Virus genome (UHGV): UHGV-0242546
Length of the DNA stretch: 10,762 nt
From: a virus
Reading direction: 5' to 3' (one strand)
This document shows, piece after piece, positions 1 through 10,762 of the stretch (positions are counted from its first letter, which is position 1; the number at the start of each line of letters is the position of its first letter). The position numbers were made by a program, and so were the translations under genes. Below the pieces are notes generated by a model. It saw only the letters and a list, made by a program, of their open reading frames with translations. It searched no databases and was not told the origin of the DNA.

Positions 1-364
1 TGGGTTCCACATGAGATTTCATAAAATCTTCAGCAGCAGAATCCGTGGGCTGGAAAAGAAGGCTGTTGCGTGATTTATGCTCAATAAAATAAGCCTCCAC
101 TCCCAGCAACATCTTTGTATAACCAACACGGGCAGATTTAATCAGATTAACAGTGCGGATCCGGTCATTCCCCATGCTGTTCATGATGGCAACCTGAAAC
201 GGCAGTGTTTCCCACCGCCCCGGGGTGTAAGATGACTCTTTCGGAAGGTAATAATGTCGATCTGCCCACTGAACTGTCGTCAGAGGGACAGGAATTTTTA
301 GCGCAAGGAGGCCGGTTGCTATCGCTCCTGCAGAATTAGCCGCCCTCAGTTCGTCTGAAATCAT
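1..364 (-). CDS. A: Terminase large subunit (gpA-like), N-terminal ~121 aa only; gene continues beyond the window start
   Basis: Minus-strand translation from ATG at 364-362 reads [97 protein letters not shown]..., which parallels the lambda gpA N-terminus as I recall it (WAD.NYYLPKES...[14 protein letters not shown]...KSARVGYSKMLLGV). The start overlaps the 3' end of the Nu1-like gene by 29 nt, as in lambda, with a GGTGG Shine-Dalgarno 4 nt upstream. Not in the ORF track because it is truncated by the window edge. Confidence 0.85.
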
Positions 365-884
365 CAATCCACCTGCGCACATTCTCACCGGCTTCAGAAG
401 CCACATCGGATGCTTTCGCGATTTCAGTTTTCACAGCATCAAGATGTACGGGTGATATATCAGGGTATTTACGCTGCAGTGTCTGAGGGACACGGACAAG
501 GATCCCTGATATATTCTGTGCCACTCGCTGAAAGATGTAGGTAAATAACTCCGTCTCGAGGACAAGGCCTTCCTCACGAGCATTTTTCAGCTCCTGTGCA
601 TCGGCCTGTGCCTTCGTCAGTCGGTAACGTTCGTAATCAATGGTGCCGGGCTGAAGGTCTGATTCGCTGGCAGCCCTCAAATCCTCGATCTCTTTACGGA
701 GTTTTTCGTTTTCAATATCAGCTTCCCTCTGCGCATACCACTGAATGGCAGCAGTTGTATCAAAAACTGATTCAGTCCCTTTCCCTCCACCAGAAACTAG
801 TGGTAACCCCTGACTCTGCCAGGCGGTGATGGTCCTGACATCAACGCCAAAAATATCGGCCAGTTTTTTCTTATTGACGTTCAT
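336..884 (-). CDS. nu1: Terminase small subunit (gpNu1-like), 182 aa, N-terminal winged-HTH cosB-binding domain
   Basis: ORF-track protein [42 protein letters not shown]...[47 protein letters not shown] closely parallels lambda Nu1 as recalled (MEVNKKQLADIFGASIRTIQNWQEQGMP...). It lies immediately downstream of a cos site and upstream of the gpA homolog. Confidence 0.9.
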
Positions 885-1053
885 ACACTCCCCCGGGAAC
901 CAGAAAGGATCTGAAAATGGCGTTTTCTAACAAAAACAGCCTTTGTCAGATCCTTTTATATTTTTAAAATTCTATTGATAATCAATCAGTTAAAAAGAAG
1001 AAGAACGGATCTGATTTTTCCCTAAAAATTTTCATAAATAGCGAAAACCCGCG
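885..1053 (-). promoter_or_regulatory. cosB-like region (terminase Nu1 binding sites and probable IHF site) between cosN and the Nu1 start
   Basis: Minus-strand sequence between the cohesive-end site and the Nu1 ATG (CGCGGGTTTTCGCTATTTATGAAAATTTTTAGG...CCGTTCTTCTTC...) is near-identical over its first ~35 nt to the lambda left end as I recall it and contains the CGTTCTTCTTC element and an AT-rich block. Individual R1-R3 and I1 sites were not delimited. Confidence 0.6.
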
Positions 1054-1065
1054 AGGTCGCCGCCC
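1054..1065 (-). other. cosN: 12-nt cohesive-end site (GGGCGGCGACCT on the minus strand), flanked by a cosQ-like sequence at about 1066-1100
   Basis: Plus strand 1054-1065 is AGGTCGCCGCCC, the reverse complement of the lambda cohesive end GGGCGGCGACCT. The flanking minus-strand sequence GGGTCCTTTCCGGTGATCCAGACCGTTACG|GGGCGGCGACCT|CGCGGGTTTTCGCTATTTATGAAAATTTT matches the lambda right-end/left-end junction as recalled. Confidence 0.85.
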
Positions 1066-1288
1066 CGTAACGGTCTGGATCACCGGAAAGGACCCGCCAA
1101 CGACTTTCGCGTGCAGGCATTAAAAATTTTGCAGTTCCATGCCTAGTTGAAACCTCGATTTCTATAACATCCAATTTTGTAAATTTAGATATAGCTCAAC
1201 TTTTCCCAATGTTTTCAAGTGTATAAAAACAATTGGCGTTACGCCATAACACTATACTTAGGATAAGTAAAGATTTTAAGGAGTTTTA

Positions 1289-2356
1289 ATGAGTCAACAT
1301 CAATATTATCCACAGCTGAAATGGAAGCCTGCTGAATATGAATCTCTGATGCTTTTAGATCAAACTACGCTCTCTGGTTTTACTCCGATCATTACCATTC
1401 CAGACATAGACTGGGATTATGAAAACGAATGCTACAAGAAGAGTTTGAGTTCTTACTTATCTGACTTCGGTATTAACCTTGCGGCATCCTGGAAAGCCAA
1501 TCGTCCTGTTTTGCTGGATGTTAAATATTTAGATAAACATGGTTCGAGCCGCCATCATCCTCTAGATATGTGTATCCAAGATGCTAGAGTAAATGGTAAG
1601 GAAATTATCCCTGTTGTTTCTCCCGCATATTCAACAAACTATATACATGCTGTTCAACGCAACTTAATCAATGGGCTCGCTATATCTATCACCCCCCAGA
1701 CATGGCACCAATTCACAAGTCTGGTTAACCACTTAAATATTCATCCTAGTTTAATTGATGTAATCATTGATTTTGGAGATATTCAAAACGCAACTGATAG
1801 TTTAAAACAACAAGCATTAAGCATGGTCAACACATTATCAGGCCAAGCTCCGTGGAGAAACTTGATTTTATCTTCAACCGCATACCCAGCATCACAGGCA
1901 GGGATACCGCAACATCAAGTTCATCATATTCCGCGCCATGAATACGATCTTTGGATGTACGTAGTACAGAATTTTAGCAATGGAAGAACGCCAAGTTTTA
2001 GTGATTATCCCACCGCTAGCTCTACCATTACGAGCGTAGACCCACGCTTCATGTCTCAGTATGTCTCAGTGAGATATTCGAACGATACCTCATGGATCTT
2101 TGTAAAAGGTACCGCAGTTAAAGGAAATGGATGGGGCCAAACTAAAAACTTATGTACTACCCTTGTTAGTTCGCCAGAGTATCAAGTCTTTGGTTCCAAA
2201 TTTAGTTGGGGGGATGATTACATTTACCAAAGATCATTAGGCGCTAACAAATCTGGCGGCTCTAAAGAATGGCGTAAAGTTGCACATACGCACCATATTA
2301 CGTTAGTCGTGAGACAGCTTTATTGGTTGGCGCAGACTCAGCCTGCCAAGCCTTAA
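1289..2356 (+). CDS. Hypothetical 355-aa protein, AT-rich cargo gene, no recognisable catalytic motif; possibly a sce7725/Beta-protein-like partner (unverified)
   Basis: Long ORF with a strong Shine-Dalgarno (TAAGGAG, 5-nt spacer) before ATG 1289. Codon usage and GC content are clearly lower than the flanking phage backbone. It lies between the lysis-operon terminator and cos, the classic lambdoid moron position (bor/lom slot). Family assignment cannot be made without a profile search. Confidence 0.8.
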   Translation: MSQHQYYPQLKWKPAEYESLMLLDQTTLSGFTPIITIPDIDWDYENECYKKSLSSYLSDFGINLAASWKANRPVLLDVKYLDKHGSSRHHPLDMCIQDARVNGKEIIPVVSPAYSTNYIHAVQRNLINGLAISITPQTWHQFTSLVNHLNIHPSLIDVIIDFGDIQNATDSLKQQALSMVNTLSGQAPWRNLILSSTAYPASQAGIPQHQVHHIPRHEYDLWMYVVQNFSNGRTPSFSDYPTASSTITSVDPRFMSQYVSVRYSNDTSWIFVKGTAVKGNGWGQTKNLCTTLVSSPEYQVFGSKFSWGDDYIYQRSLGANKSGGSKEWRKVAHTHHITLVVRQLYWLAQTQPAKP

Positions 2357-2918
2357 CTTTCCAGCCTACGCGTTTCTTTAAGGCTGTTCTGACTTCAAGC
2401 CTGAGATTCGCTATTGGAATATTTTCCGCAATAATATTCCATAACTCAAATCGGGGCTTGCTTTTGATTCCTTTGGAATAGCCCCATCGTTCAAGTACGT
2501 CGATACATTCATCTTTCCAAAGCAATTGAGCGAGCATCAATGTGTCATGGTTTCGATTAAGCTTTTCTCCACGCATGTGCTTTATAAGAATGGCGCCTTT
2601 TGGCCCAACAGAAACCGTTTTAACGCCCCACCAACCTGGGATTAACTTTAATGCTCCCTCAAGATGTTTCTCAGCTACGACAAGAGTAACCTTGTCCATT
2701 ACAGAAGAATAATGCTTGATTTGAAGAGGCAAACGCTCCAAAGAGTCATATTCACTTTTGAGCTCGTACCCGTGTATAACACCATTTATTACAGCAATGT
2801 CTGCTCTACTGGCGCCAAGGGATATGGAAAATTCATCGACCACAAGGCAGTCTGGATCTAAATGCGATTCTTTCAAAAGCTTATGATGCACCGCGAACCT
2901 AACATCTTGATCTTTCAT
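2298..2918 (-). CDS. Hypothetical 206-aa protein with a PD-(D/E)xK nuclease-like motif arrangement, AT-rich cargo gene
   Basis: Strong Shine-Dalgarno (AAGGAG, 5-nt spacer) upstream of ATG 2918. Residues ~28-54 read VVDEF...SRADIAVINGVIHGYELK, i.e. acidic residue, then D, then E-x-K with restriction-endonuclease-fold spacing. Convergent with, and overlapping by 59 nt, the 3' end of the 355-aa gene. Confidence 0.8.
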   Translation of the reverse strand: MKDQDVRFAVHHKLLKESHLDPDCLVVDEFSISLGASRADIAVINGVIHGYELKSEYDSLERLPLQIKHYSSVMDKVTLVVAEKHLEGALKLIPGWWGVKTVSVGPKGAILIKHMRGEKLNRNHDTLMLAQLLWKDECIDVLERWGYSKGIKSKPRFELWNIIAENIPIANLRLEVRTALKKRVGWKVKAWQAESAPTNKAVSRLT

Positions 2919-2980
2919 GACTTCTCCTTACTCCCTCCGTTATTGAATTATAGCGCACTGCATTTTACTGCATTTGAGAG
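2919..2980 (-). promoter_or_regulatory. Putative promoter of the 206-aa gene: perfect -10 TATAAT (plus 2947-2952) preceded by a tandem direct repeat AATGCAGT x2
   Basis: Minus strand reads ...CAAATGCAGTAAAATGCAGTGCGCTATAATTCAATAACGGAGGGAGTAAGGAGAAGTCATG. The TATAAT lies 28 nt upstream of the ATG. There is no good -35 hexamer; instead the -35 position is occupied by two tandem AATGCAGT copies, a possible regulator binding site. Confidence 0.35.
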
Positions 2981-3266
2981 ATTTGACCACTTCAATCACA
3001 AAATGCTTATCTGCAGCAACAAGATTCATAGCCATACGACTATGGTGATTACCTTTTGTCTGGAAAACTGACCATTCCACGAAGATCAGATAGGTCTATA
3101 GAATCTTGGTTTGTCATAGCGTTCGCCTTACTTTGAGATGAACCTTTGCTGCATAGGAGATCAGCCCGTCAAGGCTCACCAGCACTAACTGACTACTCAA
3201 AGGCTCATTCCAAAGGGTTTGGTTCGACGTGGTTGAGTGCACTGCGGTGCGCGGTGAAATACCTGT

Positions 3267-3300
3267 ACAAAAATGCCCCGCATCTGCGAGGCATTTTCCT
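3267..3300 (-). terminator. Rho-independent terminator downstream of Rz/Rz1 (end of the lysis cassette); hairpin is near-bidirectional
   Basis: Minus-strand RNA AAAAUGCCUCGCAGAUGCGGGGCAUUUUUGUAC forms a GC-rich stem followed by a U5 tract, about 35 nt after the Rz stop at 3335. Confidence 0.6.
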
Positions 3301-3334
3301 GAAAGTCACGTATTAAATTTCAGTGAAATTAAAA

Positions 3335-3772
3335 TTATTTTAAGCACTGCGTCCTGATGTACTCCTGCAGGTAGTTGACCTGCGCGGTTATCTTGTCGAT
3401 TCCACTTCGGAGACGGTAATAATTGAGTTCAGCATCTGCTGTAAGTCTTGGGCTTTCTCCATTGCCCATGCCGCTGGCTCCGGTCGTTGACTTTGCACAG
3501 GTAGCGGCGACTTGCAGGCGCTTACGCCCAGCAGAAACATCAGCACGGAGGCTTTCGATAGTCGCGTTAGCATCAGCAAGCTCCTTTGTATATCTGGCAT
3601 CGAGTTCTGCTACGTCACGTTGACGCTTCTGCATATCAGCGATTGTGGATGTGGCTTTATCGCGCTGCTCTTTGTAGGTTATGGCGTTATCACGGTAATG
3701 ATTCAGCCCCAGACTAAGCGCACCACAGGCCACCAGCAGGGCAATGATGACCACGCACAGTACGCGGTTCAT
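3335..3772 (-). CDS. Rz: Rz i-spanin (inner-membrane spanin subunit), 145 aa
   Basis: Protein starts MNRVLCVVIIALLVACGALSLGLNHYRDNAITYKEQRDKA (N-terminal TM anchor then coiled-coil periplasmic domain), the typical Rz architecture. It is the last gene of the lysis cassette and has an embedded +1-frame lipoprotein ORF. Confidence 0.85.
   Translation of the reverse strand: MNRVLCVVIIALLVACGALSLGLNHYRDNAITYKEQRDKATSTIADMQKRQRDVAELDARYTKELADANATIESLRADVSAGRKRLQVAATCAKSTTGASGMGNGESPRLTADAELNYYRLRSGIDKITAQVNYLQEYIRTQCLK
3388..3573 (-). CDS. Rz1: Rz1 o-spanin (outer-membrane lipoprotein), embedded out of frame within Rz; ~61 aa precursor
   Basis: The +1-frame ORF inside Rz encodes MLTRLSKASVLMFLLGVSACKSPLPVQSQRPEPAAW...: signal peptide with lipobox (V-S-A-C) followed by a proline-rich mature peptide, as in lambda Rz1. 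The ORF track gives the longer version (3388-3600); the start at the second Met is chosen on signal-peptide logic. Confidence 0.7.
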   Translation of the reverse strand: MLTRLSKASVLMFLLGVSACKSPLPVQSQRPEPAAWAMEKAQDLQQMLNSIITVSEVESTR

Positions 3773-3773
3773 T

Positions 3774-3911
3774 TCACCACCAGCGTATCTGACCGATGAA
3801 ATAACCGGAGGCCATAATCACAAACACCAGCCAGATAAGAATGAACTTCCAGGTGGATAATTTTTCAGCCATCACTCGAATCTCCCGAATCAGTTTGCTA
3901 AAATCAAACAC
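3774..3911 (-). CDS. Small putative single-pass membrane protein (45 aa from GTG 3911, or 32 aa from ATG 3872), translationally coupled to Rz
   Basis: AGGAG Shine-Dalgarno 6 nt upstream of GTG at 3911. Product MFDFSKLIREIRVMAEKLSTWKFILIWLVFVIMASGYFIGQIRWW has one clear hydrophobic helix. Its TGA stop lies 1 nt before the Rz ATG. The long N-terminal extension in the 89-aa track ORF is Lys-rich low-complexity and contains a hairpin, so it is probably non-coding. Confidence 0.4.
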   Translation of the reverse strand: MFDFSKLIREIRVMAEKLSTWKFILIWLVFVIMASGYFIGQIRWW

Positions 3912-3947
3912 ACTTTCTCCTTTGACTTTTCCGGAGTCAGGAAACAC

Positions 3948-3981
3948 AAAACCCCGCTTGCAGCCAACAAACGGGGTTTTT
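3948..3981. terminator. Terminator-like hairpin between endolysin R and the small membrane ORF; strand ambiguous (T-tract is better on the plus strand)
   Basis: AAAACCCCG-(15-nt loop)-CGGGGTTTTT. The 9-bp stem is flanked by an A-run on one side and a T-run on the other. On the minus strand (gene direction) the stem is followed by UUUUGUGUUUCC. Confidence 0.45.
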
Positions 3982-4070
3982 ACTTTTATTCTCTTAGTTT
4001 TTGTCAGTTCGCAGGATTTCGTGTTATCCGTCCGTGTGAGCAAACCGCATTTTTCAGCAAAATATTCTGC

Positions 4071-4604
4071 TTATCTGTCAATTCCCCAGCACGCCAGCGC
4101 ACTCTCCTGGTCGCGACGGGATACCTGACCGTAACAGTTGTTTGAGCGAATACGGCAGTCTCTGCCACCGACCTTAATCCACCAGCGAATCGCCTCACAC
4201 GCTCCCCTGCGATCACCTGCATTAATTCGTTTATAAAACGTCGACGGAAAACACTTACCGGGGCCAATGTTGTACGGACAGAATGACGCGATCCCCGCTT
4301 TCTGGGGTTCACTCAATGGCACTCTGATGTTTTTCTCCACCCATGCCAGCGCCTTATCACGCTCAATGGCGTTAACCCGGTCGCATTTTTCCTTCGACAA
4401 CTTCATGCCCGGAACGACAGGTTTGCCATCCACCAGGATGGCACCGCGGCAGATGGTCCAGATACCCGCGCCATCACGGTATGCCGTGGTGTGGTTACCT
4501 TCCTTTTCATCCAGAAACTGGTCGAGAATGTCAGGCGCAGGCGCACCAGCGGCAATCAGCGCCAGAACGGCAGCCGACAGGCCGTATTTGATTTTGGTGT
4601 TCAT
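4071..4604 (-). CDS. R: SAR endolysin (phage-21 R-type lysozyme, T4-lysozyme fold with N-terminal signal-anchor-release domain), 177 aa
   Basis: N-terminus MNTKIKYGLSAAVLALIAAGAPAP is a weakly hydrophobic, Gly/Ala-rich SAR-type segment. It is followed by EGNHTTAYRDGAGIWTICRGA, the E-x8-D-x5-T catalytic-triad spacing of T4-type lysozymes. It sits downstream of a pinholin-type S. Confidence 0.9.
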   Translation of the reverse strand: MNTKIKYGLSAAVLALIAAGAPAPDILDQFLDEKEGNHTTAYRDGAGIWTICRGAILVDGKPVVPGMKLSKEKCDRVNAIERDKALAWVEKNIRVPLSEPQKAGIASFCPYNIGPGKCFPSTFYKRINAGDRRGACEAIRWWIKVGGRDCRIRSNNCYGQVSRRDQESALACWGIDR

Positions 4605-4667
4605 GGATATTTATCAGGATTTATCGGTTTCTGCCCACGGACAGGTTTATCTGTTCCGGTCAGTGAC

Positions 4668-5018
4668 TTAAGGTTGTGATTCCGGAGGAGTCTTCAGAGA
4701 ACCAGTAATTCTTCCCGGTAGCTTTCCTTTGTAGGTTATCCATACATTCTGCGCCTCTAAAATTACGGGGCGCTTTTCCGGCGACTGCTCATCCCCTTCA
4801 CATAACCCGGCAGCAACATCCAGGAAGACCTGTCTGATGCTCCTTCTGGCTGCTGCCTCATAAAACTCCAGCGCGGCACCTTCAACACGGTCCAGCGAGA
4901 TGTCCAGGTCAAAAATTTCACCGTCAAAGCGTTTTTTGTCCCGTAACGCTAAAGTTACCGTAACTTTATTCTCAAAATTGCGGATCCCTTTCACAATCAG
5001 TTTATAGTTTTGAGTCAT
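4668..5018 (-). CDS. Hypothetical phage protein located between holin and endolysin (YdfR/DUF1327-like by position), 116 aa
   Basis: ORF with ATG at 5018 starting 4 nt after the holin stop. From memory, E. coli cryptic prophages carry a DUF1327 gene (ydfR) in the same holin-endolysin slot. The family call is positional and recalled, not computed. Confidence 0.65.
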   Translation of the reverse strand: MTQNYKLIVKGIRNFENKVTVTLALRDKKRFDGEIFDLDISLDRVEGAALEFYEAAARRSIRQVFLDVAAGLCEGDEQSPEKRPVILEAQNVWITYKGKLPGRITGSLKTPPESQP

Positions 5019-5022
5019 TGAA

Positions 5023-5238
5023 TTACTCTCCCCGTGCAGCCTTACGACGGTCCTCTCTGATTTTGAAATACAGGTTAGTCAGATATGTCAGCAGCCCAAA
5101 CAGCAGACTCCCCAGCACGCCTATTGCCGCCCACTGAGACGGGGAAACCCTGTCCAGCAACTGCAGGAACCAGTAGCCCGTTCCCACCGCTGACGTGGTG
5201 TATGACACACCTGTTGTGATTTTTTCCATCTGGTACAT
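5023..5238 (-). CDS. S: Pinholin S (phage 21 / 933W-type class II holin), 71 aa, dual-start motif MYQM
   Basis: [71 protein letters not shown] closely parallels S21 as recalled (...[25 protein letters not shown]...[20 protein letters not shown]). Two Met codons three codons apart are typical of a holin/antiholin dual start. The 106-aa track ORF is an upstream extension. Confidence 0.85.
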
Positions 5239-5272
5239 ACCCCGTCTCCCGTTATCCGGAAGCTGACAACAA

Positions 5273-5302
5273 TAAAAAAGCCACCAGTTAAGTACTGATG
5301 GC
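5273..5302 (-). terminator. Rho-independent terminator between nanS-p and holin S
   Basis: Minus-strand RNA GCCAUCAG-(7-nt loop)-CUGGUGGC (8 bp including one G-U pair) followed by UUUUUUAUUG. Confidence 0.55.
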
Positions 5303-5387
5303 TCTGATAACTCATGCAGGCGTCTCAGACGACCCACTGACACTACCGGTGAGTTTAACGATACCTTCCATTTGACTGGCTCACTTT

Positions 5388-7241
5388 TTATGATGATGCC
5401 GGTGCATTTATCTCCAGCACCAGACTTTCTATCTCAACGCCATACGTTGCATTTTTGGTAATATCCGTCAGCGTCAGTGCATTTAGTCCCACTGTCAGAC
5501 TGTCTTTTATGACCTGGAATGCCGGGCCAGCCACTCCATTCAGTTTCGGAGTAACCGTGGCACTGCCGGCGGTGAACACCAGCTCCAGCGTCTGCCAGTC
5601 GTTACTGTAATTCCCGAACTCGCCCAACTTTGTGTTTCCGGCTTTCTTGTGATGCATCAGATTCAGTTTGCCGTCTGTGGTCTGGGTGAAGAACGACATC
5701 AGGAACGGGTTACCAGTCCCGGTCATCGCCACGACGTCAGGTAACGCTACATCGGTATACAGATAAATTCCCAGACCGAACTGGTTGTTGGTCAGTGCGC
5801 CTGACAGTCGAAACTTACAGCTCAGTCTGCCACCCCGTGTCAGCAGGGAGACTGCGTCATCCACCGGGCGCGTCAGGGACCAGGCTTTATTGCTCTGCTT
5901 GGTGATCTTAAATACACCATCTGACAACTGAATTCCGCCATTCTTAATGCTCCAGCCCTGCGCAGCAGCATCTCCGGCTGTCGGCAACAGGGAGATTGTG
6001 CGTACGGATGCATCTTCAGACGGCCCCGATGGCGTGTCGCCGCCGGGCGAGGGTTTGATTTCCGGTGCCTTACCACTAATGAAGGCTAAGGTGCGACCGG
6101 CTACGTTCAGAATAGCAGTTGCCATACGATCGGGAATAATGCCACGACGCGCCCATGAGCTGAAATGCGTCGGGCGATTTGATGATACCCAGTTTTTGTT
6201 CGTTCGGGATGCCGAACCGTAATAACCAGACCCGGCAATATCAGGATCTTCTGACGGGTTGTTTGTCGGTGTATTAACTCCGCTACCATCGGTCATAAAG
6301 GGAACAAAATAAATCTGCTGGGATTCTTTACCTTTATATGCACCATATACCACTTCATATTGCGTACCGTGTTCTTGTTTCCACGCGTATGTCGTGTCGC
6401 CACAAATCCAGGGGACTGATGCCGGACTTCCACCGTGACACTGCGCTGCCAGCCCGGCAAGGTCAGCACGGAACTGCTGTACCATTGCAAGAAATGCTGC
6501 TGGCTGCTGGGCGTAACTGGCATTCGTCATATCGAATTCCCCCTGCATCCAGCATATCGCCAGCAAAACGTTTTTCGGGTTTTTCTGCAATGCTGCCTTC
6601 GTGCGGAAAAGCAGATCCTGATATAACGGCTTACCCACTCCCCAGCGAGCCGAATCCTGACTGGCTCCCGTGGACTCGCTGAATGTCCCCTCCGTGCCCT
6701 GGGTGAATGCCGAACCACCACGACAGCATGGTACCAGCAGGATCCCCGCATTATTAGGGATATACGGAAGCAGTTTTTTGGCAATATGTAAGCCCTGTCC
6801 GACACAGCCGTACTGCCCTTTGCTCAGGTCAGCCCGGGGATGGTTAATCGTACTCATATCCTGAACATCATGCAGACAATGGTCAGCAGGAATGATGTCG
6901 TTAAATACGCATACTTCACCACCGGGAGTCACTGTGTTACGACGGGCCAGTTGCTTAATGCGCGGATGGGGCGCATCGTATGAATCCGGAAGCGGAAGCC
7001 CTTCACCGTAAGCCATGGCATTGGATTGCCCGGCCAGTACGATGACGTAGTACCACTCCGGCTCAGTTGCACCACTGACGACCACATCACCTTCTGCTGC
7101 AATCGCCTGCATCAGGGTATAAGGGGTTATGGCCACCGGACTACCAAACGGCTGCCAGCCCTCCTTCAGTTTTTGTGTCAGTCGTTTCGCAAGGTCTGAC
7201 GGCGATGCCGCCCTGACCACGTCATAGTGTTTAAATGCCAT
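5388..7241 (-). CDS. nanS-p: NanS-p-like prophage sialate 9-O-acetylesterase (N-terminal DUF1737, SGNH/DUF303 esterase domain, C-terminal extension), 617 aa
   Basis: N-terminus [38 protein letters not shown] (DUF1737-like), then [20 protein letters not shown] carrying the GQSN catalytic-serine block of SGNH/SASA esterases. It sits between the tRNA/stx locus and S, the position of the nanS-p (yjhS-like) gene in Stx prophages. Confidence 0.85.
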
Positions 7242-7434
7242 GAATCCTCCCGGGCGGGATAATGTTGTGAGTCAGATAAGGAGCAGGCTGAAGTCCGGAA
7301 GTTACAGGACAATGGCAGAAGGGAGACTACAGCCCGCAATTCGAAAAAGACCGCGCAGTTGCGCAGAGTGATTACTATGGGGTATTATTCGCCAGCTGAA
7401 ATATTACTTCACGTTTTATTGTTTATTCCTTGCC

Positions 7435-7463
7435 GCCCGCGTCTCCCAGCGCGGGCTTTTTTT
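7435..7463 (+). terminator. Intrinsic terminator on the plus strand (opposite to all neighbouring genes)
   Basis: GCCCGCG-(8-nt loop)-CGCGGGC followed by TTTTTTT. On the minus strand the same stem is followed by GGCAAGG, so it terminates only rightward transcription. Confidence 0.5.
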
Positions 7464-7469
7464 GTCCAT

Positions 7470-7705
7470 AAGAAAGCCCCTCCGGAGAGGGGCTAAAGCC
7501 GCGTATCTGTATCATCATGCACATGGTGCCGGGTGCCTCCCGGTGAGTTCAGCCCGGTGCCACTAAACCCGCGTCATTCTCGTTTTGATAATCAGAGATT
7601 ATACCGTCACCAGTCGCCCCTCCGCTCAGGGGGATTCACCATGCGAAATTTTTTTAACAAATGCCCAGTCTGACAGGCAACTGTCAACTTACTGAATTGT
7701 GAGCA
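7470..7705. repeat. Direct repeat copy A of a ~230-bp structured non-coding element
   Basis: Shares conserved blocks with copy B, in the same order with divergent spacers: AGAAAGCCCCTCCGGAGAGGGGCT, CATGGTGCCGGGTGCCTCCCGGTGA(G/A)TTCAG, GCCCCTCCGC(T/A)CAGGGGGATTCACCATGC, TTTTAACAAA, CTGAATTGTGAG. Confidence 0.7.
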
Positions 7706-7739
7706 ACATAGCATTTAACGGGGAACCTGTTTTCTGCAG

Positions 7740-7767
7740 TAAAAAGGCCCACCGGAGCGGATGGGCC
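7740..7767 (-). terminator. Terminator-like hairpin (minus strand) between the two repeat copies
   Basis: Minus-strand RNA GGCCCAUCCG-CUC-CGGUGGGCC followed by UUUUUACUG. Confidence 0.4.
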
Positions 7768-7956
7768 TGGAAGGATAGCGGTCATGTGATGCCGGTTTCC
7801 CGGTAACTCAGCACCGGTATCTGAGTCAACGTTTTCTCTACTGGGTCATTTCCGATACGCCCTGCCTGCTGACAGGCTTTCATCACATCTGAAAATATAG
7901 CACCCTGACTGATACTGTAGTACCTAAGGTTCCAGAAACTGTGATGTATCCGGCAC

Positions 7957-8175
7957 AGAAAAGCCCCTCCGGAGAGGGGCTGGAGAGTGGCGCTATGTGC
8001 CATTGCATGGTGCCGGGTGCCTCCCGGTGAATTCAGTACCAGCACCTGAATCCGCGATTATCCCATATACCTACTCGCTGATTGCCCCTCCGCACAGGGG
8101 GATTCACCATGCCAGTTTCTTTTAACAAACTCCCCGCAAACCAGACAACAGTCAACCGCCTGAATTGTGAGACAT
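7957..8175. repeat. Direct repeat copy B of the ~230-bp structured non-coding element
   Basis: See copy A. Same conserved blocks in the same order, immediately downstream (in transcription sense) of tRNA argO and its terminator. Confidence 0.7.
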
Positions 8176-8177
8176 TT

Positions 8178-8201
8178 AAAAAAAAGCCCGCAAAAGCGAG
8201 C
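8178..8201 (-). terminator. Rho-independent terminator following the tRNA cluster
   Basis: Minus-strand RNA GCUCGC-UUUU-GCGGGC followed by a U8 tract, starting ~15 nt after the 3' end of the argO-like tRNA. Confidence 0.55.
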
Positions 8202-8216
8202 CAGGGAAAATAAGTG

Positions 8217-8293
8217 TGGCGCGTTGTACTGGATTCGAACCAGTGACCGATTGCTTAGAAGGCAATTGCTCTGTCCGGCTGAGCTAACAACGC
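8217..8293 (-). tRNA. argO: tRNA-Arg (anticodon UCU, reads AGA), phage argO-like
   Basis: Minus strand GCGTTGTTAGCTCAGCCGGACAGAGCAATTGCCTTCTAAGCAATCGGTCACTGGTTCGAATCCAGTACAACGCGCCA folds as a canonical cloverleaf: 7-bp acceptor stem, GCTC/GAGC D-stem, anticodon loop CTTCTAA, T-loop TTCGAAT, encoded CCA. Confidence 0.9.
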
Positions 8294-8306
8294 AGGATAC
8301 AGATAA

Positions 8307-8383
8307 TGGACCGCCTTCGGGGACCCGAACTCCGCGCAACCAGCTTCGAAGGCTGGCGCTCTTTCCTGATGAGCTAATGGCGG
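8307..8383 (-). tRNA. argN: tRNA-Arg-like (anticodon UCG as read, would decode CGA), phage argN-like, with non-canonical features
   Basis: Minus strand CCGCCATTAGCTCATCAGGAAAGAGCGCCAGCCTTCGAAGCTGGTTGCGCGGAGTTCGGGTCCCCGAAGGCGGTCCA. Cloverleaf is recognisable (GCTC/GAGC D-stem, anticodon stem CCAGC/GCTGG, loop CTTCGAA, encoded CCA), but it has an A-A mismatch in the acceptor stem, one T-stem mismatch and G instead of the conserved A58. Confidence 0.7.
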
Positions 8384-8390
8384 TATGTGA

Positions 8391-8466
8391 TGGTGGCCCT
8401 TGCTGGATTTGAACCAGCGACCTGGCGATTATGAGTCGCTCGCTCTCACCACTGAGCTAAAGGGCC
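8391..8466 (-). tRNA. ileZ: tRNA-Ile2 (anticodon CAU, lysidine-type, reads AUA), phage ileZ-like
   Basis: Minus strand GGCCCTTTAGCTCAGTGGTGAGAGCGAGCGACTCATAATCGCCAGGTCGCTGGTTCAAATCCAGCAAGGGCCACCA is near-identical to E. coli tRNA-Ile2 (ileX) as I recall it; anticodon loop CTCATAA. Confidence 0.9.
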
Positions 8467-8515
8467 GGGAGCAGAATAATAATGGTGCGTAATTAATTCT
8501 GCAATCTCATCCGTT

Positions 8516-9565
8516 TCAAACGATTAAATCCTGAACTTCCCTGACTGTCTGCTCAAAACGTCCGGTCTCCAGTTCAACGCCAATCGCACGACGCCCGAGC
8601 GCCAGTGCCGCTTTTACCGTTGAACCTGAGCCCATAAAAAAATCTGCAACCAGGTCACCCGGACGACTGCTTGCGCTGATTATCTGCTGCAGCATTTCTG
8701 CCGGTTTTTCGCACGGATGTTTCCCGGGATAGAACTGCACCGGTTTATGTGTCCACACATCCGTGTACGGCACCTGCGCCGTCACACCAAAATACCGCCG
8801 CAGATGCTTATATTCACTCTGCAGCTCCACATACTGCCGGTTCAGTGACGTATACGTATCCACCAGCTGGTGGTGGGGCTTTTCCAGTTCACCGCGCTGA
8901 TGTTTCTCTTCTGCCACCCGGGCAAACAGCGACTGTAATTTCAGATAATCGCTTTCGTTCGGTAGCTGCCACTGACTGGCACTGAACCAGTGCGACACCA
9001 TGTTTTTCTTTCCTGTGGCATCTGCAATCTGTTTTGCCGTTATCCCCAGGGCCGCGCGCGCATCACGAAAGTAAGAAATCAGCGGGGCCATCACATGCTG
9101 TTTCAGTGCACTGCCCTTCGCCGCATACCTGGCATCTTTCGGACGATACGGCCCCTGATAATGTTCCGCGAACAGAATGCGCTCTGTGGCGGGGAAATAC
9201 GCCCGCAGGCTTTCCTTGTTGCATCCGTTCCAGCGTCCGGACGGCTTCGCCCAGATAATATGGTTCAGCACACTGAAGCGTTCACGCATCATGATTTCGA
9301 TATCAGATGCCAGGCGATGACCACAGAACAGGTAAAGACTTCCGGCAGGTTTCAGCACCCGCCAGAACTGCGCCAGACACTGGTCCAGCCACTTCAGGTA
9401 ATCATCGTCGCCCTTCCACTGGTTATCCCAGCCCTCAGGCTTCACTTTAAAGTACGGCGGGTCCGTGACTATCAGGTCAACAGAATTTTCGGGTAACGAC
9501 CGGATAAATTCCAGGCAGTCGGCGTTGATTAACTCACAACTGGATATTTTTACAGTATTAAGCAT
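8516..9565 (-). CDS. Orphan DNA amino-methyltransferase (N6-adenine or N4-cytosine), beta-class motif order, 349 aa
   Basis: Motif IV DPPY at residues 35-38 (LIVTDPPYF) near the N-terminus and AdoMet-binding motif I FxGxG (DFFMGSGST) near the C-terminus, i.e. IV-then-I order. No restriction endonuclease partner is visible in the window. Confidence 0.9.
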   Translation of the reverse strand: MLNTVKISSCELINADCLEFIRSLPENSVDLIVTDPPYFKVKPEGWDNQWKGDDDYLKWLDQCLAQFWRVLKPAGSLYLFCGHRLASDIEIMMRERFSVLNHIIWAKPSGRWNGCNKESLRAYFPATERILFAEHYQGPYRPKDARYAAKGSALKQHVMAPLISYFRDARAALGITAKQIADATGKKNMVSHWFSASQWQLPNESDYLKLQSLFARVAEEKHQRGELEKPHHQLVDTYTSLNRQYVELQSEYKHLRRYFGVTAQVPYTDVWTHKPVQFYPGKHPCEKPAEMLQQIISASSRPGDLVADFFMGSGSTVKAALALGRRAIGVELETGRFEQTVREVQDLIV

Positions 9566-9597
9566 GGATCATTAAGCCTGTCTCTGATAGGCTCATT

Positions 9598-9686
9598 CTG
9601 CTTTTGCGCAAAGCAGTGGGCCTGAGGTTTGCTTGTGAACCCAACGCATGAGCAGATGGCTGGTGGGTGCCCCTAACACCCACCAG
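9598..9686. promoter_or_regulatory. Pair of palindromes upstream of the methyltransferase: near-perfect 19-bp CTGCTTTTGCGCAAAGCAG (9598-9616) and perfect 10-bp inverted repeat CTGGTGGGTG-N7-CACCCACCAG (9660-9686)
   Basis: Read directly from the sequence. Neither is followed by a U-tract on either strand, so they look more like operator sites or RNA stability stem-loops than terminators. Confidence 0.5.
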
Positions 9687-9705
9687 CCGCCCATTTACCA
9701 CAAAT

Positions 9706-9729
9706 AAAAAAGCCTTCACTGCGGAAGGC
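9706..9729 (-). terminator. Rho-independent terminator overlapping the stop codon of the small wHTH ORF
   Basis: Minus-strand RNA GCCUUC-CGCAGU-GAAGGC followed by UUUUUU. Confidence 0.6.
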
Positions 9730-9913
9730 GTCTGTAACAACCGAACTGATAGTCTGCCAGACCCGCCATAACCAGCTGGGTCAGTATTAACTGGCAGCGT
9801 TCGCGTGAAAGGTAAGTATTCTGTGCAATCTCCCCGACTGTCGCCGGTTCGGTAACGCTTAATTCATTAAACACTACTCTGGCGGTTTCTGTCATATCCT
9901 GCTGTTTTAGCAT
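9716..9913 (-). CDS. Small putative winged-HTH DNA-binding protein, 65 aa
   Basis: MLKQQDMTETARVVFNELSVTEPATVGEIAQNTYLSRERCQLILTQLVMAGLADYQFGCYRRLPQ: the segment ATVGEIAQNTYLSRERCQLILTQLVMAGL has the helix-turn-helix / recognition-helix pattern of MarR/ArsR-type wHTH proteins. The track ORF (94 aa from GTG 10000) is probably an over-extension; the ATG at 9913 is preceded by a purine-rich stretch. Confidence 0.55.
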   Translation of the reverse strand: MLKQQDMTETARVVFNELSVTEPATVGEIAQNTYLSRERCQLILTQLVMAGLADYQFGCYRRLPQ

Positions 9914-10034
9914 GTCTTTTTCCCTTTTCCGGTTAACGTGACACACCAATAACTCTTGTCGAAAAAGCCAGCAAGCTGAAAGACAGGTATTCACCGCCAC
10001 CAGCGCGTTTACTGTACTGACGCGATTTCAGTCA

Positions 10035-10058
10035 TAAAAAACCCGCCAGGCGGCGGGG
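10035..10058 (-). terminator. tR'-like Rho-independent terminator about 45-65 nt downstream of the late promoter
   Basis: Minus-strand RNA CCCGCC-GCCU-GGCGGG followed by UUUUUUAUGAC. Confidence 0.65.
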
Positions 10059-10099
10059 TGTAAAAAATCTTCTAACGTCAGGCATAAAACGCCCATCGT

Positions 10100-10137
10100 T
10101 AGAGCAAATTTACCACAGATTCGGGAAAAATCAACAA
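10100..10137 (-). promoter_or_regulatory. pR'-like late promoter with Q-binding region: -35 TTGATT (plus 10129-10134), -10 TAAATT (plus 10107-10112)
   Basis: Minus strand TTGTTGATTTTTCCCGAATCTGTGGTAAATTTGCTCTAACGATGGGCG parallels lambda pR' as recalled (TTGACT...GGGTAAATTTGACTCAACGATGGG), including the AACGAT pause-inducing -10-like element just downstream. It begins 5 nt after the Q stop codon. Confidence 0.65.
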
Positions 10138-10139
10138 CA

Positions 10140-10762
10140 CTATCGCGTTACCCTCTTTAACTGCCGCTCCGCCCATGCCTCTTCAATGTCAAACCGAACC
10201 ACCAACGTATCGTAAAAGCGTTTCACTGATTTTTTCCACGTATCAAGCGTGATAGCACTCGTCACTTTGCATATGGCATTAAATGCCTCCGTTGATGGTA
10301 GTCTTTCACAGCCACGACCACCACAACGCTGGCAGTCTCTGATAACAGGCATACCACGTTTTACCGACTCTTCACGATGAATGGCGACACCACGCCCACG
10401 GCAATCCTTACAGGCGGTGGAAACCTCACCCTTTCCGCCACACTCCGGACAGGCAACTTTTACCACCTCCCTGACTTTTTTCCATTCTTCCCAGTAAGAC
10501 GGATACACACCTTTCGTACACTTTGCCCATACCGGCGGCTTACCATCCGGATACCAGAACAGGTCGAAGTAATACCCGCACGTTACCTCCAGATGCGCTG
10601 CTGGAATGTGCGGGACGAGGCCGGATTCGACCTGAACGCCTTCCTCGACGAACTCGAACTGTCTGACCCGGTCGAAGCCATACACACCGTTTCCCGCGAC
10701 CTGACGCTGGGGGCAATCTTGCCGCTGGCCAACGGCGGCGAAACCAACGCATGGCTTATCCA
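10140..10762 (-). CDS. Q: Late-gene antiterminator Q (lambda-Q family, zinc-finger); reading frame open to the window edge, true start uncertain (GTG at 10685 or beyond the window)
   Basis: C-terminal half CKDCRGRGVAIH...CQRCGGRGCERLPSTEAFNAICKVTSAITLDTWKKSVKRFYDTLVVRFDIEEAWAERQLKRVTR parallels lambda Q as recalled (CRDCHGTGRAV...CGRCKGVGYSRMPASAAYRAV...TWSRTVKPLYDALVVQCHKEESIADNILNAVTR). A pR'-like promoter follows immediately downstream. The track ORF starts at GTG 10685, but the frame has no stop between there and 10762. Confidence 0.8.
   Translation of the reverse strand, partial: DKPCVGFAAVGQRQDCPQRQVAGNGVYGFDRVRQFEFVEEGVQVESGLVPHIPAAHLEVTCGYYFDLFWYPDGKPPVWAKCTKGVYPSYWEEWKKVREVVKVACPECGGKGEVSTACKDCRGRGVAIHREESVKRGMPVIRDCQRCGGRGCERLPSTEAFNAICKVTSAITLDTWKKSVKRFYDTLVVRFDIEEAWAERQLKRVTR

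What the first reader, a model, noticed from the sequence alone, without database searches (positions are those of the whole stretch)
1100..3334. AT-rich two-gene cargo cassette in the Rz-cos moron slot: candidate undescribed defence or abortive-infection module
Between the lysis-operon terminator (3267-3300) and cos (1054-1065), where lambda carries bor, sits a ~2.2-kb block of clearly lower GC content than the phage backbone. It encodes a 355-aa protein (1289-2356, +) and a 206-aa protein (2298-2918, -), each with a near-consensus Shine-Dalgarno. The 206-aa protein shows a PD-(D/E)xK-like residue pattern (E29...D40...E52-x-K54), suggesting a nuclease. The 355-aa partner has no motif I can assign. 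A roughly 350-aa protein paired with a roughly 200-aa PD-(D/E)xK-like protein is reminiscent of the sce7725/sce7726-type (P4 Beta/Gop-like) pairs seen in phage defence hotspots, but that is from memory and unverified. Prophage morons at this position commonly carry superinfection-exclusion or defence functions.
Basis: partly seen in the sequence, partly recalled or inferred. Interest (0 to 1): 0.85.

Follow-up and report, generated by a model that had tools for sequence, protein, structure and literature searches.

The report
Gop-less Beta/cII-type prophage defence pair
The AT-rich block between the lysis genes and cos of this lambda-like prophage carries two real genes, relatives of satellite phage P4's beta and cII. 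Both families are already named and belong to two proven anti-phage systems, but this two-gene form lacks the known toxin partner and has not itself been tested.

Summary

The 355-aa protein is a full-length Pfam Beta_protein (8e-56) and is predicted to be a TIM barrel. The 206-aa protein is an NCBIfam sce7726-family member (2e-54) and matches PADLOC 'cll', the model for P4 cII. It has a confident PD-(D/E)xK fold, and E29, D40, E52 and K54 are invariant among homologues.

The cassette is therefore a gop-less version of P4 gop-beta-cII. Beta is also component C of PD-lambda-2. RefSeq already names both genes, and the cassette is near-identical in 126 of 5,426 complete E. coli genomes.

Three things were not apparent before:
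- Beta and sce7726 are almost always paired across many phyla, 77 of 77 loci in one direction and 74 of 77 in the other.
- The two genes are always convergent, and their 3' ends nearly always overlap.
- Gop and the HigB/Xre-peptidase genes are lineage-specific additions to this pair.

In E. coli the gop-less pairs (126 + 93 genomes) outnumber gop-beta-cII (39).

My best reading, at confidence 0.55, is an anti-phage module in which Beta senses infection and the nuclease is the effector. A simple toxin-antitoxin reading is weakened by a natural IS1 disruption of Beta and by published suppressor data.

Verdict: a new variant of a known kind, of moderate interest.

The parts
1054..1065 (.). cosN, the cohesive-end site of the lambda-like prophage. 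It marks the left limit of the moron slot.
   Evidence: AGGTCGCCGCCC is the reverse complement of lambda's GGGCGGCGACCT, read directly. The small terminase subunit lies at 336-884 (-).
1190..1288 (+). Conserved AT-rich region upstream of Beta. It holds a -10-like TATAAA at 1222-1227 and the Shine-Dalgarno AAGGAG at 1278-1283. The promoter itself is not established.
   Evidence: Alignment with relatives of 74-78% identity from Edwardsiella, Klebsiella, Pantoea, Pectobacterium and IMG/VR contigs. Sequence read.
1289..2356 (+). Beta-family gene (355 aa), predicted to be a (beta/alpha)8 TIM barrel. Proposed sensor or regulatory partner.
2298..2356 (.). 59-bp overlap of the two convergent reading frames. 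It contains no terminator-like hairpin.
   Evidence: for the coordinates. Folding gives z -0.78 on the + strand and +0.27 on the - strand. Overlap is the rule in relatives: 78 of 81 pairs, median 56 bp, and 73 of 74 pairs in metagenome loci.
2298..2918 (-). sce7726-family (P4 cII-type) gene of 206 aa. It has a PD-(D/E)xK nuclease core (residues 1-120), a helical C-terminal domain and a disordered tail (188-206). Proposed effector.
2919..3020 (-). Conserved promoter and possible operator region of the sce7726 gene. It contains the Shine-Dalgarno site (2924-2929), a -10 TATAAT (2947-2952), a tandem 10-bp repeat AAATGCAGTA/AAATGCAGTG (2956-2975), and an alternative promoter TGGTCA-16-TAAAAT (2989-2962).
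   Evidence: Homology with the 74-76% identical relatives ends at about 3003-3024.
3114..3186 (-). Remnant of a P22-type rha gene (first 24 codons). It marks the right junction of the cassette with the phage backbone.
   Evidence: Window 3114-3400 matches the P22 rha/Rz junction at 88% identity. In P22, rha starts 149 bp downstream of Rz.
3267..3300 (-). Intrinsic terminator after the lysis genes (context only).
   Evidence: dG -22.6 kcal/mol, z -5.06, followed by a U-run.

Best explanation
The block is a self-contained mobile unit of about 1.8 kb (roughly 1160-3020). It consists of two convergently transcribed genes, each with its own conserved upstream region. One encodes a Beta-family TIM-barrel protein and the other an sce7726/P4-cII-family PD-(D/E)xK nuclease. 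It is the gop-less two-gene core of the family that includes P4 gop-beta-cII and, through Beta, PD-lambda-2. It sits as a moron between the lysis genes and cos or terminase.

**Most likely function (inferred).** A prophage-encoded anti-phage module of the abortive-infection or exclusion type. Beta would detect an incoming phage product and license its partner. The nuclease, with an intact active site and a SAP-like DNA-binding tail, would then cut DNA.

**Possible expression coupling (inferred).** The tail-to-tail overlap with no terminator probably makes each transcript read into the other gene. That would couple their expression and keep the pair inseparable.

**What is shown:** gene identity, predicted folds, conserved catalytic residues, near-obligate pairing and architecture, mobility, and the slot it occupies.

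**What is inferred:** the defence function, the sensor and effector roles, and antisense coupling.
For: **Family and fold.**

**Same anatomy as P4.** P4 beta (355 aa) and cII (RefSeq: sce7726 family) are convergent and lie next to cos. P4 cII scores 151 bits on NF033832.

**Relatives that protect against phage.**
- gop-beta-cII protects against lambda and P1 (PMC9122126).
- A phage gene, orf184, triggers cell death through it (bioRxiv 10.1101/2023.04.06.535777).
- PD-lambda-2 needs its Beta-like component C for defence, but not for neutralising the toxin (PMC9519451).

**Beta acts positively.**
- Tn5 suppressors of orf184-triggered death map to beta and gop.
- A natural IS1 insertion removes the first 52 codons of Beta and leaves the nuclease intact in viable E. 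coli.

**Pairing.**
- 77 of 77 evaluable sce7726 loci carry a convergent Beta gene.
- 74 of 77 Beta-seeded metagenome loci carry a convergent sce7726 gene.
- All 40 viral contigs carry the pair.
- Gordonia phage Powerball gp33/gp32 have the same layout.

**Mobility.** The unit sits in the lysis-terminase slot of three unrelated packaging types and in the nin region of Rac-SA53.

**Neighbourhood.** Neighbours elsewhere are mobile-element and defence genes.

**Evolutionary rate.** Beta evolves faster than the nuclease in 99% of 2,145 locus pairs. This fits a sensor paired with a conserved effector.
Against: - The two-gene form has never been tested, as far as the searched literature shows.
- It lacks the components shown to be toxic in the characterised relatives: Gop in P4 and the Xre-peptidase in PD-lambda-2.
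- In the P4-type system, cII was not among the suppressors of trigger-induced death. The nuclease may therefore not be the killing effector there.
- Beta also works in three-gene PD-lambda-2-like loci that have no sce7726 gene (L213).
- Ghisotti et al. 1990, as cited in PMC9122126, describe beta as neutralising Gop, which is a negative role.
- The P4 gene name cII comes from a lysogeny phenotype (from my own knowledge; the paper is not held).
- Beta's ligand or reaction is unknown, and it has no specific structural neighbour.
- Promoters and antisense coupling are consensus-level inferences. The promoter scan found no more sites than shuffled sequence gives.
Confidence: 0.55

Rival explanations
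1. A classical toxin-antitoxin or addiction pair that stabilises the prophage. The nuclease would be the toxin and Beta its antitoxin, with no dedicated anti-phage role.
For: Beta is described as neutralising a toxin (Gop) in P4. The nuclease has an intact active site and would need restraint. The two genes are strictly linked.
Against: IS1 truncates Beta while the nuclease stays intact in viable strains 1532MA and 1532WA. Beta is frameshifted or truncated with sce7726 intact in L122, L049 and L064. Tn5 insertions in beta were recovered as survivors in ECOR59. Convergent genes with separate promoters are atypical for type II toxin-antitoxin operons.
Confidence: 0.12
2. A phage or mobile-element life-cycle function rather than immunity, for example control of lysogeny (as the P4 name cII suggests) or DNA processing near cos.
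For: The P4 gene was named for a lysogeny phenotype (my knowledge; Ghisotti 1990 is not held). The pair lies next to cos in both P4 and this prophage. cII was not a suppressor of trigger-induced death.
Against: The same pair sits next to headful-type and HK97-type terminases and in the nin region of Rac-SA53. It sits beside the integrase and HicAB in a Gordonia phage. It also occurs in chromosomal loci of CPR bacteria, Firmicutes and Myxococcota with defence-gene neighbours. The cassette replaces a dispensable rha gene.
Confidence: 0.12
3. A modification-restriction-like pair. Beta, a TIM-barrel enzyme, would modify or mark self DNA, and the PD-(D/E)xK nuclease would cut unmarked DNA.
Confidence: 0.08
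4. The roles are reversed. Beta is itself the catalytic effector, for example a metal-dependent phosphodiesterase, and the sce7726 protein is a DNA-binding sensor or regulator.
Against: The nuclease's catalytic residues are invariant, which argues for catalysis rather than only binding. Beta evolves faster than the nuclease. No specific enzyme family matches Beta.
Confidence: 0.1

Closest known systems
P4 gop-beta-cII (PADLOC gop_beta_cll, DefenseFinder Gop_beta_cll), satellite phage P4 NC_001609
   Same: Both have a Beta protein of exactly 355 aa and an sce7726-family cII. In both, the two genes are convergent, lie next to cos, and occupy a cargo hotspot of a mobile element.
   Different: The window has no gop gene. 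The proteins are only distantly related to P4's: Beta 22% identity (E 3e-7) and the nuclease 27% (E 1e-18). The window's nuclease is 206 aa against 264 aa in P4. The window genes overlap by 59 bp with no terminator, whereas P4 has a 27-bp gap holding a clear terminator hairpin. P4 is a satellite, and this is a lambda-like prophage.
PD-lambda-2 (Vassallo et al. 2022, E. coli ECOR42)
   Same: Its component C is a Beta-family protein. The window's Beta scores higher on the PD-Lambda-2_C models (4.4e-32) than on the P4 beta model (3.5e-10).
   Different: The window has no HigB-like A and no Xre/ImmA-peptidase B. PD-lambda-2 as published has no nuclease gene. In nature both forms exist: a four-gene form with a convergent sce7726 gene (13 of 77 genome loci) and a three-gene form without it (L213).
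The beta / 'CII phage-like' pair of Escherichia phage Rac-SA53 (KU052037)
   Same: It is a two-gene, gop-less, convergent and overlapping (41 bp) pair in an E. coli lambdoid prophage. The nuclease is 54% identical to the window's. It is present in 93 complete E. coli genomes.
   Different: Beta is only about 30% identical. The pair sits in the nin region beside hok/mok, not in the Rz-cos slot.
MmcB-like / SPO1766 (PDB 3dnx) and other PD-(D/E)xK nucleases (Can2, NucS, type II restriction enzymes)
   Different: There is no similarity detectable at sequence level to any solved structure. The extra C-terminal helical (SAP-like) domain and the obligate Beta partner are particular to the sce7726 family.

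Membership tests
Pfam PF14350 Beta_protein (P4 beta family) | Profile score above the curated gathering threshold, over the full length | tested here: met
   190.4 bits against a cut-off of 27; residues 6-342 cover profile positions 1-342 of 342.
Pfam PF14350 Beta_protein (P4 beta family) | Family-wide invariant residues are present | tested here: met
   Y6, E16, P33, D77, P108, D161, D239, G323 and H336 are invariant across 26 sequences of 20-32% identity, including P4 beta and PD-lambda-2-type proteins.
NCBIfam NF033832 sce7726 family (includes P4 cII) | Profile score above the curated cut-off | tested here: met
   184.1 bits against a cut-off of 70. P4 cII itself scores 151.4 bits.
NCBIfam NF033832 sce7726 family (includes P4 cII) | Adjacent, convergent Beta-family partner gene | tested here: met
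   Seen in the window, in 77 of 77 evaluable genome loci and in 74 of 77 Beta-seeded metagenome loci.
PD-(D/E)xK nuclease superfamily | Alpha-beta-beta-beta-alpha-beta core fold | tested here: met
PD-(D/E)xK nuclease superfamily | Catalytic D...(D/E)xK residues are conserved | tested here: met
   D40 lies on strand 2 and E52-x-K54 on strand 3, with E29 as well. All are invariant in 48 homologues.
PD-(D/E)xK nuclease superfamily | Metal-dependent nuclease activity | not testable with these tools
   This needs purified protein.
Gop-beta-cII defence system (three genes) | A gop gene upstream of beta, in the same direction | tested here: not met
   Only 223 bp separate cos from the Beta start codon, and no ORF of 60 aa or more lies there. 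tblastn with P4 Gop at E<=10 finds nothing in the window.
Gop-beta-cII defence system (three genes) | Beta and cII homologues are present and convergent | tested here: met
   PADLOC beta 3.5e-10 and cll 4.3e-31. The orientation matches P4.
Gop-beta-cII defence system (three genes) | Protects against phage, and is triggered by a phage gene | not testable with these tools
   Shown only for the P4-type three-gene locus.
PD-lambda-2 defence system | HigB-like A and Xre/ImmA-peptidase B upstream of the Beta-like C | tested here: not met
   Neither gene is in the window. They are present in 13 other loci, where PD-Lambda-2_B scores 7e-140.
   No NCBIfam model matched the window's Beta at E<=1, apart from a chance ndhI hit. 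None matched six other Beta proteins at E<=0.01, including one from Sorangium. Whether sce7725 is a Beta protein could not be established.
Type II toxin-antitoxin pair | The toxin is lethal without its antitoxin, and the two genes form one operon | tested here: not met
   The genes are convergent with separate upstream regions. A natural variant has Beta disrupted and the nuclease intact. Toxicity itself was not tested.

The most novel reading that the evidence does not exclude
The Beta/sce7726 pair is an autonomous two-gene immune module found across many bacterial phyla, and the real core of both gop-beta-cII and part of the PD-lambda-2 family. Beta, a TIM-barrel protein with an invariant acidic pocket, would sense a phage product or a small molecule and switch on interchangeable effectors: the nuclease, Gop, or the Xre-peptidase. 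The conserved tail-to-tail overlap without a terminator would be a functional antisense or transcriptional-interference switch that sets the ratio of the two proteins. Detection rules that require gop would then miss most members of the family. I recall that the current rules do require it, but I did not test this.
Probability: 0.3. Interest if true: 0.7.

Novelty: new variant of a known kind. Interest (0 to 1): 0.45.

Why it matters
Gop-beta-cII and PD-lambda-2 are validated anti-phage systems, but how either works is unknown. This cassette shows that their shared Beta component normally travels with a PD-(D/E)xK nuclease as a compact two-gene unit.

That unit is far more widespread than either named system. 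Beta alone forms 3,757 clusters at 50% identity. In 5,426 complete E. coli genomes the gop-less pairs occur in 126 + 93 genomes, against 39 for gop-beta-cII.

A minimal two-gene version is the simplest place to ask three questions: what Beta senses, whether the nuclease is the effector, and whether the conserved convergent overlap is regulatory. It also suggests that three-gene detection rules under-count this family in prophages.

Tried and rejected
- **Hidden third gene.** I looked for one and found none. No ORF of 60 aa or more lies next to either gene, and tblastn with P4 Gop finds nothing.
- **Small ORF 2940-3080 (-).** It lies in DNA conserved among relatives, but the indels there are not multiples of three and the conservation is not codon-periodic. 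I read this stretch as promoter or operator, not coding.
- **Known RNA families.** Rfam finds none in 900-3400.
- **Terminator in the overlap.** There is no hairpin above background in the window or in Rac-SA53, whereas P4 has a clear one.
- **Promoter scan.** It gives no more sites than shuffled sequence, so the promoter calls rest on conservation alone.
- **sce7725 as Beta.** No Beta protein has any NCBIfam hit.
- **Does the cloned PD-lambda-2 fragment include a nuclease gene?** The clone ends 396 bp past the Beta stop codon, so any sce7726 gene there would be truncated. I could not obtain the ECOR42 sequence. A profile search with the Xre-peptidase listed no E. coli entry among its 120 shown hits. 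Plasmid hits turned out to be HigB/ImmA pairs without Beta.
- **Tools and papers that were unavailable.** A metagenome scan with the broad Beta alignment failed because no stretch was conserved enough; a narrower alignment worked. The afdb50 fold library was not available. Ghisotti 1990 is not held.
- **Uninformative searches.** Two literature searches returned mostly irrelevant papers.
- **Solved structures.** Neither family has one detectable by sequence.
Full report
**1. The observation**

The window holds ORFs at 1289-2356 (+, 355 aa) and 2298-2918 (-, 206 aa). They are convergent and their 3' ends overlap by 59 bp. Each has AAGGAG five nucleotides before its ATG.

cosN at 1054-1065 is the reverse complement of lambda's GGGCGGCGACCT. 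A strong hairpin followed by a U-run sits at 3267-3300 on the - strand (dG -22.6, z -5.1).

GC content is 0.40 over 1160-3020 and 0.52 over the rest of the late region.

The annotated twin of this window in E. coli BR1220 shows the context. Reading along the - strand, the order is antiterminator, DNA methyltransferase, three tRNAs, a SASA-family esterase, holin, lysozyme and Rz. The cassette follows, then cos, the small and large terminase subunits, and the head genes.

**2. What the two genes are**

The 355-aa protein is a full-length member of Pfam Beta_protein, PF14350 (8.2e-56). It also matches PADLOC PD-Lambda-2_C (4.4e-32) and, more weakly, P4 beta (3.5e-10).

The 206-aa protein is a member of NCBIfam sce7726 (184 bits, cut-off 70) and of PADLOC 'cll', the model for P4 cII (4.3e-31).

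P4 itself has the same layout. It carries gop (133 aa) and beta (355 aa) on one strand and cII on the other, convergent, all next to cos. RefSeq calls P4 cII an sce7726-family protein.

The window's proteins are distant from P4's, at 22% and 27% identity. They are closer to an annotated 'beta / CII phage-like' pair in Escherichia phage Rac-SA53, where the nuclease is 54% identical and Beta about 30%.

**3. Predicted structures**

E29, D40, E52 and K54 are invariant in 48 homologues.

Across 26 Beta proteins of only 20-32% identity, E16, D77, D161, D239 and H336 stay invariant. Most of them lie at strand ends, where TIM-barrel active sites sit (inference).

Neither family has a solved relative detectable by sequence.

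**4. The pair is a conserved unit with an unusual architecture**

I tested the pairing in both directions.

- Starting from sce7726, a scan of one genome per species found relatives in 389 species. In the 80 loci kept, all 77 that are not cut by a contig end carry a Beta gene immediately downstream on the opposite strand.
- Starting from a Beta N-terminal motif, 74 of 77 evaluable metagenome loci carry a convergent sce7726 gene.
- All 40 viral-contig loci are paired.

The reading frames overlap in 78 of 81 pairs from the first test (median 56 bp) and in 73 of 74 pairs from the second.

The hosts include Proteobacteria, Firmicutes, Myxococcota, Acidobacteriota, Bacteroidota, Elusimicrobiota and CPR bacteria. 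Gordonia phage Powerball has the same layout: gp33 is Beta, gp32 is annotated 'exonuclease' and matches sce7726 at 1e-71, and the two overlap by 89 bp.

The overlap partly reflects non-conserved tails. In the window, the nuclease's conserved core ends at W186 (nucleotide 2361). Its last 19 residues are predicted to be disordered.

The robust conserved feature is therefore that the two genes abut with no room for a terminator. Folding finds no terminator-like hairpin in the window or Rac-SA53 overlaps. P4, with a 27-bp gap, has a clear one.

**5. Additional genes are lineage-specific**

- Gop occurs only in P4 among about 250 loci.
- Thirteen of 77 genome loci have an Xre-HTH/ImmA-peptidase immediately upstream of Beta, matching PD-Lambda-2_B at 7e-140. 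This is PD-lambda-2 plus a convergent nuclease.
- A three-gene PD-lambda-2-type locus without any sce7726 gene also exists (L213).
- HigB/ImmA pairs occur without Beta at all.
- The enterobacterial relatives, including this window, have no third gene.

Beta therefore looks like a module that combines with different partners, and the nuclease is by far the commonest.

**6. Mobility and prevalence**

The cassette is at least 99% identical in 126 of 5,426 complete E. coli genomes. There it is annotated 'beta family protein | sce7726 family protein'. No deposited phage genome carries it at the nucleotide level.

E. coli prophage mosaics share window 1018/1020-3709 at 99% identity, while their flanks differ.

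Relatives of 74-78% identity in Edwardsiella, Klebsiella, Pantoea, Pectobacterium and IMG/VR contigs share only about 1165/1195 to 3003/3024. That is the two genes plus roughly 100 bp upstream of each.

In those relatives the unit again lies between the lysis genes and terminase, although the lysis and packaging modules are unrelated to lambda's. One has a LydA holin, a GH108 endolysin and Terminase_4/TerL. Another has an M15 endolysin and Terminase_2/Terminase_6.

In this window the cassette truncated a P22-type rha gene.

The Rac-SA53-type pair is in 93 complete E. coli genomes and P4 gop-beta-cII is in 39. Beta as a family has 3,757 clusters at 50% identity, and the top 150 are all single-domain proteins of about 355-370 aa.

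**7. How it most likely works**

The published evidence on relatives is as follows.

- gop-beta-cII protects against lambda and P1, and was proposed to act by abortive infection (PMC9122126).
- A phage accessory gene, orf184, triggers cell death through it.
- The Tn5 suppressors of that death lie in beta and gop, not in cII (Supplementary File 5).
- In PD-lambda-2 the Beta-like component is needed for defence but not for neutralising the toxin (PMC9519451).

Three of my own observations bear on the roles.

- IS1 removes the first 52 codons of Beta and leaves the nuclease intact in two related E. coli isolates.
- Beta evolves faster than the nuclease in 99% of 2,145 locus pairs, with mean identity 0.30 against 0.44.
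- Immediate neighbours of the pair in other genomes are mobile-element genes and assorted defence genes.

Together these favour Beta as a positively acting sensor or licensing factor. In this gop-less form the PD-(D/E)xK nuclease is the only candidate effector. I put this at 0.55.

The main weakness is that cII was not required for trigger-induced death in the P4-type system. The nuclease's role is therefore the least secure step.

The overlap without a terminator suggests that the two transcripts interfere with or pair with each other. This is inference only.

A conserved tandem repeat, AAATGCAGTA/AAATGCAGTG (2956-2975), overlaps the nuclease gene's promoter and could be an operator.

**8. 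Rivals**

- A plain toxin-antitoxin pair is weakened by the IS1 variant, by other loci with Beta decayed and the nuclease intact, and by beta insertions recovered as survivors.
- A life-cycle role, as the name cII suggests, is weakened by the many non-cos and non-phage contexts.
- A restriction-modification-like reading has only generic structural support and is also contradicted by the IS1 variant.
- Reversed roles, with Beta as the enzyme effector, cannot be excluded.

**9. Comparison with what is known, and novelty**

Both proteins pass their family tests. As a system, the cassette fails the defining three-gene composition of Gop-beta-cII (no gop) and of PD-lambda-2 (no A or B). I therefore file it as a new variant of a known kind, not as a member of either system.

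It is not 'undescribed', because RefSeq names both genes. I found no paper on the two-gene form or on the conserved convergent overlap. That search covers open-access text only.

Interest is moderate (0.45). The cassette itself is a common prophage moron from named families. However, it exposes a minimal and widespread core of two defence systems whose mechanism is unknown.

Noticed in passing
window 3114-3186 (-): The first 24 codons of a P22-type rha gene, 149 bp downstream of Rz, are cut off at the cassette junction. Window 3114-3400 is 88% identical to the P22 rha/Rz junction.
   Followed up: yes
window 2956-2975 (- strand reads AAATGCAGTAAAATGCAGTG): A tandem 10-bp repeat overlaps the promoter of the sce7726 gene. 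It lies just upstream of a conserved TATAAT (2947-2952) and is conserved in relatives of 74-85% identity. It may be an operator.
   Followed up: partly
L207 (E. coli 1532MA, NZ_CM129638.1) 1859-3568; the same in strain 1532WA: An IS1 insertion removes the first 52 codons of Beta, while the sce7726 gene is intact and identical. This is a natural 'nuclease without Beta' genotype in a viable strain.
   Followed up: partly
L039, L047, L055, L059, L062, L063, L065, L072, L074, L076, L078, L079, L080; contrast L213 (1158-3783): PD-lambda-2-type loci (Xre/ImmA-peptidase then Beta) often carry a fourth, convergent sce7726 gene that is not part of the published three-gene system. L213 has the three-gene form (HigB-like, Xre/ImmA-peptidase, Beta) with no nuclease. 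Whether the ECOR42 source locus has the nuclease could not be checked; the published clone ends 396 bp past the Beta stop codon.
   Followed up: partly
L250 (Gordonia phage Powerball MN234218) 2432-4244: gp33 (Beta family, 9e-59) and gp32 (annotated 'exonuclease'; sce7726 family, 1e-71) are convergent with an 89-bp overlap. They lie beside the integrase and a HicAB pair. This is the same architecture in an actinobacteriophage.
   Followed up: yes
window 7464-7673, 7951-8141 and weakly 7739-7912 (-): Two strong copies and one weak copy of the Rfam sRNA STnc100 (165, 136 and 30 bits) lie between the esterase gene and the tRNA cluster.
   Followed up: no
window 8217-8293, 8307-8383, 8391-8466 (-): A phage tRNA cluster: Arg(tct), Arg(tcg) and a CAT-anticodon tRNA. 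ARAGORN calls the third one Met, and RefSeq annotates it as Ile in the identical prophage.
   Followed up: no
window 1018-1020 and about 3709: These are recurrent mosaic breakpoints. Many E. coli prophages share 1018/1020-3709 at 99% identity while the terminase side and the lysis genes beyond 3709 differ (83-88% identity, or unrelated). The cassette seems to travel together with cos and the 3' part of Rz.
   Followed up: partly
all sce7726 homologues: The protein collection's precomputed annotation lists Pfam PF26915 for every homologue, but the local Pfam copy returns no hit for the 206-aa protein. A newer Pfam family probably exists whose name I could not read.
   Followed up: no
window 1234-1246: A short GC-rich hairpin (TGGCGTAACGCCA) lies between the -10-like box and the Shine-Dalgarno site of Beta. 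It is present in the window but not in the 74-78% identical relatives.
   Followed up: no
window 5388-7241 (-) and 8516-9565 (-): Other cargo in the late region: a 617-aa SASA-family carbohydrate esterase and a 349-aa DNA methyltransferase, both as annotated in the identical BR1220 prophage.
   Followed up: no

What the first reader, a model, noticed from the sequence alone, without database searches (positions are those of the whole stretch)
2298..2356. Convergent genes overlap by 59 nt at their 3' ends with no terminator between them
The two cassette ORFs run toward each other and their coding regions overlap by about 20 codons each. Their transcripts must therefore be mutually antisense over the overlap, which would allow transcriptional interference or RNA-RNA regulation between the two partners, an arrangement more typical of toxin/antidote-like pairs than of operonic genes. 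Alternatively, one C-terminal tail is a read-through artefact.
Basis: seen in the sequence. Interest (0 to 1): 0.5.

Follow-up and report, generated by a model that had tools for sequence, protein, structure and literature searches.

The report
Tail-to-tail overlapping beta/cII-like defence gene pair
Two real, convergent genes of a phage-defence-type cassette in an E. coli prophage do overlap by 59 bases. Most of that length comes from a harmless lost stop codon, but ending tail-to-tail with no spacer is an old trait of this gene pair, shared across many bacterial phyla.

Summary
ORF 1289-2356(+) is a Pfam Beta_protein and ORF 2298-2918(-) is an sce7726/P4-cII-family protein. They converge, share 59 nt, and have no terminator-like hairpin nearby. 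The pair is a gop-less relative of the P4 gop-beta-cII anti-phage system, sitting in the Rz-cos moron site of a lambdoid prophage. It occurs in 127 of 5,426 complete E. coli genomes.

Of the 59 nt, 48 are lineage-specific. Relatives in Klebsiella, Pantoea, Edwardsiella, Pectobacterium, Providencia and Cronobacter have TAG where E. coli has TGG (W191, 2346-2348), giving an 11-nt overlap. That change is silent in beta (Ala353 GCT->GCC). The resulting 16-residue tail is unconserved and predicted disordered.

Across the wider family, in 59 species-level loci from many phyla the two genes are always convergent, and 57 overlap (median about 50 nt). Codon phase is the same in about 90%, and an sce7726 Trp codon lies exactly 30 nt from a beta His-His codon in 35 loci. 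Only about 15 nt carry constraint from both frames; the rest is unconstrained tail.

Where a 39-nt spacer separates the cores, as in the E. coli clade, the overlap drifts from -39 to +59 nt. This argues for inherited dual-coding constraint, not selection for overlap. Antisense regulation stays untested.

The parts
1289..2356 (+). The beta gene (355 aa), a Pfam Beta_protein homologue of P4 beta with a TIM-barrel-like predicted fold. Its C-terminal helix (residues 325-350) runs into the overlap.
2298..2918 (-). The sce7726 / P4-cII-family gene (206 aa; Pfam PF26915 Phage_P4_cII). It has a PD-(D/E)xK-like core with invariant D40, E52 and K54. The conserved part ends at about residue 187-190.
2298..2356 (.). 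The 59-nt 3'-3' coding overlap. Codon position 1 of one gene faces position 1 of the other, and position 2 faces position 3.
2346..2348 (-). The stop-loss codon: TGG (Trp191) in E. coli and E. albertii, TAG in Klebsiella, Pantoea, Edwardsiella and Pectobacterium. On the plus strand this is beta Ala353 GCC versus GCT, a synonymous change.
2298..2345 (-). The lineage-specific read-through of sce7726 (residues 192-206 plus the TAA stop at 2298-2300). It is unconserved and has pLDDT below 50. The stop lies antisense to beta Ile337-Thr338 (ATT ACG).
2321..2357 (.). A clade-specific spacer of about 39 nt, phase-preserving, between the deep-family cores (beta ...QL344 and sce7726 W186-K187). It is translated as the beta tail YWLAQTQPAKP*, whose PAxP motif is conserved within the clade.
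1276..3005 (.). The cassette unit conserved at 74-76% DNA identity between genera. It runs from 13 nt upstream of the beta ATG to about 87 nt upstream of the sce7726 ATG; outside it lies lambdoid backbone.
2962..2989 (-). A sigma-70 promoter-like site (TGGTCA-16-TAAAAT) upstream of sce7726, inside the conserved unit. This is a consensus match only.

Best explanation
The window carries a two-gene, gop-less relative of the P4 gop-beta-cII anti-phage locus. One gene encodes a TIM-barrel-like Beta protein and the other a PD-(D/E)xK-like sce7726/cII protein. The cassette is inserted as a moron between Rz and cos of a lambdoid prophage.

The two genes are separate, convergent transcription units that end tail-to-tail with no intergenic spacer and no intrinsic terminator. 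This architecture was inherited from a deep ancestor of the family, in which the last constrained residues of both proteins are encoded on opposite strands of the same roughly 15 nt. Any indel there would damage both proteins, so the junction is frozen. Each ORF then runs on as an unconstrained tail until it meets a stop that happens to lie antisense to the partner's conserved codons.

In the enterobacterial/Vibrio clade a 39-nt in-phase spacer separated the cores, and the overlap became labile. In E. coli a TAG->TGG change, silent in beta, let sce7726 read 16 codons further, which raised the overlap from 11 to 59 nt. The extra tail is most likely functionless.

Shown: gene identities, the overlap, the stop-loss, family-wide convergence, the fixed spacing and phase, and the constraint pattern. 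Inferred: the frozen-junction explanation, neutrality of the tail, and that the mRNAs overlap in antisense (a logical necessity only if both genes are expressed in the same cell).
For: Identities; RefSeq annotation; P4 and Rac-SA53 annotation.

Stop-loss: homologues at 80-86% identity end ...DWKVRV* at residue 190. The DNA alignment shows TAG versus TGG, equivalent to beta GCT versus GCC.

Tails: the sce7726 tail has pLDDT below 50. Its frame carries further stops in relatives. The beta tail is conserved down to 45% identity and lies within a confident helix.

Family architecture: 57 of 59 loci from Proteobacteria, Patescibacteria, Bacteroidota, Acidobacteriota, Myxococcota, Firmicutes and others are convergent and overlapping, with a median of 50 nt and the same phase in about 90%. 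The Trp-to-HisHis spacing is exactly 30 nt in 35 loci. Information per codon position switches from the sce7726-frame pattern to the beta-frame pattern within about 15 nt.

Lability once spaced: overlaps of -39, -14, -4, +4, +11 (eight loci) and +59 nt.

No terminator or RNA structure.
Against: There are no expression data, so a regulatory use of the 3' complementarity cannot be excluded. The universal convergent orientation is itself unusual for a two-gene defence module and is not explained by the frozen junction alone. The direction of the TAG/TGG change rests on parsimony across five genera, and Cronobacter turicensis P0002 carries a different 12-residue extension. The 16-residue tail is fixed in all 127 E. 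coli copies, but this is uninformative because the copies are 99% identical or more. The family sample was recruited with sce7726 peptide patterns, so very divergent arrangements, such as P4 with its 27-nt gap and terminator, are under-sampled.
Confidence: 0.72

Rival explanations
1. The 3' overlap is a selected regulatory device. Convergent transcription without a terminator produces complementary 3' ends and RNA polymerase collisions, so expression of the nuclease-like sce7726 and of Beta is mutually limited or bistable. In a prophage, read-through from the phage operon (sense to sce7726, antisense to beta) would tip the balance.
For: The orientation is convergent in all 59 loci, and also in P4 and Rac-SA53. 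Terminator-like hairpins are absent after either stop in the window and are not enriched across the family. In four of four phage contexts the cII-like gene is co-oriented with the surrounding phage operon while beta opposes it. The related P4 locus behaves as a toxin-antitoxin-like abortive-infection system. Antisense and collision control is documented for R-M and TA systems (PMC12707154).
Against: Coding overlap is not maintained once a spacer exists (-39 to +59 nt). P4 has a gap with a terminator. There is no conserved RNA structure and no excess folding energy. Only about 15 nt are dual-constrained, and that constraint is fully explained by the protein sequences. There are no transcript data.
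Confidence: 0.2
2. The 16-residue extension of sce7726 is a functional, newly acquired C-terminal peptide in E. coli, for example a degron or an interaction tail. On this view the 59-nt overlap reflects positive selection.
For: The extension is fixed in all 127 E. coli genomes that carry the cassette and in E. albertii. Other lineages also carry short, varying extensions (P0002, P0017, P0021).
Against: The E. coli copies are 99% identical or more, so fixation carries no information. The tail sequence is dictated by the antisense of the conserved beta tail. It is predicted disordered. The causal mutation is synonymous in beta, as expected for drift. Extensions in other lineages differ in length and sequence.
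Confidence: 0.05
3. The overlap is an annotation or sequencing artefact, and one of the two ORFs is not a gene or is frameshifted.
For: Published surveys found that most long convergent overlaps are 3'-extension misannotations (PMC2478687).
Against: Both ORFs match curated families over their full profiles. They are conserved as a pair in 59 species. The sequence is identical in many independent complete genomes. Stop codons define the overlap, so start-codon errors are irrelevant.
Confidence: 0.02

Closest known systems
Satellite phage P4 gop-beta-cII locus (NC_001609), an anti-phage system active against lambda and P1 (Rousset et al. 2022, PMC9519451)
   Same: It has homologous beta (22% identity, E 5e-7) and cII (27% identity, E 3e-18) genes, also convergent tail-to-tail. 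It sits in a mobile-element hotspot next to cos. Its behaviour is toxin-antitoxin-like.
   Different: P4 has a third gene, gop, the toxic component; gop is absent here and in all 59 loci. P4 cII is 264 aa, with about 70 extra C-terminal residues. P4 beta and cII do not overlap: a 27-nt gap holds an annotated rho-independent terminator.
The beta / 'CII phage-like' pair of Escherichia phage Rac-SA53 (KU052037)
   Same: It is a two-gene, gop-less, convergent pair in a lambdoid prophage with overlapping 3' ends (41 nt).
   Different: The beta is only about 30% identical. The pair sits in the nin/early region instead of Rz-cos. It has the ancestral core-abutting junction, not the spaced junction with a stop-loss.
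PD-lambda-2 defence system (Vassallo et al. 2022, PMC9519451)
   Same: Its third component, PD-lambda-2C, is a Beta-family protein; the window's beta matches the PADLOC PD-Lambda-2_C model at E 4e-32 over residues 141-344. That component is required for defence but not for neutralising the toxin.
   Different: Its partners are a HigB-like toxin and an Xre-peptidase arranged in an operon. There is no sce7726/cII gene and no convergent overlap.
Conserved convergent overlapping gene pairs in prokaryotes (Pallejà et al. 2008, PMC2478687; Rogozin et al. 2002, as cited there)
   Same: It is a tail-to-tail overlap in the phase reported as commonest for longer convergent overlaps (position 1 facing position 1; bioRxiv 10.1101/2025.11.07.687268). 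Part of the overlap arose by stop-codon loss, the mechanism those studies describe.
   Different: That survey found its plausible long convergent overlaps mostly conserved only among very close species. Here the junction is fixed across phyla, at 20-45% protein identity.
Convergent or antisense promoter control in restriction-modification and toxin-antitoxin systems, such as Eco29kI and EcoRI (review PMC12707154)
   Same: In both cases a potentially toxic nuclease-type gene faces opposing transcription, which gives scope for collision and antisense RNA.
   Different: In those systems dedicated reverse promoters inside the gene were demonstrated experimentally. Here nothing beyond gene geometry is known.

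Membership tests
Pfam Beta_protein (PF14350) / 'beta family protein' | A match to the family profile above the gathering score, over the whole domain | tested here: met
   190.4 bits against a cut-off of 27; residues 6-342 match profile positions 1-342 of 342.
NCBIfam sce7726_fam (NF033832) / Pfam PF26915 Phage_P4_cII | A match to the family profile above the curated cut-off | tested here: met
   184.1 bits against a cut-off of 70; residues 1-183 match profile positions 1-182 of 184. Homologues carry PF26915.
gop-beta-cII anti-phage system (P4 type) | Presence of a beta homologue and a cII homologue as adjacent convergent genes | tested here: met
   PADLOC 'beta' at E 3.5e-10 and 'cll' at E 4e-31; blastp to the P4 proteins; P4 gene geometry.
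gop-beta-cII anti-phage system (P4 type) | Presence of gop, the toxic first gene of the operon | tested here: not met
   There is no ORF upstream of beta (885-1288 is non-coding and contains cos). tblastn with P4 gop finds nothing in the window or in any of the loci. The cassette therefore works like the system and is related to it, but is not a member of the three-gene system.
gop-beta-cII anti-phage system (P4 type) | Demonstrated protection against phage, or abortive infection | not testable with these tools
   This is shown only for the P4/ECOR three-gene loci.
PD-(D/E)xK nuclease superfamily (for sce7726) | A restriction-endonuclease-like fold with the D...(D/E)xK motif | tested here: inconclusive
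   D40, E52 and K54 are invariant in 29 homologues. The AF2 model is confident (pLDDT 88.8). The best PDB matches are SPO1766 (3dnx), SfsA and tRNA-splicing endonucleases, but only at E 2e-4 to 1e-1 and TM 0.3-0.56. Catalysis was not tested.
Type II toxin-antitoxin pair | One product toxic, neutralised by the other; usually a co-directional, autoregulated operon | not testable with these tools
   Toxicity is unknown. The geometry is convergent, not operonic. The literature calls P4 gop/beta toxin-antitoxin-like.
Conserved convergent overlapping gene pair | An overlap defined by stop codons and present in orthologous pairs of distant species | tested here: met
   57 of 59 loci overlap; the phase is conserved in about 90%; the 30-nt motif spacing is identical in 35 loci.

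The most novel reading that the evidence does not exclude
The spacer-less, terminator-less tail-to-tail junction is a built-in expression switch of a widespread, uncharacterised two-gene defence module. Mutual antisense and polymerase collision keep the PD-(D/E)xK-like sce7726 protein and the Beta protein in balance. In prophages, lytic read-through is sense to sce7726 and antisense to beta in four of four contexts, and would flip that balance. The module's geometry would then itself act as a sensor of phage transcription.
Probability: 0.12. Interest if true: 0.65.

Novelty: new variant of a known kind. Interest (0 to 1): 0.42.

Why it matters
For this window, the 59-nt overlap is mostly a silent-in-partner stop-loss and needs no special mechanism, so annotators can trust both ORFs. 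More generally, the beta/sce7726 pair gives a clean natural example of a convergent gene junction frozen across phyla by dual coding of two protein C-termini. It also offers a within-family control, the spaced clade, in which the overlap drifts freely. Finally, the widespread form of the P4 gop-beta-cII family is a two-gene, gop-less cassette with no experimental characterisation. It occupies prophage moron hotspots and is a reasonable candidate for defence testing.

Tried and rejected
- **Intrinsic terminators.** The scan found none between or just after the stops in the window. A home-made scan of 57 loci showed no enrichment downstream of either stop: 0.3-0.9 per kb against a background of 0.56 per kb.
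- **RNA structure.** Folding of the overlap on both strands gave z -0.4 and +0.6. The 2330-2450 plus-strand stretch gave z -2.1, but only because of a 9-bp AU-rich hairpin with no U-tract. I rejected this as a terminator.
- **Rfam.** Nothing in the cassette.
- **Search for gop.** Absent.
- **Literature.** Searches for 'sce7726' and 'PF14350' found only genome reports that merely contain the name, or nothing.
- **Failed or mis-specified calls.** The first homologue search timed out and was repeated. One paper search was rejected because a term was too short. My first stop-finding script over-counted the overlap in L002, L005, L023, L026 and L032, because tblastn aligned through stop codons; one search corrected this. 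A first motif regex failed and was replaced.
- **Duplication origin of the spacer.** I considered whether the 39-nt spacer arose by tandem duplication of the ancestral overlap (50 - 39 = 11). I saw no convincing residual similarity, so this stays speculation.
- **Polymorphism.** I looked for informative variation in the overlap among E. coli genomes. The one copy I aligned, out of 32 that differ from the window in this 86-nt stretch, carries G2313A (beta R342K, synonymous in sce7726). That is too little for a selection test.

Full report
**Observation.** The ORF table lists 1289..2356 on the plus strand (355 aa) and 2298..2918 on the minus strand (206 aa). They converge and share 2298-2356, which is 59 nt. 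Codon position 1 of one gene faces position 1 of the other; this follows from 2918 - 1289 being divisible by 3.

Both ORFs are genuine genes.
- The plus-strand protein matches Pfam Beta_protein PF14350 over the whole 342-position profile (190 bits). It also matches the PADLOC models 'beta' and PD-Lambda-2_C.
- The minus-strand protein matches NCBIfam sce7726_fam (184 bits against a cut-off of 70) and the PADLOC 'cll' model. Its homologues carry Pfam PF26915, named Phage_P4_cII.
- A 100% identical E. coli chromosome is annotated by RefSeq with exactly these two CDS.

**Context.** The pair lies in a lambdoid prophage between the lysis gene Rz (3335-3772, minus) and the small terminase subunit Nu1 (336-884, minus). 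The lambda cos sequence is at about 1022-1065. The prophage flanks are common: 4,228 of 5,426 complete E. coli genomes match them. Only 127 genomes hold the cassette, all at 99% identity or more. Between genera the conserved unit runs from about 1276 to about 3005.

**What the genes are.** P4 (NC_001609) carries gop (+), beta (+) and cII (-). RefSeq names the last two 'beta family protein' and 'sce7726 family protein'. gop-beta-cII protects against lambda and P1 and is regarded as toxin-antitoxin-like (PMC9519451). Its toxicity is triggered by a phage accessory gene (bioRxiv 10.1101/2023.04.06.535777).

The window's proteins are distant homologues of P4 beta (22% identity) and cII (27% identity). 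There is no gop in the window or in any related locus.

An AlphaFold model of the sce7726 protein is confident (pLDDT 88.8) except for residues 189-206, which fall below 50. Its best PDB matches are weak but consistent PD-(D/E)xK-type folds: 3dnx, SfsA and tRNA-splicing endonucleases. D40, E52 and K54 are invariant.

The Beta model is also confident (pLDDT 92.1) and TIM-barrel-like. It has a long C-terminal helix spanning residues 325-350.

A Beta-family protein is also the third component of PD-lambda-2. There it is needed for defence but not for neutralising the toxin (PMC9519451).

**The 59 nt dissected.** Homologues of the sce7726 protein at 80-86% identity are 190 aa long and end ...DWKV[RK][VA]*. 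Only E. coli and E. albertii continue for 16 more residues.

The DNA alignment shows TAG in Edwardsiella, Klebsiella, Pantoea and Pectobacterium where E. coli has TGG (2346-2348, minus strand). On the plus strand the difference is beta Ala353 GCT versus GCC, which is synonymous. With TAG the overlap is 11 nt, as it also is in Providencia and in a Cronobacter-type prophage.

Beyond that codon the sce7726 frame is not conserved and contains further stops in relatives. The beta tail behaves differently: YWLAQTQPAKP is conserved in length, keeps a PAxP motif down to 45% identity, and lies largely within the confident helix.

The E. coli read-through ends at TAA 2298-2300, which lies antisense to beta Ile337-Thr338 (ATT ACG), just after the invariant His335-His336. 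So 48 of the 59 nt come from a stop-loss that is silent in the partner gene. The added tail is most likely functionless.

**The family-wide picture.** A pattern scan of one genome per species returned 65 loci. In 59 of them both genes are present with intact 3' ends. In all 59 the beta gene is convergent and immediately downstream. In 57 the ORFs overlap.
- The range is 10-158 nt and the median about 50 nt, with modes at 50, 41 and 56 nt.
- These counts come from stop codons only.
- The loci come from Gamma-, Beta- and Alphaproteobacteria, Desulfobacterota, Myxococcota, Acidobacteriota, Bacteroidota, Ignavibacteriota, Patescibacteria, Omnitrophota, Armatimonadota and Firmicutes.
- The relative codon phase is identical in about 90% of pairs.
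- In 35 loci the near-invariant Trp codon of sce7726 (R-x-x-W-R) lies exactly 30 nt from the second His codon of the beta N-H-H motif on the other strand.

Information content per codon position shows where each frame is constrained. Upstream of the junction the pattern fits the sce7726 frame: 0.59, 1.00 and 0.20 bits at positions 1, 2 and 3. Downstream it fits the beta frame. The switch happens within roughly -6 to +8 nt of the Trp codon.

Only about 15 nt are therefore constrained by both proteins. The rest of each ORF's overlap is an unconstrained tail running antisense through the partner's conserved end. Each tail ends at a stop that the partner's codons happen to create. For example, the sce7726 stop falls inside beta's I-N or I-T codons, and the beta stop inside sce7726's L-K-x-R codons.

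**The spaced clade as an internal control.** In the clade that includes E. coli (beta 42% identical or more), the Trp-to-HisHis distance is 69-70 nt instead of 30. This corresponds to a 39-nt spacer, in phase in the E. coli group.

There the overlap varies widely:

| Overlap (nt) | Locus |
|---|---|
| -39 | Xenorhabdus (L010) |
| -14 | Photobacterium (L007) |
| -4 | Vibrio (L071) |
| +4 | Yersinia type (L070) |
| +11 | eight loci |
| +59 | E. coli and E. albertii |

P4 has a 27-nt gap with a terminator. Once the cores are separated, coding overlap is evidently not maintained. This argues that the deep conservation reflects joint purifying selection on two co-encoded C-termini, a frozen junction, and not selection for overlap in itself.

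**Regulation.** No terminator-like hairpin lies near the junction in the window. Such hairpins are not enriched after either stop in 57 loci. The overlap has no excess RNA structure, and Rfam finds nothing in the cassette.

If both genes are transcribed, their mRNAs must be complementary over at least the overlap and probably further. Whether cells exploit this is unknown. Antisense and collision control is documented for R-M and TA systems (PMC12707154), so the idea is reasonable. I rate it about 0.2 as a selected function.

One observation is suggestive. In all four phage contexts examined, the cII-like gene is co-oriented with the surrounding phage operon and beta opposes it.

**Comparison with general knowledge.** Convergent overlaps made up about 7% of the overlaps of well-characterised gene pairs in one survey. 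[quoted passage not shown] The phase seen here is the one reported as commonest among longer convergent overlaps (bioRxiv 10.1101/2025.11.07.687268).

The E. coli 59-nt case fits the '3' extension by stop-codon mutation' class. The cross-phylum fixed junction of the family is unusual, and I did not find it described.

**Verdict.** The cassette is a gop-less, two-gene variant of a known defence family, with an anciently frozen tail-to-tail junction. Interest is moderate.

Noticed in passing
window 3335-5343 and 336-884 (minus strand); L070, L072, L068: In four of four phage contexts the cII-like gene points the same way as the surrounding phage operon (lysis-to-terminase late genes, or the early-right/nin region in Rac-SA53), and beta points against it. 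Phage read-through would therefore be sense to sce7726 and antisense to beta.
   Followed up: partly
window 1234-1246 (minus strand): A terminator-like hairpin (TGGCGTAACGCCA followed by a T-run) lies just beyond the 5' end of beta on the opposite strand. It could stop minus-strand transcripts after they have crossed the whole of beta in antisense. It lies outside the inter-genus conserved unit (about 1276-3005).
   Followed up: partly
window 2415-2441: A perfect 9-bp inverted repeat (TGGAATATT ... AATATTCCA, 9-nt loop) lies inside the sce7726 coding region, about 60 nt past the beta stop. It accounts for the z -2.1 fold of 2330-2450(+). There is no U-tract, so it is not a canonical terminator.
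   Followed up: partly
window 1022-1065: The reverse complement of the lambda left end/cos sequence (GGGCGGCGACCTCGCGGGTTTTCGCTATTTATGAAAATTTT...) is present. The cassette therefore sits in the Rz-cos moron site next to cos, the same kind of position (adjacent to cos) as the P4 hotspot that holds gop-beta-cII.
   Followed up: partly
E. coli genomes NZ_CM129638.1 (H53) and NZ_CM128593.1 (H54): In two of the 127 carriers the cassette is interrupted by an insertion sequence: IS1 between or within the pair, and IS5 splitting beta. This hints that loss of function is tolerated or sometimes favoured.
   Followed up: no
window 7464-7673 and 7951-8141 (minus strand); 8220-8466 (minus strand): There are two copies of the sRNA family STnc100 (165 and 136 bits) and three tRNA genes (annotated Arg, Arg and Ile in the identical RefSeq record). 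They lie between the SASA-family esterase gene and a DNA methyltransferase gene of the prophage.
   Followed up: no
window 2313; L069: The one copy I aligned, out of 32 E. coli copies that differ from the window in the 86-nt stretch around the overlap, carries G2313A. This makes beta R342K and is synonymous (GTC->GTT Val) in the sce7726 read-through tail.
   Followed up: yes
L022, L040, L056, L058 (Acidobacteriota and Dormibacterota-type MAGs): In these loci beta lacks the usual stop and reads 137-158 nt antisense into sce7726. This gives much longer overlaps with arginine/serine-rich tails. I did not examine whether these are real extensions or assembly errors.
   Followed up: no

What the first reader, a model, noticed from the sequence alone, without database searches (positions are those of the whole stretch)
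2919..2980. Promoter of the 206-aa gene: perfect TATAAT without a -35 but with tandem AATGCAGT repeats
A consensus -10 (TATAAT) sits at the right distance from the Shine-Dalgarno and ATG of the nuclease-like gene. The -35 position lacks a TTGACA-like hexamer and is instead occupied by two tandem copies of AATGCAGT. This suggests activator-dependent or otherwise regulated expression, which would fit a potentially toxic effector.
Basis: seen in the sequence. Interest (0 to 1): 0.45.

Follow-up and report, generated by a model that had tools for sequence, protein, structure and literature searches.

The report
Conserved promoter of a prophage nuclease-like gene
The flagged stretch is a real, strongly conserved promoter region that travels with a two-gene, phage-defence-like cassette inside an E. 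coli prophage, but it looks like an ordinary self-sufficient promoter (probably two overlapping ones), not one that needs a special activator bound to the repeats.

Summary
The gene is a homologue of satellite phage P4 cII (sce7726 family, PD-(D/E)XK nuclease fold). It converges on a P4 beta-like gene. The pair forms a low-GC cassette lying between Rz and cos of a lambdoid prophage. Ten diverged lineages carry a 43-nt core that is 72-86% identical to E. coli (Proteus 56%), while fourfold synonymous sites are only 32-51% identical, so the region is under selection. The activator reading is not supported. A complete sigma70-type promoter (TGGTCA-16-TAAAAT, 2989-2962) overlaps the repeats. Its nine consensus-matching bases are invariant in all ten lineages, and its three non-matching bases are the ones that vary. 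The 8-mer duplication is perfect only in the E. coli/E. albertii allele (5-7 of 8 elsewhere). No second copy occurs in the 41 kb of prophage examined. The -35-less TATAAT has -14G/-13C and an AT-rich discriminator, the profile of sigmaS-preferred promoters. Verdict: an ordinary cassette-borne promoter region, probably two overlapping promoters. A regulator site on the repeats is not excluded. Low interest.

The parts
2984..2989 (-). -35 hexamer TGGTCA of candidate promoter P1
   Evidence: Promoter scan. In ten lineages it reads T[GA]G[CT]CA: the four consensus-matching bases are invariant and the two non-matching bases vary.
2962..2967 (-). -10 hexamer TAAAAT of P1, always 16 nt after the -35; predicted start about 2954-2956
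   Evidence: It reads TA[A/G/C]AAT in all ten lineages, with only the third position varying. It is made of the last base of repeat copy 1, the AA spacer and the first three bases of copy 2.
It has no -35, has -14G/-13C and the discriminator TCAATA; predicted start about 2940-2941
   Evidence: Seven of ten lineages have TATAAT; the others have GATAAT (Providencia), TATGAT (Proteus) and TATAAC (Pectobacterium). The element stays 24-28 nt from the ATG, even in Proteus, which has a 5-nt deletion between the two -10 elements.
2967..2975 (-). Direct repeat copy 1, AAATGCAGT
   Evidence: AAT, the A at 8-mer position 6 and the final T are invariant. The copy lies in the P1 spacer and on the -35 position of P2.
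2957..2965 (-). Direct repeat copy 2, AAATGCAGT
   Evidence: Position 6 of the 8-mer is A in E. coli, L085 and L086, T in most other lineages and G in Pectobacterium.
2924..2929 (-). Shine-Dalgarno AAGGAG, 5 nt before the ATG (a second GGAGGG lies at 2938-2933)
   Evidence: The leader is less structured than shuffled sequences (z = +1.68).
2298..2918 (-). 206-aa gene: sce7726 / Phage_P4_cII family, PD-(D/E)XK nuclease fold plus a C-terminal helical domain
1289..2356 (+). 355-aa Beta_protein gene, convergent with the 206-aa gene and overlapping it by 59 bp
   Evidence: PF14350 E=8e-56. PADLOC 'beta' and PD-Lambda-2_C. The same convergent pair occurs in all relatives examined.
2990..3006 (-). 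Upstream edge of the mobile cassette in the E. coli/Klebsiella/Edwardsiella group (TTTTGTGATTGAAG)
   Evidence: Homology among genera starts here. A second group (Pectobacterium, Providencia, Proteus, L085, L086) instead shares ACAATTGCCCT directly upstream of the same -35.
3049..3117 (-). 22-codon ORF starting at the former rha start codon; homology to P22 ends immediately after the ATG
   Evidence: No match for 2990-3130 in the phage collection.
3270..3297 (.). 13-bp-stem hairpin with flanking A/T runs, 38 nt after the Rz stop (terminator-like on either strand)
   Evidence: inverted repeat I2. Conserved with the P22 Rz-rha spacer.
1054..1065 (-). Lambda-type cosN (GGGCGGCGACCT) bordering the cassette on its other side

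Best explanation
Positions 2919-3006 (minus strand) are the cassette-borne promoter and leader of a P4 cII-like, nuclease-fold gene. They belong to a two-gene beta/cII cassette inserted between Rz and cos of a lambdoid prophage. The region holds two overlapping core promoters whose -10 elements start 15 bp apart. P1 (TGGTCA-16-TAAAAT, GC-rich discriminator) is a normal sigma70 promoter predicted to start near 2955. P2 (TATAAT with -14G/-13C, no -35, AT-rich discriminator) is a -35-independent promoter of the type preferred by sigmaS holoenzyme, predicted to start near 2940. RNA polymerase alone should therefore express the gene from the prophage. In addition, Q-antiterminated late transcription runs through it in the sense direction. 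The AATGCAGT duplication is largely built from these core elements: P1's -10 is assembled from the junction of the two copies. The duplication is not an activator site. Shown: the sequence features, their conservation and the identity of the gene. Inferred: that both hexamer sets are used, the start sites and the sigma preference.
For: The scan finds TGGTCA-16-TAAAAT as the only promoter-like site on this strand between 2200 and 3900. Ten lineages with 77-100% protein identity, from E. coli, Klebsiella, Edwardsiella, Pectobacterium, Providencia, Proteus and metagenomic or viral contigs, keep T.G.CA-16-TA.AAT. All nine consensus-matching positions are invariant and the three non-matching positions are the ones that vary (P about 9e-5, given that 20 of 43 columns are invariant). 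The core is 72-86% identical to E. coli while fourfold synonymous sites are 32-51% identical. Homology between cassettes in different contexts begins just upstream of this -35. The P2 hexamer stays 24-28 nt from the ATG in every lineage, even across the Proteus deletion. KCTATAH occurs on the sense strand upstream of cII-family genes in 17 of 47 sequence clusters, against 3 on the antisense strand and 3.7 in shuffles, and P4 cII has TTGCTATAAT 30 nt before its ATG. SigmaS-preferred promoters are described as having no conserved -35, a TNGC motif that includes -13C, and AT-rich discriminators with T at -6 and -2 (PMC3141248). The leader is unstructured and carries a strong SD. Cassette GC is 37-44%, against 47-55% in the flanks.
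Against: No transcription start has been mapped, and no data for this locus were found. P1 scores only 9 of 12, and in a crude weight matrix built from remembered frequencies P1 and P2 score about equally. Conservation of AAT and A inside P1's spacer (columns 16-18 and 21) is not explained by either core promoter. An imperfect direct repeat (5-7 of 8) persists in every lineage, which would also fit tolerant half-sites of a regulator. The KCTATAH motif was defined after seeing the data, and many of the 47 clusters are homologous to one another.
Confidence: 0.55

Rival explanations
1. Operator reading: the 10-bp-phased AAT(G/A)CNGT units are half-sites for a repressor or autoregulator. Candidates are the cII-like protein (through its C-terminal helical domain), the beta protein, or a nucleoid protein such as H-NS acting on the phased A-tracts. 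Binding would cover P1's -10 and P2's spacer and keep the nuclease-like gene low until a trigger arrives.
For: An imperfect repeat persists in all ten lineages (5-7 of 8; 8 of 8 in E. coli). Invariant AAT and A inside P1's spacer have no core-promoter explanation. The repeat overlaps both promoters. The units TCAAAT, TCAAAT and TAAAAT are spaced 9-10 bp apart. P4 gop and beta are reported to behave like a toxin-antitoxin pair (PMC9122126), and such loci are commonly autoregulated (general knowledge). The model has a C-terminal helical domain with a weak SAP-domain-like match. Some databases name homologues 'regulatory protein'.
Against: The bases shared by both copies and invariant are only AAT and T, and in copy 2 the AAT is P1's -10. 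Position 6 of copy 2 varies freely (A/T/G). No related motif lies upstream of beta or elsewhere in the 41 kb of prophage examined. No DNA-binding activity is known for either protein.
Confidence: 0.2
2. One reading: TATAAT is the only -10. It cannot work without help, and an activator bound to the tandem repeats at the -35 position recruits RNA polymerase, as lambda CII does at TTGC-N6-TTGC or PhoB does at pho boxes.
For: There is no -35 and no TGn for the TATAAT. The direct repeats have a one-helical-turn period and lie at -34..-17. ATGC-N6-ATGC superficially resembles the lambda CII site TTGC-N6-TTGC (own knowledge), and the host element is a lambdoid prophage.
Against: The tetrads are ATGC, and ATAC or ATGA in relatives, not TTGC. 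By my recollection of the pRE sequence, they lie 6 bp closer to the -10 than at pRE. The cassette also sits in a defence island, next to tail genes and in P4-like elements, where no lambda-type CII would be expected to accompany it. The perfect repeat is allele-specific. A complete sigma70 promoter overlaps the site, so a protein bound there would block P1. The -13C and AT-rich discriminator give an activator-free explanation. The pho-box period (11 bp) and orientation do not fit.
Confidence: 0.12
3. No autonomous promoter: the gene is expressed only by read-through of the Q-antiterminated late transcript, or from the old rha signals upstream. On this reading the hexamers are AT-rich coincidence.
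For: The gene lies on the late-operon strand, downstream of Rz. The rha ribosome-binding site and ATG are retained upstream. TATAAT-like strings are common in 42%-GC DNA.
Against: The core is 72-86% conserved while synonymous sites are 32-51% identical. Conservation follows the hexamer positions. The same block accompanies the gene in non-prophage contexts. TATAAT is rarer than expected in the window.
Confidence: 0.05

Closest known systems
Satellite phage P4 cII gene and its upstream region (P4 gop-beta-cII locus; DefenseFinder/PADLOC 'gop_beta_cll')
   Same: The protein family is the same (NF033832/PF26915). The partner is a Beta_protein gene, arranged convergently (beta -> <- cII). The locus lies next to cos. 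A GCTATAAT -10 sits about 30 nt before the ATG with only a weak -35. P4 gop-beta-cII protects against lambda and P1 (PMC9122126).
   Different: Identity is only 27% (cII) and 22% (beta). There is no gop gene in the window, the 41 kb of prophage examined or any related locus fetched. P4 has a true TGn extended -10, whereas this locus has CGC. P4 cII is 264 aa against 206 aa here. The host element is a lambdoid prophage, not a satellite.
Phage morons (own knowledge: autonomous promoter-gene units such as lambda bor and lom, and the HK97 morons)
   Same: Low-GC DNA is inserted between conserved late genes (here replacing rha between Rz and cos). It carries its own promoter(s) that can be expressed from the prophage.
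   Different: It is a convergent two-gene unit with two promoters and no internal terminator. The same cassette is also found outside phages.
SigmaS-preferred, -35-independent promoters (Maciag et al. 2011, PMC3141248)
   Same: For P2: no -35, -14G/-13C immediately upstream of the -10, and an AT-rich discriminator with T at -6 and -2.
   Different: rpoS dependence is untested. -16 is G rather than the T of TNGC. -13 is T or G in three of ten lineages.
Lambda CII-activated promoters pRE, pI and paQ (own knowledge: TTGC-N6-TTGC flanking a poor -35)
   Same: Tetrad direct repeats with a 10-bp period at a promoter that lacks a -35.
   Different: The tetrad sequence is ATGC/ATAC, not TTGC. The repeats are 6 bp closer to the -10 (by my recollection of pRE). 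The cassette occurs in non-lambdoid contexts.
Overlapping dual promoters such as galP1/P2 (own knowledge)
   Same: Two -10 elements less than two helical turns apart, so polymerase can occupy only one at a time. This leaves room for a factor or a sigma to switch between the two starts.
   Different: At gal, both promoters are extended -10 promoters switched by CRP. Here no CRP site is well placed: a TGTGA half-site at 3000-2996 has a poor partner and is centred near -37.5 relative to P1 and -52.5 relative to P2.

Membership tests
Sigma70 promoter with -35 and -10 elements (P1) | -35 hexamer with at least 4 of 6 matches, spacer of 16-18 nt, -10 hexamer with A at position 2 and T at position 6 | tested here: met
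   TGGTCA-16-TAAAAT, 9 of 12 matches. The spacer length and all nine consensus-matching bases are invariant in ten lineages.
Sigma70 promoter with -35 and -10 elements (P1) | Transcript 5' end 6-8 nt downstream of the -10 | not testable with these tools
   No start-site data were found. Predicted start 2954-2956.
Extended -10 promoter (TGnTATAAT) | TG at -15/-14 | tested here: not met
   CGC precedes TATAAT; the nearest TG is at -17/-16. P4 cII and the 50-57% subfamily do have TGC before TATAA.
SigmaS-preferred promoter (P2) | No conserved -35; C at -13 (TNGC motif); AT-rich discriminator | tested here: met
   AAATGC lies at the -35 position. The sequence is GC-TATAAT-TCAATA. Criteria are from PMC3141248. 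-13C is present in 7 of 10 lineages.
SigmaS-preferred promoter (P2) | Lower expression in an rpoS mutant, or preferential transcription by sigmaS holoenzyme in vitro | not testable with these tools
   Requires an experiment.
Lambda CII-dependent promoter | TTGC-N6-TTGC flanking the -35 region, second tetrad about 13 nt before the -10 (own knowledge) | tested here: not met
   The sequence is ATGC-N6-ATGC, with 7 nt before TATAAT. Relatives have ATAC or ATGA.
PhoB pho box | CTGTCAT direct repeats with an 11-bp period, in the gene's orientation, 10 bp upstream of the -10 (own knowledge) | tested here: not met
   The similar string CTGCAT-TTTA-CTGCAT is on the opposite strand and has a 10-bp period.
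sce7726 / Phage_P4_cII protein family | Score above the curated cutoff of NF033832; PF26915 domain | tested here: met
   184.1 bits against a cutoff of 70. PF26915 is recorded on all homologues. The local Pfam copy returned no family for this protein.
gop-beta-cII anti-phage system | All three genes (gop, beta, cII) present | tested here: not met
   Beta and cII are present and convergent, as in P4. tblastn with P4 gop finds nothing in the window, in the 41 kb of prophage examined or in any related locus fetched.
gop-beta-cII anti-phage system | Protection against phage infection | not testable with these tools
   Shown for P4-type gop-beta-cII only (PMC9122126).
Phage moron | Insertion between conserved phage genes, deviant base composition, own promoter | tested here: met
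   Homology to P22 ends at the rha ATG. GC is 37-44% against 47-55% in the flanks. A conserved promoter core is present. That the promoter is active is inferred.

The most novel reading that the evidence does not exclude
The phased AAT(G/A)CNGT units could be half-sites for a cassette-encoded factor, either the nuclease-fold cII-like protein (through its C-terminal helical domain) or beta. Binding would occlude P1's -10 while sitting at the -35 position of P2. That would switch transcription between two overlapping promoters and couple expression of the nuclease-like effector to infection or growth state. It would be a self-contained promoter switch that travels with a gop-less beta/cII defence module.
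Probability: 0.1. Interest if true: 0.5.

Novelty: new member of a known kind. Interest (0 to 1): 0.2.

Why it matters
If correct, the finding adds little. It is an uncharacterised but ordinary promoter region of the kind expected in front of a prophage accessory gene. Its practical value is as a map for anyone who clones this gop-less beta/cII module under its native promoter. The fragment should extend upstream to at least about 3006, and both hexamer pairs should be kept. The comparison also gives two cheap tests: rpoS dependence of the start near 2940, and the effect of the A/T polymorphism at 2959. These would settle whether the repeat means anything.

Tried and rejected
- LexA, CRP, IHF, sigma54, ArgR, Fur and TyrR sites were checked by eye against remembered consensus sequences. 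None fits. The TGTGA half-site at 3000-2996 has a poor partner half and is centred near -37.5 (P1) and -52.5 (P2), which are not CRP activation positions.
- The inverted repeat flanking the promoter (2939-2947 / 2991-2999) is not conserved in Klebsiella or Edwardsiella.
- RNA element in the leader: Rfam finds nothing there, and the leader folds worse than shuffled sequences.
- An upstream alternative start codon (the 195-203-aa ORFs called in relatives) was rejected. In E. coli an in-frame TAA lies 9 nt upstream of the ATG, and the N-terminus M(K/R)DQDVR is conserved.
- Other copies of the tandem motif: none in the window beyond chance and none in the 41 kb of prophage examined. A whole-genome search was not possible with these tools.
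- The sequence 2990-3130 has no match in the phage collection.
- Ghisotti et al. 1990, which reports P4 cII transcription, is not held in the library. No paper mentions the protein accessions, PF14350 or, informatively, sce7726.
- Profile search against PDB sequences gave nothing significant. The fold was assigned from the AlphaFold2 model instead.
- The weight-matrix comparison of P1 and P2 used hexamer frequencies recalled from memory and did not separate the two.

Full report
**What is at the coordinates**

The finding concerns the minus strand. Read 5'->3' from 3003 to 2916:

TTTTGTGATTGAAG-TGGTCA-AATCTCTCAAATGCAG-TAAAAT-GCAGTGCGC-TATAAT-TCAATAACGGAGGGAGTAAGGAGAAGTC-ATG

- TATAAT is at 2952-2947, 28 nt before the ATG at 2918.
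- AAGGAG is at 2929-2924.
- An in-frame TAA at 2930-2928 fixes the start codon.
- The repeat is an exact 9-mer, AAATGCAGT, at 2975-2967 and 2965-2957, with spacing 10.
- The hexamer 17 bp upstream of TATAAT is AAATGC, and no TGn motif precedes TATAAT.

On chance:
- TATAAT occurs only twice in the window, against 4.5 expected.
- An exact 9-mer repeated at spacing 9-12 appears in 0.37% of shuffles of the 416-nt intergenic region, but in 13% of shuffles of the whole window.
- A comparable 10-nt duplication (ATGTCTCAGT x2) lies inside the neighbouring coding sequence at 2051-2070. Such duplications therefore arise in this cassette without regulatory meaning.

**Context**

The window is the late region of an E. 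coli lambdoid prophage. Nearly all of it is coded on the minus strand, in this order:
- DNA methyltransferase
- three tRNA genes and two STnc100 copies
- a SASA esterase
- holin, lysozyme and Rz (3335-3772)
- a hairpin at 3270-3297
- the 206-aa gene (2298-2918)
- a convergent 355-aa gene on the plus strand (1289-2356)
- cosN (1054-1065)
- Nu1 (336-884)

Homology to the phage P22 Rz-rha spacer runs to window position 3114, immediately after the rha ATG, and then stops. From there to about 3006 lies DNA with no match in the phage collection, followed by the cassette. Cassette GC is 37-44%, against 47-55% in the flanks. This is a moron-type insertion that replaced rha. It is present at 99% identity or more in 127 of 5,426 complete E. 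coli genomes.

**What the gene is**

The 206-aa protein is an sce7726 family member (NF033832, 184 bits against a cutoff of 70). It matches PADLOC model 'cll' and Pfam PF26915 Phage_P4_cII. It is 27% identical to the cII protein of satellite phage P4.

The 355-aa protein is a Beta_protein (PF14350) and is 22% identical to P4 beta. P4 has gop and beta reading towards a convergent cII, next to cos. That trio protects against lambda and P1, and gop is reported to be toxic without beta (PMC9122126).

Here there is no gop in the window, in the 41 kb of prophage examined or in any related locus fetched. The convergent beta/cII pair alone recurs in prophages, P4-like elements and a defence island across many genera.

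**Comparative test of the promoter**

I collected upstream regions from genome, viral and metagenome collections. This gave ten distinct lineages whose protein is 77-100% identical to the E. coli protein.

Fourfold-degenerate sites in the coding sequence are only 32-51% identical to E. coli, close to saturation. The 43 nt from TGGTCA through TATAAT are 72-86% identical, or 56% in Proteus, which has a 5-nt deletion. The region is therefore under purifying selection and is functional.

The invariant columns, written under the E. coli sequence, are:

TGGTCAAATCTCTCAAATGCAGTAAAATGCAGTGCGCTATAAT
T.G.CAA........AAT..A.TA.AAT.C..T.....AT.A.

**Two overlapping promoters**

*P1.* The scan tool, run on the E. 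coli sequence alone, reports one promoter-like site on this strand: TGGTCA (2989-2984), a 16-nt spacer, then TAAAAT (2967-2962).
- Across the ten lineages this element reads T[GA]G[CT]CA-16-TA[A/G/C]AAT.
- All nine positions that match the sigma70 consensus are invariant.
- The three positions that do not match are exactly the ones that vary.
- The spacer length never changes. Given 20 invariant columns out of 43, the probability of this pattern is about 9e-5.
- Homology between cassettes in different contexts begins just upstream of this -35. Two alternative upstream blocks are found there: TTTTGTGAT.GA.G in one group and ACAATTGCCCT in the other.

- It is TATAAT in seven lineages, GATAAT in Providencia, TATGAT in Proteus and TATAAC in Pectobacterium.
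- It stays 24-28 nt from the ATG, even where Proteus has lost 5 nt between the two -10 elements. It is therefore positioned relative to the gene, not relative to P1.
- It carries -14G/-13C and the discriminator TCAATA.
- Maciag et al. (PMC3141248) describe sigmaS-preferred promoters as having no conserved -35, a TNGC motif that includes -13C, and AT-rich discriminators with T at -6 and -2. P2 fits this profile. P1, with its -35 and GC-rich discriminator GCAGTG, fits the sigma70 profile.
- A [GT]CTATA[ACT] element occurs on the sense strand upstream of cII-family genes in 17 of 47 sequence clusters, against 3 on the antisense strand and 3.7 in shuffles. P4 cII has TTGCTATAAT 30 nt before its ATG. 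This motif was defined after seeing the data, and several clusters are homologous, so I treat it as supportive only.

**The repeats**

P1's -10 (TAAAAT) is assembled from the last T of copy 1, the AA between the copies and the AAT of copy 2. Copy 1 fills P1's spacer and copy 2 covers P1's discriminator.

- The 8-mer duplication is perfect only in the E. coli/E. albertii allele.
- Other lineages have, for example, AATGCAGT/AATGCTGT, AATACAGT/AATGCAGT, AATGAAGT/AATGCTGT, AATACAGT/AATACTAT and AATACAGT/AATGCGGT. These are 5-7 matches out of 8.
- The base that makes the E. coli repeat perfect (2959) is A, T or G elsewhere.
- No further copy exists in the window beyond chance, upstream of beta or in the 41 kb of prophage examined.

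Two things remain unexplained. The AAT and A inside P1's spacer are invariant. An imperfect repeat persists in all lineages. Both could reflect inheritance plus constraints I cannot see, phased A-tracts (TCAAAT, TCAAAT and TAAAAT are spaced 9-10 bp apart), or a protein-binding site.

**Mechanism**

My best reading (confidence 0.55) is a self-sufficient, cassette-borne promoter region with two mutually exclusive core promoters. P1 is sigma70-type, with a predicted start near 2955. P2 is -35-independent and sigmaS-like, with a predicted start near 2940. Either start feeds an unstructured leader with a strong Shine-Dalgarno sequence.

Because the gene lies on the late-operon strand, Q-antiterminated late transcription should also read through it in the sense direction, and through beta in the antisense direction. 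This is an inference from gene order.

Rival readings:
- Repressor or autoregulator operator on the repeats: 0.20.
- No autonomous promoter: 0.05.

The activator model is closest to lambda CII at TTGC-N6-TTGC. However, the tetrads here are ATGC, ATAC or ATGA. By my recollection of the pRE sequence, they lie 6 bp closer to the -10 than at pRE. The cassette is also found in non-lambdoid contexts, where no lambda-type CII would be expected to accompany it.

**Novelty and verdict**

This is an uncharacterised instance of known things: a moron-type promoter in front of a member of a named family that is related to a published defence system. I found no published start-site map for it, and the 1990 P4 paper that may describe cII transcription is not held. 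Interest is low (0.2). The most novel reading still open is a cassette-encoded factor that switches between the two promoters through the repeats (probability about 0.1).

Noticed in passing
window 2051-2070 (+), inside the beta gene: A second exact 10-nt tandem duplication, ATGTCTCAGT x2, lies within the coding sequence (protein ...MSQYVSV...). Together with the promoter repeat, that makes two such repeats in the window, against 0.19 expected.
   Followed up: partly
window 2298-2356: The E. coli cII-like ORF runs 16 codons past the end seen in other genera (190 aa, ending ...WKVRA). The convergent genes therefore overlap by 59 bp here, against 11 bp in relatives. There is no terminator between them, unlike in P4. 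Transcriptional interference or antisense pairing between the two genes is possible.
   Followed up: partly
window 1100-1288 (+) and the equivalent region in L003, L005, L048, L051, L080-L087 and L173-L181: The region upstream of beta is also conserved across genera (TTAGATTTAGCTCAATTTTT ... GGTATAAAA), so beta has its own promoter-like block. Its TAGCTCAATTTT resembles the TAGCCAAATTTT found at the cII -35 in Pectobacterium-type cassettes. A shared site is possible but was not tested.
   Followed up: no
L057-L061, L095, L096, L099, L184, L187, L189-L192, L217, L219-L221 (upstream 100 nt): The subfamily of cII-like genes with 50-57% identity has a different conserved upstream layout. It consists of an A-rich tract, CGTGCTATAA (TGn-type), TTTAAAGT about 15 nt later, then a leader of about 50-70 nt ending in GGATAAAAAACGACCA just before the ATG, with no obvious Shine-Dalgarno sequence. 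This may be a conserved leader element.
   Followed up: no
window 1054-1065 and 1289-2918: The beta/cII cassette abuts lambda-type cosN. The P4 defence hotspot that holds gop-beta-cII is likewise described as adjacent to cos (PMC9122126). The Rz-to-cos gap of lambdoid prophages seems to be an equivalent accessory-gene slot. In P22 it holds rha.
   Followed up: partly
window 3049-3117 (-): The rha ribosome-binding site and ATG are retained, but the reading frame continues into unrelated sequence for 22 codons (MTNQDSIDLSDLRGMVSFPDKR*). A weak hairpin at 3044-3027 follows. The roughly 110 nt between 3006 and 3114 have no match in the phage collection.
   Followed up: partly
window 7464-7673 and 7951-8141 (-); 8220-8466 (-): Two copies of the sRNA family STnc100 and three tRNA genes lie between the methyltransferase/Q region and the SASA esterase. 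This is the layout seen in Stx-converting phages, but no toxin genes are present in that interval.
   Followed up: no
L001 2767-4628 (E. coli 14EC047) and L008 (E. coli 200112): In some strains the same prophage is decaying. In one, an IS3 element splits the small terminase gene. In another, a deletion joins the cassette's upstream region (from about window 3092) to a holin fragment. The promoter core is intact in both.
   Followed up: no

Follow-up and report, generated by a model that had tools for sequence, protein, structure and literature searches.

The morons that Juhala and colleagues are said to have described in lambdoid phages in 2000 reportedly carry a promoter of their own upstream and a factor-independent terminator downstream. 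The S gene of phage lambda combines a dual-start motif with the sdi RNA structure and gives the holin S105 and the antiholin S107, and type I toxins comprise Hok, TisB and similar peptides. Among small phage membrane proteins, HK97 gp15 is an inner-membrane superinfection-exclusion protein (PMC3594210), Mu gp25 is a releasin with DUF2730 that serves as a small transmembrane accessory lysis factor (PMC9239132), and Lcc6 of Shewanella LambdaSo is a small accessory lysis protein encoded outside the lysis cassette (bioRxiv 10.1101/2024.01.23.576932), so that the location of such a gene need not predict its role.

The locus that we compare with these systems is found in virus genome UHGV-0242546, of which the whole 10,762-nt stretch analyzed here is called the window. 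With moderate confidence, we favor the reading that positions 3774-3990 on the minus strand form a mobile late-operon cassette encoding a tail-anchored microprotein, with throttled translation and probably with a conserved host or membrane target. The gene belongs to a family that is already catalogued (phrog_6632); its organization as a leader-coupled portable cassette appears to be undescribed, and full-text searches with peptide strings or the accession, as well as the supplements of two small-ORF surveys, yielded no paper that contains the peptide.

Starting from the Q antiterminator, the window continues with a DNA methylase gene, three tRNA genes and two STnc100 copies, a SASA esterase gene and the S holin gene, followed by YdfR/DUF1327, R, the small ORF, Rz/Rz1, a convergent gene pair and Nu1 (Table 1). 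The lysis genes share one orientation with Q upstream, and the phage genes from 10685 to 336 are all on the minus strand except within the convergent pair. A first-pass annotation of the window had reported an ORF of 32-45 codons between R and Rz, with an AGGAG before its GTG and a stop 1 nt from the Rz ATG, and each of these elements is present (GTG 3911, ATG 3872, TGA 3774); the identities it had assigned to the flanking S, R and Rz genes, including a SAR-like segment in R, were likewise upheld by their family matches. A single base separates the small-ORF TGA from the Rz ATG at 3772, and translation of the small ORF would therefore presumably deliver ribosomes to Rz as well. The in-frame internal ATG at codon 14 is itself preceded by GGGAG at 3886-3882, 9 nt upstream.

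Table 1. Features of the cassette and its surroundings in the window, and small ORFs found behind the same leader elsewhere.
Feature	Position	Strand	Description
Small ORF	3774..3911	-	45 codons plus stop; GTG 3911-3909, TGA 3776-3774
Small-ORF peptide, 45-codon form		-	Translation VFDFSKLIREIRVMAEKLSTWKFILIWLVFVIMASGYFIGQIRWW
In-frame ATG, codon 14 of small ORF	3870..3872	-	Would yield a 32-codon form
Shine-Dalgarno AGGAG	3921-3917	-	5 nt 5′ of the small-ORF GTG
Leader	3912..3990	-	Conserved, ~80 nt, travels with the small ORF
Two-tier helix	3916..3944	-	UUUCCU:AGGAGA plus UGACU:AGUCA; would sequester the Shine-Dalgarno AGGAG of the GTG
Hairpin 1	3948..3980	-	Intrinsic-terminator-like stem of 14 pairs, then UUUUGUGUUUCC
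R-stop-to-leader spacer	3991..4070	-	Common only to lambdoid relatives (SPN3UB, other E. coli prophages)
Rz i-spanin	3335..3772	-	PF03245, phrog_13
Rz1	3388-3600		Embedded within Rz, different frame
R, phage lysozyme	4071..4604	-	PF00959, phrog_7; SAR-like hydrophobic segment at N-terminus
YdfR/DUF1327 gene	4668-5018	-	
S, S21-type holin	5023-5238	-	PF04971, the P21 holin family
Q antiterminator	10140-10685	-	PF03589
Convergent gene pair, 3′ of Rz	1289-2918		Member 1289-2356 on the plus strand
Type B small ORF behind leader			MKGIEVETPASLDLTRAAAFAIRIVAIAVLVWAIRWW; phrog_4493
Type C small ORF behind leader			phrog_1115
Type D small ORF behind leader			phrog_4906

The small ORF is a genuine conserved gene under purifying selection. 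Its product is identical to RefSeq WP_000459345.1 ("hypothetical protein") and matches phrog_6632 over the full length (residues 1-45 on positions 1-45 of 45, E 6.4e-30), so that its description as unannotated holds for a gene track with a 60-aa threshold and fails for some RefSeq genomes and for PHROGs. For example, NZ_CP024155.1, which shares 99.7% DNA identity with the window, has a 138-nt CDS between the lysozyme and a "lysis protein"; the CDS is annotated in 11 of the 25 best-matching RefSeq records and omitted in the others. Searches of the peptide against Pfam and NCBIfam gave no match. It also lacked a match to the holin families of PHROGs, Pfam and NCBIfam, among which the window's own S does match PF04971, and to the releasin families of PHROGs and Pfam, with no DUF2730 domain. 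The PADLOC defense library had no match for the peptide or for its type B, C and D neighbors.

The family is widespread. Using tblastn, we identified the peptide in 53 phage records, among them three from Salmonella phages, two from Pseudomonas phages, H-19B and phages of the Stx1a, Stx2a and Stx2c types. When each species was represented by a single genome, a scan located it in Citrobacter, Yersinia, Edwardsiella, Sodalis, Brenneria, Pantoea, Providencia and Trabulsiella, and beyond Enterobacterales in Pseudomonas and Azoarcus. Profile searches returned 101 clusters when grouped at 90% identity; at 50% identity, with 1.84 billion representatives searched, there were 74. At least 80% of the gene is carried by about 903 of 5426 E. 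coli genomes (~1 in 6 complete genomes), while a first scan of IMG/VR added only identical E. coli copies and no further diversity. The long "Rz" of H-19B was considered as a fusion with the small ORF and rejected, being a different, longer Rz allele that starts right after the small ORF.

Selection on the protein was estimated from Nei-Gojobori counts on close allele pairs, for which pN/pS was 0.10-0.25 in 8 of 11 pairs and higher, up to 0.61, in the other three. Codons 2-13, upstream of the internal ATG, had pN/pS below 1 in 9 of the 10 computable pairs, which places the long form under protein-level selection. No frame other than that of the small ORF stays open across all homologues, and the length of the family is held at about 45 codons, with truncated or frameshifted versions seen in five copies. 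Frame conservation was a result on which the first-pass annotation had staked its proposal beforehand, and the prediction held, with dN/dS well below 1. Together with the RefSeq and phrog_6632 entries, this supports its view that the ORF is a true gene for a small membrane protein, of a kind overlooked when short ORFs are cut off by length.

As for the shape of the product, residues 24-42 form the best 19-residue Kyte-Doolittle window (2.13), the sole strongly hydrophobic one, and the hydrophobic moment of residues 3-20 is 0.56. With 26 homologues as input, AlphaFold2 returned a helix at 4-17, a break at 18-19 and a second helix at 20-43 (mean pLDDT 82.8), in line with the single hydrophobic helix that had been noted from the sequence. 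The peptide is thus predicted to be a tail-anchored inner-membrane microprotein, with an amphipathic helix at 4-17 and a transmembrane helix at about 20-43, and its likely topology has the N-terminus in the cytoplasm and the anchor at the C-terminus. Enterobacterial members end in RWW. The membrane helix is the more variable part, and the N-terminal helix the most conserved (xDFSKLIRELRxMxEKLxxWKF). This helix is almost unchanged from E. coli to Pseudomonas while the phage neighbors differ, which suggests that it assembles with itself or contacts a target in the host or membrane, rather than S21, R21 or Rz.

The gene has a weak start codon throughout. All 24 of the distinct nucleotide alleles first collected begin with GTG or TTG and none with ATG, and every A-type ORF behind the leader matches in IMG/VR also starts with GTG or TTG. 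All 18 of the aligned alleles have ATG at codon 14, with GGAG, GAGG or AAGGAA 8-9 nt before it; more distant homologues have I, L or F at this position, and a dual start is therefore plausible for the closer members only. Synonymous sites in codons 3-12 are near-frozen: AGC, AAA and GAG are each shared by 17 of 18 alleles, and Arg is encoded by the rare CGA in 17 of 17 codons. Later codons are saturated (pooled pS 0.40 for codons 2-13 vs 0.78 for codons 15-42). The pattern would fit a second internal start or another nucleotide-level signal. The near-frozen codons 3-12 are not accounted for by the reading as a mobile cassette.

A conserved RNA structure precedes the gene in all its contexts. 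Our covariance model of this leader (R1) matches the window at 3909-3989 on the minus strand with 73.6 bits, and the leader is found 5′ of every A-type ORF, in the window and at 39 other loci, with scores of 45-100 bits, in contrast to 17-43 bits at most on the reverse strand. Each context has the same parts at fixed spacing, namely an A-tract, a G+C-rich hairpin of 13-14 bp, a U-rich tract and a short helix beside the Shine-Dalgarno sequence. Hairpin 1, located 36 nt upstream of the small-ORF start, was picked up by a terminator scan, has a fold energy of -21.6 kcal/mol (z -4.4) and shows covariation, with 7 of 11 pairs changed on both sides. The two-tier helix of the window folds at -7.6 kcal/mol, no more stable than shuffles (z -0.7); its equivalents in 17 sequences are paired in 82% and 89% of cells, and compensatory changes are present. 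The outer helix joins a UUUC(U/C) tract to the (G)AGAA of the Shine-Dalgarno sequence across the family. The inner helix would bury the remainder of the ribosome-binding site; most members have it as CCUUG/CAAGG, the window as UGACU/AGUCA, Trabulsiella as CGUUA/UAACG and P. aeruginosa phages as CAUG/CAUG. Over the 17-sequence alignment as a whole, leader pairing reaches 90.7% of cells vs 81% in shuffled alignments and 41-63% when the partners are slid, and 12 of 20 pairs are changed on both sides. The hairpin has frequent G.U pairs on the sense strand, which would be A.C mismatches on the antisense strand, and we conclude that the sense RNA is the conserved entity. The structured leader was absent from the first-pass annotation.

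Several other descriptions of this region were tried. Rfam has no family at the leader, the sole match being a rimP leader on the opposite strand with 26.8 bits against a gathering threshold of 47 (E 0.15), and RNAalifold on the leader plus 90 nt of the ORF recovered hairpin 1 only. Antiterminator-type pairing between the 5′ region of the ORF and hairpin 1 was rejected, since the two sequences are similar rather than complementary and show no covariation. We also discarded an Hfq-binding anti-sRNA of the AgvB/AsxR type formed by the R-Rz spacer and the hairpin, with no Rfam match here and conservation only from the hairpin onward; AgvB and AsxR are found elsewhere, in the interval that separates the pR′ moron from the holin region (PMC4104026). 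Scanning for sigma-70-like promoters gave none on the sense strand in 3300-4700, in a consensus scan that could miss an atypical promoter, and a sigma-70 or sigma-54 promoter within the leader was dismissed for want of an acceptable -10 or -12 element upon manual inspection of the alignment. Upstream of the hairpin, nothing is conserved across contexts.

The best placed alternative, although we consider it unlikely, is that the peptide is a dedicated part of the lysis cassette that modulates the triggering of the pinholin, the release of the SAR endolysin or the activation of the spanin, possibly with dual-start isoforms like lambda S107/S105. At lysis junctions, the order is endolysin, ORF, i-spanin, and the ORF lies directly 5′ of the i-spanin in at least eight differently composed cassettes, usually 1-4 nt away or overlapping. 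The same junction attracts other small single-helix ORFs, the two potential in-frame starts each have a Shine-Dalgarno sequence with RNA structure over the first, and precedents for small accessory lysis proteins exist in Mu gp25 (PMC9239132) and LambdaSo Lcc6 (bioRxiv 10.1101/2024.01.23.576932). Recurrence 5′ of i-spanins of different families could therefore signal a functional tie to lysis. Against a dedicated lysis part, the partners vary from case to case while the peptide's own N-terminal helix is constant: the upstream endolysin may be a GH24 SAR lysozyme or belong to phrog_873, GH108, GH19 or Peptidase_M15_4, the last four without a hydrophobic SAR segment at their N-termini; the downstream spanin may be PF03245, DUF2570/LysC, phrog_312 or phrog_1026; and the accompanying holin is PF04971 or the pair Phage_holin_8 and Phage_holin_3_7. 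Many close prophages lack the gene, as the E. coli count above indicates, no holin or releasin family matches it, and Met14 gives way to I, L or F in distant members.

Copies in virion modules also speak against a dedicated lysis part. SEN34-like myoviruses of Salmonella, Pantoea and E. coli have the ORF between the baseplate spike and a sheath-initiator/wedge gene, Yersinia similis has it in another baseplate module, and Y. enterocolitica in a tail module with a Phage_Tail_Tip gene. In P. aeruginosa prophages it lies between tail-tip genes K and I (732 collection blocks in the index), in P. reactans after a tail assembly gene, in Sodalis and P. fluorescens beside tail-fibre genes, and in a T7-like Azoarcus phage between internal virion proteins. 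The ORF is co-oriented with the surrounding late genes in every copy. Judged by these arrangements, the gene is evidently not specific to pinholin or SAR endolysin, and it is apparently mobile between unrelated phages with its own leader. The proposal that it is a functional part of a phage-21-type S-R-Rz system was not sustained: its relatives stand beside non-SAR endolysins, other holins and at least four spanin families, as well as among virion genes at a distance from any lysis cassette. The observation made in the first-pass annotation is therefore confirmed, and its interpretation partly supported.

Next in plausibility, and likewise doubtful, is a classical moron expressed from the prophage to the benefit of the lysogen, for example by superinfection exclusion as with HK97 gp15. 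The cassette adds DNA between genes that are direct neighbors in relatives, and the R/Rz junction is a hot spot for other cargo, with overlapping genes in relatives that lack the cassette. In K-12, rrrQ/rzpQ and rrrD/rzpD overlap, and the homology of the Qin rrrQ to the window's R ends at 4061; in Klebsiella phage ST16-OXA48phi5.2, the V/W genes overlap where SEN34 has a cassette of ~240 nt. Homology across contexts runs for about 215 bp, from the A-tract before the hairpin to the stop codon, and sequence comparison places the spacer 3991-4070 outside this mobile core. The gene has moved horizontally across phage types and host genera and uses known hot spots, namely the R-Rz junction that is occupied by ant in Stx2 phages and, in P. 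aeruginosa prophages, the tail region from K to I, which is rich in morons.

Exchange of cargo behind the leader also bears on the moron reading. In other E. coli prophages this leader precedes small single-helix ORFs of other kinds, single or in arrays (types B to D in Table 1). One tail-fibre region of P. fluorescens holds three leader copies, one of them before a 48-residue peptide ending in YVIRWW, which a leader-linked peptide of Dryocola resembles, and IMG/VR adds a leader-linked type that ends in VVRWW. N-terminal and C-terminal halves recombine among the leader-linked peptide types, as an arms race would predict. In contrast to what is expected of a prophage-expressed gene, there is no promoter-like element on the sense strand in or beside the conserved module, the terminator-like hairpin is upstream and not downstream, and the occluded Shine-Dalgarno sequence and the non-ATG start argue for low rather than constitutive expression. 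The peptide has no homology to HK97 gp15 (hhalign probability 0.3%) and has the opposite topology.

It is very improbable that the locus is a type I toxin-like module, in which an antisense RNA terminating at the bidirectional hairpin would repress a toxic hydrophobic peptide. In favor of such a module, the product is short and hydrophobic and its 5′ region is structured, TTTTTACTTTTATT comes after the hairpin when the plus strand is read, and the ORF contains one promoter-like site on the antisense strand (3789-3818). However, antisense promoters occur at chance level (1 found vs 1.0 expected), and upon inspection this site is not conserved in SPN3UB. The strand preference of the covariance model (17-43 bits reverse vs 45-100 bits sense) and the A.C mismatches that the G.U pairs of the hairpin would become on the antisense strand also speak against it, as does the lack of an Rfam match. 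Finally, we give almost no credence to a chance ORF or decaying remnant without function, since a short ORF that many gene callers skip and that has truncated and frameshifted copies nevertheless keeps its frame from E. coli to Pseudomonas and Azoarcus, its length of about 45 codons, a dN/dS well below 1 and a full-length PHROG profile.

Returning to the mobile late-operon cassette, we propose the following mechanism. The cassette would have no promoter of its own and would share a late-promoter transcript with S, R and Rz, with Q-modified polymerase reading through hairpin 1. Without antitermination, the hairpin, the occluded Shine-Dalgarno sequence and the weak start codon would jointly hold expression low. 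The stable hairpin might also let the leader fold alike wherever the cassette lands, independent of the upstream sequence. For SEN34-like myoviruses, an efficient terminator would harm a baseplate operon that has no antitermination, and the hairpin may therefore be weak or otherwise used. The peptide would enter the inner membrane by its C-terminal end and expose its conserved helix to the cytoplasm, where late in infection it may oligomerize or contact some conserved component of the host or membrane. Candidate outputs are changes in membrane energetics or lysis timing, the exclusion of other phages, or some other action on the host; lysis timing may be affected in a general way.

As a more speculative extension, which we think rather improbable, all such leader-microprotein cassettes (the A-type and its IRWW-ending kin behind the same leader) would make up an undescribed class of portable late membrane regulators. 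The leader would set the ratio of long to short isoforms, and the helix would act on a host inner-membrane target, tuning energization and the lysis clock regardless of the type of holin, endolysin or spanin.

The cassette may matter for Shiga toxin-converting phages, as the gene is present in Stx1, Stx2a and Stx2c converting phages and in H-19B with inconsistent annotation. Release of Shiga toxin depends on phage lysis, and the peptide would bear on release if it is true that membrane state or lysis timing is affected. More generally, genes for small membrane proteins can spread among unrelated phages as self-contained units with their own translational control RNA. At about 215 bp, and with clear predictions for start, leader and topology, the cassette is an easily testable model, and a covariance model and a peptide profile are now available for annotating others.

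Compared with described systems, the peptide is of the same family as phrog_6632 and WP_000459345.1, with no sequence difference; those entries contain no note on function, leader or mobility. Like type I toxins, it is short and hydrophobic and has a structured 5′ region predicted to limit translation; it differs from them in that no conserved antisense RNA or promoter was found, in its place within a phage late operon and in having no Rfam or Pfam match. Similar to lambda S, it is a small membrane protein of a lysis cassette with two potential in-frame starts and an RNA structure over the upstream ribosome-binding site, yet the starts are 13 codons apart rather than 2, there is one transmembrane helix rather than three, the family has no holin match and is not confined to lysis cassettes, and Met14 is not universal. 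Mu gp25 and Lcc6 are likewise mostly cytoplasmic single-pass proteins of less than 100 residues, and they act together with pinholin and SAR-endolysin systems or have their genes close to them. Their transmembrane helix is N-terminal, while that of the small peptide is C-terminal with no sequence relation, and related prophages often lack the peptide; unlike with Mu gp25, partnering with a SAR endolysin is true in the window and not across the family. The transmembrane helix of HK97 gp15 is N-terminal as well, and again the sequences are unrelated. From morons, the cassette differs in having no detected promoter of its own, a terminator-like hairpin upstream and the Rz ATG 1 nt downstream, while it shares with them the insertion of DNA between late genes, a small single-pass membrane product and horizontal spread.

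Within the small ORF, the 45-codon membrane-peptide gene between R and Rz, synonymous sites of codons 3-12 were found to be nearly invariant from E. coli to Pseudomonas, with at least 17 of 18 alleles sharing each of the codons AGC, AAA, GAG and CGA, the last a rare codon for Arg; synonymous sites elsewhere in the gene were saturated. None of the explanations tested for this nucleotide-level constraint covers all of it. The spacer between the R stop codon and the leader, the structured RNA element of about 80 nt that travels with the small ORF, is conserved among lambdoid relatives (L101 and L102, E. coli prophages, and L003, Salmonella phage SPN3UB). In these three loci it harbors short perfect palindromes of differing sequence (CGTTGGCCAACG, GTGGCGCCAC), and the corresponding site is degenerate in the window. 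A P. fluorescens prophage (L121) carries three leader copies inside 2.1 kb of its tail-fibre region, and the small ORFs that follow them, all with TTG as start codon, differ from copy to copy.

Coordinates of features in the window and comparison loci
Feature	Locus	Position	Strand	Remarks
Small ORF codons 3-12	window	3882-3905	-
R stop-to-leader spacer	window	3991-4070	-
Convergent gene pair	window	1289-2356; 2298-2918	+; -	between Rz and Nu1
YdfR/DUF1327 gene	window	4668-5018	-	116 aa; between holin and endolysin
Two STnc100 sRNA copies and three tRNA genes	window	7464-7673, 7951-8141, 8220-8466	-
Small-ORF array	L101, E. coli prophage	2642-2755		R-Rz junction
Small-ORF array	L102, E. coli prophage	2713-3061		R-Rz junction
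Small-ORF array	L103, E. coli prophage	2577-2905		R-Rz junction
36-codon ORF (MSKRDVSALCFLMAAAVAISGNDGWGWLIFAGIIIL)	L003, Salmonella phage SPN3UB	2239-2349		unannotated
Heat-labile enterotoxin type II-like A and B subunit genes	L112, E. coli prophage	1977-3117		PF01375, PF06453
Leader copies	L121, P. fluorescens prophage	1155-1238, 2920-3003, 3196-3274

At the R-Rz junction, other E. coli prophages were observed to hold one to four differing small single-helix ORFs apiece, which belong to PHROGs 4493, 1115, 3246 and 4906; some lack annotation, and several end in an IRWW terminus immediately 5′ of the Rz ATG. The start codon of the SPN3UB ORF overlaps the stop codon of the lysozyme gene as ATGA, and the ORF matches phrog_14810 weakly. 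Upstream of the small ORF in L112 (E. coli AP025754.1 prophage), the enterotoxin-like genes form an insertion in a lysis cassette, between two endolysin genes.

Elsewhere in the window, one gene of the convergent pair is a Beta_protein (PF14350), annotated as a beta family protein, and the other is annotated as a sce7726 family protein. Both matched PADLOC models (PD-Lambda-2_C, E 4e-32; ‘beta’; ‘cll’, E 4e-31), and the pair, which occupies a prophage hot spot, is a candidate module for defence against phages. The STnc100/tRNA cluster is located upstream of the lysis genes, flanked by a methylase on one side and a SASA esterase on the other, with both STnc100 copies full-length (165 and 136 bits). 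The YdfR/DUF1327 gene is a further non-canonical insert in the S-R-Rz lysis cassette of the window, as it is in that of K-12 Qin.

What the first reader, a model, noticed from the sequence alone, without database searches (positions are those of the whole stretch)
7242..8216. stx-less toxin locus occupied by two diverged ~230-bp direct repeats with conserved hairpin blocks
In Stx phages the gene order is Q, methyltransferase, ileZ-argN-argO, stxAB, nanS-p. Here the segment between argO and nanS-p is about 1 kb with no convincing ORF. It carries two copies (7470-7705 and 7957-8175) of an element whose GC-rich, self-complementary blocks are conserved nearly base-for-base while the spacers between them have diverged. 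That pattern suggests selection on RNA structure or protein-binding sites rather than on coding. Each copy ends, in the minus-strand sense, with a terminator-like hairpin. Candidates are small structured RNAs made from the late transcript, regulatory or recombination sites at a cargo-exchange hotspot, or decayed remnants of a small gene (copy B has an intact 34-codon plus-strand ORF, MPVSFNKLPANQTTVNRLNCETFKKKPAKASQGK, that is frameshifted in copy A).
Basis: seen in the sequence. Interest (0 to 1): 0.6.

Follow-up and report, generated by a model that had tools for sequence, protein, structure and literature searches.

The report
Tandem STnc100-family prophage small RNA genes
The two repeats are copies of a known prophage small-RNA gene family (Rfam STnc100, related to EcOnc27 and PasD) that normally sits just downstream of the Shiga-toxin slot; here it is present three times in a row, so the finding is real but ordinary.

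Summary
On the minus strand, which is the late-gene strand, both repeats are full-length matches to Rfam RF02076 (STnc100): 7464-7673 at 165 bits and 7951-8141 at 136 bits, against a cut-off of 47. A third, diverged copy (M, about 7740-7887) lies between them. It scores below threshold (30 bits) but folds into the same five-helix architecture and is 93% conserved in two distant phages.

Each unit has a sigma-70-like promoter at a fixed distance from the first helix and its own intrinsic terminator. The fold shows strong covariation across 131 sequences from many Enterobacteriaceae.

The same element lies 75 nt downstream of stx2B in Stx2 phages (EcOnc27/sRNA103, Hfq-bound) and is structurally homologous to PasD1/PasD2 of EPEC. 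The repeats therefore do not replace stx. They are its usual neighbour, multiplied here.

A convergent plus-strand sRNA (7282-7463) is 96% identical to an EPEC RIL-seq sRNA candidate. It completes the 'convergent sRNA pair' layout published by Tree et al. 2014.

The pseudogene reading is rejected. Function is inferred from homologues: Hfq-assisted trans base-pairing through the variable pre-terminator segment. Novelty: already known. Interest: low.

The parts
7953..8170 (-). Unit B, an STnc100-family sRNA gene. It has an upstream conserved motif TCACAATTCAG (8170-8160), a promoter-like TTGTCT (8148-8143)-N17-TTAAAA (8125-8120) preceded by TG, and a predicted 5' end at G8112. The RNA runs from about 8112 to about 7955, with terminator stem 7981-7962 followed by UUUUCU.
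   Evidence: Rfam RF02076 match 7951-8141 at 136.3 bits, E 1e-30. The MFE fold equals the Rfam architecture. Terminator. The 5' end is placed by homology to PasD2 and by the family-wide promoter signal.
7740..7944 (-). Unit M, a diverged third paralogue. It has an upstream motif TCACAGTTTC (7944-7935) and an extended -10 TGcTATATT (7902-7894). The RNA runs from about 7887 to about 7740. Helices: P1 GUGAUG/CAUCAC, P2 GCCUG/CAGGC, P4 ACUCAG/CUGAGU, P5 CCGG-GAAA-CCGG. The linker is AUGACCGCUAUCCUUCC and the terminator is 7768-7745. The unit contains a 33-codon sense ORF (7883-7782).
   Evidence: Sub-threshold Rfam STnc100 match 7739-7912 at 30.1 bits, E 6e-4. The MFE fold reproduces the five-helix layout with z = -2.58. 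It is 93% identical to PhiR5_2 and vB_EcoS-813R8, and its P2 changes keep a hairpin. It is present in 673 of 5426 E. coli genomes.
7466..7702 (-). Unit A, an STnc100-family sRNA gene. It has the motif TCACAATTCAG (7702-7692), a promoter-like TTGCCT (7680-7675)-N17-TTAAAA (7657-7652) preceded by TG, and a predicted 5' end at G7644. The RNA runs from about 7644 to about 7466, with terminator stem 7494-7475 followed by UUUCUU.
   Evidence: Rfam RF02076 match 7464-7673 at 165.4 bits, E 4e-38. Terminator. Alignment to phage homologues.
7282..7463 (+). Convergent plus-strand sRNA candidate, antisense to the leader of the esterase gene. Its seed-like CCUUGCC lies just before the terminator GCCCGCGUCUCCCAGCGCGGGC-U7 (7435-7463). 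A promoter-like ATGCCA-N17-GATAAT lies at 7235-7263.
   Evidence: 96% identical over 234 nt to the region of EPEC E2348/69 holding the RIL-seq sRNA candidate E2348C_1409.E2348C_1408.IGR (NC_011601 1444797-1444978, minus strand). That candidate has homologues EcOnc08/21/42, partners cfa and dppA 5'UTRs, and target motif GGCAAGG. Terminator and promoter. It is not AsxR or AgvB by Rfam.
8185..8202 (-). Intrinsic terminator-like hairpin (GGCUCGCUUUUGCGGGCU + U8) directly after the last tRNA (argO-like). It separates the tRNA cluster from unit B.
   Evidence: tRNAs.
8217..8466 (-). tRNA cluster upstream of the array: CAT (ileZ-type, annotated tRNA-Ile by PGAP in an E. coli genome whose copy of this 975-nt stretch is identical), Arg-TCG and Arg-TCT.
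5388..7241 (-). Downstream late gene: a 617-aa DUF1737-SASA-DUF6645 carbohydrate esterase (nanS-p type). This is the 'conserved phage ORF' that bounds the sRNA site.

Best explanation
The 1-kb tRNA-to-esterase interval is a small-RNA gene cluster of a stx-less lambdoid prophage. It holds three head-to-tail paralogues of the STnc100 / EcOnc27 (sRNA103) / PasD family (B, M, A) on the late-gene strand, plus one convergent sRNA on the opposite strand.

Shown here: each unit has a sigma-70-type promoter-like element, a roughly 110-nt five-helix domain (P1 closing a junction with P2-P5), a 17-27-nt variable linker, and an intrinsic terminator. The helices are maintained by compensatory substitutions across Enterobacteriaceae. 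The promoter, the P3 region (V1) and the pre-terminator linker (V2) reassort between phages.

Inferred from homologues: in lysogens each unit is transcribed on its own into a 150-180-nt RNA that ends at its terminator. That RNA associates with Hfq and base-pairs with host and prophage mRNAs through the V2 linker, where the PasD seed lies. A, B and M carry different V2 segments and so would have different target sets.

Inferred from lambdoid biology: after induction, Q-modified RNA polymerase from PR' reads through all these terminators into the esterase and lysis genes. Without Q, the stack of terminators would also block read-through from the tRNA and sRNA promoters into those genes.
For: Family identity: two full-length matches to RF02076 far above the cut-off, and a third weak match.

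Structure: the MFE folds of B and M give the Rfam layout. RNAalifold on 13 phage copies recovers P1, P2, P4, P5 and the terminator. On a sequence-only MAFFT alignment of 131 distinct copies from many genera, 95.2% of cells pair, against 41-45% with slid partners. Sixteen of 25 pairs show double-sided changes, with 295 compensatory cells against 46-69 in the slid controls, and 0 of 500 shuffles reach the observed values.

Autonomous units: terminators follow each unit. A TTGac-N17-TAAAAT signal sits at a fixed distance from P1 in 106 distinct copies. The RNA-seq/Northern-based 5' end of PasD2 is the G of GCAUGGUG.

Homologues are real, Hfq-associated sRNAs. PasD1/2 were validated by Northern blot and have RIL-seq partners, with chimeras mapping to the 3' seed and terminator part. 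EcOnc27/sRNA103 is Hfq-bound and lies downstream of stx2B. EDL933 carries 11 STnc100 copies, all with RNA-seq reads and one confirmed by Northern blot. PasD-STnc100 structural homology is published and was reproduced here.

Position: the element is at the same site in Stx1, Stx2 and stx-less phages. The convergent-pair layout was described by Tree et al. 2014. Module reassortment is shown.
Against: No expression data exist for this exact sequence, and PGAP annotates no ncRNA here. Hfq binding, seeds and targets of A, B and M are untested. Their 3' U-tracts are interrupted (UUUCUU, UUUUCU, UUUUUA), which is poorer than PasD's U8. The simple consensus promoter scan did not call the unit promoters, so they rest on alignment and homology. 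Single-sequence folding z-scores are modest for A and B (-1.8 and -1.95). A highly conserved 110-nt structured 5' domain is atypical for a plain Hfq sRNA and may have a function of its own. P5 and the 3' arm of P1 look invariant partly because the cross-genus loci were retrieved with that very sequence. Duplex predictions against neighbouring translation-initiation regions gave nothing significant.
Confidence: 0.8

Rival explanations
1. The units act mainly in cis on the late operon. They form a stack of intrinsic terminators and stable structures that insulates the esterase and lysis genes from tRNA or sRNA read-through in lysogens, is overridden by Q, and perhaps stabilises or processes the late transcript. 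They would have no trans-acting role.
For: There are five minus-strand terminator-like hairpins in 1 kb, and 10 sites in all against 1.1 expected. The array lies between PR'/tRNAs and the lysis region here, and directly upstream of lysozyme/Rz genes in Leclercia and Superficieibacter.
Against: A terminator needs no 110-nt covarying five-helix domain or a promoter of its own. Homologues accumulate as discrete Hfq-bound sRNAs with trans partners. This role is compatible with the main explanation rather than a replacement for it.
Confidence: 0.12
2. The conserved blocks are DNA-level sites. They could be recombination anchors for exchange of cargo (stx and other morons) between lambdoid phages, or protein-binding sites. 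In that case the RNA is incidental.
For: Promoter, V1 and V2 segments reassort between phages, with breakpoints in the conserved blocks. For example, PPwrbA has the V1 of unit A (98%) and the V2 of unit B (100%). The site flanks the moron slot.
Against: Compensatory base changes that keep pairing (16 of 25 pairs) are a signature of selection on RNA, not on duplex DNA. Strand-specific promoter and terminator features point the same way. Any conserved sequence will serve homologous recombination without being selected for it.
Confidence: 0.05
3. The repeats are decayed fragments of a small protein-coding gene: the plus-strand 34-codon ORF in copy B, or sense ORFs such as the 33-codon ORF in M.
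For: An intact 34-codon ORF lies at 8109-8213 (+). The 33-codon sense ORF in M is retained without indels in PhiR5_2. PGAP places 'hypothetical protein' pseudogene calls here and in EPEC.
Against: The 34-codon ORF is absent, truncated or in another frame in 10 of 12 homologous units examined. Neither ORF has a Pfam match. Indels between copies are not multiples of three. In M, 5 of the 7 changed codons are non-synonymous, and several of them fall in the P2 region, where each allele still forms a hairpin. No Shine-Dalgarno sequence precedes the M ORF.
Confidence: 0.03

Closest known systems
Rfam RF02076 STnc100 (Gammaproteobacterial sRNA, first listed in Salmonella; multi-copy in prophages)
   Same: Units A and B match the whole model at 165 and 136 bits. 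They share its helices, terminator and prophage late-region location.
   Different: Three copies lie head to tail here. Unit M is below the family threshold (30 bits against 47). The first ~29 model positions correspond to the -10 region and spacer of the predicted promoter, so the true RNA probably starts at model position ~30 (inference).
EcOnc27 (Sakai) / sRNA103 (EDL933, 86-24): Hfq-bound sRNA immediately 3' of stx2B
   Same: It lies at the same site, between the moron slot and the nanS-p-type ORF, on the same strand, and is paired with a convergent sRNA. The Stx2-phage copy is an STnc100 match of 208 bits located 75 nt after stx2B.
   Different: The window has no stx. The V1 and V2 segments of A and B differ from the Stx2-phage copy (26-32% identity in those segments), so the reported effects on espA and fimZ cannot be transferred.
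PasD1/PasD2 of EPEC E2348/69 (homologues of EcOnc13): RIL-seq and Northern-validated sRNAs
   Same: They share the P1, P2, P4 and P5 scaffold, a sub-threshold STnc100 match (41 and 38 bits), the position upstream of the SASA esterase (PasD2), and a promoter with the same spacing.
   Different: They have a different 3' linker (seed UGUGAG), a different terminator and a shortened P5. The published work describes PasD copies as distal, not tandem.
AsxR / AgvB anti-sRNAs (RF02703 / RF02702): convergent partners of the STnc100-type sRNA
   Same: The window's plus-strand sRNA occupies the same convergent position, with its terminator back to back with that of unit A.
   Different: There is no Rfam match to either family at E <= 10. 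The RNA is about 180 nt by homology rather than 51-60 nt. Its closest relative is the EPEC candidate homologous to EcOnc08/21/42.
Tandem paralogous sRNAs such as OmrA/OmrB or PrrF1/PrrF2
   Same: These are adjacent duplicated sRNA genes with a shared scaffold and diverged segments.
   Different: They are unrelated in sequence and are chromosomal core genes, not prophage cargo. This comparison rests on general knowledge and on the mention.

Membership tests
Rfam RF02076 STnc100 | Covariance-model score at or above the curated gathering score (47 bits) | tested here: met
   Unit A scores 165.4 bits and unit B 136.3 bits, both covering model positions 1-206. Unit M scores 30.1 bits, so it is NOT a member by this criterion.
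Rfam RF02076 STnc100 | Consensus fold: P1 closing a multi-helix junction (P2-P5), followed by a linker and a terminator hairpin | tested here: met
   MFE folds of B and M. RNAalifold on 13 copies. 95.2% of cells paired, with 16 of 25 pairs covarying across 131 sequences. The single-sequence MFE of unit A differs, because the terminator competes with P2.
Rfam RF02076 STnc100 | Location in the late region of lambdoid prophages, between Q or the moron slot and the lysis genes | tested here: met
   Window context. An E. coli genome that carries the identical 975-nt stretch shows the same gene layout. Stx and other phages. Other genera.
Hfq-dependent trans-acting sRNA (as for PasD and EcOnc27) | Own promoter giving a discrete primary transcript | tested here: inconclusive
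   A promoter-like TTGnCT-N17-TTAAAA with an upstream TG is conserved at a fixed distance family-wide and agrees with the PasD2 5' end. It was not called by the consensus scan, and there are no transcript data for this sequence.
Hfq-dependent trans-acting sRNA (as for PasD and EcOnc27) | Rho-independent terminator with a 3' U-tract | tested here: met
   Stems at 7981-7962, 7768-7745 and 7494-7475, each with a T-rich tail. The tails are interrupted by C or A.
Hfq-dependent trans-acting sRNA (as for PasD and EcOnc27) | Hfq binding and base-pairing with target mRNAs through a seed | not testable with these tools
   Known only for homologues. In-silico duplexes with neighbouring genes were not significant.
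Convergent sRNA pair at the PR' moron site (Tree et al. 2014) | A forward sRNA and a convergent sRNA between the moron or tRNA region and the conserved downstream ORF | tested here: met
   Unit A ends at about 7466. The plus-strand element 7282-7463 has its own terminator and is 96% identical to an EPEC RIL-seq sRNA candidate at the same position.
AsxR/AgvB anti-sRNA family (RF02703 / RF02702) | Match of the convergent partner to the family model (conserved ~42-nt 3' region) | tested here: not met
   No match at E <= 10 in the window, whereas Stx2 phage I and Shigella phage 75/02 do match. The alignment shows only terminator-level similarity.
Protein-coding gene remnant | An ORF conserved in frame among homologues, or similarity to a protein family | tested here: not met

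The most novel reading that the evidence does not exclude
The nearly invariant ~110-nt five-helix 5' domain (P1-P5, with fixed junction and loop sequences from Escherichia to Kosakonia, Klebsiella and Pantoea) may be a functional module in its own right, for example a binding platform for a host or phage protein. The tandem arrays upstream of phage lysis genes would then be cassettes in which recombination swaps promoters and seed segments onto that module. Unit M would be an unannotated, deeply diverged member of this superfamily, present in 673 of 5426 complete E. coli genomes, and possibly dual-function through its retained 33-codon ORF.
Probability: 0.2. Interest if true: 0.5.

Novelty: already known. 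Interest (0 to 1): 0.2.

Why it matters
The result mainly affects annotation and interpretation. The interval that looks like an empty toxin slot is a densely packed sRNA locus with four predicted sRNA genes in 1 kb, and PGAP leaves it blank or labels it 'hypothetical protein'. The family is linked in the literature to EHEC and EPEC virulence regulation, and sequence features predictive of HUS have been mapped to it. Knowing that commensal and ExPEC-type prophages carry up to three differently 'seeded' copies, one invisible to Rfam thresholds, helps anyone mapping prophage sRNA regulons. It does not open a new kind of biology.

Tried and rejected
1. Pseudogene or small-ORF reading. The antisense 34-codon ORF is not conserved among homologous units, and neither small ORF has a Pfam hit.
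2. AsxR/AgvB identity for the convergent RNA. There is no Rfam match and only terminator-level similarity.
3. Cis-target idea. I ran RNAduplex on the three V2 linkers against the translation-initiation regions of seven minus-strand ORFs in the window and against the convergent sRNA. The best z-scores were about -2.4 to -2.5 among 24 tests, which is not significant. The 8-bp match between the M linker and the esterase Shine-Dalgarno sequence gave z = -1.7.
4. Single-sequence thermodynamic stability as evidence. The z-scores of -1.8 and -1.95 for A and B are weak, so I relied on covariation instead.
5. The consensus promoter scan did not find the unit promoters. I replaced it with a position-specific count over 106 homologues.
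6. I tried to fetch EDL933 (NC_002655.2) to compare the Northern-verified STnc100_4 copy, but the record is not in the collection.
7. A literature search for 'EcOnc13' returned nothing in main texts.
Full report
**Orientation and context.**
The prophage late genes run on the minus strand of the window. Reading in that direction, the order is as follows:
- an antiterminator Q homologue (10140-10685, PF03589);
- an N6/N4 DNA methylase (8516-9565);
- three tRNAs (8391-8466 CAT, 8307-8383 Arg-TCG, 8217-8293 Arg-TCT);
- the 975-nt interval in question;
- a 617-aa DUF1737-SASA-DUF6645 esterase of the nanS-p type (5388-7241).

The interval is 100% identical in many complete E. coli genomes, for example ML35 and VR50. 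There PGAP annotates only a 'hypothetical protein' pseudogene and no RNA. In all, 353 of 5426 genomes carry at least 80% of the interval, and 2870 carry some part of it.

Three conserved blocks (88 nt at 80%, 31 nt at 97%, 22 nt at 100%) are separated by diverged spacers. Both copies are end-to-end matches, on the minus strand, to Rfam RF02076 STnc100: 7464-7673 (165.4 bits, E 4e-38) and 7951-8141 (136.3 bits, E 1e-30), against a gathering score of 47. Each copy ends in an intrinsic-terminator hairpin, AGCCCCUC-UCCG-GAGGGGCU followed by a U-rich tail (7494-7475 and 7981-7962). The region holds 10 terminator-like sites where shuffles give 1.1.

**A third unit.**
With permissive thresholds the same model also matches 7739-7912 (30.1 bits, E 6e-4), between the two strong copies. 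Folded alone from 7886 to 7738, this unit M reproduces the family layout (MFE -52.7 kcal/mol, z = -2.58):
- P1 is GUGAUG/CAUCAC and encloses the other hairpins;
- P2 is GCCUG-UCAG-CAGGC;
- a short P3 follows;
- P4 is ACUCAG/CUGAGU;
- P5 is CCGG-GAAA-CCGG;
- a single-stranded linker and a terminator (7768-7745) complete the unit.

The same strong-weak-strong triplet occurs in phages PhiR5_2 and vB_EcoS-813R8. Over the whole interval PhiR5_2 is only 78% identical to the window. Yet unit M is 93% conserved in both phages, and its P2 differences keep a hairpin. M-type sequence is found in 673 of 5426 E. coli genomes, in two alleles, and in only five phage records, none of them a Stx phage.

**The structure is under selection.**
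RNAalifold on 13 E. coli-phage copies recovers P1, P2, P4, P5 and the terminator, with five compensatory pairs. I scanned one genome per species for the P5/P1 block. A handful of hits carry titles from unrelated taxa, some on very short contigs. nhmmer then located 139 copies.

On a MAFFT alignment made without any structural information (131 distinct cores), 95.2% of cells form standard pairs, against 41-45% when the partners are slid. Sixteen of 25 pairs show changes on both sides. There are 295 compensatory cells, against 46-69 in the slid controls, and none of 500 shuffles reaches the observed values.

One caveat applies. P5 and the 3' arm of P1 appear invariant partly because they were the search pattern. 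The informative helices are the P1 5' part, P2, the P3 base and P4.

**Each unit looks like an autonomous gene.**
PasD2 of EPEC E2348/69 is a Northern-validated sRNA identified by Hfq RIL-seq. It spans NC_011601 741157-741328, with ends set from RNA-seq coverage and Northern size. It lies between a DUF3927 gene and the SASA esterase, matches STnc100 below threshold (41 bits), and starts at the G of GCAUGGUGAAUCC.

The homologous G is 8112 in unit B and 7644 in unit A. Upstream lie TTGTCT (8148-8143)-N17-TTAAAA (8125-8120) and TTGCCT (7680-7675)-N17-TTAAAA (7657-7652), each with a TG one base before a TAAAA-type hexamer. PasD2 has TTGACT-N17-TTAAAA in the same register (read). Unit M has TGcTATATT (7902-7894), seven bases before P1.

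Over 106 distinct copies from many genera, a TAAAAT-like element sits at -15 to -10 and a weak TTGac at -38 to -34 relative to the GGUGAAU anchor. The generic consensus scan did not call these promoters, so they remain predictions. If they are right, the first ~29 positions of the Rfam model are promoter DNA rather than RNA.

**Comparison with Stx phages.**
- In Stx2 converting phage I (933W type), stx2B ends at locus position 2442. An STnc100 match (207.7 bits) spans 2517-2722. AsxR lies convergently at 2776-2724, and the nanS-p-type ORF starts at 2929.
- The Stx1 phage and Shigella phage 75/02 have the same layout, the latter with AgvB as the convergent partner.
- Phage PPwrbA_EH2201 leaves only 107 nt between the last tRNA and a single STnc100 copy, which is too short to hold stx.
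- One GenBank record (phage F039) already labels the element 'Gammaproteobacterial sRNA STnc100'.

So the repeats are not something that moved into an empty toxin slot. They are the constant neighbour of that slot, here in three copies. Tree et al. [quoted passage not shown] Their examples were EcOnc27 with AsxR after stx2B in Sp5, and similar arrangements in Sp3, 4, 9, 10, 11, 15 and 17.

**The convergent partner in the window.**
Plus-strand 7242-7475 is 96% identical to the region of EPEC prophage PP6 holding the RIL-seq sRNA candidate E2348C_1409.E2348C_1408.IGR, which maps onto window 7282-7463. The authors list it as homologous to EcOnc08/21/42. Its partners include the cfa and dppA 5'UTRs, and its target motif GGCAAGG is complementary to the CCUUGCC just before its terminator. 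The terminator (7435-7456 plus U7) stands back to back with that of unit A. It is not AsxR or AgvB: there is no Rfam match, and the alignment shows only terminator-level similarity.

**What is known about function.**
All of this comes from homologues.
- EDL933 has 11 STnc100 copies, all with RNA-seq reads and one confirmed by Northern blot (PMC5331693).
- EcOnc27/sRNA103 binds Hfq. Its overexpression raises espA and fimZ transcripts, apparently indirectly (PMC12711010 and PMC5030294).
- STnc100 RNA was detected in outer-membrane vesicles of two STEC strains (PMC12370729).
- PasD1/2 have many RIL-seq partners, with a seed UGUGAG in the linker just before the terminator.
- Zhu, Shabalina and Storz (bioRxiv 2026) conclude that PasD and STnc100 share an ancestor.

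**Mosaicism and the likely seed.**
Segment-wise identities show that the promoter, V1 (the P3 region) and V2 (the pre-terminator linker) reassort independently. PPwrbA combines the V1 of unit A (98%) with the V2 of unit B (100%). Shigella 75/02 has the V1 and P4-P5 of unit B (100%) but a different V2. The Stx2 phage I copy has the promoter of unit A (97%) but different V1 and V2.

The three window units carry three different V2 linkers:
- A: UGCAUGAUGAUACAGAUACGCGGCUUU
- B: CAAUGGCACAUAGCGCCACUCUCC
- M: AUGACCGCUAUCCUUCC

By analogy with PasD, I infer that these are the seeds and that the three copies address different targets. This is an inference, not a result. Duplex predictions against neighbouring genes were uninformative.

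**Tandem arrays are a family habit.**
In other genera the element occurs in runs of two to four copies spaced 200-290 nt apart, for example four in a Leclercia MAG and three in Superficieibacter electus. In the two arrays I checked, the array lies directly upstream of phage lysozyme and Rz genes. The window's triplet is therefore not exceptional for the family, although published work on PasD reports distal rather than tandem copies.

**Rivals.**
- Coding remnants are excluded to the extent sequence can show.
- A DNA-level recombination role is at best secondary, because covariation is an RNA signature.
- A cis role as a terminator stack that Q overrides is plausible and compatible with the main explanation. 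It does not explain the conserved five-helix domain or the promoters.

**Verdict.**
It belongs to a curated, experimentally supported family at its canonical location, so it is already known. The modest additions from this analysis are:
- the sub-threshold third paralogue M;
- the convergent fourth sRNA;
- the likely over-extension of the Rfam model into the promoter;
- the modular reassortment of promoter, V1 and V2.

Noticed in passing
window 7740-7944 (-): A third, diverged STnc100-like unit (M) lies between the two reported repeats. It is below Rfam's threshold (30 bits) but has the same five-helix fold, its own extended -10 element and its own terminator. It is more conserved between distant phages (93%) than the flanking units, and it occurs in 673 of 5426 E. 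coli genomes with no annotation. It retains a 33-codon sense ORF (7883-7782) whose substitutions look non-coding.
   Followed up: yes
window 7282-7463 (+): A convergent plus-strand sRNA candidate is 96% identical to the EPEC RIL-seq candidate E2348C_1409.E2348C_1408.IGR (homologous to EcOnc08/21/42, with cfa and dppA 5'UTRs as partners). It is antisense to the esterase leader, and its terminator stands back to back with that of unit A.
   Followed up: yes
window 8170-8160, 7944-7935, 7702-7692 (-): Each of the three units is preceded, about 12-20 nt upstream of its -35 position, by a conserved TCACA(A/G)TT motif. CUCACA is also the published target motif of the PasD seed (UGUGAG). The meaning is unknown: it could be a duplication boundary, a regulator site or coincidence.
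   Followed up: no
window 7271-7263 (-), 22 nt upstream of the esterase start codon: The esterase leader contains CUCACAACA. This includes CACAACA, the consensus target of the GcvB R1 seed, and CUCACA, the PasD target motif. It hints that the nanS-p-type gene could itself be an sRNA target. This was not tested.
   Followed up: no
window 7351-7366 (-) and 8185-8202 (-): Two further minus-strand terminator-like hairpins are present. One lies directly after the last tRNA. The other lies inside the region antisense to the convergent sRNA, about 110 nt before the esterase start. With the three unit terminators, that makes five minus-strand terminators in 1 kb.
   Followed up: partly
Rfam RF02076 model positions 1-29, equivalent to window 7673-7645 and 8141-8113: The 5' end of the Rfam model covers what appears to be the promoter spacer and -10 element. 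The mapped PasD2 5' end and the family-wide promoter signal put the RNA start at about model position 30. By my count on Stx2 phage I (L008), the published HUS-associated SNP (+90) and T deletion (+103) downstream of stx2B would then fall in or next to the -10 element and the discriminator of this promoter, not in the RNA. This is an inference and was not verified.
   Followed up: partly
L004 2121-2297 (EPEC E2348/69 prophage PP6): The STnc100 copy in PP6 is truncated at its 5' end, where the homology is replaced by unrelated sequence; an ISEc13 transposase gene lies just upstream. The copy has lost its promoter and the P1 5' arm, while the convergent sRNA next to it is intact and was detected by RIL-seq.
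   Followed up: partly
L113 5465-6549, L042 6365-7004, L059, L041/L116 (Leclercia, Superficieibacter): Arrays of three to four or more STnc100-type units, spaced 200-290 nt apart, occur in other genera. In the two arrays checked (L113 and L042) they sit directly upstream of phage lysozyme and Rz genes. One copy lies on a Klebsiella plasmid (L074).
   Followed up: partly
L010 2303-2419 (phage vB_EcoS-813R8): In this relative, a gene annotated TciB lies between the tRNA and the first STnc100 unit, and an IraM anti-adapter gene lies after the array. This shows different cargo around the same sRNA triplet.
   Followed up: no

What the first reader, a model, noticed from the sequence alone, without database searches (positions are those of the whole stretch)
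9566..10000. Self-contained small wHTH gene with its own terminator, followed by two palindromes, between pR'/tR' and the methyltransferase
A 65-aa protein with a winged-helix-like recognition segment is encoded just after the tR'-like terminator and ends in its own intrinsic terminator. The 150 bp between it and the methyltransferase start carry a perfect 10-bp inverted repeat (N7 spacer) and a 19-bp near-palindrome. This looks like a small regulator plus operator arrangement that could control the downstream orphan methyltransferase, in the manner of the C-proteins of restriction-modification systems, or late transcription.
Basis: inference. Interest (0 to 1): 0.45.

Follow-up and report, generated by a model that had tools for sequence, protein, structure and literature searches.

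The report
RNA leader guarding a promiscuous methylase
The two "palindromes" are stems of a conserved RNA leader that matches no Rfam family, lying between a small winged-helix protein gene and a phage gene for a non-specific (M.EcoGII-type) DNA adenine methylase, so the region looks like a control cassette for a dangerous enzyme rather than a repressor-operator pair.

Summary

The methylase is about 94% identical to M.EcoGII, the non-specific adenine methylase that is silent in lysogens and harmful when expressed.

The two palindromes are not operators. They are helices P1 and P3 of a ~145-nt structured RNA leader (9560-9704). On the set that includes distant phages, 26 of 34 base pairs show compensatory changes, and G-U pairs fall on the sense strand only. 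No Rfam family matches.

This leader precedes the methylase in 11 of 12 distantly related phages checked (Yersinia, Klebsiella, Vibrio, Aeromonas). In four of them a Mu Com-like zinc-ribbon gene sits directly upstream of the methylase gene. In the window that neighbouring position, upstream of the leader, holds the winged-helix gene.

Best reading: a com/mom-like, largely post-transcriptional gate on a toxic hypermodifying methylase. The role of the winged-helix protein is inferred, not shown.

The parts
10042..10057 (-). tR'-like intrinsic terminator hairpin (CCCGCCGCCTGGCGGG plus T-run running down to about 10032). It lies downstream of the lambda-type Q gene (10140-10685) and a lambda pR'-like sequence (about 10095-10135). 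It marks the 5' limit of the module shared between phages that carry different Q genes.
   Evidence: Terminator scan. Q = PF03589, E 1e-27. Homology with most Stx2 phages starts at about 10057. The pR' assignment rests on my recollection of lambda pR' and was not tested.
9938..9976 (-). Conserved upstream box, CTTGCTG - about N10 - CAGAGTTA(T/C)(C/A)TGT(G/A)TG, 45-85 nt before the small gene's ATG. It has a promoter-like layout (TTGCTG-17-TATTGG here; TATCTG or TACATG in others). It is a candidate promoter or operator; its function is unknown.
   Evidence: Conserved in all clades, including those whose small protein is only about 40% identical. It does not pass the sigma-70 consensus scan. Its layout resembles the annotated putative late promoters of N15 and phiKO2.
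9716..9913 (-). Gene for a 65-aa stand-alone winged-helix protein (PHROG 331; named 'TrmB family transcriptional regulator' or 'hypothetical protein' in public annotation).
9702..9729 (-). Hairpin over the stop codon (9712-9729) plus U-run (9702-9711): intrinsic-terminator-like ('T2'). In position it corresponds to the terminator that directly precedes the leader in N15-like phages.
   Evidence: Compensatory changes in the stem across genera, a variable U-run, and absence in Proteus/Providencia. In N15, PY54, PhiR46_1, phiARM81ld and phiKO2 a terminator abuts the 5' end of the leader.
9560..9704 (-). Structured RNA leader of the methylase gene (about 145 nt). It contains a conserved 5' motif AAAUGGGCG, helices P0, P1, P2 and P3, and a conserved 3' tail GAGCCUAUCA...CUGAUC-AUG. 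It matches no Rfam family.
   Evidence: Covariance model R1. On 73 sequences: 87.8% of cells paired against 26-45% for slid controls, 17 pairs with changes on both sides, 0 of 500 shuffles as high. On the set with distant phages: 26 of 34 pairs with changes on both sides. MFE z-score -4.17. No Rfam match above threshold. Stop codons in all frames and length changes not in threes.
9658..9688 (-). Its 5' arm contains the Chi octamer GCTGGTGG (9680-9687, gene strand). In this window the 3' arm carries a second, inverted Chi (9659-9666, plus strand).
   Evidence: P1 is paired in 97.9% of cells, with 7 of 12 pairs covarying and 11 of 12 with distant phages included. Chi-free variants keep the hairpin.
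9628..9656 (-). Helix P2 of the leader, separated from P1 by one unpaired A. Its inner part is mismatched in the E. coli type and paired in the Proteus/Plesiomonas types.
   Evidence: The pair at columns 53/79 shows AU, CG, UG and UA and has the top mutual information in the alignment.
9590..9622 (-). Helix P3 of the leader. The 5' side of its base (GCCCA, 9617-9621) can instead pair with the 5' motif UGGGC (9689-9693) to form P0, which closes a three-way junction around P1 and P2.
   Evidence: In the apical part of P3, 6 of 6 pairs covary. For P0, the consensus is UGGGC/GCCCA; L035 has UGAGC/GCUCA and phiARM81ld has GUGGC/GCCAC, which are compensated changes in two lineages, read by eye.
8516..9565 (-). 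Gene for a 349-aa beta-class N6-adenine DNA methyltransferase of the M.EcoGII/M.EcoGI family (non-specific adenine methylase). Its start codon has no usable Shine-Dalgarno sequence.
   Evidence: PF01555, E 2e-44. 94% identical to the M.EcoGII sequence printed in PMC11551740 Table S1. 96% identical to the phage 1720a-02 enzyme named in PMC5778455. Anti-SD pairing has a median of -2.9 kcal/mol over 33 loci (window plus 32 related).

Best explanation
The flagged region is the front half of a conserved cassette at the head of a temperate-phage late operon. Its parts, in order, are a conserved box, a 65-aa winged-helix protein gene, a hairpin/terminator over its stop codon, a ~145-nt structured RNA leader, and an M.EcoGII-type non-specific adenine methylase gene with no Shine-Dalgarno sequence.

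Shown:
- The two 'palindromes' are helices P1 and P3 of the RNA leader, on the gene strand.
- The leader is the most constant companion of this methylase family across Enterobacterales, Vibrio and Aeromonas phages.
- The small protein is a genuine winged helix whose gene travels with the methylase.

Taken from the literature: the enzyme family methylates adenine in nearly any context, is silent in lysogens, and is deleterious when expressed constitutively.

Inferred mechanism:
- In the lysogen, the constitutive late promoter is stopped at tR'. Any read-through is stopped again at the stop-codon terminator.
- Any methylase mRNA that is made is poorly translated, because the start has no SD and lies behind the folded leader.
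- After induction, Q-modified polymerase reads through. The leader, which can adopt alternative pairings (P0 versus the base of P3), together with the small protein acting in trans, then permits methylase synthesis, so that progeny DNA is hypermethylated against restriction.

The winged-helix gene sits next to the leader and methylase, as a Mu Com-like zinc-ribbon gene does in Aeromonas and Vibrio relatives. In those phages the Com-like gene lies between leader and methylase; in the window the winged-helix gene lies upstream of the leader. I therefore take its most likely role to be a dedicated regulator of methylase expression that works like Com does for mom, that is post-transcriptionally. 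It is not a member of the Com family.
For: RNA structure:
- 85-88% of cells paired against 26-45% in slid controls; 13, 17 and 26 pairs with changes on both sides; 0 of 500 shuffles reach the observed values.
- U-G pairs fall on the gene strand, for example 39 of 73 sequences at one P1 pair.
- MFE z-score -4.17.
- The leader is non-coding.

Breadth of the leader: model R1 hits directly upstream of the methylase, or of the Com-like gene plus methylase, in PY54, N15, PhiR46_1, phiKO2, LLS, VHML, MAR, Valp1, ST2-1pr, phiARM81ld and PCAh2, with E from 7e-41 to 3e-5.

Methylase identity and toxicity:
- Sequence identity.
- PMC5778455 reports that M.EcoGII is silent in the lysogen and that constitutive expression is harmful.
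- PMC7556043 reports non-specific or relaxed activity for the phiARM81ld p56 and OS31 p25 homologues.

Weak SD at the methylase start in all 33 loci examined (window plus 32 related).

Synteny of the small gene with the methylase: 32 of 34 genomes of other genera, two divergent clades, and distant homologues in N15, PY54, PhiR46_1 and phiKO2.

Com-like gene in the neighbouring position: phiARM81ld matches PF10122 at 27.9 bits against a cut-off of 22.9. The CxxC...CxxC ORFs of Valp1, ST2-1pr and PCAh2 have the same pattern.

Winged-helix fold.

Role of Com in Mu (translational activator that binds mom mRNA): established knowledge, not tested here.
Against: - No experiment or computation here shows that the winged-helix protein binds RNA, DNA or the methylase.
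- The protein is acidic to neutral by my hand count of charged residues (net about -1 here, about -4 in Proteus/Providencia). That is unusual for a nucleic-acid binder.
- The leader occurs without any winged-helix or Com-like gene in LLS, VHML and MAR. It therefore cannot depend strictly on the small protein.
- In N15-like phages the winged-helix gene lies upstream of the late promoter, not in the methylase transcript.
- In E. coli about one third of the small-gene copies have no adjacent methylase: 4237 places against 2805-3088. The ORF is intact in PhiR5_1 and in the Stx2k phage. This suggests either recent deletions or an independent function.
- M.EcoGII is fully active alone (PMC5778455).
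- In the Com-type phages the leader lies upstream of the com-like gene, so the leader is not Com's obvious target there.
- The P0/P3 alternative pairing rests on few independent changes.
Confidence: 0.45

Rival explanations
1. C-protein-like or otherwise transcriptional control. The winged-helix protein is a DNA-binding factor that acts on a cassette promoter. Its site would be the conserved upstream box at about 9938-9976, not the palindromes. The RNA leader would be an independent layer.
For: - The fold is most similar to DNA-binding ArsR/MarR/BlaI/IclR domains.
- The third helix carries the most conserved residues (C40, L44, T45, Q46).
- The upstream box is conserved in every clade and has a promoter-like layout, TTGCTG-17-TA(T/C)(C/A)TG, similar to the annotated putative late promoters of N15 and phiKO2.
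- In N15-like phages the gene sits right next to the late promoter.
Against: - The palindromes themselves covary as RNA, with G-U pairs on one strand only.
- The box fails the sigma-70 consensus scan, and its -10-like hexamer lacks the final T in this window and in most of the sequences I read.
- Its dyad symmetry is weak and not kept in the window.
- The protein is a 65-aa monomer-sized domain with no dimerisation helices, and it is acidic.
- There is no restriction gene and no Xre-type HTH.
Confidence: 0.2
2. The small protein acts after translation. It could bind the methylase as an inhibitor or antitoxin-like partner, or as a targeting factor. Alternatively it could bind hypermethylated DNA as an m6A reader or shield.
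For: - An acidic small protein encoded just upstream of a toxic, DNA-binding enzyme has the gene order of a toxin-antitoxin pair.
- The top Foldseek and PDB-profile matches are the N-terminal winged-helix domains fused to SAM-dependent methyltransferases (RedM, DsyB, PigF), which mediate protein contacts rather than DNA binding.
- Winged-helix domains that sense 6mA DNA are known (PMC11037411, abstract seen).
- Its position between tR' and T2 would allow low expression in lysogens without methylase expression.
Against: - M.EcoGII needs no partner for activity (PMC5778455).
- The structural matches are generic for the fold (E about 2e-3).
- There is no evidence of contact, and no complex prediction could be run.
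- The leader RNA is left unexplained by this reading.
Confidence: 0.15
3. The leader is autonomous (a riboswitch, thermosensor, host-factor site, RNA-stability element or put-like antiterminator). The winged-helix gene would then be a passenger with a function unrelated to the methylase, and the adjacency would reflect a shared insertion hot spot just after tR'.
For: - Leader-only arrangements exist in LLS, VHML and MAR.
- Small-gene-only arrangements are common in E. coli.
- P1 and P2 are two stem-loops separated by one nucleotide, as I recall for HK022 put RNA (not tested).
- Mosaic junctions fall inside P1 at the Chi site.
Against: - The small gene and the methylase stay together from Escherichia to Plesiomonas, in two further divergent clades, and in N15-like phages despite rearranged spacing. 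That is hard to explain without a functional link.
- No ligand or factor can be named.
- No Rfam riboswitch matches.
Confidence: 0.15
4. The inverted repeat is primarily a DNA-level feature: a pair of Chi recombination hotspots in a Chi-rich lambdoid phage, with the hairpin being incidental.
For: - There are 8 Chi octamers in the window against 0.38 expected, 6 of them on the gene strand. This matches the Chi-rich lambdoid phages described in PMC12315714.
- The P1 5' arm is GGCTGGTGGGTG in most Enterobacteriaceae.
- Recombination junctions lie at this site.
Against: - Chi-free versions keep a fully compensated hairpin at the same place: Proteus GACTGTAAAAGTG/CACCTTTACAGTC, VHML ACCUGCCCC/GGGGCAGGG, and N15, PY54 and phiARM81ld.
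- Only the gene-strand Chi is conserved; the second one is particular to this E. coli type.
- Chi and RNA helix are therefore superimposed constraints, not alternatives.
Confidence: 0.1

Closest known systems
Phage Mu com-mom (a translational activator plus a DNA-modification gene)
   Same: - A small protein gene lies immediately upstream of a late, toxic, anti-restriction adenine-modifying enzyme gene.
- An RNA structure is present at or before the enzyme's start.
- Expression is confined to late lytic growth.
- Homologues of this very methylase are preceded by Com-family zinc-ribbon genes in phiARM81ld, PCAh2, Valp1 and ST2-1pr.
   Different: - The window's protein is a winged helix, not a zinc ribbon.
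- The enzyme is a SAM-dependent N6-methyltransferase, not Mom.
- The small gene does not overlap the enzyme's start; it is separated from it by a 150-nt leader.
- The leader is a multi-helix element rather than a single inhibitory hairpin.
- RNA binding by the protein is untested.
Controller (C) proteins of type II restriction-modification systems
   Same: A small DNA-binding-fold protein is encoded next to a DNA methyltransferase. A delay or threshold logic for a dangerous enzyme is plausible.
   Different: C-proteins are Xre-type HTH dimers that bind C-boxes upstream of their own gene and mainly control the endonuclease. Here the fold is winged helix, there is no endonuclease, and the proposed operators are RNA stems downstream of the gene.
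M.EcoGII / M.EcoGI (PMC5778455) and the homologues phiARM81ld p56 and OS31 p25 (PMC7556043)
   Same: The window's methylase is 94% identical to M.EcoGII over 349 aa, with the same beta-class motif order (DPPY ... FxGxG) and a central helix-turn-helix-like target recognition domain.
   Different: The papers I read describe the enzyme only. The M.EcoGII paper contains no occurrence of the word 'upstream', and I found no mention of a leader RNA or of the small gene.
N15 / phiKO2 / PY54 gp51 - late promoter - terminator - gp52 methylase region
   Same: - gp51 is a distant homologue of the winged-helix protein (hhalign probability 84-86%). RefSeq calls the phiKO2 protein a 'winged helix-turn-helix domain-containing protein'.
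- gp52 is a 57-60% identical methylase.
- The same leader RNA lies between the terminator and the methylase.
   Different: In N15-like phages the late promoter and its terminator lie between the winged-helix gene and the leader. In the window the winged-helix ORF lies between tR' and the leader, and its stop codon sits in the terminator loop.
Lambda Q - pR' - tR' late control
   Same: The cassette begins right after a Q gene, a pR'-like promoter and an intrinsic terminator. All downstream terminators would be overridden by Q-modified polymerase.
   Different: The cassette is shared by phages with at least four different Q types, so it is not part of the Q system itself.
PHROG 331 / NCBI 'TrmB family transcriptional regulator'
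   Same: The small protein belongs to PHROG 331 (E 1e-37) and carries the TrmB name in several records.
   Different: PHROG 331 has no assigned function. The Pfam TrmB score is 18 bits against a cut-off of 25.6. To my knowledge true TrmB proteins are much larger sugar-sensing regulators.

Membership tests
Winged-helix (wHTH) fold superfamily | H1-strand-H2-H3 followed by a beta-hairpin wing | tested here: met
Controller (C) proteins of R-M systems | Xre/HTH_3-type helix-turn-helix protein | tested here: not met
   Pfam reports no HTH_3 match for the small protein, only sub-threshold wHTH families. The predicted fold is winged helix.
Controller (C) proteins of R-M systems | Palindromic C-boxes upstream of the C gene that act as DNA operators | tested here: not met
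   The flagged palindromes lie downstream of the gene and behave as RNA helices. The upstream box has only weak dyad symmetry.
Controller (C) proteins of R-M systems | Linked restriction endonuclease gene | tested here: not met
   The methylase is followed by three tRNA genes and STnc100 copies. No nuclease gene is present. The enzyme family is described as orphan (PMC5778455; PMC6602927).
TrmB family (PF01978) | Score above the Pfam gathering threshold | tested here: not met
   18.0 bits against a cut-off of 25.6.
MarR family (PF12802/PF01047) | Pfam threshold met, and flanking dimerisation helices present | tested here: not met
   MarR_2 scores 14.7 bits against a cut-off of 27. The 65-aa model consists of the bare winged-helix core only.
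Mu Com family (PF10122) | Zinc ribbon with CxxC ... CxxC | tested here: not met
   The window protein has two Cys residues, no CxxC pair and a winged-helix fold. The feature is met by the gene just upstream of the methylase in phiARM81ld (27.9 bits). The same pattern is present in Valp1, ST2-1pr and PCAh2.
Mu Com family (works-like claim) | Binds the target mRNA and activates translation of the downstream modification gene | not testable with these tools
   Inference from gene position, the structured leader and the weak SD.
M.EcoGII-type beta-class N6-adenine methyltransferase | High identity to M.EcoGII, with an N-terminal DPPY motif and a C-terminal FxGxG motif | tested here: met
   330 of 350 aligned positions identical (94%) to the published sequence. 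DPPY is at residues 35-38 and FMGSGS at 310-315. PF01555, E 2e-44.
M.EcoGII-type beta-class N6-adenine methyltransferase | Methylates adenine without sequence specificity | not testable with these tools
   Shown experimentally for M.EcoGII (PMC5778455). Reported for phiARM81ld p56 and OS31 p25 (PMC7556043).
Intrinsic (rho-independent) terminator | G+C-rich hairpin followed by a U-run | tested here: met
   9729-9712 has a 6-bp stem with 4 G-C pairs and a 6-nt loop, followed by TTTTTTATTT. The feature is conserved only in part of the family. Termination efficiency was not tested.
Any Rfam 15 RNA family | Score at or above the family's gathering threshold | tested here: not met
   The best match is P26 at 24.2 bits against 36, and it lies on the opposite strand.
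Structured cis-regulatory RNA (generic) | Conserved base-paired helices supported by compensatory changes on one strand | tested here: met
   In the set with distant phages, 26 of 34 pairs have changes on both sides. Slid controls show 32-40% paired against 85% observed.
Chi recombination hotspot | Exact 5'-GCTGGTGG-3' | tested here: met
   9680-9687 on the minus strand and 9659-9666 on the plus strand. The window holds 8 sites against 0.38 expected. Activity is not testable here.

The most novel reading that the evidence does not exclude
The ~145-nt element is a new class of phage RNA switch: a three-way junction closed by P0 that competes with the base of P3. It gates expression of non-specific adenine methylases in temperate phages of at least three bacterial orders. 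The PHROG-331 winged-helix protein would be a new kind of RNA-directed translational regulator, one that has taken over in enterobacterial phages the role I infer for the Com-like proteins of Vibrio and Aeromonas phages by analogy with Mu Com.
Probability: 0.25. Interest if true: 0.8.

Novelty: new variant of a known kind. Interest (0 to 1): 0.62.

Why it matters
M.EcoGII-type enzymes methylate almost every adenine, and M.EcoGII is widely used as a chromatin-footprinting tool. How phages keep such an enzyme silent in lysogens and release it during lytic growth has not been described in the papers I could search.

The work here supplies three things:
- a concrete, testable control cassette;
- an RNA motif with strong covariation that matches no Rfam family and is present in over 1,800 of 5,426 complete E. 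coli genomes and in phages of Yersinia, Klebsiella, Vibrio and Aeromonas;
- a possible case of non-homologous replacement (winged helix versus Com-like zinc ribbon) next to the same enzyme.

The module lies directly upstream of stx2 in many Shiga-toxin phages. Anything that alters transcription or RNA processing there could therefore also bear on toxin expression.

Tried and rejected
- The first AF2 run used a shallow alignment (81% identity or more). It gave pLDDT 61.6 and was uninformative. It was rerun with a diverse alignment.
- RNAalifold on a plain MAFFT alignment gave a poor consensus, because bulges had shifted the arms. It was replaced by a hand-derived structure and a covariance model.
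- A sigma-70 promoter between the small gene and the leader (TGTGGTAAAT resembles the pR' -10 region) was rejected. The register is not kept across taxa, and the scan finds nothing.
- An alternative pairing of the P2 3' arm (AAGCG) with CGCTT near the start codon was rejected. The apparent covariation (columns 77/164) is one clade-level change, and columns 79/162 do not covary.
- A hairpin ATCAG/CTGAT just before the ATG has uncompensated C-A mismatches in about half of the sequences.
- Reading the leader as protein-coding was rejected.
- The methylase homologue search returned only close relatives (74% identity or more) and did not help with distant context. tblastn on the phage collection did.
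- The supplement of the M.EcoGII paper is not held.
- The Serratia OS31 p23/p24 'toxin-antitoxin' genes next to its methylase are unrelated to the winged-helix protein.
- A repeat at the PhiR5_1 deletion junction was not found in the window.
Full report
**What is there.** All genes in the right-hand part of the window read on the minus strand.
- A lambda-type Q gene (PF03589, E 1e-27; 10140-10685) is followed by a sequence that I recognise from memory as lambda pR'-like (about 10095-10135).
- Next comes a strong intrinsic terminator (10042-10057 plus T-run).
- Then come a 65-aa ORF (9716-9913) and a hairpin with the ORF's TGA in its loop, followed by TTTTTTATTT (9702-9729).
- Exactly 150 nt of non-coding sequence follow, then a 349-aa PF01555 methyltransferase (8516-9565).
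- Downstream lie tRNA-Met/Arg/Arg genes and STnc100 copies.
- The inverted repeat is perfect, with 12-nt arms (9658-9669 / 9677-9688). The 19-nt near-palindrome is at 9598-9616.

The exception is 'self-contained', because no promoter is predicted on the gene strand.

**How common it is.**
- The 495-bp stretch 9566-10060 occurs in 2284 of 5426 complete E. coli genomes, with up to 8 copies per genome.
- It occurs in many Stx2 phages, where the module lies between Q and the tRNA-stx2 genes. Examples are phiP27 L23/L24 and Stx2_EH1910.
- The shared DNA begins at the tR' hairpin whatever Q gene lies upstream.

**The small protein.**
- Pfam gives only sub-threshold winged-helix hits (TrmB 18 bits against 25.6; MarR_2, HTH_24, DprA_WH).
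- It belongs to PHROG 331, which has no assigned function.
- The family is narrow: 86 representatives at 50% identity in 1.84 billion proteins.
- With a shallow alignment AF2 was uninformative. With a diverse alignment it gave pLDDT 93.1 and pTM 0.80 and a canonical H1-strand-H2-H3-wing topology.
- Foldseek and a PDB profile search put the N-terminal winged-helix domains of small-molecule SAM methyltransferases and MarR/IclR proteins on top, at marginal E-values.
- The fold claim is thus met, but the fold does not tell nucleic-acid binding from protein binding.
- Median pairwise dN/dS is 0.27, so it is a real gene.
- The most conserved residues lie in the third helix and the turn after it (C40, L44, T45, Q46, A50, G51) and in the N-terminal M7-T8.
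- By my hand count of charged residues the protein is acidic to neutral.

**The methylase.**
- It is 94% identical to the M.EcoGII sequence printed in PMC11551740.
- It is 96% identical to the phage 1720a-02 enzyme, which PMC5778455 names as a close relative.
- That paper shows that M.EcoGII methylates adenine in any context, is not expressed in the lysogen, and is deleterious when expressed constitutively.
- PMC7556043 reports the same relaxed specificity for the homologues phiARM81ld p56 and Serratia OS31 p25, and predicts it for phiP27.
- The 'orphan methyltransferase' is therefore a toxic, hypermodifying, presumably anti-restriction enzyme.

**Linkage.**
- In 34 genomes of other genera fetched through the small protein, a methylase homologue follows at 142-153 nt in 32 (Escherichia albertii, Kluyvera, Salmonella, Klebsiella, Citrobacter, Enterobacter, Buttiauxella, Mixta, Mangrovibacter, Proteus, Providencia, Plesiomonas and others). 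One contig ends too early, and one locus has lost the methylase.
- The small protein diverges faster (down to 41%) than the methylase (59%).
- Two further clades keep the pair with shorter spacers of about 100 nt and about 52 nt.
- Within E. coli the link is looser. There are 4237 places for the small gene, 3088 for the leader and 2805 for the methylase.
- In PhiR5_1-type prophages (205 genomes) and in the Stx2k phage the small ORF is intact, but the DNA downstream is replaced from inside the inverted repeat onward.

**The palindromes are RNA helices.** Aligning the 150-nt spacers showed that they are highly conserved and that the stems change by compensation.

*Model.* I derived three helices (P1, P2, P3) and built covariance model R1.

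*Pair counts.*
- On the MAFFT alignment: 85.1% of cells pair against 29-42% when partners are slid. 13 pairs have changes on both sides, and 0 of 500 shuffles reach the observed values.
- On 73 model-aligned distinct sequences: 87.8% pair against 26-45%. 17 pairs have changes on both sides. P1 is paired in 97.9% of cells.

*Strand and coding.*
- U-G pairs are frequent on the gene strand, for example 39 of 73 sequences at one P1 pair. On the other strand these would be A-C mismatches, so the structure belongs to the sense RNA.
- The window's leader folds with a z-score of -4.17.
- It has stop codons in all three frames and length changes that are not multiples of three.
- No Rfam family reaches its threshold, even when only 531 nt are scanned.

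*Mapping to the finding.*
- The near-palindrome is the tip of P3.

**The leader reaches much further than the small gene.** tblastn of the methylase against the phage collection found 96 records, including Klebsiella, Yersinia, Hafnia, Providencia, Vibrio and Aeromonas phages. The small protein found 57.
- R1 hits directly upstream of the methylase in PY54 (59 bits), phiKO2 (60), N15 (43), PhiR46_1 (40), LLS (164) and VHML/MAR (46).
- R1 hits upstream of a small ORF plus the methylase in Valp1 (41), ST2-1pr (37), PCAh2 (36) and phiARM81ld (29).
- Only phiO18P, where the methylase sits inside the lysis cassette, lacks the leader.
- With these distant members included, 26 of 34 pairs show changes on both sides, 11 of 12 pairs in P1 and 6 of 6 in the P3 tip covary, and 85% of cells pair against 32-40% for slid controls. 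That alignment was fitted to the model, which favours the structure; the slid controls and the independent MAFFT result guard against this.
- The invariant 5' motif UGGGC can pair with the invariant GCCCA at the foot of P3, forming P0, which would close a three-way junction around P1 and P2. The only two lineages that vary there are compensated: L035 has UGAGC/GCUCA and phiARM81ld has GUGGC/GCCAC (read by eye because the aligner shifts one column).
- P0 competes with the base of P3, whose outermost pair also covaries (G-C to A-U). Alternative conformations are therefore plausible but not proven.

**What accompanies the leader-methylase pair.** There are three arrangements.
- *Winged-helix gene.* In enterobacterial lambdoid prophages it sits immediately upstream, as in the window. 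In N15, PhiR46_1, phiKO2 and PY54 a distant homologue (gp51/ORF59) lies one step further up, before the annotated putative late promoter and its terminator. Support for the homology is hhalign probability 84-86%, HMM E from 9e-5 to 6e-3, and RefSeq's name 'winged helix-turn-helix domain-containing protein' for phiKO2 gp51.
- *Com-like zinc ribbon.* It lies between leader and methylase and overlaps the methylase start in phiARM81ld, as com overlaps mom in Mu. It is found in phiARM81ld (PF10122, 27.9 bits, above threshold), PCAh2, Valp1 (16.3 bits) and ST2-1pr (same CxxC...CxxC pattern).
- *Neither.* LLS, VHML and MAR have neither.

In N15-like phages and phiARM81ld an intrinsic terminator followed by UGCCUGAAAA abuts the leader's 5' motif. 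The window's stop-codon hairpin plus U-run occupies the same position. The same TGCCTGAAAT follows tR' upstream of the small gene in many loci. It therefore looks as if the winged-helix ORF sits between a tR'-type terminator and the leader. In the ~52-nt clade a P1-like hairpin followed by U6 stands right before the methylase.

**Translation start.** Pairing of the 22 nt before the methylase ATG with the anti-SD is weak in all 33 loci examined (window plus 32 related), with a median of -2.9 kcal/mol and a range from -3.4 to +0.5. Several other genes of the window reach -8 to -10. The conserved CUGAUC(U/C)AUGAAA carries no SD.

**Most likely mechanism (inferred).**
- The enzyme is dangerous, so the phage stacks barriers: tR', a second terminator at the end of the small ORF, a folded leader, and an SD-less start.
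- Q-modified polymerase removes the transcriptional barriers after induction.
- The leader, possibly switching between the P0 and P3-base pairings, then sets how much methylase is made. The small trans-acting protein contributes in phages that have one.
- In four relatives a Com-family gene lies directly upstream of the methylase, where the window has the leader and, beyond it, the winged-helix gene. Com is the classic translational activator of a late, toxic adenine-modifying gene (established knowledge).
- I therefore rate a Com-like regulatory role as the single most likely function of the winged-helix protein.

The caveats are real:
- There are leader-only phages.
- Small-gene-only prophages are common in E. 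coli.
- The gene sits upstream of the late promoter in N15-like phages.
- The protein is acidic.
- No binding data exist.

**Alternatives kept open.**
- A DNA-binding role at the conserved upstream box (about 9938-9976). The box is CTTGCTG-N10-CAGAGTTA(T/C)(C/A)TGT(G/A)TG, present in every clade. Its layout, TTGCTG-17-TA(T/C)(C/A)TG, recalls the putative late promoters annotated in N15 and phiKO2 (TTGGCA-17-TATCTT), but it fails the consensus scan.
- A post-translational partner or inhibitor of the methylase, or a reader of m6A DNA.
- An unrelated passenger gene.
- The inverted repeat seen purely as Chi DNA. This is contradicted by Chi-free, fully compensated hairpins in other taxa.

**Prior knowledge and novelty.**
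- The methylase family and the existence of the small ORF are known. The ORF is annotated as hypothetical or 'TrmB family' and belongs to PHROG 331.
- The M.EcoGII paper contains no occurrence of 'upstream' and, in the parts I read, no mention of a leader.
- Searches of the held library found no description of the leader or of the small gene's role. Rfam 15 has no matching family. The library is incomplete, so prior description elsewhere cannot be excluded.
- I class the finding as a new variant of a known kind. It is com/mom-like gating of a hypermodifying enzyme, with an RNA motif that matches no Rfam family and a different protein fold.

Noticed in passing
window 3730-3737, 3777-3784, 4179-4186, 8860-8867, 9680-9687, 9997-10004 (minus strand); 8866-8873, 9659-9666 (plus strand): There are eight Chi octamers (GCTGGTGG) against 0.38 expected from shuffles. 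Six are on the late-gene sense strand. If this phage has the standard lambda layout, that would be the active orientation as described for Chi-rich lambdoid phages (PMC12315714). CCACCAGCTGGTGG at 8860-8873 is a palindromic double Chi inside the methylase gene.
   Followed up: partly
window about 9666-9677; L003 about 4005-4010; L002 about 4000: Mosaic junctions between prophage types fall inside P1, right at the Chi arm. PhiR5_1-type prophages (205 E. coli genomes) and the Stx2k phage keep the small gene but have different DNA from there on: a DUF3927 region and an AraC-like low-GC insert respectively. About a third of E. coli small-gene copies lack the methylase.
   Followed up: partly
window about 9938-9976 (minus strand): A conserved box, CTTGCTG-N10-CAGAGTTA(T/C)(C/A)TGT(G/A)TG, lies 45-85 nt upstream of the small gene in every clade examined. 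Its layout is promoter-like, but its -10-like hexamer is non-consensus. Its function is unknown.
   Followed up: partly
window 7464-7673, 7951-8141 (and weakly 7739-7912), minus strand: Two strong copies and one weak copy of the sRNA family STnc100 (165, 136 and 30 bits) lie downstream of the tRNA genes. This is the region that holds stx2AB in the related Stx2 phages. No stx gene is present here.
   Followed up: no
window 8217-8466, minus strand: tRNA-Met(cat), tRNA-Arg(tcg) and tRNA-Arg(tct) genes lie directly after the methylase. The same tRNA set precedes stx2 in the Stx2_EH1910 and Stx2k phages.
   Followed up: no
window 10140-10762: The Q-like ORF starts with GTG, and homologues in other loci align only from about residue 39. 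Reading the sequence by eye, it looks different in composition beyond about 10600. The left part of Q may be truncated, or there may be a junction at the window edge.
   Followed up: no
window 9566-9572 (CTGATCC before the ATG at 9563-9565); same place in nearly all loci: A GATC (Dam) site immediately 5' of the methylase start codon is present in nearly all of the aligned leaders (CUGAUCUAUG or CUGAUCCAUG).
   Followed up: no
window 9913-9922 and 9961-9970: A 10-nt inverted repeat (90% complementary) would pair GCUUUUUC with GAAAAAGAC across the small gene's ribosome-binding site. It is specific to the E. coli type and not conserved in other genera.
   Followed up: partly
L274 (N15) 1234-1260; L282 (phiKO2) 1236-1253: In N15-like phages the palindrome right after the winged-helix gene's stop codon is annotated in phiKO2 as a putative plasmid partitioning site. 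The late promoter, terminator, leader and methylase follow.
   Followed up: no
L280 (Vibrio phage ST2-1pr) 1247-1435; L281 (Aeromonas phage PCAh2) 1278-1514: Unannotated Com-like zinc-ribbon ORFs (for example MTLLKELRCPHCNKLLCRHSGSVEIKCSRCKNIVKR) lie between the leader and the methylase gene.
   Followed up: partly
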